64,000 bases of DNA from Botryllus schlosseri (lineage: Eukaryota). Position 1 is the stretch's first letter; the number at the start of each line of letters is the position of its first letter. The stretch is taken from the NCBI GenBank assembly GCA_051294905.1, contig CM119373.1, forward strand, positions 3,784,001 to 3,848,000, read 5' to 3'. Below the pieces are notes generated by a model. That model saw only the letters and a program-made list of their open reading frames with translations, made no database searches and was not told the DNA's origin. This document shows, one piece after another, positions 1-64,000 of the stretch. The position numbers and the translations under genes are program-made.

Positions 1-475
1 GGATTGAATGACAAATTTAATACAAAGAGCATATCGCTGCATGACATTGATAAAGAGTACGTTATTGAAATTTATCTTTATTCCAGCTTGTCCAACAATG
101 CAGAAGACATTGCATCGATTTTTGGTAGCACGTACGCATGTGAGCAATAGTTTTGAACAGTAAAATTCACGAAGAGCAAGCTAAGATCACGTATTTCGGA
201 CGCCCATTTCGAATATGGTCTGATTCTGGCTTCATCTGACTTGTTATCAGAAGTTGAAAACCTTTCACAAAGCAAGCTGCGTCAATTGTCACATTTATTC
301 TGCGTTGTTGAAGTGTAAATACATGTGTTTTATGATTGGTATGATAAAGATTGCAGCAATGTAGGATAATATACCGAAGTAAGCGTAAAATATAGTATTA
401 AGAGAAATTCCGGCCCGCCAAACAGTTGCACACTCGAAATTTGGCCCGCGACTAGCAAAAGGTTGCCGACCCCTG
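1..475 (+). mobile_element. 3' end of a decayed Buster/Charlie-type hAT transposon (transposase C-terminus remnant plus right TIR)
   Basis: About 79-297 translates ...IASIFGSTYACEQ*F*TVKFTKSKLRSRISDAH...KLRQLSH, the Charlie/GTF2IRD2-type C-terminus with stops. It ends in GGTTGCCGACCCCTG (461-475), followed by ATCTACAG (nnnTAnnn target type). Confidence 0.8.
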
Positions 476-773
476 ATCTACAGTGAAGGCATAAATTAGT
501 CATTTTGCATTAGCCTACAAAGACACAGATTTCGATTTCGAAATTAGCCTTCCCGAATAACTGCTAAAAGTATGCAATCCATTGAAAAAAGTCTACACTC
601 TGATACTACTCAATTCATTTTGTACTTCCACCTCCACCTGAAATAGTTTTTACATGTCTTGGAAATTGCTCCTTCCACTCCAAATTTGGTAAAGCATGAC
701 TCCTACTCGAGTACCTCTGGCAATATTTCAATGTCTTGGTATGTCCTGGCACAAGAACGTCCAGAGTGCAATA

Positions 774-2832
774 CAGGGTTGTAACCAAGTCACATGGTTC
801 CGAGTCACGAGTCAATCATACTTTTGTGGTTTTGACTCGAGTCGAGTCGAGTCATTTTCAATTCATCACAGACTCGAGTCCGAGTCCAAGTCACCGTTTA
901 AAGGGTCAAGTCCGAGTCATGGTGTAATGACTCGAGTCGAGTCCAAGTCACAGTATTGAAGTCATGTTCAACTCATGTTTTCAATCCTGCTTGGGTGATA
1001 TCGAATTCCTTGTTTGCGAAACATGATCATTTTGTCCCTATCAGAGTCTTGGCACGTGTTTATTTAGGCAGATAACGGACAGGTCCTGGCCTCATTTACC
1101 GATGCTAAATATAACTTTACTAATCTTAGAACTTAAAATCAAATATCTCTCTTGTCAGTCTGATACATCACCAATACAAGCATTCAGTTTTTATTATGAG
1201 CACATCGACGATAGCTCACGAATAGCTGATAGAGAACCAACGAATTCATGTCTACATACTATCTGATAGAGAACCAACAAATTCACATCAAGATACTAGT
1301 TGATAGAGAATCAATAGATGTATGTTTATGTAGAGGTATTTACAACAGGCCAGCATGCCGTAAAAGCGTGCATGCAACTATGTGCATTGTGCAGTGACAA
1401 CAGAACAGATACCTTTTGATTATACTAAAGGTTTTCCCAATTGCATTACAGACTACATCGCAGTTACAGCATTGGATAAATAATTGTACAATGGGGCTGT
1501 TCAAAAACATTTTTTTCAAATTTTCCGGCTACTTCTTAAAATTGCTAGATTGCCTAAAAAATCAAATTTGGCTCAATTCCAACCAGTAGAAAGCAATGCT
1601 ATGAAAGAAAATTTTAGACTAATTACAAATAGAGATTTTAGAATTTTACCGGCTATCTCATGATATTGTTACATTGTGTAAAAATATGATTCATAGCAAA
1701 TTTGACTCAATTCCAACTAGAAAAAGAGAAGTTATTAGAGTAGAATGTTTTGGATATGAAACAATAGTCGGCTTACTACTATGTAATTATATTATATGAA
1801 AGAATTTCTCACTAAAATACTCCATTTATTTTCAAATCCAAAATATTCTCCTCTCACATCATTGATTCCACTTTTTTCAAATTAAGCCAGATTCAGTGTT
1901 CCTTTTATGCAACATAACAATTTTATCAAGTAACCACCCAGTAAAATAAAAAAGAAGTTATTTTAGAACAGCCATATTGTACAAACATCACACAACATTA
2001 GCCATTCATCATTATACTAACGTGCACAATGCACATACCTAACAAAACGTCAAATGGACGAGGGGCATTGTGTGTTTTCACAGACAGCAGATCAAGTCAA
2101 TGAGTTACACCTCAAAAATACTAATGTGGAAAGGAGATCCTCATATATGTTAAAGCGGCATGGCCGTAGAATGAATCCACATCTACTGAATACACGGTCC
2201 ACTAGTGCACTAGATGCAGGAATTGACAAGCATTTTTGAACCACACTGAAGAGCATTGAATACTCATTCTTTCTAGTCGCCCAAAAATGCAAAGAATCAT
2301 CGCCTTCAAATCTACACATGAGCTTGTCAGTCTCTTGACCATCTAAGTCATTTCATTGGCTCTAATTGAACTTTGCTTCAATTGTTTGCTTGTATAATTG
2401 AAAAGTCTTGAGTACTTTGATTGCAGAGGATCTATTACCTCTTCATCACTGGACGATTTTGTACAATGCATGATTGCTACTATGTATCATTTTCTGCTGT
2501 TTTTACGGTGGCATATCTGATATCAGACAAGTGCAACGAAAGCAGTATTGACAAATAGCGATGTCGGCAGAATTCGTCGGATGCGTTGATCTAGCCATTA
2601 CGATTCGCAAATTTCTTCATCTTCAAGTCATATAAAATAAGCCGAGTCAATGACTTGGGTCGAGTCATGCGTAATGACTCGAGTACAAGTCGAGTCAATC
2701 CAAATATTGACTCGAGTCGAGTCGAGTCATTTTCCCATTTCAAGAAAATGACTCGAGTCAAGTCGAGTCATAAAAAAATCGTGACTCGAGTCTGACTCGA
2801 GTCGAGTCATGACTCGAGTCATTACAACCCTG
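774..2832 (-). mobile_element. Non-autonomous Ac-family hAT element with GACTCGAGTC subterminal repeats and hATC dimerisation-domain remnant
   Basis: TIR CAGGGTTGTAA/TTACAACCCTG; exact 8-bp TSD GTGCAATA (766-773, 2833-2840). ORF 2092-2319(-) FW...LSIPASSALVDRVFS...LVFLRCN is a hAT C-terminal dimerisation motif. Confidence 0.9.
1492..1976. mobile_element. MITE (TAGGGCTGTTC-type ends, hATm-like) nested in the hAT element
   Basis: Ends TGGGGCTGTTC / GAACAGCCATA; 8-bp TSD TTGTACAA (1484-1491, 1977-1984). Internal CAAATTTGRCTCAATTCCAAC repeats recur at about 7507-7960, 39250-39860 and 46117-46390. Confidence 0.75.
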
Positions 2833-3808
2833 GTGCAATAGTCACACAGCCGATGTAGCTTGGATTATCATACAATCGGAACACTCTTTGTGTGCTCACA
2901 GTTGAATGAAACGATTGATATTATGAAGACGCCTCGCTTTTCTGGTTGAAAGTAACCCCAATGCTTCAGATTGAGGCATTGCGGCACTCTTGACTCTTCT
3001 TTCGTCAGTATCTTGAACCACCGGCTCGATCTCTGGAGTTGGCAAGCCATCTTTGCATGGAACCTTCGACAACCTTTTCGGTGCATTCTTTTGTGGCCAA
3101 GTTCATCTTGACTGCAGCTGTTTAAAGGTCAACTATATCGACCGAAACAATTTTGGCTCATTCAGTAGAGTTTTACATGCTGATTCCCGAAATATACCTC
3201 ATATACCTTCCAAAATTACGTATTTTCTGAGATATCGAGCAGCGAAAGTCGCAAAATGCCACCACAGACGAAAACAGTAGTAAATTCAATAAAGCATGTC
3301 GATGACGTACTACCAGGAGGATTTCTGATGCTGCGGCTGTGGTGTATGTATTGAAGTGGGATAATGTCAACTTCTGAAGCTGTGGACTCAACTGATAGCT
3401 ACATGGTGTCTAGTAAATCTGATTCCGACACTATTGAGGAATCCCCGTATATAGGTAAGCCATTGAATGGTATATACAATCAGGCATTACTGAACGACGA
3501 AAGTACCGTACCGTTTTGTCAAATGATTGGACTTGCGCGTCTAAAACAATTAGTGTACCGCATGCATGTTAGATTGTGCGGTAAGCTGACGATCTAAGCT
3601 TGAGGACCGATGCATATAACTAATACATATTGACTTTTCAGGGACGCTAGACCCGACTACATTCACTCAGACAGGAATTCAGCTCCGCCGCATGCACTGG
3701 ATCCGAAGTATTCCGACGTCGCTGATCAGTTCTCACAGTCTGCTACTTCCACTTTATCTTTGTATGTAATAAAATGGCTTTACTTAAAAGCTTTTACTGG
3801 ATTTTAAT

Positions 3809-4076
3809 AGAGAGAGAGAGAGAGAGAGATATGATATTCTTTTTCGCCTGCACCATCGAGATGCTTTGACGACGGAGTTGCGATACGGCCCCATGAGGTC
3901 ATCTAGTCTGCGCCCCCGTTTTTTTTCTCCTCCATGCTATCCGTGATTGCTGAGCGCCTAGCAGGATAGCTGCGGATACCAATTTTCGAGTCTTTGGTAT
4001 GACCCGGCCGGGAATCGAACCCACGACCTACCGCTCGAGAAGCCTGACGCATAACCATTACACTATCTCGCTCGGT
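3809..4076 (-). mobile_element. tRNA-derived SINE (central domain resembles MetaSINE type)
   Basis: On the minus strand: A-box-like TAGTGTAATGG, B-box GGTTCGATTCCC, then GGTCATACCAAAGAC...CCTGCTAGGCGCTCAGCA, and a (CT)n tail at 3809-3828. Confidence 0.75.
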
Positions 4077-4345
4077 ACATACAGAAAAGTCGAAAGCTTT
4101 TATTGTGTTCTAATAAATACAGAATCGCAAGAATGTCATAGAAGAAAATTATCTCAATAAATCTATGTGAATAAGTTTTGATATTCCCAGGATTTTTCGG
4201 CGAATTTTCTTTTTCTGATGTTATGCTCCAGCATGATGCCCTCGGCCAGGATTGTCAATGTTGCTGAAATAATAATTTACAGCAGAAATTCAATCATATA
4301 CACTCACTAACACTCCATTTAATTTTTTTTTATTGTAACACCGGT

Positions 4346-4638
4346 TCAATATCTATGTGAAAGCCACCAGCAGGACAAGTTTGTTTTTATGTAAGCCTAG
4401 ATCAGGGGTGGTTGTTTGAAGTTACAAAACTATGAATTTGTTAGGCAAAGTGAGGTTGAAATAATAATTACCTACCGTGACACGGCATCATCATGATGCC
4501 GTGTCACGGTAGGTAATTATTATTTCAACCTCAATTTTCCTAACAAATTCATAGATTTGTAACTTCAAACAACCACCCCTGATCTAGGCTTACATAAAAA
4601 AAAACTTGTCCTGCTGGTGGCTTCCACATAGATATTGA
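4346..4638. repeat. Palindrome, 146-bp arms, 1-nt loop at 4492
   Basis: ...CCGTGACACGGCATCAT-C-ATGATGCCGTGTCACGG...; about 5 mismatches between arms. Confidence 0.95.
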
Positions 4639-7600
4639 TCTCGTTGCAATCTTGCATGTGCAGCAGCAAGGGGAGGGGGTTCTGGCCACACCTCGTGGTC
4701 AACTGGTCAATGATTGGATGACAGATGTGCCTCCAGAACTCGTTCTTTATCTTTGTACAGCATCCTTTGTGGTAGAGAAAGTATGATGGCAAAGTGCTCC
4801 TACTCCTGACTACAGCAGCTTATTGAAAAATACTGTACATCGGTAAGCACAGCAGCCTTCCATATATTGGGGTGCAAAAGGGTCTTTCCGGACTTGCTTT
4901 TCTTCTGCTCTCTGCATCTGTTTTCATTGAAGTGCGGGACAGCTGGTAGTACGTCATCGACACGGTTGCTAATTTTACAGCCGTTTCTCAGAGGTCGGCA
5001 GTTTGCACTGCGATATCTCAGAAAATACATAATTTTAGAAGTTAGGATGTATATTATTGGAATCAGCATAAAAACTCTACAAAATGAGCCAAAGTTGTTT
5101 TGGTCGATATAGTTGACCTTTAAGGTAAATCAGTCCATAACTGAATAAAATACTTCAAATTCTATCGAGCAACATACCAATTAAAAATTACTGTATCTTT
5201 CAGACCGATTTTGTCAATCTGTCTTCCGAAGACACTGCAGCATTTTGCAATTTCATTTTTCATTAGCCTTGGCATTGTCCGCCTCATGAAGTCGTCAGTA
5301 TTATTTCCACCAGCACCATTAACAGCCTTCACTCATAAGAAAGTGCAGATAAGTACGCGCCTGCACCTTAATTGGCAGTGGTATTTTTTACAATTTATTC
5401 AAATACTCTAGAATCACTTTTTACAAGCGGATCCATCTTTTTGAGTTCCTCACCATCTTTAAATGGAAACGCGGCAGGGAGTTCTGTAGGCAGAGACACT
5501 TTGAAGTGTGGCAGAATCAAGTCCATGTTTCTTTCTGTTTTGTGAACACTCTTTGACATTTGCTTGATGTCTTGTTGAACGTTGAGGACTCTATGACCCA
5601 TGGTTTGCAATGTAGTTAGCAATCTAGCATCCATGCTGGCTTGAAATTGAGCTGATATGCCTGTAAGATAAAAATGATAGTTTTAATTCTTTACATACTG
5701 CGGACATCAAAATCATACACACCGCGACTGTGATTTGGTGTGGATTTCACGGAGGTTGCTATATCCTCACCAATGTCAATTTCACTGTCGAGAGATTGAT
5801 CTGGTTGGCCATCCAAGCAGTCGGGCACTTCCTCTCCAGCGTCTATCTTATTGTCGTCAAGAAATTGAAGCGATTGATTGCGTTGCCCGTCTATGCTGGC
5901 AGGCTTTTTGACTGAGAAACCTAAAATACAGGAAGACTATAGAAAAAATGAACTATAATTAGATCGCCACCAATTTCGACTGATTCCAAATTCATATTTT
6001 TTTGACATGGTGCCAATATTTACCTTTGCAGCTAGCATTTGTACTGCGGCTCAGGTTGCAAAAGCAGATTATTCGGCGCCGACAATTTCTGTGTCTGGAC
6101 ATCTCAAGATCGAAAGTTAATACCAACATGCGTTGCTATTTTGTGCCATAACTTCAAGTGAAATATATCTGTCCTAAAATACTTTACTTCATACTAATTT
6201 ACGAATCAAATTTTGAAAACATTGTGTAGCAATAATTATAATCTCCTTTAAGTAGAATAGTTGTCTTCACCGGCGACATTGACAAAATAAATGAGCGCCC
6301 TCACCAGCGTCAATTCGACTGTTGACAGGAAAGTGAAATCAATTGCGTTGCGTGTCCAAGCAGCGAGCCTTTGCGACTGTAAAACATGAACTACCAACTC
6401 GCAAGTCAGCAAATGAGATTGTGGTTGGTTGCAGTTTCACCGGACTTCTTAGCAGGATTCAAGGACCGATAAACAGGTGACGGAAGTGAAGGAGTTCGAT
6501 CATCATCATTGTCACTGCTTGAAGCTATCGTCTGCGTCCTTTTACGAGAAGGGACTATTCTGAAATGAAGATTGATCAATAATTCGAATTTTCCACACTT
6601 GTCAACTAGCCTACGAAAAACAGAAAGATTACAATCATCAGTCAGTTGTATATACTAAGCATTGCCTTCTCATTCAATTAACCAAAGTTATGAACAGATT
6701 TACTTACTTCCGTTTAGCAGGCAGTCCATCACACGATTATGAAATCTCTGGATCTGTCTGGTGCAGGTGCAGCGACCGTTCCGTCTTCTTATCCGCTTCT
6801 TCAAACGAAGCTAGAAAATATACAATAAACGCAAAGATTGGCCTACTCGGAACTTGAAAACAACATACTAGCTTCGACTAAAATTTTGATCGCGTATGAT
6901 GGCCAGGTCTCTTTAGGATCCGTAAAATTCTTCAGCAGGTTGTTAACTATGCTTGATGACAATTTTGAGGGCGGCCAGAAGCACGATGAGGAACATCATT
7001 GCCAGACTGGAATCGGTGGTTGTTTTCGACAACATGTTGTACGTGACAGACGGATTTCTCGCTTGATTGGAAAAATTCATCCGTGTGGCGGAAATATTTT
7101 TTGCTTTGATTCGATACTGAATTACTTATTAAATGACACAATGTGGTATACGCCGGACTAGGGCTACGCTGTTCCGCAAATGCCACGCTTGCTTGCGTTA
7201 ATTGTAAAGCGCAAGCGCCTTATTCTGGATCTGAACTCCGGTATCGCTTTGTGACGTCAGCATAATTCAATAATTGGCGTGATCAGATGTAAATGTTTGC
7301 GTGACGTTGCGCGTGCCGTTGCCACCGATTCCACTCTGGCGTCATTGTCGTATTTGAGTGGTTACATTGTTATGCAATAATCCAAATAATTGATCAGCCG
7401 ATCTCTACTTATTTCATTACTCACCGAGCTCATGGAAGTTAAAATGATAACAGCAAGACAATTCGCCCATCACTACAGATGCCGGCGGCATACAACGAAT
7501 GTGCATTAGGGTTGTTAAAACAGAAAACTTCTCCCAGATCTCACTCGCCTAATGACTAAATCGTCAGGTTGTCTAAAAAACGATGCACACCAAATTTGAC

Positions 7601-7969
7601 TCAATTCCAGCCAGTAAAGGCCGTACAATCCTGAATTGAAATTTTTGATTTATTAGGTAAAATTAAAAAAAAAAATTGATAATTTTTTGTCCACCCCATG
7701 AAATTGTTGCGTTGTCTTCAAAGACAATGCAAAACAAATTTGACTCAATTCTAACTAGTAGAAGCGGAGTTATTTGAGTTTTTCGTTCATAATTCTCGGA
7801 TAACGGCCGGGACATCCTTAATTGGTGGATATCAACGAAAAACTCCAATAACTCCGCTTCTTCTAGTTGGAATTGAGTCAAATTTGTTTTGCATCGTCTT
7901 TGAAGACAACCCAACAATTTCATGGGGTTGACGGAAAAATCTGAAATTTTTTTTTTCAATTTTTCCGAG

Positions 7970-9190
7970 GAGGGCTGGTTCGATTATGTTCACAAAAAGA
8001 ACAATCTTGTTCACAATAAGAACAGTCTCATGTTCACAATAAGAACAGTCATGTTCACAATAAGAACAGTCTCATGTTCACAATAAGAACAGTCATGTTC
8101 ACAATAAGAACAATCTTCTTCACAATAAGAACAGTCTCATGTTCACAATAAGAACAGTCATGTTCACAATCAGAACAGTCTCATGTTGACAATAAGAACA
8201 GTCATGTTCACAATAAGAACAATCTTGTTCACAATAAGAACAGTCTCATGTTCACAATAAGAACAGTCATGTTCACAATAAGAACAGTCTCATGTTCACA
8301 ATAAGAACAGTCATGTTCACAATAAGAACAGTCTCATGTTCACAATAAGTCTGATGTATACAATAAGAACAGTCTCATGTTCACAATAAGAACAATCTTG
8401 TTCACAATAAGAACAGTCTCATGTTCACAATAAGAACAATCTCATGTTCACAAAAAGAACAGTCATGTTCACAATAAGAACAGTCTGATGTATACAATAA
8501 GAACAGTCATGTTCACAATAAGAACAATCTTGTTCACAATAAGAACAGTCTCATGTTCACAATAAGAACAGTCATGTTCACAATAAGTCTGATGTATACA
8601 ATAAGAACAGTCTCATGTTCACAATAAGAACAATCTTGTTCACAATAAGAACAGTCTCATGTTCACAATAAGAACAATCTCATGTTCACAAAAAGAACAG
8701 TCATGTTTACAATAAGAACAGTCTGATGTATACAATAAGAACAGTCATGTTCACAATAAGAACAATCTTGTTCACAATAAGAACAGTCTCATGTTCACAA
8801 TAAGAACAGTCATGTTCACAATAAGAACAATCTTGTTCACAATAAGAGCAGTCTCATGTTCACAATAAGAACAGTCATGTTCACAATAAGAACAGTCTCA
8901 TGTTCACAATAAGAACAATCTTGTTCACAATAAGAACAGTCATGTTCACAATAAGAACAGTCTGATGTATACAATAAGAACAGTCTCATGTTCACAATAA
9001 GAACAATCTTGTTCACAATAAGAACAGTCTCATGTTCACAATAAGAACAATCTCATGTTCACAATAAGAACAGTCATGTTGACAATAATATTTACAATAC
9101 ACACACCAGACATGATGTCCGAACACCCCAAGACACGATGTCCGAGTGTCAACGCTGTCCGAAGCTCCGAACACACCCAGACATGATGAT
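7970..9190 (+). repeat. 21/23-bp satellite array (GTTCACAATAAGAACAGTC[TC]AT) with terminal motif and GC-rich block; same family as 30037-39248 in opposite orientation
   Basis: Starts (G)AGGGCTGGTTCGATTATGTTCAC; array about 7996-9088; then CCAGACATGATGTCCGAACAC repeats. Confidence 0.95.
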
Positions 9191-9624
9191 CAAAAACTGA
9201 CAAATTTTTTACATGAAAAACTTTATTTTAAAGAAAGTTAAATTACTTCACAATACTAGTTTACTACAGCGTAAGCTGCAAGCTTCGATCACTTCGTTTT
9301 AGGTCGATTTATTTGTGAGAGAACAATGGATGCTCAGTAAAACGCACGCGATCATTGAATGATTGGTCGCTCTCACGGGTTACACCATCGTTTCGCGAAC
9401 AATTCGACCATATGCAACATACAGTGATTTTTATCGACATCGATTGCTTGATGACTTGAAATTGACTCGTGAATTTTGCTCCGAGTCACGAGTCAATCCA
9501 CATTTCTGATACGCCGAGTCAAGTCAAGTCATTTTTAGCAAAGTATGACTCGATTCAAGTCAAGTCATACGAAAAAGAGTCAGACTCGAGTCAACTCAAC
9601 ACTGGTGCAGCGACGGATACGTCC

Positions 9625-9850
9625 CTACATTCTCGGGTAGAAAATTCTGTCCTTACTAAGTAGCTTAGGAAGAATGGAGACAGAACGTTCAACAGCAGCA
9701 GTTGTTGACGGAAGGCACTGAAGCTGTGCGTACACTGCTGGTGACAAACTGTGTTGCTTCATTCTGGAAATTGAGTCTACATCACGATTTTTCATCATAC
9801 GCTTCTTGATATGAAAACCACGCAATATGCCCACGCAGTCTTGCTTCAGT
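9625..9850 (-). pseudogene. hAT-like transposase C-terminal remnant
   Basis: ORF 9625-9834: YAQLQCLPSTTAAVERSVSILPKLLSKDRIF (PxTSxxVERxFS-type motif). Confidence 0.55.
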
Positions 9851-10099
9851 TGGGATATTGCGGTACGTTTGGCATAACATTATGTCAACCAATTTTGTTT
9901 CATTTGAATGTTTATGACTCGCAGACAATATGGGCCGTCTACAACGGCAAGCCTATAAAGTAGGGTACAAGCTGTAAAATGGCAAATGATAAGTTCACAG
10001 ACAGTACAAAATCTACGATGCAGGTTGCAAAAATGAACAATTTTGACATTTTTTGACGTAACGCTACAACGTTGTGACTTTTTTGACATGTCACAAAAA

Positions 10100-10295
10100 T
10101 CTATACTATACTGTACTATCTTATTTGCTTCTCATTCAGTGTGCATACCTCGTCTTTACAGCGCCGAGGCCAAGGTGGGTGCCCGATTCCTTAGACTACT
10201 CCAAGTAGCTTCGACACCTTCCTATCTTTTCATAGTATCGCATTTTGCGGTGTTTCGAACTGATAAAAATTGCTAATAAACCAGTGATTATGATG
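10100..10295 (+). mobile_element. 3' UTR fragment of a CR1/L2-type LINE
   Basis: Matches the 3' UTR following the LINE ORF2 end at 51950-52192 (GCCAAGGTGGGTG...AGACTACTCC...CTAATAAAC, GAT-repeat tail). Confidence 0.65.
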
Positions 10296-11018
10296 AGCAA
10301 CTGTAAGGGCATGTTTTAATATTGGATAATTATTGATGCATATTGTATCACCTTGATATTGTGTCTCGTTGTCATTTTACGCAACAAAGCCAAATTTCAC
10401 ACTACTTTGCGATTTAAAGGGGTTCTGGTGATCTGACATAATTATTTTTAAATATTCGGAATCAGTGCGACAATAGCGATCGATAAATTCCAGTCATTAT
10501 AAATTCTCAGCAGATTATGATGAATTGCGCAACAGTGTTGGGATGACTCGAGTCACCTTTTTCGCATGACTTGACTTGACTCGAGTCACTTTGCAAAAAT
10601 GACTTGACTTGACTTGACTCGACGCTTCAGAAATGCAGATTGACTCGTGACTCGAAGCAAAATTTACGAGTCCATTTCAAGTCATCAAGTAATCGGTGTC
10701 GACTAAATCGCCGTATCTTGTATAAGTTCGGATTTTTATCGGATCATTCAATGATTGTGCCTTTTACCGAGCCTCCATTGTTACATCACTAATGAATTGA
10801 TCGTTAACGCTGTGATCGGAGCTTATAGCTTACGTTGTCATAAACTTGGTCACCTCAACCAACCCTCTTGTGTGCTTTAAATCGAACGGTTATCGTCCAT
10901 ACGTTTGTAATGGTATGCCATAAATATATATGTGGGTAGGGTACTATTGCTCCATATCATTTTTTGAACTTTCTGATGTTTCATATGTTATCCTATATTT
11001 TGGCCGATAATTATAGAT

Positions 11019-11858
11019 CAGCGGTGGGCAGAGCGGCTTCACGTGCGAGTCGCATATCAAAAATCGTTGCCTTAAAAGAGTCACAACCCAAAAAATGATA
11101 TATACTAATTTATTCCGTCACAAGGAAATGTAGGGTATCGAATGAAGTATATTATTGAGTGGTATAATACGATGCGTCTCCGCTCTGGCGGAAGGTGTTT
11201 GAAATCGGGCTGATAAGACGTCTAACATAGGGTTGCCATACGTCCTCTTTTAAGAGGATTAGTCCTCTTTTTTGAATTTTTTGAAAGTGTCTTCGGAGGA
11301 CGCCCTTTTGTCCTCTTTTTTGAGATTTTGTCCTCTTTTTTGAAAATTTAGGTCAGATTTAGAGCAAATTGCGAGTGGAATGCCGTAAATTAGCACAGAA
11401 GTGACGCTCCGGCGGGTATTTCGGAGTGGAAAACGGTGATTTTAGCTCTGAGCGGGAAGATGAACTTTTTTTTTTTTTAGTCAACCGATCACAAAGTGGG
11501 AAAAATTCACCGGTTTTTGAGAATTCTTCTCCGGTTTTGCAAGTCTCAAATTTCTGAAATAGTGTCCTCTTTTTAGATTTCCAAAATATGGTAAGCCTAC
11601 TAACAGTGCGGAGCTCGGTAATCATAATACTTCGCAAATATGTCTTTATTGGGTAACTCGTGGCAATTAGGGTTTTGGTGTTTGGTTTCGTAATGCCGTT
11701 TCAAATCTAGTTATGTGATTATTGGACGAATATTGACGGAAAAGGCAAAGTGGCTTACGTTCATTATCACCGAATGCACATTGCACACTCGTTGAACAGC
11801 CGCAATCAAAGGCTCAAAGAGTAGCATGCGGCTCGCTAGTCGCAGTTTCCCACCCCTG
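11019..11858. mobile_element. Buster/Charlie-type MITE nested in 10533-12252
   Basis: Ends CAGCGGTGGGCA / TTCCCACCCCTG; TSD TTATAGAT/TTATAGAA (7 of 8). Confidence 0.7.
11228..11599. mobile_element. Blackjack-like hAT MITE (third nesting level)
   Basis: Ends TAGGGTTGCCATA / TATGGTAAGCCTA; GTCCTCTTTT subterminal repeats; flanking CTAACA repeated. Confidence 0.6.
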
Positions 11859-14800
11859 TTATAGAATGAGGCTATACCGCTATACTTGCGTAGTTTGACA
11901 GTTCTACGTATGCATGAGCGATAAGCGCCTTCTTGCGTGTACATTGTACAATCAACTCTTGATTCGTTCTTCAATTCAGATTAAATGAGAACTCCATCTG
12001 TATTTAAAACAGTTAGCATGATGCAATGACTTTGAATCATGTCTCGTACTTTGAAAATTCAACTTGACTCGAATAGTGATTTGACTCGTGACTTGACTTG
12101 ACTTGACTCGACTTGACTCGAGTCATCTCCAAAAATCGGGTGACTTGACTTGACTCGAGTCACCTTTGAAAATCGAGTGACTTGACTTGACTCGAGTCAA
12201 AATCTGCAATGACTCGAGACTCGAAGGTAGTGCTGACTTGATCCCAACACTGTTGCGCAATGACAGGTGAGACTGGACCCGTCTGTGCCTCGTCTGTGCC
12301 TCCCTTCTCTATTAGCGCTTTAGTTCAGTGGTTCTTAACCCGGAGGTAAGTACCCAAAGGGGTAATTTGCCAATTTTTAGGGGGTGATTCAATATTGACG
12401 TTTTTTATATAGTTATAAAGGTGCACTGAAGTATTTTCAAACGTAAATATGAATGTAGGCTAACATATATTTTTGCGAAATTGAATATATTAGTAGTAGA
12501 GAAGTGGTGGATATAGCCGCATATCGTCTTTTAACTTAAAGAAACTAAAATCTCTAATAAAATAAAGAAACAAAGGATAACGGACTTACGCATTTTGCAG
12601 AATTGCAGTTCGTGACGGATTGCTGCAAGCGATCTGATTGATATGTGGCTGTTTGATTTCCGTTTGAAATGAGTTTGGTGTAATATTTGTGACGTAATTC
12701 TCGCGGTTGTGGCGTGACTCGTTATTTATGAGTGGATTGATCACTGGTTCTGCCTGTTGATTTCAAAACCCGGCTGACCTATCGTGTCGCGCTTTCTGGA
12801 ATTGAGTAAGGTTGCTATCTGCGTGTCAAAACTCGTTTGCGGTGAATATAATTTTATTATCAAGCAGTAATATCGAAGTTATCGTATTCTTTGCTGTAAT
12901 TTTCCACGTATGATCATCGAATCTTTCTGGATCTCTATGGTGTGTACTCCGACGAAACGGAAAAGTTCTCCCGGTACGGCTGCTATCTGCGTATAATCAA
13001 AACTCGTTTATGTTAAATTAAACTCGTTTGAATTTATTATCAGGCGAATATACTCAAGGTTACTGTATTATTTGCTGTAATTTTCCGCGTATGACGATCG
13101 AATCTTTTTGGATCTCTGTAGTGTGTAACCCGACGAAACGGAAAAGCTCGCCTGGCGTGACTCGCCGTGTCAGCGTGTAATGGCGGGTTGATTGATTGAT
13201 GGGTATATGATGACAATTTATGCTATGTTTCAAGCGTACGGTCAAGGTCACACGAATCGATGTAAAGTCTCGCTTGGTTGGATTCTCGTACTTGGATGGG
13301 GTGGGGGGTGGCTGACTAAGGGGCTACACATCCAAAACTACTTCCGTAACCCAATGTCAGTCAGGCGCAGAGACGAGCGGATATAAAAATTTGGTATTCT
13401 GAAACCATCTTGCTCCGGCTTATATTTTAAAACTCAACTGGCGTATGATTTCTCTTGAATCTCTCAATCAATAATTCCCGGTTCAATCGAGTGTGAATGC
13501 AAGCTGTCTGTGTGGTGCACGCGTTATCAAATCAAACTCGTTTGTGTCATTGAGTCCATGGTAGGCCTATATCACATTGATATCATTGTAAGCAGACAGT
13601 TTTGAGTAACTATGTGGGATTCTATTGAAAACAGCTTTATTACAAAGAAGCCGAGATAAGTCCATCGCTGTTGCTACTTGCTACCCGCCATTTTCAAGTG
13701 GTTTTTGACGACGTCCAAAGCTACTTCCCGCAGCTTACGACAGTAGAGAGCGAGTGTGCCAGGAGCGAGCCTCGTATACGGTACAAACGAGTGTGGATTT
13801 GAATGGGAAAACAAGGCATTGGGGGATCTTTACTGGATTACTTTTGGATTTAAGTTTATTCGGACCCGGATTTGTGGATTTTACATGCTACTCGCGAAAT
13901 AATATCGCGGGCAAGTGATCCCCATGAATCAGCCGTGATCGATCGGGGGTGATGCGATGATGTCAGTCTGGATTCAAAATACTCGTTTGGATTAATCACA
14001 TCAAAGTAATCAGTTTTCTTCTGGCTCGTGACTCTTGCATCGATGTGGTTCCTGTATTGAGAACTATACGATACTCGATTCCATTGTACGCTGACGTATC
14101 GGAAAAGTTCGCCTCGTTTCGTAGGATACTGGTGGAAAGGCTTAATCTCGCTGAATACGAGTTTGGGAATATTTGGCGTTATATTCGAGTGATAAAAAAC
14201 TTATCTCTAGGCAAGTAGACGTACTTGCTGAGTGATTGTAGCCTGCGACCCAAATTCCCATTGTCTCTGTCCACAATCGCTTGTGAAGTGGTGTAATGAA
14301 TCGGTGATCCGAATCCAGCCCGGAATTGCTCCTGCTCCTGGACCCGATCGTAATCACCTCCGCTCAGATGTGATCAACCTGTTGACGGATATACAGTCTT
14401 GTCGTCATCGTTGTATGTTAAGTTGACGGAATAATACTTGATCATAATGAGCAATCTGTAAGATATACATCTCAGTAGTACCGTGTTTTCTGTTTCACGG
14501 TCATACAAATCGGGTGCAGTTCAGATTAGCAAGAAATCGAGCAGTTTCATTTTCCTGGTACTGAGTTGAGACGCAATAACTACTGGTCAGGCGTAATCAT
14601 CTTCCATCTACAAAGGATGTTTCATTTTGGTATGGCTGCATATCAATTGTGTATATAAACTTGTATTTCGGCAGTCGATGAAGAAAATATGTAACCCGTT
14701 TGCTAAATATGTATGTTGTCTATTTTAGGAACACGAGAAGTGAAGTATATCAACAGTTTGATGTCAAAGAAAATATTATCCATGACGAAGCGTGAATAAT

Positions 14801-15479
14801 GATTTTACCCGCTGCGTGTCGAAATAGCGTATAGCGTATAGCGTATAATAGCGTCGATTCCGCAGCTGCAACACCAATGGGTTGCGGGTTCGAGTCCGAC
14901 TGAGTTCGACTGCAGAATTCTTACCCAAGTGTTGGATGTTTATCTAGGCTCCTATTTTTCATATAATCCGTACAAGCGATGCCTTCTAGAAGCTCAGAAG
15001 TGGCCAGTGCTACAAGTCGGTATCTACAGGACACAAATGACGTAAATCGTCCTGGTTGAAATGACCGTATTAGCAGTCTACAAGCACCATGAATATCACA
15101 AACAACGAAACAAACTCTACCCGCCATGATATCGACTCCAGCAGGACATATTTTCGATATATTGAGATATGTAAATTTCATTCTTAATATTTTCAATCTT
15201 GCAAGCGAACCATCTTTTAGGGCGGCAATAATACAAGATTTGTCGTTATCGGCTAACGCTGTCAAGGGCGATTTGGTGTATGGAAATGTGAATATTGATT
15301 ACGACGGTGCGATTTTGGACGGTTCGCCGCGGTAAACGATCCTTGATATCAGGAAACAATCAGGCGCAGTCTGAAAATATAGTCGAACATTCGTACCCTG
15401 CTACAATACCAAGCACAAAGCGTTATTGGAAAAAAAAATGCGATGAAGCGGCGATCGATATGCATCGTACAAAGACGTA

Positions 15480-15790
15480 GTAGTAGTCACGCACAAACAC
15501 ACACACTAACACACATACTAGAATACTAGTCAGATTATAGGACCACGAACTAACATATCGATCCAGTTTTCCGTCCCATACCACCTCATTTTGTCTCTTT
15601 CCTTTCATATTCTCTGCTTTAGTTTTCATTCGGTGTGCATTCCTCTTCTTTACTTTACCTATGCCAAGGTGGGTGTGCGATTTCAAAGACTACTCCAAGC
15701 TCCAATTCGTTTCGACACCTTCCTGTCTTTCATTGTATCGCAGTTTTGTAGTGTTTTGAAACGATGAAAATATTAATAAACTAACACTGA
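15480..15790 (+). mobile_element. CR1/L2-type LINE 3' fragment inside left arm (mirror copy about 23010-23320 on minus strand)
   Basis: CATTCGGTGTGCATTCC...GCCAAGGTGGGTG...AGACTACTCC...TTCGACACCTTCCTGTC...TAATAAAC, as at 51950-52170. Confidence 0.65.
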
Positions 15791-15939
15791 TACACTAAAT
15801 TATCCCAAGAACAGCTGCAATACAGAAACGTTTGAGGTCTATATATTTGCGATTTTTTATTGCGTGTGAAGATTTAAAAACGACTAGTAGAATAGGTAGG
15901 AGAAGACTGGAGGAGCAAGCTCTAGCACATAATAGACAT

Positions 15940-16250
15940 TTCGTCCATCAGTATTGGTGTTTGTAAGGCAGGACTAGAATCTGTGTAAAATGAGGAAAAT
16001 TACTATAATATGAATGCGAGGCATTCAATAGCACCCAAGCAGAGTTCTGAAAAACGGGAGTTGAACTGGATTGGATCCGAAAATGAACAATGCGCAGTGA
16101 GCACAATGACTCGGACTCGAGTCTCAACACCGTGATTCGGAGTTGAATATTCGAATCCTGAGTTGGACTCGGTGGTGAATGGAAAATGATTCGACTTGAC
16201 TCGAGTCCTACCGAATGTTGGGATTAAGTCACCATCCTCGAGTCACGAGT
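15940..16250 (-). mobile_element. Fragment of GACTCGAGTC-family hAT MITE inside left arm (mirror copy about 22550-22860)
   Basis: Similar to the internal sequence of elements at 774-1060, 43467-43800 and 51125-51330. Confidence 0.55.
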
Positions 16251-17962
16251 AGGGCTAGGCACAATGATTCGTGTACCCGAATCTGAAACGAGTAATATAT
16301 ATAACGATTCTAGTCGAGTAGTAAAAGACGATTTTTTTTCGAGTACTGAAAATATACGCTTCTATCGCCACTAAACGGCAATTTATCAACGAAAGTCATA
16401 GGTTCGATACTAGTTTCAAGTGTGGAAGCTGTAAAACTTTGATTGGTCGTATCGCAGCATACGAAACCTACAGACTACAGTACAATGCTACGAAAGTTAC
16501 TGAAAATAACAAATCGCTGGTATGCCAGCTAGTTTTATGGCTCTACAGCATCACCAGATTTTTATGACTCTATATGGCGGGTGTTTTCAACCCGGATCCA
16601 ATCATCTGGATAGTAAGTAGCCTATACACAAGTAAGTAACTCCGTCGGTCGGAAGAAGTAGGCGTATCACGCGATATACTTTTTCGTATCATAGATAATG
16701 ATATCATGCAAATTCTGCACGAGATGAGTCTTGGAAGTGGCACGTAAAACGTTGTTGTCCCCCACCAATATAGCTTCTCTAGATGAGATGTCTGATTCGT
16801 TTTGAAATATCTGCCCCGTTTGTGGAAATCTTCAGCGACTATTATTGTTCTGGGGATCATTTTCGTTGAGTATTAAAATATGGTCTCTCGCAGAGCGTGA
16901 CGGTCAACAAATGTATGTCTCAAATATTCAGCGGAAACCGGGGGGTACATTATTGTTCGAGACTCCTATATATGACTTGGAATAAAGCACCGATGCCTTG
17001 TCATTCAGAGGCTGCTGTATCGAGAGCGTCCATGGCAGTTGATCGAATAATCATGTGAGAAGATGGTCAAATATGATTGTCTACCTATCTATTATGAATA
17101 TTCTATTTCGGAGTGTTTCCTTGTATATCCCCGAGAGTGACGACATAGAGTCGACTATTACTGATCTCGCGATGTGAGAATACAACTCGTGAAAAGAAGC
17201 TTGTGATCTGTGATGGATTACAGAATATTCCGATGTCAACGCTGACGTTCTTGAAAATGGTGTGATTCGTTATAGTTCTGATCTTGTGTGACTACCCCAA
17301 ACAGTAGATTATCGACTATAAAACGTTTGTGTAGCTATAATTCGTATCCAAGTTGTTGAACTAAGACATATGACGGTAGAATCGAATGTCATACATAAAA
17401 ACTTATTCAAATACCTACTAAGAGTGAACATTACAACGTTGAGTCACTTGAAAAGTTGTCGTGGTAGCGGAATATTGTTTGTGAATCGATATGGTTAGTA
17501 ACAGTTGCATTGTTCGCACATTTAATGCTATTTATCGATATCGGATCGGCTTATCAGTGTGAGAACCAAGTGCGTGCCAACTGCCCTTTGTCAATGGAAA
17601 TAAACACCTGTCTCCCGTATTGCTGTCAGAAAACAATCTGTTTTCATGAAATACGTATATTTGCACGCCAAGTCCTGCTAATTTTGTTGCCCGTTCGTTT
17701 TTGTATTAACATTAAGTGTGTAGTATCGCTCCTTTGGCGATGGTAATTTGGCGGAAAAAGTCAGCACCTAAGATTAAAAAAATCAACCAGAGAACGAGCT
17801 GTTTCTCCGCGACCTTTCAATATTCACCTATGGTTTTGAATTCACAGCAAATAACATTATTGTTGACAATATGTGAATTGCTATCGAAGATTCGTAGTAA
17901 TGGTTTTGTCTGTTTTTAGGATGATATATTTCTCGAACAGTTTCCCAAAATGAGAGACTGTT

Positions 17963-19290
17963 ATGGAAAGACACTTCGACCCGGATCCGCCCGTACAGAG
18001 ATGCGTATATATCGCGTCGGGTTCTCACCGCTCCGAATTATATAGACTCGCTACGTTCGCCAGGTTTTCGAGACTGTCGTACGCAAAGCGTGCAGATTTA
18101 GCATCTGACGGATATTATTGGCTAGGGTTCGAAGACAAAATTAAATGTTTCGGATGCAGTATTTCACTCGAAAAATGGGTTGAAAAGGATACGAATGTAA
18201 GTTGTCATGAAGCGAGTTGTGTTCGAGACGTATTCAATATTCCCGTTGAAAGATCGAATTTCAGGAGTCTATTACGGGAGTTTAAGCTCCAAATCGAGAC
18301 ACCGCAAGTCAATAACAGCGACATAAAACTTGCGAATATCATTGACCGAGAACACGCGTGTTTGATTAAGAACCTCGACTTGAAAAGGGAATCGAAGCGA
18401 CGCGAAACCTTCAAGAAATAGCCTAGCTATCCAATACCCCACGCAGTAGGCGAGTTGGTGAAACAAGGGTTTTTCTATCTCGGTAACTTAGACAGAACGC
18501 AGTGCTTTAGCTGCTTCGGTGTTCTTCGCAATTGGAAACCCATAGACGACGTATCGGAAATACACCTTACACATTTTCCAAAATGTACTTTCGCACGTGG
18601 TAGCTTTTCAGGAAATATCGCACTAGCTGAGCAAGACCGCGGTAATTTGGATGACTTACTTCACGAGAAAATACGACGGCTCACTATCAATATGAAAGAA
18701 CCAGATGAGCCATCCGAGGATGAAAAACACTATCTTGCTGAACTATTCCCTTGCCTTAACCCCGCGAATCCTGTAATGTCGTCCTTGTCACGAAGAATAG
18801 CAACCTTCGACGAAGGTTGGGATCCCGCTAAAATCAATGCTAGCGTTGAGCAATTAGCAAATGCGGGGTTTTATTACATCGATTCGGACAAGACGAAATG
18901 TTTTTACTGCAATGGTGGACTTCGGTGGGACCGGACAGACGAGGTTTGGACGGAACATGCTAAATGGTTTCCGCAATGCGAGTACGTACTTCGTATGAAA
19001 GGTATCGAATTCGGGCGACGCATCGAAAACACATATCCAAATCTCAACCGTCCGATTATTAGAAACCCCATCACGAAGTTGGAGTTGACTAAACGACAAA
19101 ATGTTCTGCGGAATCGTCAATCAAACGATGGATCACCGTTGGATTGCATCGAAAATGGGAGAGGCCGTGACGTGTAAACGATGTGAAATAAATATAAATG
19201 AATATGACTATAGCATGTGGACATCTTTGCATTGTTTCTAGACTTGTGGGACTGACGTAGAACGCAGTGGTGGCAGTCATGAAGTACTTC
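17963..19290 (+). pseudogene. IAP: Inhibitor of apoptosis (3 BIR domains plus frameshifted RING remnant), intronless, in-frame TAG at 18419-18421; copy 1
   Basis: ORFs 17963-18421 and 18455-19177 are one frame. BIR1 RLATF...KCFGC...HEASC; BIR2 RRETFKK*P...GFFYLGNLDRTQCFSC...HLTHFPKC; BIR3 RIATF..W...AGFYY...KCFYC...EHAKWFPQC. Downstream, CKRC (19173) and ACGHLC (about 19213) lie in shifted frames. Confidence 0.9.
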
Positions 19291-19503
19291 TATTTTTTTT
19301 TCTCAGAATTGTGGTAGGTTTTACCTAATTACACTACATACTCAAGTGCCTTGTGTTGGACTACTTCTATTTCTATCAGTTGGATTAGACGGGACATTCT
19401 AACTGGTTGTAAAACTGATAGAAATAGAAGTAGTCCAACACAAGGCACTTGAGTATGTAGTGTAATTAGGTAAAACCTACCACAATTCTGAGAAAAAAAA
19501 ATA

Positions 19504-20831
19504 GAAGTACTTCATGACTGCCACCACTGCGTTCTACGTCAGTCCCACAAGTCTAGAAACAATGCAAAGATGTCCACATGCTATAGTCATATTCATTTAT
19601 ATTTATTTCACATCGTTTACACGTCACGGCCTCTCCCATTTTCGATGCAATCCAACGGTGATCCATCGTTTGATTGACGATTCCGCAGAACATTTTGTCG
19701 TTTAGTCAACTCCAACTTCGTGATGGGGTTTCTAATAATCGGACGGTTGAGATTTGGATATGTGTTTTCGATGCGTCGCCCGAATTCGATACCTTTCATA
19801 CGAAGTACGTACTCGCATTGCGGAAACCATTTAGCATGTTCCGTCCAAACCTCGTCTGTCCGGTCCCACCGAAGTCCACCATTGCAGTAAAAACATTTCG
19901 TCTTGTCCGAATCGATGTAATAAAACCCCGCATTTGCTAATTGCTCAACGCTAGCATTGATTTTAGCGGGATCCCAACCTTCGTCGAAGGTTGCTATTCT
20001 TCGTGACAAGGACGACATTACAGGATTCGCGGGGTTAAGGCAAGGGAATAGTTCAGCAAGATAGTGTTTTTCATCCTCGGATGGCTCATCTGGTTCTTTC
20101 ATATTGATAGTGAGCCGTCGTATTTTCTCGTGAAGTAAGTCATCCAAATTACCGCGGTCTTGCTCAGCTAGTGCGATATTTCCTGAAAAGCTACCACGTG
20201 CGAAAGTACATTTTGGAAAATGTGTAAGGTGTATTTCCGATACGTCGTCTATGGGTTTCCAATTGCGAAGAACACCGAAGCAGCTAAAGCACTGCGTTCT
20301 GTCTAAGTTACCGAGATAGAAAAACCCTTGTTTCACCAACTCGCCTACTGCGTGGGGTATTGGATAGCTAGGCTATTTCTTGAAGGTTTCGCGTCGCTTC
20401 GATTCCCTTTTCAAGTCGAGGTTCTTAATCAAACACTCGTGTTCTCGGTCAATGATATTCGCAAGTTTTATGTCGCTGTTATTGACTTGCGGTGTCTCGA
20501 TTTGGAGCTTAAACTCCCGTAATAGACTCCTGAAATTCGATCTTTCAACGGGAATATTGAATACGTCTCGAACACAACTCGCTTCATGACAACTTACATT
20601 CGTATCCTTTTCAACCCATTTTTCGAGTGAAATACTGCATCCGAAACATTTAATTTTGTCTTCGAACCCTAGCCAATAATATCCGTCAGATGCTAAATCT
20701 GCACGCTTTGCGTACGACAGTCTCGAAAACCTGGCGAACGTAGCGAGTCTATATAATTCGGAGCGGTGAGAACCCGACGCGATATATACGCATCTCTGTA
20801 CTGGCGGATCCGGGTCGAAGTGTCTTTCCAT
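19504..20831 (-). pseudogene. IAP: Inhibitor of apoptosis (3 BIR plus RING remnant); mirror copy 2 with the same TAG
   Basis: ORFs 20373-20831 and 19617-20339(-) are identical to copy 1 except one A/E substitution (18357/20437) and one silent change. Confidence 0.9.
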
Positions 20832-23800
20832 AACAGTCTCTCATTTTGGGAAACTGTTTGAGAAATATATCATCCTAAAAACAGACAAAACCATTACTAC
20901 GAATCTTCGATAGCAATTCACATATTGTCAACAATAATGTCATTTGCTGTGAATTCAAAACCATAGGTGAATATTGAAAGGTCGCGGAGAAACAGCTCGT
21001 TCTCTGGTTGATTTTTTTAATCTTAGGTGCTGACTTTTTCCGCCAAATTACCATCGCCAAAGGAGCGATACTACACACTTAATGTTAATACAAAAACGAA
21101 CGGGCAACAAAATTAGCAGGACTTGGCGTGCAAATATACGTATTTCATGAAAACAGATTGTTTTCTGACAGCAATACGGGAGACAGGTGTTTATTTCCAT
21201 TGACAAAGGGCAGTTGGCACGCACTTGGTTCTCACACTGATATTTCATAAGCCGATCCGATATCGATAAATAGCATTAAATGTGCGAACAATGCAACTGT
21301 TACTAACCATATCGATTCACAAACAATATTCCGCTACCACGACAACTTTTCAAGTGACTCAACGTTGTAATGTTCACTCTTAGTAGGTATTTGAATAAGT
21401 TTTTATGTATGACATTCGATTCTACCGTCATATGTCTTAGTTCAACAACTTGGATACGAATTATAGCTACACAAACGTTTTATAGTCGATAATCTACTGT
21501 TTGGGGTAGTCACACAAGATCAGAACTATAACGAATCACACCATTTTCAAGAACGTCAGCGTTGACATCGGAATATTCTGTAATCCATCACAGATCACAA
21601 GCTTCTTTTCACGAGTTGTATTCTCACATCGCGAGATCAGTAATAGTCGACTCTATGTCGTCACTCTCGGGGATATACAAGGAAACACTCCGAAATAGAA
21701 TATTCATAATAGATAGGTAGACAATCATATTTGACCATCTTCTCACATGATTATTCGATCAACTGCCATGGACGCTCTCGATACAGCAGCCTCTGAATGA
21801 CAAGGCATCGGTGCTTTATTCCAAGTCATATATAGGAGTCTCGAACAATAATGTACCCCCCGGTTTCCGCTGAATATTTGAGACATACATTTGTTGACCG
21901 TCACGCTCTGCGAGAGACCATATTTTAATACTCAACGAAAATGATCCCCAGAACAATAATAGTCGCTGAAGATTTCCACAAACGGGGCAGATATTTCAAA
22001 ACGAATCAGACATCTCATCTAGAGAAGCTATATTGGTGGGGGACAACAACGTTTTACGTGCCACTTCCAAGACTCATCTCGTGCAGAATTTGCATGATAT
22101 CATTATCTATGATACGAAAAAGTATATCGCGTGATACGCCTACTTCTTCCGACCGACGGAGTTACTTACTTGTGTATAGGCTACTTACTATCCAGATGAT
22201 TGGATCCGGGTTGAAAACACCCGCCATATAGAGTCATAAAAATCTGGTGATGCTGTAGAGCCATAAAACTAGCTGGCATACCAGCGATTTGTTATTTTCA
22301 GTAACTTTCGTAGCATTGTACTGTAGTCTGTAGGTTTCGTATGCTGCGATACGACCAATCAAAGTTTTACAGCTTCCACACTTGAAACTAGTATCGAACC
22401 TATGACTTTCGTTGATAAATTGCCGTTTAGTGGCGATAGAAGCGTATATTTTCAGTACTCGAAAAAAAATCGTCTTTTACTACTCGACTAGAATCGTTAT
22501 ATATATTACTCGTTTCAGATTCGGGTACACGAATCATTGTGCCTAGCCCTACTCGTGACTCGAGGATGGTGACTTAATCCCAACATTCGGTAGGACTCGA
22601 GTCAAGTCGAATCATTTTCCATTCACCACCGAGTCCAACTCAGGATTCGAATATTCAACTCCGAATCACGGTGTTGAGACTCGAGTCCGAGTCATTGTGC
22701 TCACTGCGCATTGTTCATTTTCGGATCCAATCCAGTTCAACTCCCGTTTTTCAGAACTCTGCTTGGGTGCTATTGAATGCCTCGCATTCATATTATAGTA
22801 ATTTTCCTCATTTTACACAGATTCTAGTCCTGCCTTACAAACACCAATACTGATGGACGAAATGTCTATTATGTGCTAGAGCTTGCTCCTCCAGTCTTCT
22901 CCTACCTATTCTACTAGTCGTTTTTAAATCTTCACACGCAATAAAAAATCGCAAATATATAGACCTCAAACGTTTCTGTATTGCAGCTGTTCTTGGGATA
23001 ATTTAGTGTATCAGTGTTAGTTTATTAATATTTTCATCGTTTCAAAACACTACAAAACTGCGATACAATGAAAGACAGGAAGGTGTCGAAACGAATTGGA
23101 GCTTGGAGTAGTCTTTGAAATCGCACACCCACCTTGGCATAGGTAAAGTAAAGAAGAGGAATGCACACCGAATGAAAACTAAAGCAGAGAATATGAAAGG
23201 AAAGAGACAAAATGAGGTGGTATGGGACGGAAAACTGGATCGATATGTTAGTTCGTGGTCCTATAATCTGACTAGTATTCTAGTATGTGTGTTAGTGTGT
23301 GTGTTTGTGCGTGACTACTACTACGTCTTTGTACGATGCATATCGATCGCCGCTTCATCGCATTTTTTTTCCAATAACGCTTTGTGCTTGGTATTGTAGC
23401 AGGGTACGAATGTTCGACTATATTTTCAGACTGCGCCTGATTGTTTCCTGATATCAAGGATCGTTTACCGCGGCGAACCGTCCAAAATCGCACCGTCGTA
23501 ATCAATATTCACATTTCCATACACCAAATCGCCCTTGACAGCGTTAGCCGATAACGACAAATCTTGTATTATTGCCGCCCTAAAAGATGGTTCGCTTGCA
23601 AGATTGAAAATATTAAGAATGAAATTTACATATCTCAATATATCGAAAATATGTCCTGCTGGAGTCGATATCATGGCGGGTAGAGTTTGTTTCGTTGTTT
23701 GTGATATTCATGGTGCTTGTAGACTGCTAATACGGTCATTTCAACCAGGACGATTTACGTCATTTGTGTCCTGTAGATACCGACTTGTAGCACTGGCCAC

Positions 23801-26654
23801 TTCTGAGCTTCTAGAAGGCATCGCTTGTACGGATTATATGAAAAATAGGAGCCTAGATAAACATCCAACACTTGGGTAAGAATTCTGCAGTCGAACTCAG
23901 TCGGACTCGAACCCGCAACCCATTGGTGTTGCAGCTGCGGAATCGACGCTATTATACGCTATACGCTATACGCTATTTCGACACGCAGCGGGTAAAATCA
24001 TTATTCACGCTTCGTCATGGATAATATTTTCTTTGACATCAAACTGTTGATATACTTCACTTCTCGTGTTCCTAAAATAGACAACATACATATTTAGCAA
24101 ACGGGTTACATATTTTCTTCATCGACTGCCGAAATACAAGTTTATATACACAATTGATATGCAGCCATACCAAAATGAAACATCCTTTGTAGATGGAAGA
24201 TGATTACGCCTGACCAGTAGTTATTGCGTCTCAACTCAGTACCAGGAAAATGAAACTGCTCGATTTCTTGCTAATCTGAACTGCACCCGATTTGTATGAC
24301 CGTGAAACAGAAAACACGGTACTACTGAGATGTATATCTTACAGATTGCTCATTATGATCAAGTATTATTCCGTCAACTTAACATACAACGATGACGACA
24401 AGACTGTATATCCGTCAACAGGTTGATCACATCTGAGCGGAGGTGATTACGATCGGGTCCAGGAGCAGGAGCAATTCCGGGCTGGATTCGGATCACCGAT
24501 TCATTACACCACTTCACAAGCGATTGTGGACAGAGACAATGGGAATTTGGGTCGCAGGCTACAATCACTCAGCAAGTACGTCTACTTGCCTAGAGATAAG
24601 TTTTTTATCACTCGAATATAACGCCAAATATTCCCAAACTCGTATTCAGCGAGATTAAGCCTTTCCACCAGTATCCTACGAAACGAGGCGAACTTTTCCG
24701 ATACGTCAGCGTACAATGGAATCGAGTATCGTATAGTTCTCAATACAGGAACCACATCGATGCAAGAGTCACGAGCCAGAAGAAAACTGATTACTTTGAT
24801 GTGATTAATCCAAACGAGTATTTTGAATCCAGACTGACATCATCGCATCACCCCCGATCGATCACGGCTGATTCATGGGGATCACTTGCCCGCGATATTA
24901 TTTCGCGAGTAGCATGTAAAATCCACAAATCCGGGTCCGAATAAACTTAAATCCAAAAGTAATCCAGTAAAGATCCCCCAATGCCTTGTTTTCCCATTCA
25001 AATCCACACTCGTTTGTACCGTATACGAGGCTCGCTCCTGGCACACTCGCTCTCTACTGTCGTAAGCTGCGGGAAGTAGCTTTGGACGTCGTCAAAAACC
25101 ACTTGAAAATGGCGGGTAGCAAGTAGCAACAGCGATGGACTTATCTCGGCTTCTTTGTAATAAAGCTGTTTTCAATAGAATCCCACATAGTTACTCAAAA
25201 CTGTCTGCTTACAATGATATCAATGTGATATAGGCCTACCATGGACTCAATGACACAAACGAGTTTGATTTGATAACGCGTGCACCACACAGACAGCTTG
25301 CATTCACACTCGATTGAACCGGGAATTATTGATTGAGAGATTCAAGAGAAATCATACGCCAGTTGAGTTTTAAAATATAAGCCGGAGCAAGATGGTTTCA
25401 GAATACCAAATTTTTATATCCGCTCGTCTCTGCGCCTGACTGACATTGGGTTACGGAAGTAGTTTTGGATGTGTAGCCCCTTAGTCAGCCACCCCCCACC
25501 CCATCCAAGTACGAGAATCCAACCAAGCGAGACTTTACATCGATTCGTGTGACCTTGACCGTACGCTTGAAACATAGCATAAATTGTCATCATATACCCA
25601 TCAATCAATCAACCCGCCATTACACGCTGACACGGCGAGTCACGCCAGGCGAGCTTTTCCGTTTCGTCGGGTTACACACTACAGAGATCCAAAAAGATTC
25701 GATCGTCATACGCGGAAAATTACAGCAAATAATACAGTAACCTTGAGTATATTCGCCTGATAATAAATTCAAACGAGTTTAATTTAACATAAACGAGTTT
25801 TGATTATACGCAGATAGCAGCCGTACCGGGAGAACTTTTCCGTTTCGTCGGAGTACACACCATAGAGATCCAGAAAGATTCGATGATCATACGTGGAAAA
25901 TTACAGCAAAGAATACGATAACTTCGATATTACTGCTTGATAATAAAATTATATTCACCGCAAACGAGTTTTGACACGCAGATAGCAACCTTACTCAATT
26001 CCAGAAAGCGCGACACGATAGGTCAGCCGGGTTTTGAAATCAACAGGCAGAACCAGTGATCAATCCACTCATAAATAACGAGTCACGCCACAACCGCGAG
26101 AATTACGTCACAAATATTACACCAAACTCATTTCAAACGGAAATCAAACAGCCACATATCAATCAGATCGCTTGCAGCAATCCGTCACGAACTGCAATTC
26201 TGCAAAATGCGTAAGTCCGTTATCCTTTGTTTCTTTATTTTATTAGAGATTTTAGTTTCTTTAAGTTAAAAGACGATATGCGGCTATATCCACCACTTCT
26301 CTACTACTTATATTTCGTTTCACTTAAAACACACCATCCCTACTGTGATATCGGTAACCTATAGTGATTATGAATAGCAGAGCCTAATGTAGTTTAGTAT
26401 AGTGCTAGGCAAGTCCCATTTATTTTGCAGTACTGCGGATCATATATTGTTGCGCATGCTGGCAAATTGAAAGACAACAAGGGGCGTCTAAGTTTGGCTT
26501 TAGACCTATAGTGCAGTGAAAATAGAGTAGAAATCTAGTTGTTAGTATTGAAACGTGTAGTGGTATAGTGCTAGTCTTTAAAACTAAGCCTGAAATCATT
26601 AAAAGGCCGTGTAGGTTCGCGTTCAAAATGAATAACCAATCTTCGTCATGGAGC

Positions 26655-26829
26655 TTTCTAATTGAATTTCCTTCAACTTATTGCTGTGAAGCAAGAATTT
26701 CTGCAATGGTATCTATCAAAAAGAAATAGGTTTTCGATTGATGATTCAATGAGATGCTGTCTATGACTTTGCCCTTTGTATAGATTTGACCGGTTGACAA
26801 CACGAAAACAGCATCAGCCTTCCCATTGA
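26655..26829 (+). pseudogene. Buster/Charlie transposase extreme C-terminus remnant
   Basis: FLIEFPSTYCCEARISAMVSIK / KRNRFSIDDSMRCCL*...RFDRLTTRKQHQPSH* (frameshift and stop); matches the FPSTYxCE...KQxHPSH* pattern. Confidence 0.85.
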
Positions 26830-27457
26830 CTTGATCTTTTTAACAGGCATTTCAGTGTACAATATGACTTCATCTCTGTGCCGTTTTACAATTAATTGAG
26901 TTCAAGCTGTAATATGTTAGTTTTTTAAAGGGTTAATTGAATCCCGTCATTTCCTTCTTGGGGGTAACGGTATGAAAAAGGTTAAGAACCACTGCTTTAG
27001 TTGAACAATAATATGCCATTTCACTGATTTTGGGTGTTAAAATGTTCCAAAGTCAGTCATTCACGAGCACTGAACATCTATAGAAAATACCCATATCTAT
27101 TTGTAGTAGATTATAATCAATGCACCTAGACATGATGCAAGAATGGCAACGTAGTCCGAATCCGAACCCTCCCACGATCACACCAATTGGCCATGACACA
27201 CCGTAGACTTGCCCGGGGCGGTATGTCAGAGTGGAAACGCAATACATACACACACGAGATTTATGACATTAGTGCATCATCCGCTGCTACTGATTTGACA
27301 ATCAGTTTTTCAACACAATCGGTTAAAACATTTGACTTTTGATTCACTGCTTGCCGCCACTATCTAGCAACATAACTAATATGTGTAGTATATCAACCCA
27401 CCGCCACCATGCACTCAATCAATGAACAGAATAATTAAGTAGGGATGATACGAACCC

Positions 27458-28322
27458 TTGAGAAGTTCTGGTTTGTGTGAACGCGATCTCGAAGAAACGG
27501 TGAACTCCTCGTCGGAGGTTTTCTGGGCTCCTCCTCCCCCGACGACAAAAAAGACCAGAAACAGACCCGATAATGGTACTCGAAAGAAAAAATTCGAATT
27601 GAAAGAGCAAGAAGGATCGTCTCTAAAAGGACCACGAAATGAGGAAAAATGTGACATCGTGCATTTGGTCGAGGTGGAAGCCATATTAAAAGACCGCAAC
27701 TAGTCGTTTCGACATCCTCCTGTCTTTCGAATATATTGCACGTGCAAGAAAGTTGATGATGGGTCCCCCATGGCATTATGTACGATATGCAAAGACTGGT
27801 ATCATTCCCGCTGTGTGTCAGGCAATGTCCACCATCCGAAATGGATATGCGACCTTTGCTTGAAAAAGATAGTAGGCCCACGATCGGTGACGTCCGCGGT
27901 ACGTAAGGAATACAAAGAAATCCAGACTGTATGCGAGTTGTTGAAAAATTCAGCAGACAATCGTATTGTCGAACTTTACCAGGCTGTACGAAAGATGACA
28001 CCAAAGTTATCATTGCCAAGTGATGATGCTATTTCAGTGGGAATTCTGTCTCTGGAGGAATACCGGAGAAATATTGATAGCCACAAAACAAAGGAATTTA
28101 ATGGGAATCACTCACCGGCATCCCAAGTTCCATATGTGTTTTCTCATTGTGTTCTCGGAATCTTGCAGTGACACATCTACTCTACTCTCCACATTCTTGC
28201 ACTCATTATCACATGTCATTCTGCATGTGGAGAAGGACTATGGAAGGTCTCACGGCAGTGGCTTCAAAAAAATTGGCAGACGCGTCATCTCCTTCCAACA
28301 GCTTTTGCAAAATTGGAAATAA
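27458..28322 (+). pseudogene. Intronless PHD-finger plus SprT-like metalloprotease-motif gene remnant
   Basis: One frame 27458-28171 with internal TAG (27701): YCTCKKVDDGSPMALCTICKDWYHSRCV...WICDLC (C4HC3). A shifted frame gives LLSTFLHSLSHVILHVEKDYGRSHGSGFKK. Confidence 0.65.
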
Positions 28323-28878
28323 ACGAAATGCTAGTATTAACTGCAAAATGCGTGTGATTTTTCAAACATTATTTTCACTGGGCATATTACATTTTCCAGT
28401 AGTCGCCTTGCTCTTCATTTTATTTTTTAATCTAACCTGCAATGTTTCAAGTGTTTCATAACATTCGGAGTCTTATCAGTTGCTTTAACATTAAATTTTT
28501 GTGCCTGAACCCGATGTACATAACTATTCTTCGACCGTTATATCTGACTTTTTGCTTCGTTGAAATTTTAATGAAAAACTTTCTCGCCTGCAATGTTTCA
28601 AGTGTCTCATCATAACAATCAGATTCTTATCAGCTGCTGTAACATTAACTTCATGCATTTTGTTCCTATACACATTGTAAATAACTTATCTGACCTTTTG
28701 TTTCGTTAAAATTTTGAAGAAAAACCTGCTTGTTGAGTCGGTTGTGTGCAATCAGCTATAAGTAAGTCGAAGCTGTAGGGAGCAGACTTGAACAACTAGA
28801 AATTTTTTAGCTTTTCCTAATTATAGATTAGAATTAGAATTAGAGCTACACAGTTTATTTCCAAATTAGGGTAAAATT

Positions 28879-30036
28879 CAGAGGTGGTCAAAGTAGTCAA
28901 GAACGCTACTCAAGTAGAAGTAAAAGTAGCGACGAAAAAAAATCTAATCAAGTAAGTAAGTAGTTTTGAAAACGGTCGTAATTCGTTCGCATGGCCAGCT
29001 ACAAATTGAGCTATGCGAAAGGTGCAGAGCTTGATTCATATTGATGCATCACAGGAGGTATAAATTTTCAACAGTATAAGCATTCGTCCGTATCATTAGA
29101 TAAAAATGATTGCATTGATATGGTAATGAGATACTAATTCAGCTGTTTACTCGAAAACCCTGATTTAGAGAATATCATGGTGTGGCGCTCCCCCCCCCCC
29201 CGTTGTTTGGTCGAAGAGCAATACGGAGACGTTGTGTCGGATACGGTAATAACACTTCACACGATTAGTAGACGTTAATAAAAAATATGGCTGATCGTAA
29301 AAAATACCATATAGTGAAGATTTATTATCGGAAAATTGAGGCATTACTAAACTTTATTTTATTCTTCAACATGTATGTTCTGCAGACAAAAAAACTGACA
29401 TTAATAAAAACTCGAAGTACGATACCTGAAATTGAAAGAGAGATACAAAAAAGTGGAAATATATTTCACGTCTTTTGTCCAGAAAGATGGTCTGCAAAAA
29501 CAGGTGTAACGTTCAATAGAGTCAGAGTCCTGATTAGGACACGTCATGGGCTGCTAGATTGCGATATAATAGGCAATTGCTATATTACAAAACGGTAGTT
29601 TCAAGCGTTATGGTGGGCCATATTTACTGCGATGAAATATTTGAAATGGGAGACATCAATGCGGTGTCAGCGGAACTACGCAAAACGGTGCCTAAATTAT
29701 ATTCATCGCTACTTTTCTGAAAACATATATTTGACACTCCAAAACTACTGTGCGTGAAGCGCAACAAACGTTCTGGGTTTTACTTGACTTTTATGAAAAT
29801 TAAATGTTGGTACTCCGTGAAAACAACCCCGAAATTCGTCAGGCTATCTTTATTATTGCGGATTAAACTACTTCTACTGGACAAACTAAAAATAGCGAAA
29901 AGTAAGTAAGTAGATCGCAAAATATTACGAAGTAGAAGTAGCGAAAATCAGATCTACTTGAGTAAGTACCAAAAGTAGAGGAAAACTACTTGAGTACTTC
30001 GAAAAAGTAGAAGTACTTCGTTACTGACCACCTCTG
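28879..30036. mobile_element. Tol2-like non-autonomous hAT element
   Basis: TIR CAGAGGTGGTCA/TGACCACCTCTG with dense (A/G)AGTA subterminal repeats at both ends; no matching TSD. Confidence 0.65.
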
Positions 30037-33000
30037 GGCATATGTTGGTGCTGCGACTGACGTTGTTGTGAATATAACGACTGTTCTTATTGTGAACATG
30101 ACTGTTCTTATTGTGAACATGACTGTTATTATTGTGAACATGAGACTGTTCCTATTGTGAAAACAATTGCTCTTATTGCTAAGATGAGACTATTCCTATT
30201 GTGAACATGACTGCTCTTATTGTGAAAATGAGACTGTTCTTATTGTGAACATGGGACTGTTCTTATTGTGAACATGACTGCTCTTATTGTGAACATGAGA
30301 CTGTTCTTATTGTGAACATGAGACTGTTCTTATTGTGAACATGACTGCTCTTATTGTGAACATGAGACTGTTCTTATTGTGAACATAACTGCTCTTATTG
30401 TGAACATGAGACTGTTCTTATTGTGAACATGAGACTGTTCCTATTGTGAACATGACTGCTCTTATTGTGAACATGAGACTGTTCTTATTGTGAACATGAC
30501 TGTTATTATTGTGAACATGAGACTGTTCCTATTGTGAACGCAATTGCTCTTATTGTGAAGATGAGACTGTTCTTATTGTGAACATGAGACTGTTCTTATT
30601 GTGAACATGCCTGCTCTTATTGTGAACATGAGACTGTTCTTATTGTGAACATGAGACTGTTCTTATTGTGAACATGACTGCTCTTATTGTGAACATGAGA
30701 CTGTTCTTATTGTGAACATAACTGCTCTTATTGTGAACATGAGACTGTTCTTATTGTGAACATGAGACTGTTCCTATTGTGAACATGACTGCTCTTATTG
30801 TGAAAATGAGACTGTTCTTATTGTGAACATGAGACTGTTCTTATTGTGAACATGACTGCTCTTATTGTGAACATGAGACTGTTCTTATTGTGAACATGAG
30901 ACTGTTCTTATTGTGAACATGACTGCTCTTATTGTGAACATGAGACTGCTCTTATTGTAAACATGAGACTGTTCTTATTGTGAACATGAGACTGTTCCTA
31001 TTGTGAACATGACTGCTCTTATTGTGAACATGAGACTGTTCTTATTGTGAACATGAGACTGTTCTTATTGTGAACATGAGACTGTTCTTATTGTGAACAT
31101 GAGACTGTTCTTATTGTGAACATGACTGCTCTTATTGTGAACATGAGACTGTTCTTATTGTGAACATGACTGCTCTTATTGTGAACATGAGACTGTTCTT
31201 ATTGTGAACATGACTGCTCTTATTGTGAACATGAGACTGTTCTTTTTGTGAACATGACTGCTCTTATTGTGAACATGAGACTGTTCTTATTGTGAACATG
31301 AGACTGTTCTTATTGTGAACATGACTGTTCTGATTGTGAACATGAGACTGTTCTTATCGTGAACATGACTGCTCTTATTGTGAACATGAGACTGTTCTTA
31401 TTGTGAACATGAGACTGTTCCTATTGTGAACATGACTGCTCTTATTGTGAACATGAGACTGTTCTTATTGTGAACATGAGACTGTTCTTATTGTGAACAT
31501 GAGACTGTTCATATTGTGAACATGAGACTGTTCTTATTGTGAACATGACTGCTCTTATTGTGAACATGAGACTGTTCTTATTGTGAACATGACTGCTCTT
31601 ATTGTGAACATGAGACTGTTCTTATTGTGAACATGAGACTGTTCTTATTGTGAACATGACTGTTCTGATTGTGAACATGAGACTGTTCTTATCGTGAACA
31701 TGACTGCTCTTATTGTGAACATGAGACTGTTCTTATTGTGAACATGAGACTGTTCCTATTGTGAACATGACTGCTCTTATTGTGAACATGAGACTGTTCT
31801 TATTGTGAACATGAGACTGTTCTTATTGTGAACATGAGACTGTTCTTATTGTGAACATGAGACTGTTCCTATTGTGAACATGACTGCTCTTATTGTGAAC
31901 ATGAGACTGTTCTTATTGTGAACATGGCTGTTCTTATTGTGAACACGAGACTGATCCTATTTTAAACATGGCAGACCCTATTGTGAATTGGCGACCCAGT
32001 CCGACCATACCTCAGACATCGTGTCTGGGGTATCTTCGGACTGCATTGACACTCGAACATCATGTCTGGAGTGTTCGGATATCATGACTGAGGTGTCTCC
32101 GCACTGCGTTGCCAATCGGAAATCATGTTCGGACATCATGCCCCGGCCTGTGTTCCAACATCAAGACTGGGGTGTGTTCATAAAATCATGTTTGGGGTGT
32201 CTCCGGACTGCAAACACACTATGGCATCACGTCTGCGGCGTGGCGAGTGCGAACATCGTGTCTAGAGGGTGTTCGGACTGCGTTTGGCACTTAGACATCA
32301 TGTCTGGGGTGTGTTCGGACTGTGTTGTCAATCGGAAATCGTGTTCGGTCATCATGTTAGGAGTGTGTTCGGACTGCGTTGACACTCGGACATCATGTCT
32401 GGAGGGGGGGGGGGGTGTTCGGACATCATGTCTGGGGTGTGTCTGGGGGTGTTCAGACATCATGTCTGGGGGGTGTCTGGGGGGTGTTCGGTCATCATGT
32501 CAGGGGTGTGTTAGGACTGCGTTGACACTCGGATATCGTGTCTGGGGGTGTTTGGACATCATGTCTGGGTGTGTTAGGACTGCGTTGACACTCGGACATC
32601 TTGTCTGGGGGTGTTCGGACATCATGTCAGGAGTGTGTTCGGACTGCGTTGACACTCGGACATCTTGTCTGGGGGTGTTCGGTCATCATGTCAGGGGTGT
32701 GTTAGGACTGCGTTGACACTCGGATATCGTGTCTGGGGGTGTTTGGACATCATGTCTGGGGTGTGTTAGGACTGCGTTGACACTCGGACATCGTGTCTGG
32801 GGGTGTTCGGACATCATGTCTGGGTTGGGTTCGGACTATATTGCCACTCGGACATCGTGTCCGGGAGATATCTTGGTGCTGCGACTGATGTTATTGTGAA
32901 TACAACGACTGTTCTTATTGTATACATGAGACTGCTCTTATTGTGAACATGACTATTCTTATTGTGAACATGAGACTGTTCTTATTGTATACATCAGATT

Positions 33001-33177
33001 GTTCTTATTGTGAACATGACTGTTCATATTGTGAACATGAGACCGTTCTTATTGTATACATTAGACTGTTCTTATTGTGAACATGAGACTGTTCTTATTG
33101 TGAACATGACTGTTCATATTGTGAACATGACTGTTCATATTGTGAACATGAGACCGTTCTTATTGTATACATTAGAC

Positions 33178-35594
33178 CATAGTGTCCTATATGGTGTCGA
33201 CACAAGCAAATCGCACGGTTCAATGAAATTGTATCACGTCACAGTTTCCATTTGGCTACAGGCAATTTGACGGTGATTTTTGACCGGCTTGCCGAGCATT
33301 AAATTTGATGAATCGGGTATCAATCGAAAGCTGACTCTGCATTGATTACGAAAATATAAATTTTATTCCGCTCGCGGCCCTGGAACCCCCACAATCAGCC
33401 CCCAATTATTCATTGTCGCGTAGATTGGCAGTGTGACGCAACAAAGCTGTCTGGCGAAACGTGAGACTAGCTCAAGAGCAAGGATGCGGCCGAGCGGCGA
33501 GAGTGGGATCAGCTGACGTGACGGCAATAGCGATGTGCAAACGCGCCACAGAGAAACGCTGCGCTGTTGATACTTTTTCTATGCGTTTCGGTACAACCGA
33601 GCACACACCAGCCTTTCCTTGACTTGTAAGGGTAGAACTGGGTCCACAGAATGTATTAGGGCCCTACCAATTTCGTGCAATATCCTTCAGCTGATAGAGA
33701 TATGTAGGCTACGTCTAAGTAGTCTACATTGGATATGTCAGATTATTATGTTATCGATTGCCTTAGCCCGCTTGTTCCGTAGGGCTCCAGAGATTCGTGG
33801 CGCTGTTGATAATTTCTATAGGCGCTTCGCTAAAAGCGAACACACACCAGCCTTTCCTTGACTTGTAAGGGTAGAACTGGGTCCACAGAATGTATTTGGT
33901 CCCTACCAATTTCCGCGCAATATCCTTCAGCTGATAGAGATATGTAGGCTACGTCTAACTAGTTTACATTGGATATGTCAGATTATTATGATATCGATTG
34001 CCTTAGCCCGCTTGTTCCGTAGGGCTCCAGAGACACGTCAGGCTGTTGATGGCGGGTGTCGATACTTTCTATAGTCGCTTTTATGGTTAAGTGTGAGCAA
34101 GGATCATTGACCATGAGCATACATTACAAGCTTTTATTTGATCCGTATGGGTAGGACTTGGTCCGCGAATGCAGCAGGTGAAATGTTGATTGTTGAATAA
34201 AGTTTAACAGCAGGAGTGTCGAATTAAACTGGTATCGCTGTCGCGATTCAATCCGTTACTAGAAAGCTTGCGGGCCATACCTGCCAAATGATTCCAAAAT
34301 GTTACCACCAAATTCATACCTTTGTTTTTCACTGGAATATATCTGATATCACTGTAAACGTTGACGTTGGAATTTGGTTTAGCATTTTTCAATCACCAAA
34401 TAGCGTTTTTGAATGCCGGGGACCTTTTGCGTCAAAAGTACAGTGGTATCGCAGATATTTGAATTATATTCATCCTGTAGCCTGTATATATATTCCTAAT
34501 GTAACTTACGTAAAACGGATTTGCAGTATTTTTTTCGCATCTGTGAATAACTGAATTTCCATTGTCCATTCGGCCCAACAGAGTTTGCACTTTTTCGCCT
34601 TCTCGGAATTTGGCAAGGTCACCGACGTGGTGCTTATGGGGACTAGAGTGAAAACTCAACACTGTAGTTGTATTACTACAATATGACGCGAAACAATAAC
34701 TTCATATTGTTAATTTATTCGCTAAAAGCTTTTCGACTAACTCTCATCAGTAGCAATAATAACTACAATATGATATATTTACATTATCTAAATTTGCTGT
34801 CTTGAGTGAATCTTATTACTTGAAAGTATATTTTTCTTACTAGAAATATCTCTAACAGCCGAAAGATTGCGCGAAAATTGGTAGGAACCGCAAATACATT
34901 CTGTGGACCCAGTTCTACCATTACAAGTCAAGGAAAGGCTGGTTTGTGCTCGCTTTTAGCGAAGCGCATAGAAAAAGTATCAACAGCCCTACGCAACAAG
35001 CGGGCTAAGGCAATCGATATCATAATAATCTGACATATCCAATGTAGACTACTTAGACGTAGCTTACATATCTTTATCAGCTGAAGGATATTGCGCGAAA
35101 ATTGGTAGGGCCCCAATACATTCTGTGGACCCAGTTCTACCCTTACAAGTCAAGGAAAGGCTGGTGTGTGCTCGGTTGTACCGAAACGCATAGAAAAAGT
35201 ATCAACAGCGCAGCGTTTCTCTGTGGCGCGTTTGCACATCGCTATTGCCTTCACGTCAGCTGATCCCACTCTCGCCGCTCGGCCGCATCCTTGCTCTTGA
35301 GCTAGTCTCACGTTTCGCCAGACAGCTTTGTTGCGTCACACTGCCAATCTACTCGACAATGAATAATTGGGGGCTGATTGTGGGGGTTCCAGGGCCGCGA
35401 GCGGAATAAAATTTATATTTTCGTAATCAATGCAGAGTCAGCTTTCGATTGATACCCGATTCATCAAATTTAATGCTCGGCAAGCCGGTCAAAAATCACC
35501 GTCAAATTGCCTGTAGCCAAATGGAAACTGTGACGTGATACAATTTCATTGAACCGTGCGATTTGCTTGTGTCGACACCATATAGGACACTATG
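33178..35594. mobile_element. Foldback DNA transposon, about 610-bp TIRs, 7-bp TSD (P-superfamily/Galileo-like architecture)
   Basis: CATAGTGTCCTATATGG.../...CCATATAGGACACTATG; TSD ATTAGAC (33171-33177, 35595-35601); internal about 240-bp tandem repeats continuing the TIR. Confidence 0.8.
34719..34756 (-). ncRNA. Candidate minimal type-I hammerhead ribozyme motif
   Basis: Minus strand TTGCTA-CTGATGA-GA(GTTAG)TC-GAAA-AGCT-TT-TAGCGA: stem I, intact core, 2-bp stem II, palindromic mini stem III. Confidence 0.4.
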
Positions 35595-38500
35595 ATTAGA
35601 CTGTTCTTATTGTGAACATGAGACTGTTCTTATTGTGAACATGACTGTTCTTATTGTGAACATGACTGTTCATATTGTGAACATGAGACCGTTCTTATTG
35701 TATACATTAGACTGTTCTTATTGTGAGCATGAGAATGTTCTTATTGTGAACATGACTGTTCTTATTATGAACATGAGACTGTTCTTATTGTGAACATGAC
35801 TGTTATTATTGTGAACATGAGACTGTTCTTATTGTGAACATGACTGTTCTTATTGTGAACATGACTGTTCATATTGTGAACATGAGACCGTTCTTATTGT
35901 ATACATTAGACTGTTCTTATTGTGAGCATGAGAATGTTCTTATTGTGAACATGACTGTTCTTATTATGAACATGAGACTGTTCTTATTGTGAACATGACT
36001 GTTATTATTGTGAACATGAGACTGTTCCTATTGTGAACATGACTGCTCTTATTGTGAACATGAGACTGTTCTTATTGTGAACATGACTGTTCTTATTGTG
36101 AACATGACTGTTCATATTGTGAACATGAGACCGTTCTTATTGTATACATTAGACTGTTCTTATTGTGAGCATGAGAATGTTCTTATTGTGAACATGACTG
36201 TTCTTATTATGAACATGAGACTGTTCTTATTGTGAACATGACTGTTATTATTGTGAACATGAGACTGTTCTTATTGTGAACATGACTGTTCTTATTGTGA
36301 ACATGACTGTTCATATTGTGAACATGAGACCGTTCTTATTGTATACATTAGACTGTTCTTATTGTGAGCATGAGAATGTTCTTATTGTGAACATGACTGT
36401 TCTTATTATGAACATGAGACTGTTCTTATTGTGAACATGACTGTTATTATTGTGAACATGAGACTGTTCCTATTGTGAACATGACTGCTCTTATTGTGAA
36501 CATGAGACTGTTCTTATTGTGAACATGACTGTTATTATTGTGAACATGAGACTGTTCCTATTGTGAATACAATTGCTCTTTTTGTGAAGATAAGACTATT
36601 CCTATTGTGAACATGACTGCTCTTATTGTGAAAATGAGACTGTTCTTATTGTGAACATGAGACTGTTCTTATTGTGAACATGACTGCTCTTATTGTGAAC
36701 ATGAGACTGTTCTTATTGTGAACATGAGACTGTTCTTATTGTGAACATGACTGCTCTTATTGTGAACATGAGACTGTTCTTATTGTGAACATAACTGCTC
36801 TTATTGTGAACATGAGACTGTTCTTATTGTGAACATGAGACTGTTCCTATTGTGAACATGACTGCTCTTATTGTGAACATGAGACTGTTCTTATTGTGAA
36901 CATGAGACTGTTCTTATTGTGAACATGAGACTGTTCTTATTGTGAACATGACTGCTCTTATTGTGAACATGAGACTGTTTTTATTGTGAACATAACTGCT
37001 CTTATTGTGAACATGAGACCGTTCTTATTGTGAACATGAGACTGTTCCTATTGTGAACATGACTGCTCTTATTGTGAACATGAGACTGTTCTTATTGTGA
37101 ACATGGCTGTTCTTATTGTGAACACGAGACTGATCCTATTTTAAACATGGCAGACCCTGTTGTGAATTGGCGACCCAGTCCGACCATACCTCAGACATCG
37201 TGTCTGGGGTATCTTCGGACTGCATTGACACTCGAACATCATGTCTGGAGTGTTCGGATATCATGACTGAGGTGTCTCCGCACTGCGTTGCCAATCGGAA
37301 ATCATGTTCGGACATCATGCCCCGGCCTGTGTTCCAACATCAAGTCTGGGGTGTGTTCATAAAATCATGTTTGGGGTGTCTCCGGACTGCAAAGACACTA
37401 TGGCATCATGTCTGCGGCGTGGCGAGTGCGAACATCGTGTCTAGAGGGTGTTCGGACTGCGTTTGGCACTTAGACATCATGTCTGGGGTGTGTTCGGACT
37501 GTGTTGTCAATCGGAAATCGTGTTCGGTCATCATGTTAGGAGTGTGTTCGGACTGCGTTGACACTCGGACATCATGTCTGGAGGGGGGGGGGGGGTGTTC
37601 GGACATCATGTCTGGGGTGTGTCTGGGGGTGTTCAGACATCATGTCTGGGGGGTGTCTGGGGGGTGTTCGGTCATCATGTCAGGGGTGTGTTAGGACTGC
37701 GTTGACACTCGGATATCGTGTCTGGGGGTGTTTGGACATCATGTCTGGGTGTGTTAGGACTGCGTTGACACTCGGACATCTTGTCTGGGGGTGTTCGGAC
37801 ATCATGTCAGGAGTGTGTGTTCGGACTGCGTTGACACTCGGACATCGTGTATGGGGGGTGTTCGAACATCATGTCTGGGGGGTGTTCGGACATCATGTCT
37901 GGGGTGTGTTAGGACTGCGTTGACACTCGGACATCGTGTCTGGGGGTGTTCGGACATCATGTCTGGGTTGTGTTCGGACTATATTGCCACTCGGACATCG
38001 TGTCCGGGGGATATCTTGGTGCTGCGACTGATGTTATTGTGAATACAACGACTGTTCTTATTGTATACATGAGACTGCTCTTATTGTGAACATGACTATT
38101 CTTATTGTGAACATGAGACTGTTCTTATTGCATACATCAGATTGTTCTTATTGTGAACATGACTGTTCCTATTGTGAACATGAGACCGTTCTTATTGTAT
38201 ACATTAGACTGTTCTTATTGTGAACATGAGACTGTTCTTATTGTGAACATGACTGTTCATATTGTGAACATGAGACCGTTCTTATTGTATACATTAGACT
38301 GTTCTTTGTGTGAGCATGAGAATGTTCTTATTGTGAACATGACTGTTCTTATTGTGAACATGAGACTGTTCTTATTGTTAACATGACTGTTCATATTGTG
38401 AACATGAGACCGTTCTTATTGTATACATTAGACTGTTCTTATTGTGAACATGAGACTGTTCTTATTGTGAACATGACTGTTCATATTGTGAACATGAGAC

Positions 38501-40377
38501 CGTTCTTATTGTATACATTAGACTGTTCTTATTGTGAACATGAGACTGTTCTTATTGTGAACATGACTGTTCATATTGTGAACATGACTGTTCATATTGT
38601 GAACATGAGACCGTTCTTATTGTATACATTAGACTGTTCTTATTGTCAGCATGAGAATGTTCTTATTGTGAACATGACTGTTCTTATTGTGAACATGAGA
38701 CTGTTCTTATTGTATACATCAGACTGTTCGTATTGTGAACATGAGACTGTTCTTATTGTGAACATGGGACTGTTCTTATTGTATACATCAGACTGTTCTC
38801 ATTGTGAACATGACTGTTCTTATTGTGAACATGAGACCGTTCTTATTGTGAACATGAGACTGTTCTTATTGTGAACAAGATTGTTCTTATTGTGAACATG
38901 AGACTGTTCTTATTGTATACATCAGACCGTTTTTATTGTGAACATGACTGTTCCTATTGTGAACATGAGACTGTTCTTATTGTGAACATGAGACTGCTCT
39001 TATTGTATACATCAGACTGCTCTTATTGTGAACATGACTGTTCTTATTGTGAATATGAAACTGTTCTTATTGTGAACATGAGTGTTCTTATTGTGAACAT
39101 GAGACTGTTCTTATTGTGAACATGAGTGTTCTTATTGTGAACATGAGACCTATCTTATTGTGAACATGACTGTTCTTATTGTGAACATGAGACTGTTCTT
39201 ATTGGGAACAAGATTGTTCTTATTGTGAACATAATCGAACCAACCCTGTAGATTTTTCCTAATGAATTAAAAATTTCAATTGAAGATTGCACGGCCTTTA
39301 CTGGTTGGTATTGAGTCAAATTTGGTGTGCATCGTTTTCTTAGACAACCTATGCGTTTTGTATTTCAGCCCAAAAGTCCGGTAATGAAAAGTCTTCGTTC
39401 CGATGGCTGCGTCAAGAAATACGAACGCCACTCGCCAACATGATGAAGGTACTTCCGTAAGACTTTAATGGCTTTGTTTACGGAGAACCAGACTTGGAAA
39501 ACTAGATAATTAGACTAATCAAAGCGAAATGTCGGTAATCTGTATGTGCACACTGTACAGTAGGGCTGTTCAAAAAGAAACTTTTCTATTACATTTCACT
39601 GGCTACTTGATAAAATTGTTAGGTTGGTTAAAAAATAAACGCTGCACACCAACTTTGGCTACATTCCAATTCCAACCAGTAGAAGTGAGAAGCTTGCAGT
39701 AGAAAGTTCTGAATTTATCATAAAAAATAAAATTTCCAAATTTTTTTGTCAACCCCATAAAATTGTTAGGCTGTCAGTAGAGATGATGCACACCAAATGT
39801 GACTCCATTCCAACCACTCGAAGCGAAGTTATTGCTATAGAAAAATTAGGATTTGAGTAAAATAGTATTTACGGTGACTAACTCTTTAATTACTTATTAT
39901 AAAATCATGGAATTAGAAATTTTTCAACACCTTCGTTTATGGAGTGAACAATTAACCTGACTGTATGTGTGTACAGGAAATGAACAGACTTCCAGACGAT
40001 CTGCTGTCGACGGCATCGACAAGTCTCGAAACGTCTTGGTACAAAACCTCATTCGAGGAGATGATGAGATATCGGGACGTCCCTGTCAGCAATGACATTA
40101 CCGAAAAGTAATCCATTTTGTTTGTTGGGTTCTTGATAGTTTCATTCGAAATGCCGCAAGATTACGATACAGTGGGAGGAAGGAATAAAAATGTACTCTT
40201 ACATACCCACGTTGGCCTAGAACATGTGACTAAGAGGCAATCACACTAGAGTTGCTCACAAATATTTTGTTTTCAAATTTCGCTTGCTACTTCATGAAAT
40301 TGTGAGGATGTCTAAAAAACAATACATAAAAAATGTCGCAAATTTGGGCTTTCAAAAAAAAACAGGAACTACAGTGT

Positions 40378-40915
40378 AAAATTCTTTACTTATTAATTAC
40401 TAGGGCAAGTTTTTGCAGCGTTTGCAATTTTTTTTACAGCTTCCGACAGCTTCCTAGATACTCAGAATCTATGTACTAGGAAGTTTTAAGGTGTTTGGAG
40501 GGATTTTATAGTGCAACTTTTTGCATCTTTCTCTATTTTTCATGCCAATTTTTACAGCAACTTTTTATCAAATATTGCGTTAAAATGTGAATGAATGAGT
40601 TAAAAACGTATTATAAACTATTTCTAGTATGGTTCTTCATATGCAAAAATTCTTTACTTATTAATTACTAGGGCAAGTTTTTGCAGCGTTTGCAATTTTT
40701 TTTACAGCTTCCGACAGCTTCCTAGATACTCAGAATCTATGTACTAGGAAGTTTTAAGGTGTTTGGAGGGATTTTATAGTGCAACTTTTTGCATCTTTCT
40801 CTATTTTTCATGCCAATTTTTACAGCAACTTTTTATCAAATATTGCGTTAAAATGTGAATGAATGAGTTAAAAACGTATTATAAACTATTTCTAGTATGG
40901 CTCTTCATTTGCAAA
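40378..40915 (+). repeat. 268-bp tandem duplication in PDK intron
   Basis: ATTCTTTACTTATTAATTACTAGGG... at 40381 and 40649, near-identical. Confidence 0.9.
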
Positions 40916-41924
40916 ACAAAGAGCTATATGACGGGTTAGCTGCATCTGACTGTTATCTATGACACAATGGCTTGCCAGCAACAACTTCAACTACCCCTGC
41001 CAAGCACGACCCTGCCCGAACAATACCGTATGTAAATAGATCGCTTTATTAATTCTGTCATTCAAATTTCACGAGCACCCAGGCAAAACTGCATTAAGTT
41101 TTCACTGAGTCCTCATTTTCAGGCTATTTCATTTGTTTTAGTTACAGTTTTTCTGTCATGCTTAGGGTCAAGTTTGCAGACCTAGGGGATTTGGGGTCTG
41201 TTATTTGACTTGTGTTAGGGGAGGGGTTATCGCTATTTGTGATGTTTCCGTAATTTTCTTGCTATGTGCCCGAAAAAAAAATGTAATTTTGAGCGGTTTC
41301 GCCAGACCGTGTGTTAAATGGCAATAAAGTAACAAAGTTGATAGCTATGCAAGAAGTAGGTTATTGAACAGAACCTTTCAATTATCTCATACCCTAATAA
41401 TTCAACAAATATTGTAAATGCAACTGGTGTTAAAATTAAATGCAACTTTCTTGCGATTTTATTGCAACAAAAACTTGCCCTATTAATTACATAACTGCCC
41501 ACCGTATATACTATTATTTCAAGGCCGAAATTTTGTACTCAATAACTCTGCGTCTACCGGATGGCATTGAGTAAAATGATGAAATCGGAACAATTCCTTC
41601 CTTCCTAGCTTTACGGAAACGCTTCGTAATATCGTTGTGCGGCATCGCAACGTCGTCGAAACCATGGCTTTCGGTATCATGGAGTGGACCGAAAAAATGT
41701 CGCGTGAGTCGATTGCTGTTCTCATTTGTGTCAGGATTTCGTGTTGGAGTCGATATGTTGCCAGGCAAAAAGAAGGTTTTCTCCGAAACGGATAAAGAAA
41801 ACATCCAGCATTTTCTCGACCGTTTTTACACAAGCCGCATCGGGATTCGACTTCTCATATACCAACACGGTAATATTGCGAAATTCTTTTTCGCGTTACA
41901 TGCTTCTGAAAACTGCATGATTTG

Positions 41925-42475
41925 CAAAGAACTAGAGCTGCTCACTTTTCAAGGCTCGCAGCTAGAATGAGGACTCCTCACTTTGAAAAACGTGTATTTG
42001 GAACCAGAACTACACACTTCTCAATATTCGCAACTAGAACAAGAATTACTCACTTTTCAAAACTTCCAGCCAGAAATAAACCTAATGACACTCGCTTTTG
42101 AAAATCCACAACTCGAACTAGAGCTACTCGCTTATCAAAACTCACAGCTAGAATGAGAACTACTCACTTTGAAAAACGTGTAAATGGAACTAGAACTACA
42201 AACTTTTCAATATTCGCAACAAGAACTACTCAGTTGTCAAAACCAGCTAGAACTAGACTTAAATGACACTCGCCTTTGGAAATCCGCAACTAGAACTAGA
42301 GCTACTCACTTTTCAAAACTCACAACTAGAACTAGAACTGCTCACTTTTCAAGTCCTCTAATTGGAGCTAGAACTTTAGCTACTCATTTTCAAAACTCCC
42401 AAATATAAATAGACCTAATGGCAGTCACTTTTCAAAACTCGCAGCTAGAACTTCTGGGTACTAACTTTTCAAATA
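41925..42475 (+). repeat. Degenerate about 30-bp minisatellite in PDK intron
   Basis: Recurrent CTAGAACTA(C/G)...CTCACTTTTCAAAA units. Confidence 0.8.
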
Positions 42476-43466
42476 TGAAAATGACTCAAACAACAATTAG
42501 TTAACCGTCAAGGCGTCAACTAACTAGATGGTAGGTTGTACAAGTCTGACCGATTCTATGGTTGCCAGTTCTGCTATTTGGCGACTCTGCTGACCGCGAA
42601 CCGAATCTGTACGGCTCGATCGATCCCAATTGCGATGTTGGCTGCGTCGTGCAAGAAGCTTATGGCAACGCTAAATTCCTATGCGAGCAATATTATCTCG
42701 AAGCGCCAGAAGTGAAAATGCATGTTCATAACGGTGAGATTTTCAAGCATTTTACGTTCTTCTTTTGGTAATCTTGCCCCAATTTCAGTTGTGAACGAGC
42801 ACGATCCAACTGTGAACATTATCTACTGTCCGTCGCATCTATATCATGTGTGCTTCGAACTTTTCAAGGTGGGTTGAGATTACTGGTAATCAGATTTCTG
42901 GTTTTCTGAAAATGCTACAGGAGAACTGTATTGTGCAAAACGAGCCAAGCTTGCTGTTTTGTGAATTGAATCATAATTTGGAAAAAAAACTGTAGCTATC
43001 ATTCTGCAGCATAGCGAGAGAAACTAATAGCTACGCCCGTCAGGGCGTAGTATAGAGTTTCCGCGATGAATCCAACAAAGGATCTTCGTTCGTAAGCTGT
43101 CGTAGGCGGGCTTAACACTACCGACAAGAATCCAAAGGTTGGGTGTTTTGGGTAGATATCGTGTAACATAAAATCTGGGAATAATTTGCAAAAAACTGTG
43201 GCTATCACTCTGCAGATTTGTTCAGAATGCCATGCGGGCGACCATGGAATTCCACCCTGACCACGCCAGCGATGTGCCCCATGATCGACGTCCTGGTCAC
43301 GAAAGGTCACGACGACTATTGCATGAAAGTATCTGACCGAGGGGGCGAGGCTTCCAGGGAGAAGCGACAGCGTTGGTTCGAGTATCTTTACAGTACAGGC
43401 CCACGACCATCGGGGGGGGGGGATGCGTCGCGTGTGGCCCCTCTGGTAAGAGATTGGTTCTTACCG

Positions 43467-44971
43467 CAGGGTTATAAACAAGTCACAAGGTCCCGAGTCA
43501 CAAATCAATCTCAATTTTATAGTTTTGACTCGAGTGTAGTCGACTCATTTTCAGTTCACCACCGAGTCAAGTCCGAGTCCAGGTTCCGGAGTAGAGCGTC
43601 GAGTCCGAGTCATAGTGTTTTGACTCGAGTCCAAGTTATTGTGTTGACTGTTCAGTTTTGAGTTAATGTCATGGGAAACCCACTTTTTACAACTCGGCTT
43701 GGTGATATCGAATGCTTCACATTTACAATATACTAATATTCCTCACTTTCAACAGTTTCTGGTAGCATTTTCAGGTGCCAGTACTGACAGACGAAATAAC
43801 AATAGTGTGATAACATTACTATTCTTCGAAATTTCAATGCTATGTCTGTCTTGGTAGACGCAGTCTCGAGTCAACCGCAATGACTCGAGTACGAGTCGAT
43901 ACAGAAATTTACACGAGTTGAGTCATTTCCATTTTTAAGAAACTGACTCGCAGTGTTGGGATGACTCGAGTCATGACTTGACTCGAGTCAGACTCGAGTC
44001 ACCTTTTTCGCATGACTTGACTTGACTCGAGTCACTTTGCTGAAATGACTTGACTTGACTTGACTCGGCGTATCAGAAATGTGGATTGACTCGTGACTCG
44101 GACCAAAATTCACGAGTCAATTTCAAGTCAGCAAGTAATCGGTGTGGATAAAAACATATATTGCATATATTCGGATTGTTCGCGAAACGCTGGTGTAACC
44201 CGTGAGAACGAATAATCATTCAAATGTTGTGCGTTTCACTGAGTGTCGATTGTTCTCTCACAAATAAATTGACCGCAAACGAAGTGATCGATGCTTACAG
44301 CTTACGTTGTCGTAACTCGAGTAGTAAAGTAATAAAATAGCGAAATTTCTGTTCTCTGTTCTTACCTTAACCAAACCTCTTGTCTTATTGAAATCGAATA
44401 TAGTTAAAATAGTTCTCAACCATTGGCGCAGGCTCGAATTGTATCATCAATTGGTAAATGGGTAACGTGTTGCATCTTATCAATTCGTTTGTCTATTCTC
44501 TATTTTGGCTGGTAACTTTAAACTGAGGCTATGCAAATACGAGGTTCAACAGTTCTACGTATATGTGAGCGATACAGTGTCTTCTTGCGAGTATATTCAA
44601 CTATATATTCGTTCATCTGTTAGGAATTAATGACCACTCAATCTGTATTTCAGACATCTAGCAAATTGCAATGACGTAATCATGCCTCATATTTCGAAAA
44701 GGCAACTTGACTTGAAATGTGACTTGACTCGTGACTTGACTTGACTTGACTCGACTTGACTCGAGTCACCTCCAAAAATCGAGTGACTTGACTTGACTCG
44801 AGTCACCTTTGAAAATCGATTGACTTGACTTGACTCGAGTCAAACTGTGCAATGACTCGAAATGACTCGTGACTCGAAGGTAGTGACTTGATCCCAACAC
44901 TGCTGACTCGAGTCAAATCGAGTCACCAAAAAATCGCGACTCGAGTCATGACCCGAGGCATTGCAACCCTG
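43467..44971. mobile_element. CAGGGTT-family hAT MITE with nested CAGTGTTGGGAT element
   Basis: Ends CAGGGTTATAA / TTGCAACCCTG; same subterminal repeats as 774-2832. Confidence 0.7.
43951..44902. mobile_element. CAGTGTTGGGAT-family non-autonomous hAT (952 bp)
   Basis: 12-bp TIRs; exact TSD CTGACTCG (43943-43950, 44903-44910). Confidence 0.9.
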
Positions 44972-46394
44972 GTTCTTAATATAGATGACTAACCTAACCA
45001 AACAATCCGAATTGCGATTAACTTGAAACTGAATTTGTAGCTTGCATAATGGAGCCATGAAAATTCCTGTTTTGCACCATTACATTAATTCATACCAACT
45101 GCATAGTAGAATACTAAAAAACTTGACAACTTGAGCACATACATAGAGAGAGGCGTCGGATCATCGATAACTAATCTATGGATTGACGCGAATACGGGAA
45201 CGCCAAAGTAGGACATTGTATTACTACTGGAACCCGCTGTTGGAAACAATAGCAATTTTCAACTGTTTTGGGGGTTTGTTGCAGTGTCTCTAGTCAGTCG
45301 TGACTAGAGCACAAGTCAAGTCAATACACTATTGCCTCAAGTTGACCTGCGTCATAATTTTAAATACACAAAATGACTCGACCTGACTTGAGTCAAAACT
45401 ATAAAAGTATAGGTTTGACTTGTGTCTTAGAACACGAGCGTTCGAACTAGAGTAGTGTTCATTCCGCCCTACAACTATGCACTCCGTCTTTTATACATAT
45501 CGGTTACTTTTATATTTTATTGCCTTTTATGTACAGCGCCCTAGTGTAGTAATGATATATTTTTATATTCGACGCTCTATAAATTATTATATTATTAATA
45601 TTAGTATGACTTATTCACAGCCCCGATCAGTGCGACACTAGCTGTCTTTCAAAATCACTTTAAATACGGTAAATTTTGCGCTTGGTCCGCAAGCTACAAC
45701 ATTACTTTGTCTGTTTACGAAGCCATCAGAAATTGCAAGCCCAATCTGGTCACGTATTTCGCTTTTATCTGTAGATTAGTTTTCTGTAGTTCATTGATTT
45801 TTGTTGCATTTCCTTCTAATTGGGGATTCAATTGAATTTCCAATTTTTGGACTTCGTTAACTCTAATTCTGATCTAATTTTGAAAAGCTGACACGTTGTT
45901 GTCCAAAACTGTCCGTTAGCTAGGTTAGCTATCTATGATGCATCTGAAAGCGGAGGGATAAATACCATCTCTTTCCAGGCTGGTTATGGTTACGGTCTTC
46001 CCCTTTCGAGATTATACGCCAGATATCTCGGCGGCGACTTAGAGATTCAATCCATCGACGGCTTCGGAACAGACACCTACAATTATCTGCGAGTAAGCTT
46101 ACCGGATCCGTACATTAGGGCTGTTCAAAATGTTTTTGTTTTTTTAAAATTTGACTGGCTACTTGTTAAAATTGTAAGGTTTTCCTAAATAAAAACGCTG
46201 CACATCCATGTTGGCTCAATTCCAACCTATAAACTATTCCTGTATAAGAAAAAAAGTTTTGGATATCTATAATAGAATTCTTATATTCGTGTTTTTTGAA
46301 TAAATTCAAAACTTTTTTTTACATAGCAATGCCTATATAGGTTGGAATTTAACCAAAATTGGTGTGCAGTGTTTTTTCGGCAATCTAATAATCT

Positions 46395-47397
46395 GGGTTG
46401 CCATAACGTCCTTATTTCTAAGATTTGTCCTTATTTTTGAGGGCCACGTCTTAGAAAACTCGGCTGTCCTTATTTCTAAGAAATGTCCTTCTTTTCGACT
46501 TGCGTCCTCATTTTGTCTTATTTTCAACTAGGTACAGAACTTGGATCGTTTTCCTCTGGTATCTGTGTTCCATAACAATCTAAAATTATGCTTTTGCGTC
46601 GATATTTTATGACATCATAAATGAAAGAAACTCCCGTGGCGTACACGCCACAGGATTTGACTTCTAAGTGGTGAGATAGCTAGGGCAGTGGGTGGTATAG
46701 TAGTTTCGGCTGTATCAAGCTATCGCAACGGACGTCATTTTAGTAGTAAACAGCAGCACCAGGTTTCTGCCGTCGGGGAAGGCAGCATTTACTGCTTACT
46801 GGAAAAGGGCGCAGTGAAGTCGACACTTGGCTTAAAAAGTAGTAAGGCAATTAAGCATTGATAAATTTATCTAAATTCTATTGCACATATTGTTTCAAAT
46901 ACTAATAAGGCTAAATCTGTTTAGTTAAAAAGAGCAGGCGTAAAAACGTTTTTCGTGACGATTATGAGAGAGAATTCAGAGGTAGGCCTATCAAAGGAAG
47001 CTTGGCGGGCGAGTGTTTCGCACATTGCAATATCTGCGATTGTGACATTAACGTGGAGGCCATAGGAAAGACCGCTATTTCAACTCACATGGATACCCCA
47101 AAATACAAGAAGTGTATCTTAATCGTTGATTCCAACCAGTCGATGAATAGTTTTTTCACAAGTCGATTAACACCAACGACCACAGACTACTAGGCAGCTG
47201 CTGCTGAGGGTACTGGGCATTCCATACTGTCAAACACCAGCAATCATTCCTCTACAACGATTGCGCATCGCAATTGTTCAAAGCAATATTCCCAGATTCC
47301 AGCATCGCAAAGAAGTTTGCTTCGGCCAGGACCAAGACCACAAGCATTGTTACTGGAGTTCTTGCTCCATAGGCTCAAAAAATGATTTTGTCTATAC
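46395..47397 (+). mobile_element. 5' part of a Blackjack-like hAT with decayed transposase N-terminus
   Basis: GGGTTGCCATAACGTCC end with GTCCTTATTT repeats; peptides FAHCNICDCDINV...H and FHTVKHQQSF..NDC..LFKAIFPDSSIAKKFASARTKT. Cut at 47398 by a CAGGGGTTCTCA Buster-type end. Confidence 0.6.
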
Positions 47398-48589
47398 CAG
47401 GGGTTCTCAGCCCTTTCTTGGCCGTGGCCCATTTTCCGATTTGAAAATGTGCTGTGGCCCACCTGATATCTTGGAGACCCGGTCATGCCCGGTGAGGGTT
47501 ATAAATGTCGACACATCTCCTGCATAGGTTGCCTTTGGGGATATATTCCTCTAAATCCTCTAAATCTAAATGAGACATTTAGAGAAAATCAGTAAACTTT
47601 TAGAGCAATCGAAAATCGCCCATGCATTCCTTACGGCTATAAGGGCGACAATTTAGTTAGTGCTTAGAGCGCGTGTTAGATATTGTCGACCAATGATTAC
47701 ATTGCGGGTAATTACCTTTGTCGGGCGCCGTTTCGCTGTGATCCTATCGTGCAACGCCTCACATTGCAATTCAATAGCTTATTTAACGTATAAAATCATA
47801 AGAGCCTCACGAGACGTGGAGCGAGCGAAGCGTAGCGACACGTCGCCATTCACCAATAAGGATCCCTATCGCACGACATACAGCAATGTATATAACACTT
47901 AGATAGTTATCGGGTTCGCTTTCTCGGTAAGAATGAAATGCAATGGTATATTATATAATAATAAGGGTTAGTTCAAGTTAGCATCACGTAGTGAATGAAA
48001 TAAAGCGACAAACTTTGTATTGCATACATTGGCTATTGTATAGGTTACTCCCGGTCTAGTACCGTAGCGTTCATATCGATACTACGGTAAGACATAGCCA
48101 TCTTATATTACGCTTAGTACTCGTTAAATGTGGTAGTCGTTGCGCTAACCGTGCCATTAGTTTAAACTATTACATGCGTATGTAAGTAGTGGATGACACG
48201 GCTGCAACTTGATTTAATGACTACTATAGTGCAATACACCCACCAATATCATTGTACTTTATATACACTTAGTCAATTTACGCTACTTGTGGATGACTAT
48301 TGGCATATTTGTCAGATGAATTGACTCGGGTCTCTTTGCAAAAATGAATATACTTGAACGGGCTTTACTATGCGCTTCTACAATACATAAAGACTCAATA
48401 CTATAATATCCATATAAAAGAGTCTATCTCCAGTCCTTAAAGGGACTCCACACTCGAGTCAAGTCTAGCCCTTTTCAAGGATGTTCTATCGCACGACATA
48501 CATGAATATATTTGATCGTATGGTATTCATGCATATGACGGTTACATAGGTATCGGGTTCGTTTCTCTGGTAACAATTAAAGTTAATGG

Positions 48590-49292
48590 CACGTTGCGAC
48601 ACGTCTCCACCCATCAAAAAGGATGGGCAATACCGAGCAAACCATTACCGAGAATGCAATTATAGAGAATGGACATTACCGAGAATGGACATCATCGTGA
48701 ATAGACAATACAGATTATGGACACCACCGAGAATGGACAGTACCTAGAATGGACAATACATAGAATGGACATTACCGAGAATTGACACCATCGAGAAATG
48801 ACATTACAAAGAAAGGAGATTACCGAAAATGTACATCACCGAGTATAGACATTACCGAGAATGGCCAATGCAGGGATATGTATTGCATACTAGTAGAACA
48901 CAGATGCATTGAATTGTCAATTGACGTATAATAACAGCTTAAAATGATGAGACGTGGCGGGAGCGGAGCGTAGTGACACGTCGACCTTCATCGATAAGGA
49001 TGGGCACGTGCCAATACCGAGCAAACCGTTACCGATAATGCAAATATTGAGAATGGAATTACCGAGAATGGGCACCACCATGAATAGACAATACCGATTA
49101 TGGACACGACCGAGAATGGACAATACCGAGAATGGACAATACCGAGAATGGACACCACCGAGAATGGACAATACATAGAATGGACATTACCGAGAATTGA
49201 CACCATCGAGAAAGTACGTTACCAAGAACGGAGATTACCGAAAATGGACATCGCCGAATATGGACTTGACCGAGAATGTCCAATGCGGACAA
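48590..49292 (+). repeat. Two blocks of 18-21-bp GGACA(T/C/A)(T/C)ACCGAGAAT tandem repeats (about 400-bp duplication)
   Basis: Blocks about 48625-48870 and 49010-49290 have the same repeat order. Confidence 0.85.
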
Positions 49293-49919
49293 TATAAGTT
49301 ACTGAGACGGACGTGATCGATAGATTCCTGTTTCATACCGCCAATTATTTCGTATACTAGTTGACATTCGGACCTAATAATACGAATCAGAACACTGTAC
49401 CTCTCACAGCACTTATCTCACAAAAAATATAATGTAAGTAGTATCGATGTTGAATAATATGCTCGTTAAGTATGAAAAATAGACTTAGTCGCAACCGGGG
49501 TTGTAATGACTCGACTAGAGACGCAATTTATTGATGACTCAAATTTACTCAAATCATTTTCTGCAAAGACGGAACTCACTCGAATCGAGTCAATATCTTT
49601 GTTGACCCGAATTGGACTCGAGTCATTTCGCATGACTCAGACGGCAAGACCAATGTTTGATTTAATTATTAATATCGTGATAGTGGCGCTTATCACGGCA
49701 CAGGTTTGGTGCGCCACTTCTATACTTGTTATTACAATGAATTTGCATTATCCAAATATATACAGTATCGCTCAGTACTTTTGGTATACCAACATGCACA
49801 TTAAATATACGAAGCTAGCCGCCAATATACAAACACGACATCAACATATTTGGTTATATAAATATTGGATATACATGTTTTAGCTATACTATATGAACCG
49901 TCACGAAGATATCACGAAC

Positions 49920-50720
49920 TGTACAACATCATCCTACTTCATGGGATCTGTTACAACGTCTTTCAATTCCCAATTTATTCGGCTCACTCGAGCAGCATGA
50001 TGTAGTTGTCTCCTTAGATGTTGATCTCTCACAATGTAACAGAAAATGCTCTAAATATTCTTCTGCGTTGCATTGCTGACATAGTGGAGTCTCATAACAA
50101 CGGATCTTATGCAGATGTTGATTCAGTCTGCAATGGCCGCTTCTTAATCTCAGTAGAATTACGTCTATTTGCCGTGTTCCAGTTTGAGCTATTTCGTCGG
50201 TAATTGATGGTCACAGATTCCTATACGCTCTTCGGTCTCAGTGCTTTGGTATGTCTGTTCCCATTCACATCTACAATGGTGTCTAAGACGGACAGTGCAC
50301 CACGAAGATGTAATAATTGATTGTTCCATTCCTCCCTTCGCGAATCAGCGTCTTTGGCTAATTGATCGGCGATTTCGTTGCCACGAATACCAGCATGCCC
50401 AGTTATCCAGATGAACGTGATTGAATTATTGTTATTTTGAAGTTTTGCAATATATTCTAATATATCGTTCACAACGTAGTCCTTGACCGATCCATGATTG
50501 GCGATGGCGGTTAGGGCGCTCAAACTGTAACCTAGCAATTTTACTTCGTGTTCTTTTCAAGCCAGGATAATGCATCTTTGATGGCATAGCACTGTACATA
50601 AATATTGAAGAACATTTAGGAAGCGTCGCAGACAATTTTACATTTAGCCGAGGGATGTATACGGCATATCCACATCATGACAATGTCTTCGAACCATACG
50701 TATATACAAGTGTATGATCA
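49920..50720 (-). mobile_element. RNase H-bearing non-LTR retrotransposon (I-group) 3' remnant
   Basis: VYTYGSK...LSATLPKCSSIF, ITFIWITGHAGIRGNEIADQLAK (RNase H) and GHCRLNQHLHKI...CQQC...EHFLLHC (CCHC) on the minus strand. Confidence 0.8.
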
Positions 50721-51329
50721 TTGATCACTGTAGTTCGACAAAATGTGGTCCCGGAATACCACCTTAACAATTTCTGCAGGGTAATTTCTGCCAAATGATT
50801 TTGTCCATGATGTGTCTACGTCAGGTTCCTGAGCAATCCACGGATGGGGTTTTTATTATGAGTTGCGTGCAAATCGCGAAGGTCATCAACACTGGTTAAC
50901 GATCGAAAGGTTGAAAACCTCTCATTTAATAAGCTGTATACATCTTTCCACGATTCTTGCGATATCGAATTAGTTGGGTGAGTTTGTTGGGTGCTGAGAC
51001 CATATCTATATTTTAACCACAGATACAAGTGTCCGTAGTTCATATCGTGTATGATATGAAAAGTATGCTTTATGTAATGATGTCTGCTAGTTTATCCATA
51101 AATAAGCCCTCGCGTAAGAGCATAGTTGTAACCAAGTCACAAGGTTTCGAGTCACAAGTCCATATCACTTTTAAAGTTTTGACTCGAGTAAACTGGAGTA
51201 AATTTCTATTCACCACCAAGTCAAGTCCATGTCCGTGAATAGAGGGTGAGTCCTAGACATTTAGTGCTGTGATTCGGGTTCGATTCGGCCTCACTGTGTT
51301 CATTGCTCCGTTTTGATATAAATCCAGTT

Positions 51330-52192
51330 CATCATCATCATTGGCTTATTAACATTTTTTATCAGTTCAATACACCACTAATATGCGATACAATGAAAAG
51401 ATAGGACGTTGTCGAAGCGACTTGAAGTAGTATATGGAATCATACATTGACATTGGCTTATGTGATGTAAAGAAGAGGCATGCACACTGAACGAAAAGTA
51501 AGGACGATAGTATAGAAAAATGAAATCTAGAAGAAATAGGGCGGCATGTCATGGAAAGCGAGATCGATAGGTCGGTAGTGGTCCGGTAATCTTAAGGATG
51601 GACTAGTACTTAGTTAGTAGTAATTGCTTGTATTTCGACTTGAATGTGAACATGCTCGTCGACTGTCGGACGGTCGGCGGGATGCTGTTCAAGATCTCAG
51701 GGTCGGCATATTTGATAGAGCGATGATCTGTCGGTCGATCATGTGTTATTTTGACGACGTCGTCCAAATATCATATGATCGACCGAAAAGATACTCGCTC
51801 CATCAAATATGCCGGACCTGATGTGTGGAACAGTATCCCGCCGGCCATCCGACAGTCGACGAGCATGTCCACATTCAAGTCGAAATACAAGCAATTACTA
51901 CTAAATAAATATAGTCCATCCTCAAGATTATCGGACCACGACTGACCTATCGATCTCGCTTCCCATGACATGCCGCCCTATTTTCTTGTCGCATTCTTTT
52001 TCTATACTATCTTCTTTACTTTCATTCAGTGTGCATGCCTCCTCTTTACATCGCCTAGGCCAAGGTGGGTGTCAGATTCCATAGACTACTCCTTGTCGCT
52101 TCGACATCTTCCTGTCATTTCATTGTATCGCATTTTTGTGGTGTATTGAACTGATAAAATTGCTAATAAACCCAATGATGATGATGATGATG
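51330..52192. mobile_element. Head-to-head pair of CR1/L2-type LINE 3' ends
   Basis: Plus copy 51759-52192 encodes SIKYAGPDVWNSIPPAIRQSTSMSTFKSKYKQLLL and ends in (GAT)n. Minus copy 51330-51758 is bounded by (CAT)n. They join at GACGAC|GTCGTC. Confidence 0.8.
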
Positions 52193-52624
52193 CGTTCGAC
52201 CCAATGTTTTCAAATCTCCCCGATTTGTACAGAATGGCTTCCACCCATAGGATCGTCATGTGTCCCAGTGTCCACAATTTCTGATCCCATTTTTCAAGTA
52301 ATCAGGACTAATAAACGAAATTCCAATAATGTAGCGTCTTTACTATTCTTCAAAGTCACAATTAAATGTCTGTCTTTTCCGTCCTTGTCTGAGTAGAAGT
52401 CGAGTCACTACACAAATTGACTGGAGTCGAGTCGAGTTATTTTACGCATTTGATGAAATGACTAAAGTCAAGTCCAGTCTCCAACAAATTCGTGACTCGA
52501 GTTGGACTCAAGACGAGTCACGACGACTCGAGATATTAAAACCATGCGTAAGAGTCAATGAGAAATATTCTTATTAGCCGACCTGTGGTATTGATACCAT
52601 ACATATCAACAACCAACCTCACGT

Positions 52625-53579
52625 CAGTGTTGGGATGACTCGAGTCCACTTTTTCCTATGATTTGACTTGACTATAGTCACTTTGCAACAATGACTTGAC
52701 TTGACTCGACGATTAAGAAATGTGGATTGTCTCATGACTCGAAGCAAAATTTGCGAGTCAATTTCAATTCGTCAAGTAAAAAGTGTCGAACAAATCACCG
52801 TATCTTGTGTGTGTTTGAATTGATCGCGATACGCCGGTGTCGCTTGTGAGAGCACCGGTCGTTCACTGTTTGCACGTGTCGCTGTTGCTCCATTGTTACA
52901 TCACAAAGTAATTTACTGCAAACGACATGATCACAGCTTACGTTGTCGTAGTGGTATTACATTAATCTAATAGCAACGGGCCTTTGTTTCTTGGATGTCT
53001 CATTGAGTATATTACGAATAGCTCACCTTATAACCAACCTTATTTTATAATTTAAATCGAACGAATAACGTTTGTGCGTTTATATTATCATGGATGTGTA
53101 ATTGGGTAGTGCATTGTATCGTATCAATATGCATCAAGTTCTCACGGCTTCGCATTCCATCCTCTTTATTTTGGATGATAATAGCAGACTGTATCATGTA
53201 GCTATACAGATACTCATGTATTTCAATAGCAGTTCTAGGTGTACATGAGCAATACAACGCCATTTTGTGTGTATACTGAACTTTACATTCGTTATTTGAT
53301 TCAGTATGTATGGCCAATTAATCTGTCTTCCACTCAGCTATCATAATGTAATGACTTTGGATCATCTCTCATACTTAGAAAATTCAATTTGACTTGAATT
53401 GTAAATTGACTCGTGACTTGACTGGACTTGACTTGACTCCAGTCGTCTCCAAAAAACAAGTGAATTGACTTGACTCGAGTCACCTGAGAAAATCGATTGA
53501 CTTGTTTTGACTCAAGTCAACATGTGCAATGACTCGAGATGACTCGTGAATCGAAGGTTGTGACTTAATCCCAACACCG
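52625..53579. mobile_element. CAGTGTTGGGAT-family non-autonomous hAT
   Basis: TIRs CAGTGTTGGGAT/ATCCCAACACCG; exact TSD CCTCACGT. Confidence 0.85.
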
Positions 53580-53599
53580 CCTCACGTAAGAGACCATGA

Positions 53600-56500
53600 A
53601 CAACATTGTATTGGGGGTGGTCCACATTGAAAGCGTTTATTAGCTCACATTTTATACGATCATGATCACCATTTATATTAGAAACTGGTCGCCTTTTATA
53701 TCGAATACTATAGTCGACATTCAGACCTAATGTTTCGTATCGCAACAGTATACCTCTCACAGCTTTCATGTGACAAATTAAAGTGTGATTAGTATCGATT
53801 TTGGTTAATATGCCCGTTAAGTATAAACTATAGCCTTACTCGCAACCAGGGTATCGATGTGGGTGGTTGACATTACAAGCGATTTCAGCATGTATAGATG
53901 TTCGCGGTCGCCATTTATATATGATACTGGTCGCCATTTATATCGAATAATGGTCGATATTTGTATACGTTTGCGGTCGCCAGTTATATATACTACTGGT
54001 CGCCATTTATATCTAATAATAGTATACATTATGAGAATGTCCCCTTCAATTTTAGACGAGTATGCGCACACTCACCAACGCGCTGTGCAGACCCTTGGAG
54101 GACAGTGCGTAAAGACTAAAAAAACTAAATCACTTCGGATTACTTGTGCGCAAATTATATTTTATGTCCGCATAGACCGAGTCAACACTGCGCATTTCTG
54201 CACGTGCGCAGCTTAGAGGGAATAATGATTATGACCTAATATTAGGATTCGGAACAAAGTACCTCTCACAGCAATCAGTTGACAAAATTATAATGTAATT
54301 ACTATCAAGGCTAGATTTTAATCCCGTTAAGTACAAACCATATCCGCATGCACCACCAGTATTGTGATGACTCGAAGCGGGTCGCGATTTTATCATGACT
54401 CTACATGAATCAAATTAAATTATTAGTATACGTAAAGGCTAGGCACGGTTCGAGTCCATATATGTAAGGACTCAACTTGTCCATGGGTTATATCGCATGA
54501 CTAGTACCAAGTCATATGACTCGATACTCCGGCGGCCAACGCCAATATGTCATCATCGTTTCTTATAATAGTAAAATAACCACACTACCGAGATTTCCGC
54601 TATGGTGGCAGTTGTTGTGCACAAGGATACATACCTGTTGGAAGGAGCAATATTAGTATATTTTCAATGCGATCCATTCGGTATCACCAATCACAGTTAT
54701 GCAAATTGGATTTAACAAGACTTTAACCGAACATTAAGCATGTCAACATAATGAACTGGACTCGATGTTGAATTGAGCATGACACGACTGCTGGACTAGA
54801 GTCAAAACTATTAATGTGAGACTGACTTGTCACTCCGTAGGTAACATTACAGCAGTGTTGGGATCAAGTCCCTACCGTCGAGTCACGAGTCATTTCGCGT
54901 CATTGCACATTTGGACTCAAGTCGAGTCAATCAATTTTCGAAGGTGATTCTAGTCAAGTCAAGTCACTCGATTTTTGAAGGTGACTCGACTCGATTTAAA
55001 TGGAGTAAAGTCAAGTCAAGTCACGAGTCAAGTCACAGTTTCAGTCATATGTTGCAGTTTCGAAGTTTTAAGCATGATTATATCGTTGTATTTTGCGCTA
55101 GACTAGCCCGTCCTGCCGATTTTTATATCCCAATATCAATTTCCGGACGTCAAATGATCATACTATTTCGCGTCGAAATCTACAGACCTTGCATATATGA
55201 TATGCATATAATTGATAGTCGACTATCCTCACTTACTAGCGCTTGACAGTTTGATTTGTATGCACTTCAACTGTATTTTATGTAGATCATGGATGTTTAC
55301 CACAAATTAATGCCTACGGTCAGCTTGGATGTAGTAAGCTTGTCATAACATATAACATGACTATAAAATATGAATGTTTCTTCTGAATTGGTTAAATGTA
55401 GTGCAAAGGAATTATGTCGTCAATACCCATTGTCGTAAGTCCATATGTCCTTAGTTACACAACAACAATGTTGTATACTAATAACCCCTGTCATCATATA
55501 TAAACATATCAGGCGTCAGTGTATTGAGAAATGATACGGTTAATATTAGTTGTAACCGTCTTATATCGCAATCAGGCATGCATATTGTCCGTCACGTGAA
55601 ATGTATACTATACATATCAGCAACCAACCACTCGTAACAGTCCTTGAATAACATTGTAATAGAGTGTTCGACATTGAAGGCGGTTAGTAGCTGGCATTTT
55701 ATACGATCATGGTCACAATTTATATGAACCGGTCGCCTTTTAAATCTAATACAAGTCGACATTCAAACATACTATTGCGTATAGCTCCAACACACCTCTC
55801 ACAGCTTTAATGTGACATAATTACAATGAACTTGTAATCTACTTTGGAACATATGTCCGTTAATTATAAAATATAGCCGTACTGGTAACCATGATTGTAA
55901 GGACTGGACTCGGTCCGTGTGGGGTGGATAGAGGGATGTAGTCGACATTGCTAACGTTATTAGCTGACATTTATAGACGTTCGTGGTCGCCATTTATACA
56001 TGGTTCATGGTCGCCATTTATATCAAATAGTAATCGACATTGTGAGCTGGTCTTGGGAATCGGGACAATGTACCTCTCACATCAATTAGTTGACAAAATG
56101 ATAATGTAATTATTATCAAGGCTTGATTTTTTTCCCATATCCGCACTCACCACCATTATTGTGATGACTCGACGCGGGTCGCGATTTTATCATGACTCTA
56201 CTTGAATAATATTAAATTATTAATTTACGGAGAGGCTAGGCAAGATTCGAGTCAATATATGTAAGGACTCAATGTGTCCATGGGTCATATCGCATGACTA
56301 GTACCAAGTCATATGACTCGATACACCGGTGGCCAACACCGATATCTCCTCATCGTTTCGTATAATAGTAAAATAACCACACTACCGAGATTTCGGCTAG
56401 TGGCAGTTGTCGTTGACAAGGATACATAACTGTGGAAAGGAGCAACATTAGTATATTTTCAATGCGAACCATTCGATATCACCAAGCATAGTTATGCAAA

Positions 56501-57010
56501 TTGGATCCACTGCTCGCTGAATTGGTCTCGGCCTTGTCTCGGTGTTGAATTGAGCATGACTCGACTGGACTAGGGTCACTCCGTAGGTAACATTATAGCA
56601 GTGTTGGGATCGAGTCACTATCTTCGAGCAATGAGTCATTTCGAGTCATTGCACAGTTGGACTCAATTAAAATCAATCAATTGTCGAAGGTGATTCGAGT
56701 CAAGTCAAGTCACTCGATTTTTGAAGGTGACTCGACTCGAGTCAAGTAGAGTAAAGTCAATTAAAGTCATGAGTCAAGGCACAATTTCAGTCATGTTGTA
56801 GTTTCGAAGTATTAAGCATGGTTATATCATTGGATTTTGTCAAAACTATTAAAGTGATACTGACTTGTCACTCCATAGGTAACATTATAGGGTATCGATG
56901 GGGTGGTTGACATTGCAAGCGATCTCAGCATATTTAGATGTTCGCGGTAGCCATTTATATATGATTATGGTCGCCATTTATATCGAATAATGGTCGACAT
57001 TTTTATAACT
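53600..57010 (+). repeat. Diverged direct duplications (about 1.8-2.0-kb period) rich in GGTCGCCATTTATAT motifs and hAT ends
   Basis: Examples: 54250-54720 ~ 56060-56510; 54830-55090 ~ 56576-56830; 53625-53860 ~ 55675-55890. Confidence 0.7.
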
Positions 57011-57360
57011 GGCGACCGCAAACGTATAAAAATGTCGACCATTATTCGATATAAATGGCGACCAGTATCATATATAAATGGCGACCATAATCATATATAA
57101 ATGGCGACCGCGAACATCTATACATGCTGAAATCGCTTGTAATGTCAACCACCCACATCGATACCCTGGTTGCGAGTAAGGCTATAGTTTATACTTAACG
57201 GGCATATTATCCAAAATCGATACTAATCACACTTTGATTTTGTCACATGAAAGCTGTAAGAGGTATATCGTCGCGATACGCAATATTAGGTCTGAATGTC
57301 GACTATAGTATTCGATATAAAAGGCGACCAGTTTCTAATATAAATGGTGACCATGATCAT

Positions 57361-60300
57361 TAGGGTTGTTCAGAATTGACCGACTTTCAAAAAGTCTAGG
57401 TTTTCAGTCCGTTTCCCATGCCTTATACCTTAAAAACAAATTCTGGCAACTTTTTTTTGTAATTCATCCCCTGCATCCGTGTGCACATTGCCGTTTTTTC
57501 ATGCACCTAAAAATTTCTTCGGAATTAGGGGATTCCCCCGTTGTCAGTGACTCGACAGGAATGGCGTGTGTTCTCACTGACGTGACGCGTATGTTCTAGC
57601 GCTGATGAAGCGCTGAGCACGGCTGTGAAACGGGGATCATTGAGTAGTCAGGGGCCTTGCTGCTTTGTTGTTGATGGACAGTGTTTACGATTGAGGTGCA
57701 GGACTTATCAGGCGGCGTTTTGACTCATGCTATTAGCGAGTTTAGCGCGTGATTAGTGAACATAGTATTATAGCAGTATACAACTATTTGATATAATAGA
57801 CCTGATACTCTTTTCCTTTCTATTGGGATAGAAACAAAGCTTGCAAATGTCTATTCCAGTGACTGGGGAAAACCGCCAGTCGGTTGCTCTAAATTTTTTG
57901 TTTTATCCCAAGATATCAATATACTGGTATGAGTTTTTCCAATTTAGGAATAACTATCTTCGATAATCTATAACTAGATCTAATCTGGCTACTCCTGTGC
58001 AAGTTATGCAGTATGTGTTCGACCTAAAACTCTAAAAGAACTGAAATGTTTTCCACTATTCTTTGTTGCTTGACTGATTTTATGTATATCTGTTTTTCTA
58101 GGATTAGCTGTAGTGCGAAATGTCTGAAAAAAAAGAAAATCGTCATCTAGTGCAGCGGTACCGAAGAAAACTAGAAGAACACGATCGCAGACACAGCATT
58201 TCTTAGTTGGGCCATCTGAGGAAGCCATTACGGGATCGAAGTTGCCCACTCTGAGGCAAGTTATGCAATATGTGCTACACCTGAGAGAGCATTCATTTTT
58301 TTGAAAATGAACCAGTCAAGTCACACATCCAGATCGCAGTAGATGAAGTGATCGGTTTTTGGTTACTTGCTGGCATAAAGACTATCACAAAAGTCAATGC
58401 CACTAAAAGATTGGAAACAGTATGGAAACAATGGCTGTCACTAAAGAAAACTGCAGGCCGGCAATATGTATCAAAAAAACAAAGCGACTTTGAAGCCAAA
58501 CTGAGTAAGCTATGGGATATAGGAGCCCTTGACGCGATAGCGACAATTGAAGCAAGTAGACTTCTTTCGGACGATAAAAAACGTGAAGACATAGCATTTT
58601 ATCAGGATCAAAGGGGTCCGAGATTAGCAACGATCGGTGGCAAAGTTAAAGTGTTGAAAGCGAAAATCATGCAACAAAAGAGACGAACCATGAGTGCAAG
58701 AGAGTCTGCACCAGCATCAAGTAGCGAAGGTGAATTTTCAGAGAGCTCATCTATATCTTCACAGGTAGCTGACACTTCTCACAGCACTGATTTTGAACTT
58801 GCACAGTCGACATCTGGTCATTCCGCTAAATTTGTGACTCTAAAAGCTCCTGTAAACCTATTCAGCGACGAAGACCTATGCCAGGTTTTTGATCGCTTGA
58901 AAGTCAGTGATAATGCCGCTGCCATGATAACTGCAGCACTGATTAAAGCTTGCGATGGCAACCCTAATGACTTCCAACTTTCAAGATCTGGGACTCATCG
59001 ACGACGCATTGCAAATCGTTTGAAAATTTCCGAATCTATCTTGGAAAAAATATCCACCAATCCCCAGAGCACATTGCATTGCACTGGGATGGAAAGCTCA
59101 CTAAGAGTCATCTAGGATATCAATTTGAGGCCTTGGCAGTGCTCGCATCGTCTGCGTATTCCGGCGCATTTAAGAAAGGGAAACTTCTTGGGATTCAAAC
59201 TCTGTAAGTGCTACAGGAAAAGCACAGGCTGATGCATCATTTGAACTGCTGGAACTTTGGAATTTAACAAAATCTGGTAGAGCTCTTGTGTTTGACACAA
59301 CATCCTCAAACACTGGTAAAAACAAAGGTGCGGTTCCGTTACTTGAAGAATTGATTAACAGGAAAGTTTTCTACAATGCCTGTCGCCATCATATTTATGA
59401 ACTGGTCATTCGAGAGGTTTGGAAGTGTTTGTTTGGATCGACAACCACAGGCCCTGAAAACACGGATTTTAATACCTTCAAGAAGAAGTGGAAACATATT
59501 GATAAATCAAGAAGCTATAAAACGCTGAAGTTTATTGAGGCAGCTGGTTGGCGATGAAAGCTGATGAAGCAAAGCGAGAAATAATTCCACTGATGAAACC
59601 CAATGATGGAAAGCAGAAAGAAGTCTTGATAAGAGATGACTACAGAGAATGTGCAACAGGCACCTTGGCGATTTTGGATGACAAATATGTTGATCATCGT
59701 TTTCGCAAGCCTGGTGCTACTCATAGCGCTACATGGATGAGTCAAGTCCTGTACTGTCAAAAAATGTTCATATGGAGTGAGCAAATGGACTATTCTGAAG
59801 AGTTCATTGAAAAGTTCGAACGAATCAATATCATTGCTTTGTTTTATGTTCCAGCTTGGTTGAAAACTGGTATTGCATGTGACGCACCTTGCAATGATAT
59901 CAAATTCCTTCATGACATGAAAAACTTTTCATTATGCGATCTCACTGTTGCTGATGTGGCATACAAGAAATTTCGAAAACATCATTGGTATCTAACTGAG
60001 GAAATGGTGGTATTTACCACGTTCTCGGCTAATCCAACGATTCCTGACAAACTGAAGGAAGCGATGGCTGCTAAATTGCTGAAAATGCCAATCCCTGAAA
60101 AATATCGCAGATGTATGCCTCTCAGTCTGATCTCTGACTCTGTCTCTGAGTCAATGAGTATGGTCGATTTGATTGGGCCAGAATCATGGTTTCTATTTGA
60201 TGCTATACATGTGGAACATGATTGGTTGAGTCTTCCAGTTTAGGAATGGCATGCTGATCCGGATTTCGTGACTGCTCAAGAATTTGTGAATACTGTTGAA

Positions 60301-60993
60301 GTAGTTAATGATGCAGCAGAGCGTATAGTAAAATTGAATACCGACTATGCTGCGTTCATAACGGATGACAAAAAACAGCGAGCGAGCCTCCTACAAGCTG
60401 TGGAAGATCACCGGAACAGATATGCAGATTTCTCGAAAGCAACCATTTCATCCACCTGATTTATGTAATATTTTGCCAAGTTGATCTCTTTCTTTGCCTT
60501 ATTTTTTCGTTTCCTGTGATGTTTATTATGTGGCTGTGAGTGGATGTTACATTTACAGTTGTATTCTTGCACATGGGGATCGAGGAAATTGATGAACAGT
60601 GCCGGGTAGGTTTGAGGGGTGTAGGATATGGGATCCAACAAAATGACTATCAGTTTTAGGTAGTTTTGAGCAGTTCTAAGGCTGAGTGGGACATGGAAAT
60701 GATATCCTGAACTAGGAATGCCTTACATAGTGGGGTTTTGTAGCACTCCAAACCGCAACAGCTGCATAAATCCATGTTATATGTCACTTTAACTAGGCTA
60801 GGTAAAATCGTGACACTCAGATTTTAGGGGAATCCCCTATTTTCAGCTGCTATTCTTCTAGCTCAATGTGCACACGGATGCAGGGGATGAATTACAAAAA
60901 AAAGTTGCCAGGATTTGTTTTTAAGGTACAAGGCATGGGAAACGGACTGAAAACCTAGACTTTTTGAAAGTCGGTCAATTCTGAACAACCCTA
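57361..60993 (+). mobile_element. Full-length hATm-like DNA transposon (3.6 kb)
   Basis: About 130-bp TIRs starting TAGGGTTGTTCAGAATTGACC with about 2 mismatches; exact 8-bp TSD ATGATCAT. Confidence 0.9.
58120..60459 (+). pseudogene. hATm-type DDE transposase, frameshifted
   Basis: ITGSKLPTLRQV, LHWDGK (59079), FDTTSSNTG, ACRHHIYEL, RDDYRE, HHWYLTEE and VVNDAAER spread over several frames with stops. Confidence 0.85.
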
Positions 60994-61246
60994 ATGATCA
61001 TATAAAATGTGAGCTAATAAACGCTTTCAACCACCCCCCATGCAATGTTGTTCATGGTCTCTTACGTGAGGCGGTGTTGGGAATAAGTCACAACCTTCGA
61101 TTCACGAGTCATTGCATATGTTGACTTGAGTCAAAACAAGTCAATCTATTTTCGCAGGTGACTCGAGTCAAGTCAAGTCACTTGCTTTTTGGAGACGACT
61201 CGAGTCAAGTCAAGTCCAGTCAAGTGAGATGATCCAAAGTCATTAC

Positions 61247-62285
61247 ATTTTGTTGAACAGCATTTCTGTCCTGCTTACCCTTCCAATATGCTGCGACGCA
61301 TGACGATCGATATACTTCATATGTGCTTAGTGGGGCGTAGAGCGAGCGGTAGCGAAGCGATACGCCGCCCGTGACAAGTGATTGACTTGACTTGAGTCCA
61401 AATGTGCAATGATGCGAAATGACTCGTGACTCGAAGGTAGTGACTTAATCCCAACACTGCACTCAGTGATTTTTATCGACCCCAACTACCTGATTACTTG
61501 TTTATTTTGCTCCGAGTCACGAGTCAATCCACATTTCTGATGCGACGAGTCAAGTCAAGTCATACGAAAACGGTGACTCGAGTCATGCCAACGCTGCATT
61601 ATAGAGAGAGAGTGAGCATCTTTATTCGTATACATGACATCAACATTACACTACAAACATGTAACAGTGAAATATGCGACATGCAAGGTAGACGGGAGGC
61701 TCCATATGACAAAGTATTCAGAGCCGAGTACGTAAATATAGATGTCGCCTGATTACGTACATAGTTAAAGAGTCTGATATTGCGACAAAGTTACGATTAA
61801 TGTGTCAATTATAATGATTACTAATATCGTATATGATCCGTGTATGATGTACAGCAGAACATCAAAGTTTCACGATTCAAGTGGCAACCAACTAGTAACG
61901 TCGTGGACAACGCGACATGGTACGACGGTATCAACAACGTATACCATTGATATAAACACACGTATCTGATGTCATCCACTATGTAACATAACTATATGTT
62001 AATTCGTCAATCAGACTATGCATCCATTTGCCGTAACTGCGTTGTCAAAGACACGCCCACTCACCTCAAACGTTGTTAAAGTTTTTAACGTTAAAGCGCG
62101 ACGCTGATAGGGTGGTGGGGGGAAAAAAGCATAATCAAGCATGCGCTTCCTAACTTGTCATGGGCGGCGTATCGCTTCGCTACCGCTCGCTCTACGCCTC
62201 ACTAAGCACACATGCAATATATCGATCGTCACGCGTTGCAGCAAATGGAAAGGGTCAGCAGGACAGAAATGCTGTTCAACAAAAT
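61247..62285. repeat. About 133-bp inverted repeat pair containing a GC-rich GCGAAGC stem-loop; further copy at about 63877-63980
   Basis: 61247-61379 is the reverse complement of 62153-62285. Confidence 0.75.
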
Positions 62286-62306
62286 ATCGTTCGTGTTAGT
62301 GCCCAC

Positions 62307-63817
62307 TAGGGTTGTCCATAATTTGGAAAATCTTACAAATCCTCGGTTGTAATGTCGACCATAGAACGGCGACCATAGAACGGCGAGAAGACTAGTAATC
62401 AAGAAACCACGGCTCTTGATTGGATAATCGGCTATGCTTCAATGACCACGTCAGCAGCAGCTTGCTGATTAGGTGAACAAGGAGTCTGCTACTGGCGGCG
62501 ATTCTGAAAGCGCAATGTATGTAGGATGACAGATAATGATTTAGGATTGATTCAAGGTATCTTGAGGTACGAAATACATGATGTACAAACAACAGCTGCT
62601 TCACAAAAACGTCTAATGCATGACTGCTTCATTGTGAAGGAAACCGCTGTAGCCTATATGCCTTGTTTTCAACGAGGGAAAGCATAGGCGCTTATGCAAG
62701 TGGCGACGGATTCCTAGTTTCAGAAATAATATATCATTATTGAATACAAAGATAAAGCTTAACAATGACACTATAAGTTAGGTGATCTTATTGGGCTCAG
62801 GCTGCAGTACATAGTTGAAGTTTTGAATGCCTAAGCGATCGGCTGAATCAGACGGTTAGGCTTAGCACTCATCAGATGTTTGCAGCAAATTGAATTCACT
62901 TGTAAATGTTTTCAAAGTCCCTATAATGATGTCGCAGAAACGAGGTTTAAATGCAAGCACAGGCCCTGCTTGATATGATATGCAAACTATGCTGGATACT
63001 ATGCACTATGCAGCATTGTCTGTGTTTACCTTTACACCCCTTTTCTGCGCGATTGTTAAGGAATTTGACAAATCATATCCAGCATATTATGTGCTTACTT
63101 TTACGCCTCTTTTCTGCGTCATCATCAAGGACTCTGACAACACTTGCAAGTGAATACAGTTTGATGCAAGCATCTGACAAGTGCCAAGCATAACCCGCTG
63201 ATTCAACTATGTACTACAACCTGAGCCCAATGAGATCACACAAACTATAGTCTGATTGTTAAGCTTTATCTTTGTATTCAATAATGATATATTATTTCTG
63301 AAACTAGGAATCCGTCGCCACCTGCATAAGCGCCTATGCTTTCCCTCGTTGAAAACAAGGCATATAGGCTACGGCGGTTTCTTTCACAATAAAGCAGTCA
63401 TGCTTTAGACGTTTTTGTGAAGCAGCTGTTGTTTGTTCATCATGTATTTCGTACCTCAACATACCCTTAATCAATCCTAAATCATTATCTGTCAACCTAC
63501 ATACAATGCGCTTTCAGAATCGCCGCCAGTAGCAGACTCTTTGTTCACCTAATCAGCAAGCTGCAGCTGACGTGGTCATTGAAGCATAGCCGATTATCCA
63601 ATCAAGAGCCGTGGTTTCTTGATTACTAGTCTTCTCGCCGTTCTATGGTCGGTGGCACGCCCATTCTTCGGCAGCTACTTTCAAACGCTTTGCACGAAAT
63701 CTTAACGGCCTTTCTGTGAGCTTCTTTCAGGCCCAGTGTCGTTTTTTATCAATAATCTATCGAATAAGACATTACAACCGAGGCTTTGTAAGATTTTCCA
63801 AATTATGGACAACCCTA
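62307..63817. mobile_element. hATm-like non-autonomous foldback element
   Basis: TIR TAGGGTTGTCCATAATTTGGAAAATCTTACAAA; exact TSD GTGCCCAC; internal about 430-bp inverted repeat (62374-62810 vs 63205-63650). Confidence 0.85.
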
Positions 63818-64000
63818 GTGCCCACACGTATGTCAAACCATTCACCCAGAGCATAACCAATACATTGCGCTTCCTCACTTGTCACGGGCGGCGTATCGCT
63901 TCGCTAACGCTCGCTCTACCCCTCACTAAGCACATGTGCAGTATATCGATCGCCAAGCTTTGCAGCATATTGAAAAGGTCACATATGTCAGACCATTCAC

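Follow-up and report, generated by a model that had tools for sequence, protein, structure and literature searches.

Our analysis of a 64,000-nt stretch of the Botryllus schlosseri genome (contig CM119373.1, positions 3,784,001 to 3,848,000; hereafter the window) reveals a 13.8-kb palindrome composed of two reverse-complement arms, which are 99.83% identical over 6897 alignment columns and differ by four substitutions and two indels, of 1 nt and 7 nt (Table 1). The symmetry extends from AGTAGTAG at position 12492 to CTACTACT at position 26308, and the alignment of the arms reproduces exactly the two ~6.9-kb arms, the 31-bp spacer, and the TATATT hexamers outside both ends described in the initial annotation. 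Each arm comprises a terminus of ~0.5 kb of the type found in autonomous Polintons of the same genome (hereafter helpers), ~5 kb of non-coding sequence with nested repeats, and an IAP gene facing the 31-nt loop. Reverse-complement arms around a short turn-around loop are also a feature of copy-back or snap-back defective genomes. A 635-nt segment of the left arm (14312–14946) was considered as a nested insertion and rejected; since it has neither a terminal inverted repeat (TIR) nor a target-site duplication (TSD), and since a dispersed repeat straddles its edge, a deletion is the better explanation for its absence from one clade.

Table 1. Features of the palindromic element, in window coordinates
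Feature	Position	Strand	Remarks
Left TSD copy, TATATT	12486..12491		Flank matches overlap by 6 bp in 12 paralogous empty sites
Left arm	12492..19381	+	6890 nt; aligns collinearly with arms of 8 further copies
Left terminal region common to autonomous Polintons	12492..12974	+	Begins AGTAGTAG; 373–484-nt alignments to C12 TIRs
Left-arm IAP gene	17963..19177	+	Three BIR, no RING; reads towards centre; TAG at 18419–18421 (codon 156)
Frame-shifted remnant resembling start of IAP RING	about 19175–19260		Three-frame translation
AATAAA	19187..19192	+	10 nt downstream of IAP stop; read from sequence
Spacer (loop at symmetry centre)	19382..19412		31 nt, asymmetric; same junction in 7 loci including the window copy
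Right arm	19413..26308	-	6896 nt; reverse complement of left arm
Right-arm IAP gene, mirror copy	19617..20831	-	Matching in-frame TAG at 20373–20375 (codon 156)
Right terminal region, mirror of 12492–12974	25826..26308	-	Ends CTACTACT
Right TSD copy, TATATT	26309..26314		Pairs with left TATATT

The TATATT hexamer is a true TSD. Specifically, 12 uninterrupted paralogous copies of the host repeat match both flanks, and in each of them the left-flank match overlaps the right-flank match by exactly 6 bp, giving the empty sites with a single hexamer that the initial annotation had called for; the window copy is a recent insertion into this dispersed repeat. A 6-bp TSD is present in all ten elements checked (the window copy and nine others), with seven perfect as printed, two having one mismatch, and one being perfect if a further ACT unit is counted at its right end. 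The ends, previously described as Polinton/Maverick-type, are indeed of this type: the element starts with the (AGT)2 motif, has 5'-AG...CT-3' termini, and matches the left and right TIRs of an autonomous element, C12, with 99.2% identity (373 nt) and 96.9% identity (484 nt), respectively. Vertebrate Mavericks have the end motif 5'-(AGT)2 ... (ACT)2-3' and a 6-bp TSD (PMC8097293). The terminal region has at least 40 genomic occurrences, most of them in inverted pairs; among these are, as had been predicted, loci with different TSDs and loci in which the terminus runs into Polinton core genes. No IMG/VR contig matches the terminus. As in a derivative of a specific autonomous family, the termini are near-identical to those of autonomous elements, and copies are present at at least 21 sites. 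Positions 12492–12974 are the functional TIR proper, which would serve as replication origin and integrase substrate, and the shared termini and TSD length suggest mobilisation in trans by helper proteins.

Foldback elements are typified by very long inverted arms, and the palindrome resembles Drosophila Foldback and Galileo in having such arms with little or no middle. Foldback and Galileo, however, have tandem-repeat arms and TSDs of about 7–9 bp, whereas Tandem Repeats Finder detects no tandem arrays in positions 12400–19450, the TSD is 6 bp in every element checked, and the termini are 97–99% identical over 373–484 nt to TIRs of elements bearing pPolB and integrase. We therefore consider it extremely improbable that the element belongs to a different superfamily of foldback-type transposons (FB/MULE-like or P/Galileo-like) and has Polinton-like ends by chance.

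The helpers that bear the same termini as the palindromes include the C12, C7, and C1 elements (16.4–17.7 kb). In particular, C12 codes for an rve integrase that passes the Pfam cut-off (E 1.7e-10), a 222-aa P-loop protein, and a 1323-aa ORF with exonuclease and polymerase A/B/C motifs that can be read by eye. The 1323-aa ORF has no match in Pfam or PDB sequence searches; in a language-model neighbour search, its nearest Atlas clusters are 95–100% PF03175 (score 0.96), and these neighbours, with the motifs read by eye, point to a putative protein-primed polymerase, pPolB. The clusters nearest to a 462-aa helper ORF carry a double-jelly-roll domain, a weak lead to a probable capsid gene among the autonomous elements with these termini. 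The autonomous Polintons with matching TIRs code for pPolB (as assigned above), rve integrase, ATPase, and a probable capsid protein. A second Polinton helper family in the genome has a palindromic IAP satellite of its own.

The arm lacks this gene content. Among its 48 stop-to-stop frames of at least 55 aa, two match Pfam, both to BIR, and tblastn with 13 helper ORFs yields a single match below E 0.1, a small ORF inside the shared terminus. These searches detect no pPolB, rve integrase, ATPase, or capsid gene in the arms, and tblastn detects no remnant of the 13 helper ORFs in the arm outside the shared terminus. The polymerase and rve integrase that mark an autonomous Polinton are thus absent from the arm but encoded by the helpers that share its termini, in agreement with the initial description of an element without core genes and with an IAP in each arm. 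That description had also taken the arm to have been copied from one end of a helper genome; this part does not hold, as helper similarity is limited to the first ~0.5–1 kb, and the deeper arm is unlike the helper at the DNA or protein level.

At least 21 loci in the 495-Mb genome contain inverted pairs of inner-arm sequence, and seven of these, including the window copy, share the exact centre junction with 94–100% identity. Eight of the nine other terminus pairs compared are near-complete palindromes, with arms of 5.2–7.2 kb that are 99.75–99.96% identical; the detailed dissection left out the complex 18–39-kb copies C14, C15, C10:3.27M, and C7:29.9M. The palindromes are 12.1–15.3 kb long, versus 16.4–17.7 kb for the helpers. 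The window element is therefore not a one-off, contrary to the single copy-back accident originally proposed, and we conclude with high confidence that it belongs to a family of palindromic, non-autonomous Polintons. Copy-back of a helper-genome end as a single event shortly before the window insertion would account for the palindromic structure and the helper-type ends, but is very improbable given the 21 palindromic loci, the identical centre junction in seven, and the dissimilarity of arm and helper past ~1 kb.

The multiplicity of loci also bears on assembly. Missed-adapter reads can yield palindromes; a fold-back chimera of long reads is nevertheless hardly credible here, because both flanks are unique and carry the TSD, paralogues confirm the empty site, the arms differ at six places, and at least 21 loci have distinct flanks and distinct centre lesions. 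In addition, a short-read contig of another run spans positions 19171–19426; it starts in the arm, passes through the spacer, and ends just 14 nt beyond it in the other arm. In three DNA-type runs, Logan contigs match the arm in pieces of 175–1416 nt, and no RNA run is among the listed holders of the sequence; among the matches listed for the three runs, none crosses 12491/12492, either insertion junction, or the whole centre.

The IAP is the sole frame that is open across diverged copies; each of 11 other ORFs of at least 80 aa is broken in at least one of six copies. The two Pfam BIR matches (E 7.9e-11 and 1e-36, the second over two stretches) correspond to three BIR domains, within the one to three that define IAP (BIRC) proteins. 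The ORF ends before the C-terminal RING E3 domain and does not encode a RING-bearing IAP; its relatives are 574–707 aa long with PF13920, and a RING is present in all but one of the 10 best database relatives. We take the AATAAA downstream of the stop codon to be a polyadenylation-type signal, and the frame-shifted remnant resembles the start of an IAP RING. The palindrome IAP is nearest to ascidian host IAPs, with identity of at most 45%. An IMG/VR search with the IAP returned distant IAPs only (27–32% identity, on 110–133-kb contigs), which have no bearing on the element. In all ten pairwise comparisons among five lineages, dN/dS is 0.11–0.43, indicating that the IAP is under purifying selection. 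The statement that the IAP is the one recognisable gene of the element stands insofar as it is the only Pfam-matching gene; in the window copy the gene is broken in both arms by the TAG at codon 156. In one run of raw RNA reads (~6% sampled), 194 reads were recovered, 193 of them only partly on the stretch, with a depth of ~1–2 over the IAP, too low to establish expression.

Comparison of the copies indicates that the two arms of a copy evolve in concert and that post-insertion events are asymmetric. In particular, in each of the nine copies compared, the left arm is sister to the right arm, and seven copies contain 36 between-arm substitutions in 45,720 aligned nt, versus up to 20% divergence among copies. 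Lineage-specific kb-scale deletions and replacements, terminus swaps, and disabling IAP mutations are symmetric in both arms, whereas both nested TE insertions examined are in one arm only, and the centre-adjacent deletions in C2, C16, and C7 are one-sided. From symmetric lineage-specific changes together with one-sided later insertions, we infer that one arm is re-copied from the other in a replication-linked manner, and we lean, with moderate confidence, towards such homogenisation rather than homogenisation in situ.

Homogenisation in situ would make the element a non-autonomous Polinton with giant TIRs, in which gene conversion within the chromosome equalises the arms, as it does in palindromes of sex chromosomes, and replication has no special role. 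Gene conversion is known for closely spaced inverted repeats and keeps large palindromes homogeneous; the arm identity of 99.87–99.99% at the substitution level in seven of seven copies is in keeping with it, as is the clustering of arm differences in one inner segment, like conversion tracts, in the window copy and C7b. Both nested TE insertions and the one-sided centre deletions in three copies, however, stayed unconverted, although large heterologies might resist conversion and unconverted insertions or deletions could thus persist. Furthermore, wherever a lineage has a kb-scale replacement or a swap of the outermost 480 nt, both arms have it, and the first 745 nt are free of substitutions in all seven arm pairs; conversion of the extreme terminus needs homology outside the element, and none exists. 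We regard gene conversion as an unlikely explanation.

The assumption for Polintons and Mavericks is that they replicate through protein priming with strand displacement and that they form virions; to our knowledge, protein-primed replication and virion formation of Polintons have hardly been observed in animals. We propose that the palindromes probably constitute a satellite Polinton family, in which a near-complete palindrome is heritable, is re-copied by snap-back, and has its IAP kept by selection. Specifically, the helper protein-primed DNA polymerase would copy a family member as a linear molecule, the nascent strand would snap back just beyond the symmetry centre and copy its own first arm, and the helper rve integrase would insert the copy, creating the 6-bp duplication. 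Through snap-back copying, most replication cycles would rebuild the second arm on the template of the first, and, as a consequence, the loop would be kept and lineage-specific changes would be symmetric. Selection on the element would retain the IAP, the likely benefit of which would be to block apoptosis in cells where helper and satellite replicate; any such benefit is void for the window copy, because the IAP is non-functional in both its arms. Mobilisation in trans, snap-back homogenisation, and this role of the IAP are what we infer from the genomic patterns.

Symmetric or snap-back defective genomes are known from adenovirus incomplete particles, Ad12 'SYREC', and hairpin or palindromic derivatives of yeast killer linear plasmids. 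Such defective genomes of protein-primed replicons are helper-dependent, have the same terminus twice and a palindromic body, and are dead-end products in culture. The palindromes resemble them in having identical ends and a palindromic body, and their sizes of 12.1–15.3 kb would fit a packaging-length constraint like that of adenovirus. Unlike culture-born defective genomes, they form a lineage that is integrated in the germline, long-lived, and diversified, and that has a gene of its own under selection.

The end motif and the 6-bp TSD of the palindromes match those of vertebrate Mavericks, and the termini are shared with autonomous elements of this genome, but the 'TIR' of 5.2–7.2 kb is nearly the whole palindrome, contains no core genes, and belongs to arms that evolve in concert; TIRs of Polintons and Mavericks are reported as 46–1,447 bp (PMC8097293) and 100–1,500 bp (PMC10748475). 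Butterfly Polintons (bioRxiv 10.1101/2025.02.07.637071) have TIRs of ~2 kb that contain genes, and derivatives lacking polB have remained active. Both systems include derivatives that spread without a polymerase, and both have two gene copies per insertion because the genes sit inside inverted repeats; the TIR genes of butterfly Polintons are core virion genes (hexon, adenain), with a unique middle holding the remaining genome, whereas the palindromes duplicate a host-type IAP and are almost without a unique middle. The initial annotation had placed the novelty in complete palindromy plus IAP cargo; IAP homologues are, however, already reported as accessory genes of adintoviruses (PMC8502044). 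The palindromes are like adintoviruses and viral IAPs in that a BIR-domain IAP homologue is present on a Polinton-class element; the palindrome IAP differs in being the only gene of a satellite, in being present twofold, in lacking the RING that all but one of its 10 best database relatives have, and in being closest to ascidian host IAPs. In the full-text literature searched (Repbase and subscription journals lying outside its scope), there is no report of a fully palindromic Polinton derivative.

A more far-reaching and tentative possibility, to which we assign less weight than to the satellite family as such, is that the palindromes are satellite viruses of endogenous adintovirus-like Polintons. 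If so, the heritable unit would be one arm plus the loop, ~7 kb, propagated through obligate snap-back; the ~14-kb dimer would fit the length requirement of the helper capsid; the RING-less IAP would preserve the co-infected cell; at least two helper lineages would each have gained a satellite, adding dozens of host IAP genes; and the pattern would be the first genomic read-out of Polinton replication in animals. For the satellite family, symmetric rebuilding versus one-sided post-insertion change would constitute a natural record of a replication step, and the two helper families would exemplify a helper–satellite relationship within an animal genome, twice over. The palindromes also represent a host-type anti-apoptotic gene maintained by selection on a mobile element, and a route for expansion of the IAP gene family, in which each of at least 21 insertions brings two genes.

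The window element consists of two arms that are reverse complements at 99.83% identity (inverted-repeat search and direct alignment), separated by a short spacer, bearing out the initial annotation of a palindrome of two about 6.9-kb arms around 31 bp. The arms differ by four substitutions and two indels (1 nt and 7 nt). The symmetry runs from first bases AGTAGTAG to last bases CTACTACT, and TATATT, as annotated, directly adjoins both ends. Both flanks are parts of one dispersed repeat. In a search of the genome (495.5 Mb, 219 contigs; the window is C3:3784001-3848000), the left-flank and right-flank matches overlap by exactly 6 bp in 12 uninterrupted paralogous copies of this repeat, indicating that the element is an insertion bordered by 12492 and 26308 that generated a 6-bp target-site duplication (TSD).

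All four arm-arm substitutions are confined to 505 nt (17853-18357), and other sequencing runs agree with the right arm at 17853 and at the 7-nt indel; these differences look like a short patch acquired from a different copy or a local failure of homogenisation. Immediately left of the insertion lies a very high-copy repeat, with a summed contig depth about 200 times that of the window element in one sequencing run (X2). The window also contains large tandem arrays, which represent a higher-order duplication because their arrangement recurs at ~5.5 kb.

Coordinates of the features described (bare coordinates are window positions; C, contigs; L, fetched genome pieces)
Feature	Coordinates	Length	Description
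Left arm	12492-19381	6890 nt
Spacer (loop)	19382-19412	31 nt
Right arm	19413-26308	6896 nt
Left-arm IAP gene	17963-19177	404 codons	three BIR domains; BIR frames joined
High-copy repeat	12000-12248		abundant GACTCG motifs
Tandem arrays	30066-31970, 32883-33177, 35598-37149, 38026-39233; also 32473-32865, 37653-38010		22-23-nt units, alternating with GC-rich ~64-nt units
C12 autonomous element	C12:15841851-15858285	~16.4 kb	termini shared with window element
C12 open frame	L027:8052-8546	164 codons	runs into terminal repeat
C10 centre	C10:5956074-5956360		tandem triplication of ~154 nt containing loop
C16 nested TE	C16:15781245-15781829	~585 nt	left arm only; 8-bp duplication
C4 nested TE	C4:10598713-10600817	2105 nt	right arm only; ends read CAGTGGTTCTCAACC
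Second palindromic IAP element	C11:11037944-11053243 (L030:4945 to L031:1243)	15.3 kb	ends start AGTAGTATATAAATGG; TSD AATATT
Further copies of second IAP	C3:14860333-14868909, C5:24756287, C3:35914582		one inverted pair 7.4 kb apart

The termini of the window element are shared with an autonomous Polinton on contig C12 (one of the elements hereafter called helpers), matching its left end over 373 nt at 99.2% and its right end over 484 nt at 96.9%; beyond the termini, the two elements have almost nothing in common. The (AGT)2-type end motif and 6-bp TSD are as described for Mavericks (PMC8097293). The C12 element encodes an rve integrase (Pfam, E 1.7e-10; 41.5 bits, cut-off 32.6) and a 222-aa P-loop protein with sub-threshold ATPase matches only. 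A 1323-aa frame has no Pfam match and no PDB sequence match; PF03175 is present in 95-100% of the proteins in the Atlas clusters nearest to it, which match with a very high score, and its translation contains what we take to be exonuclease and family B polymerase A, B, and C motifs. The nearest clusters of a 462-aa frame carry a double-jelly-roll domain, with recognition under the tool's guide value, and its assignment as a putative double-jelly-roll-type protein is only a lead. Close copies of the C12 polymerase lie between terminus pairs at C7:27.27M (94% identical, one stop), C1:29.05M (four stops, first 250 residues absent), and C7:29.93M (partial). The annotated Polinton/Maverick-type ends are thus upheld, and the same terminus leads into core genes elsewhere. 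The open frame that runs into the C12 terminal repeat draws its first 78 residues from the outermost 234 nt, common to the satellite (the palindromic element lacking core genes). An integrase search of the genome gave 115 matches, most of which have open frames; they represent three or more Polinton families, with identity classes of about 100/97%, 73%, and 43%. The Polinton load of this genome is thus unusually heavy, and its elements are seemingly young.

The window element belongs to a dispersed palindromic family. Its first 609 nt have at least 55 matches in the genome (best 40 of 83 candidates scored), and most of the matches listed form plus/minus pairs 12-39 kb apart, so that the terminus does recur at other loci, as the initial annotation had proposed to check. 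Eight of nine fetched pairs prove to be palindromic almost throughout, their arms being 5.2-7.2 kb long and 99.75-99.96% identical; the ninth, C12, has inverted repeats of only 377 nt. A 6-bp duplication adjoins AGTAGT...ACTACT in all ten elements (window plus nine fetched): it is perfect as printed in seven, is perfect at C12 if the right end has one extra ACT unit, and has one mismatch each in C8 and C4 (copies are named by contig). The inner 2.5 kb of the arm matches at least 21 loci with inverted pairs (best 40 of 186 candidates scored). At seven of them, including the window, the plus-strand match stops exactly where the minus-strand match starts (arm up to 19412, then returning from 19381; 94-100% identical), and this shared exact centre register indicates that a palindrome with this loop is ancestral and moved as a palindrome. 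The centre is altered by one-sided deletions beside it in C2, C16, and C7, by foreign sequence of 490 nt in C8, and by a triplication in C10. The initial reading of the element as a Polinton-derived snap-back product was right about the class of element, but the one-off origin that it assumed is contradicted by these recurrent inverted pairs and centre junctions.

BIR is the only Pfam match in the arm (two of 48 stop-to-stop frames of at least 55 aa), and a tblastn search of the arm with 13 helper ORFs matched solely a small ORF inside the shared terminus, confirming the reported lack of polymerase, integrase, ATPase, and capsid. The BIR frames form an IAP gene with AATAAA 10 nt past its stop. 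IAP stands as the one recognisable gene, but both window copies are broken at codon 156, where each has an in-frame TAG. Open frames are retained by C7b (another copy on C7) and C10 in both arms, by C5, and by C2 and C7 in whichever arm is complete; C8 (TGA plus a 2-nt insertion) and C16 (TAA) each have the same disabling lesions in their two arms. IAP dN/dS is 0.11-0.43 in ten of ten pairs, which are not independent (five lineages, dS up to 0.107). None of the 11 other arm ORFs of at least 80 aa is intact in all six copies compared, and the IAP region is the best-conserved part of the arm (in C10, for example, it is 97.4% identical and other parts 82-90%). Its closest database relatives are ascidian IAPs of 574-707 aa, which share no more than 45% identity with it and nearly all have a RING. 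The element gene ends before RING, followed by a frame-shifted remnant alone, indicating that an IAP of host type was captured in the distant past and has persisted as a BIR-only protein. Three BIR-plus-RING proteins listed under Endozoicomonas, ascidian symbiont bacteria (P0013, P0112, P0115), are 31-39% identical to the element IAP and could reflect host-to-symbiont gene transfer or contamination. IAP and Bcl2 homologues are already known in adintoviruses (PMC8502044).

The two arms of each copy evolve in concert. In particular, a 1.5-kb segment common to the copies gives a tree in which left and right arms are sisters in nine of nine copies (support 97-100, or arms identical). Across seven copies, 36 arm-arm substitutions are present in 45,720 aligned nt (0.014-0.134% per copy), with none in the first 745 nt, while divergence between copies reaches 20%. 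All examined lineage-specific changes are symmetric between arms: one clade lacks 14312-14946 and has different sequence in place of 15831-16851, in both arms, and the IAP-disabling mutations and the termini follow the same pattern. At its ends the window element is 99.6% identical to C8, although their inner arms agree at only 92-94%; by inner arm it is closest to C2, C16, and C7b, whose ends are 94%, 92%, and 81% identical to its own. Termini have therefore been exchanged, each exchange reaching both ends. The main rival explanation is that the arms were homogenised by gene conversion in situ. Changes that can only have followed element insertion are one-sided: nested TE insertions are confined to one arm in both cases examined (C16 and C4), and centre-adjacent deletions are likewise one-sided. 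Kilobase-scale symmetry in lineages, set against these later events, indicates that arm-to-arm copying of differences of this size acts in the mobile lineage and has not acted on resident copies. The C4 nested TE has the same end type as the repeat flanking the window element.

Protein-primed replication with snap-back is, we infer, the simplest account of the arm symmetry. Specifically, a linear, protein-primed satellite molecule would be replicated by the helper polymerase; once the fork has moved just beyond the centre, the newly made strand would pair with its own first arm and copy it, keeping the loop and rebuilding the second arm, including the terminus, from the first; and the product would be made duplex and then inserted by the helper integrase. 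Adenovirus and yeast linear plasmids provide precedents both for the repair of inverted termini by pairing within a strand and for palindromic defective genomes. Satellites of simple structure are 12.1-15.3 kb long, and helpers 16.4-17.7 kb; speculatively, these sizes would be compatible with the doubling of a 7-kb unit to reach a length required for packaging.

Inverted pairs at other places in the genome carry a second IAP (76% DNA identity). The palindrome on C11 has arms of ~7.0 kb at 99.84-100% identity, a centre of 1.3 kb, and two open, outward-facing, 382-codon RING-less IAP genes. Its first 241 nt match terminus pairs at C4:12.42M, C8:26.35M, C15:22.39M, and C3:18.97M, which enclose genes of a different autonomous Polinton family, namely its polymerase (63% identical) and its integrase. 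Further copies of this IAP are probably members of the second satellite family, since one is an inverted pair.

Reported Polinton TIRs span 46-1,447 bp (PMC8097293) or 100-1,500 bp (PMC10748475), and a preprint on butterflies describes TIRs of ~2 kb that contain genes, as well as derivatives that lack polB yet are active (bioRxiv 10.1101/2025.02.07.637071). No fully palindromic Polinton derivative was found in the full-text papers searched. The element is a new structural variant of an already known class of element; the window copy is a dead member of its family, and the family carries an unusually informative evolutionary signature.
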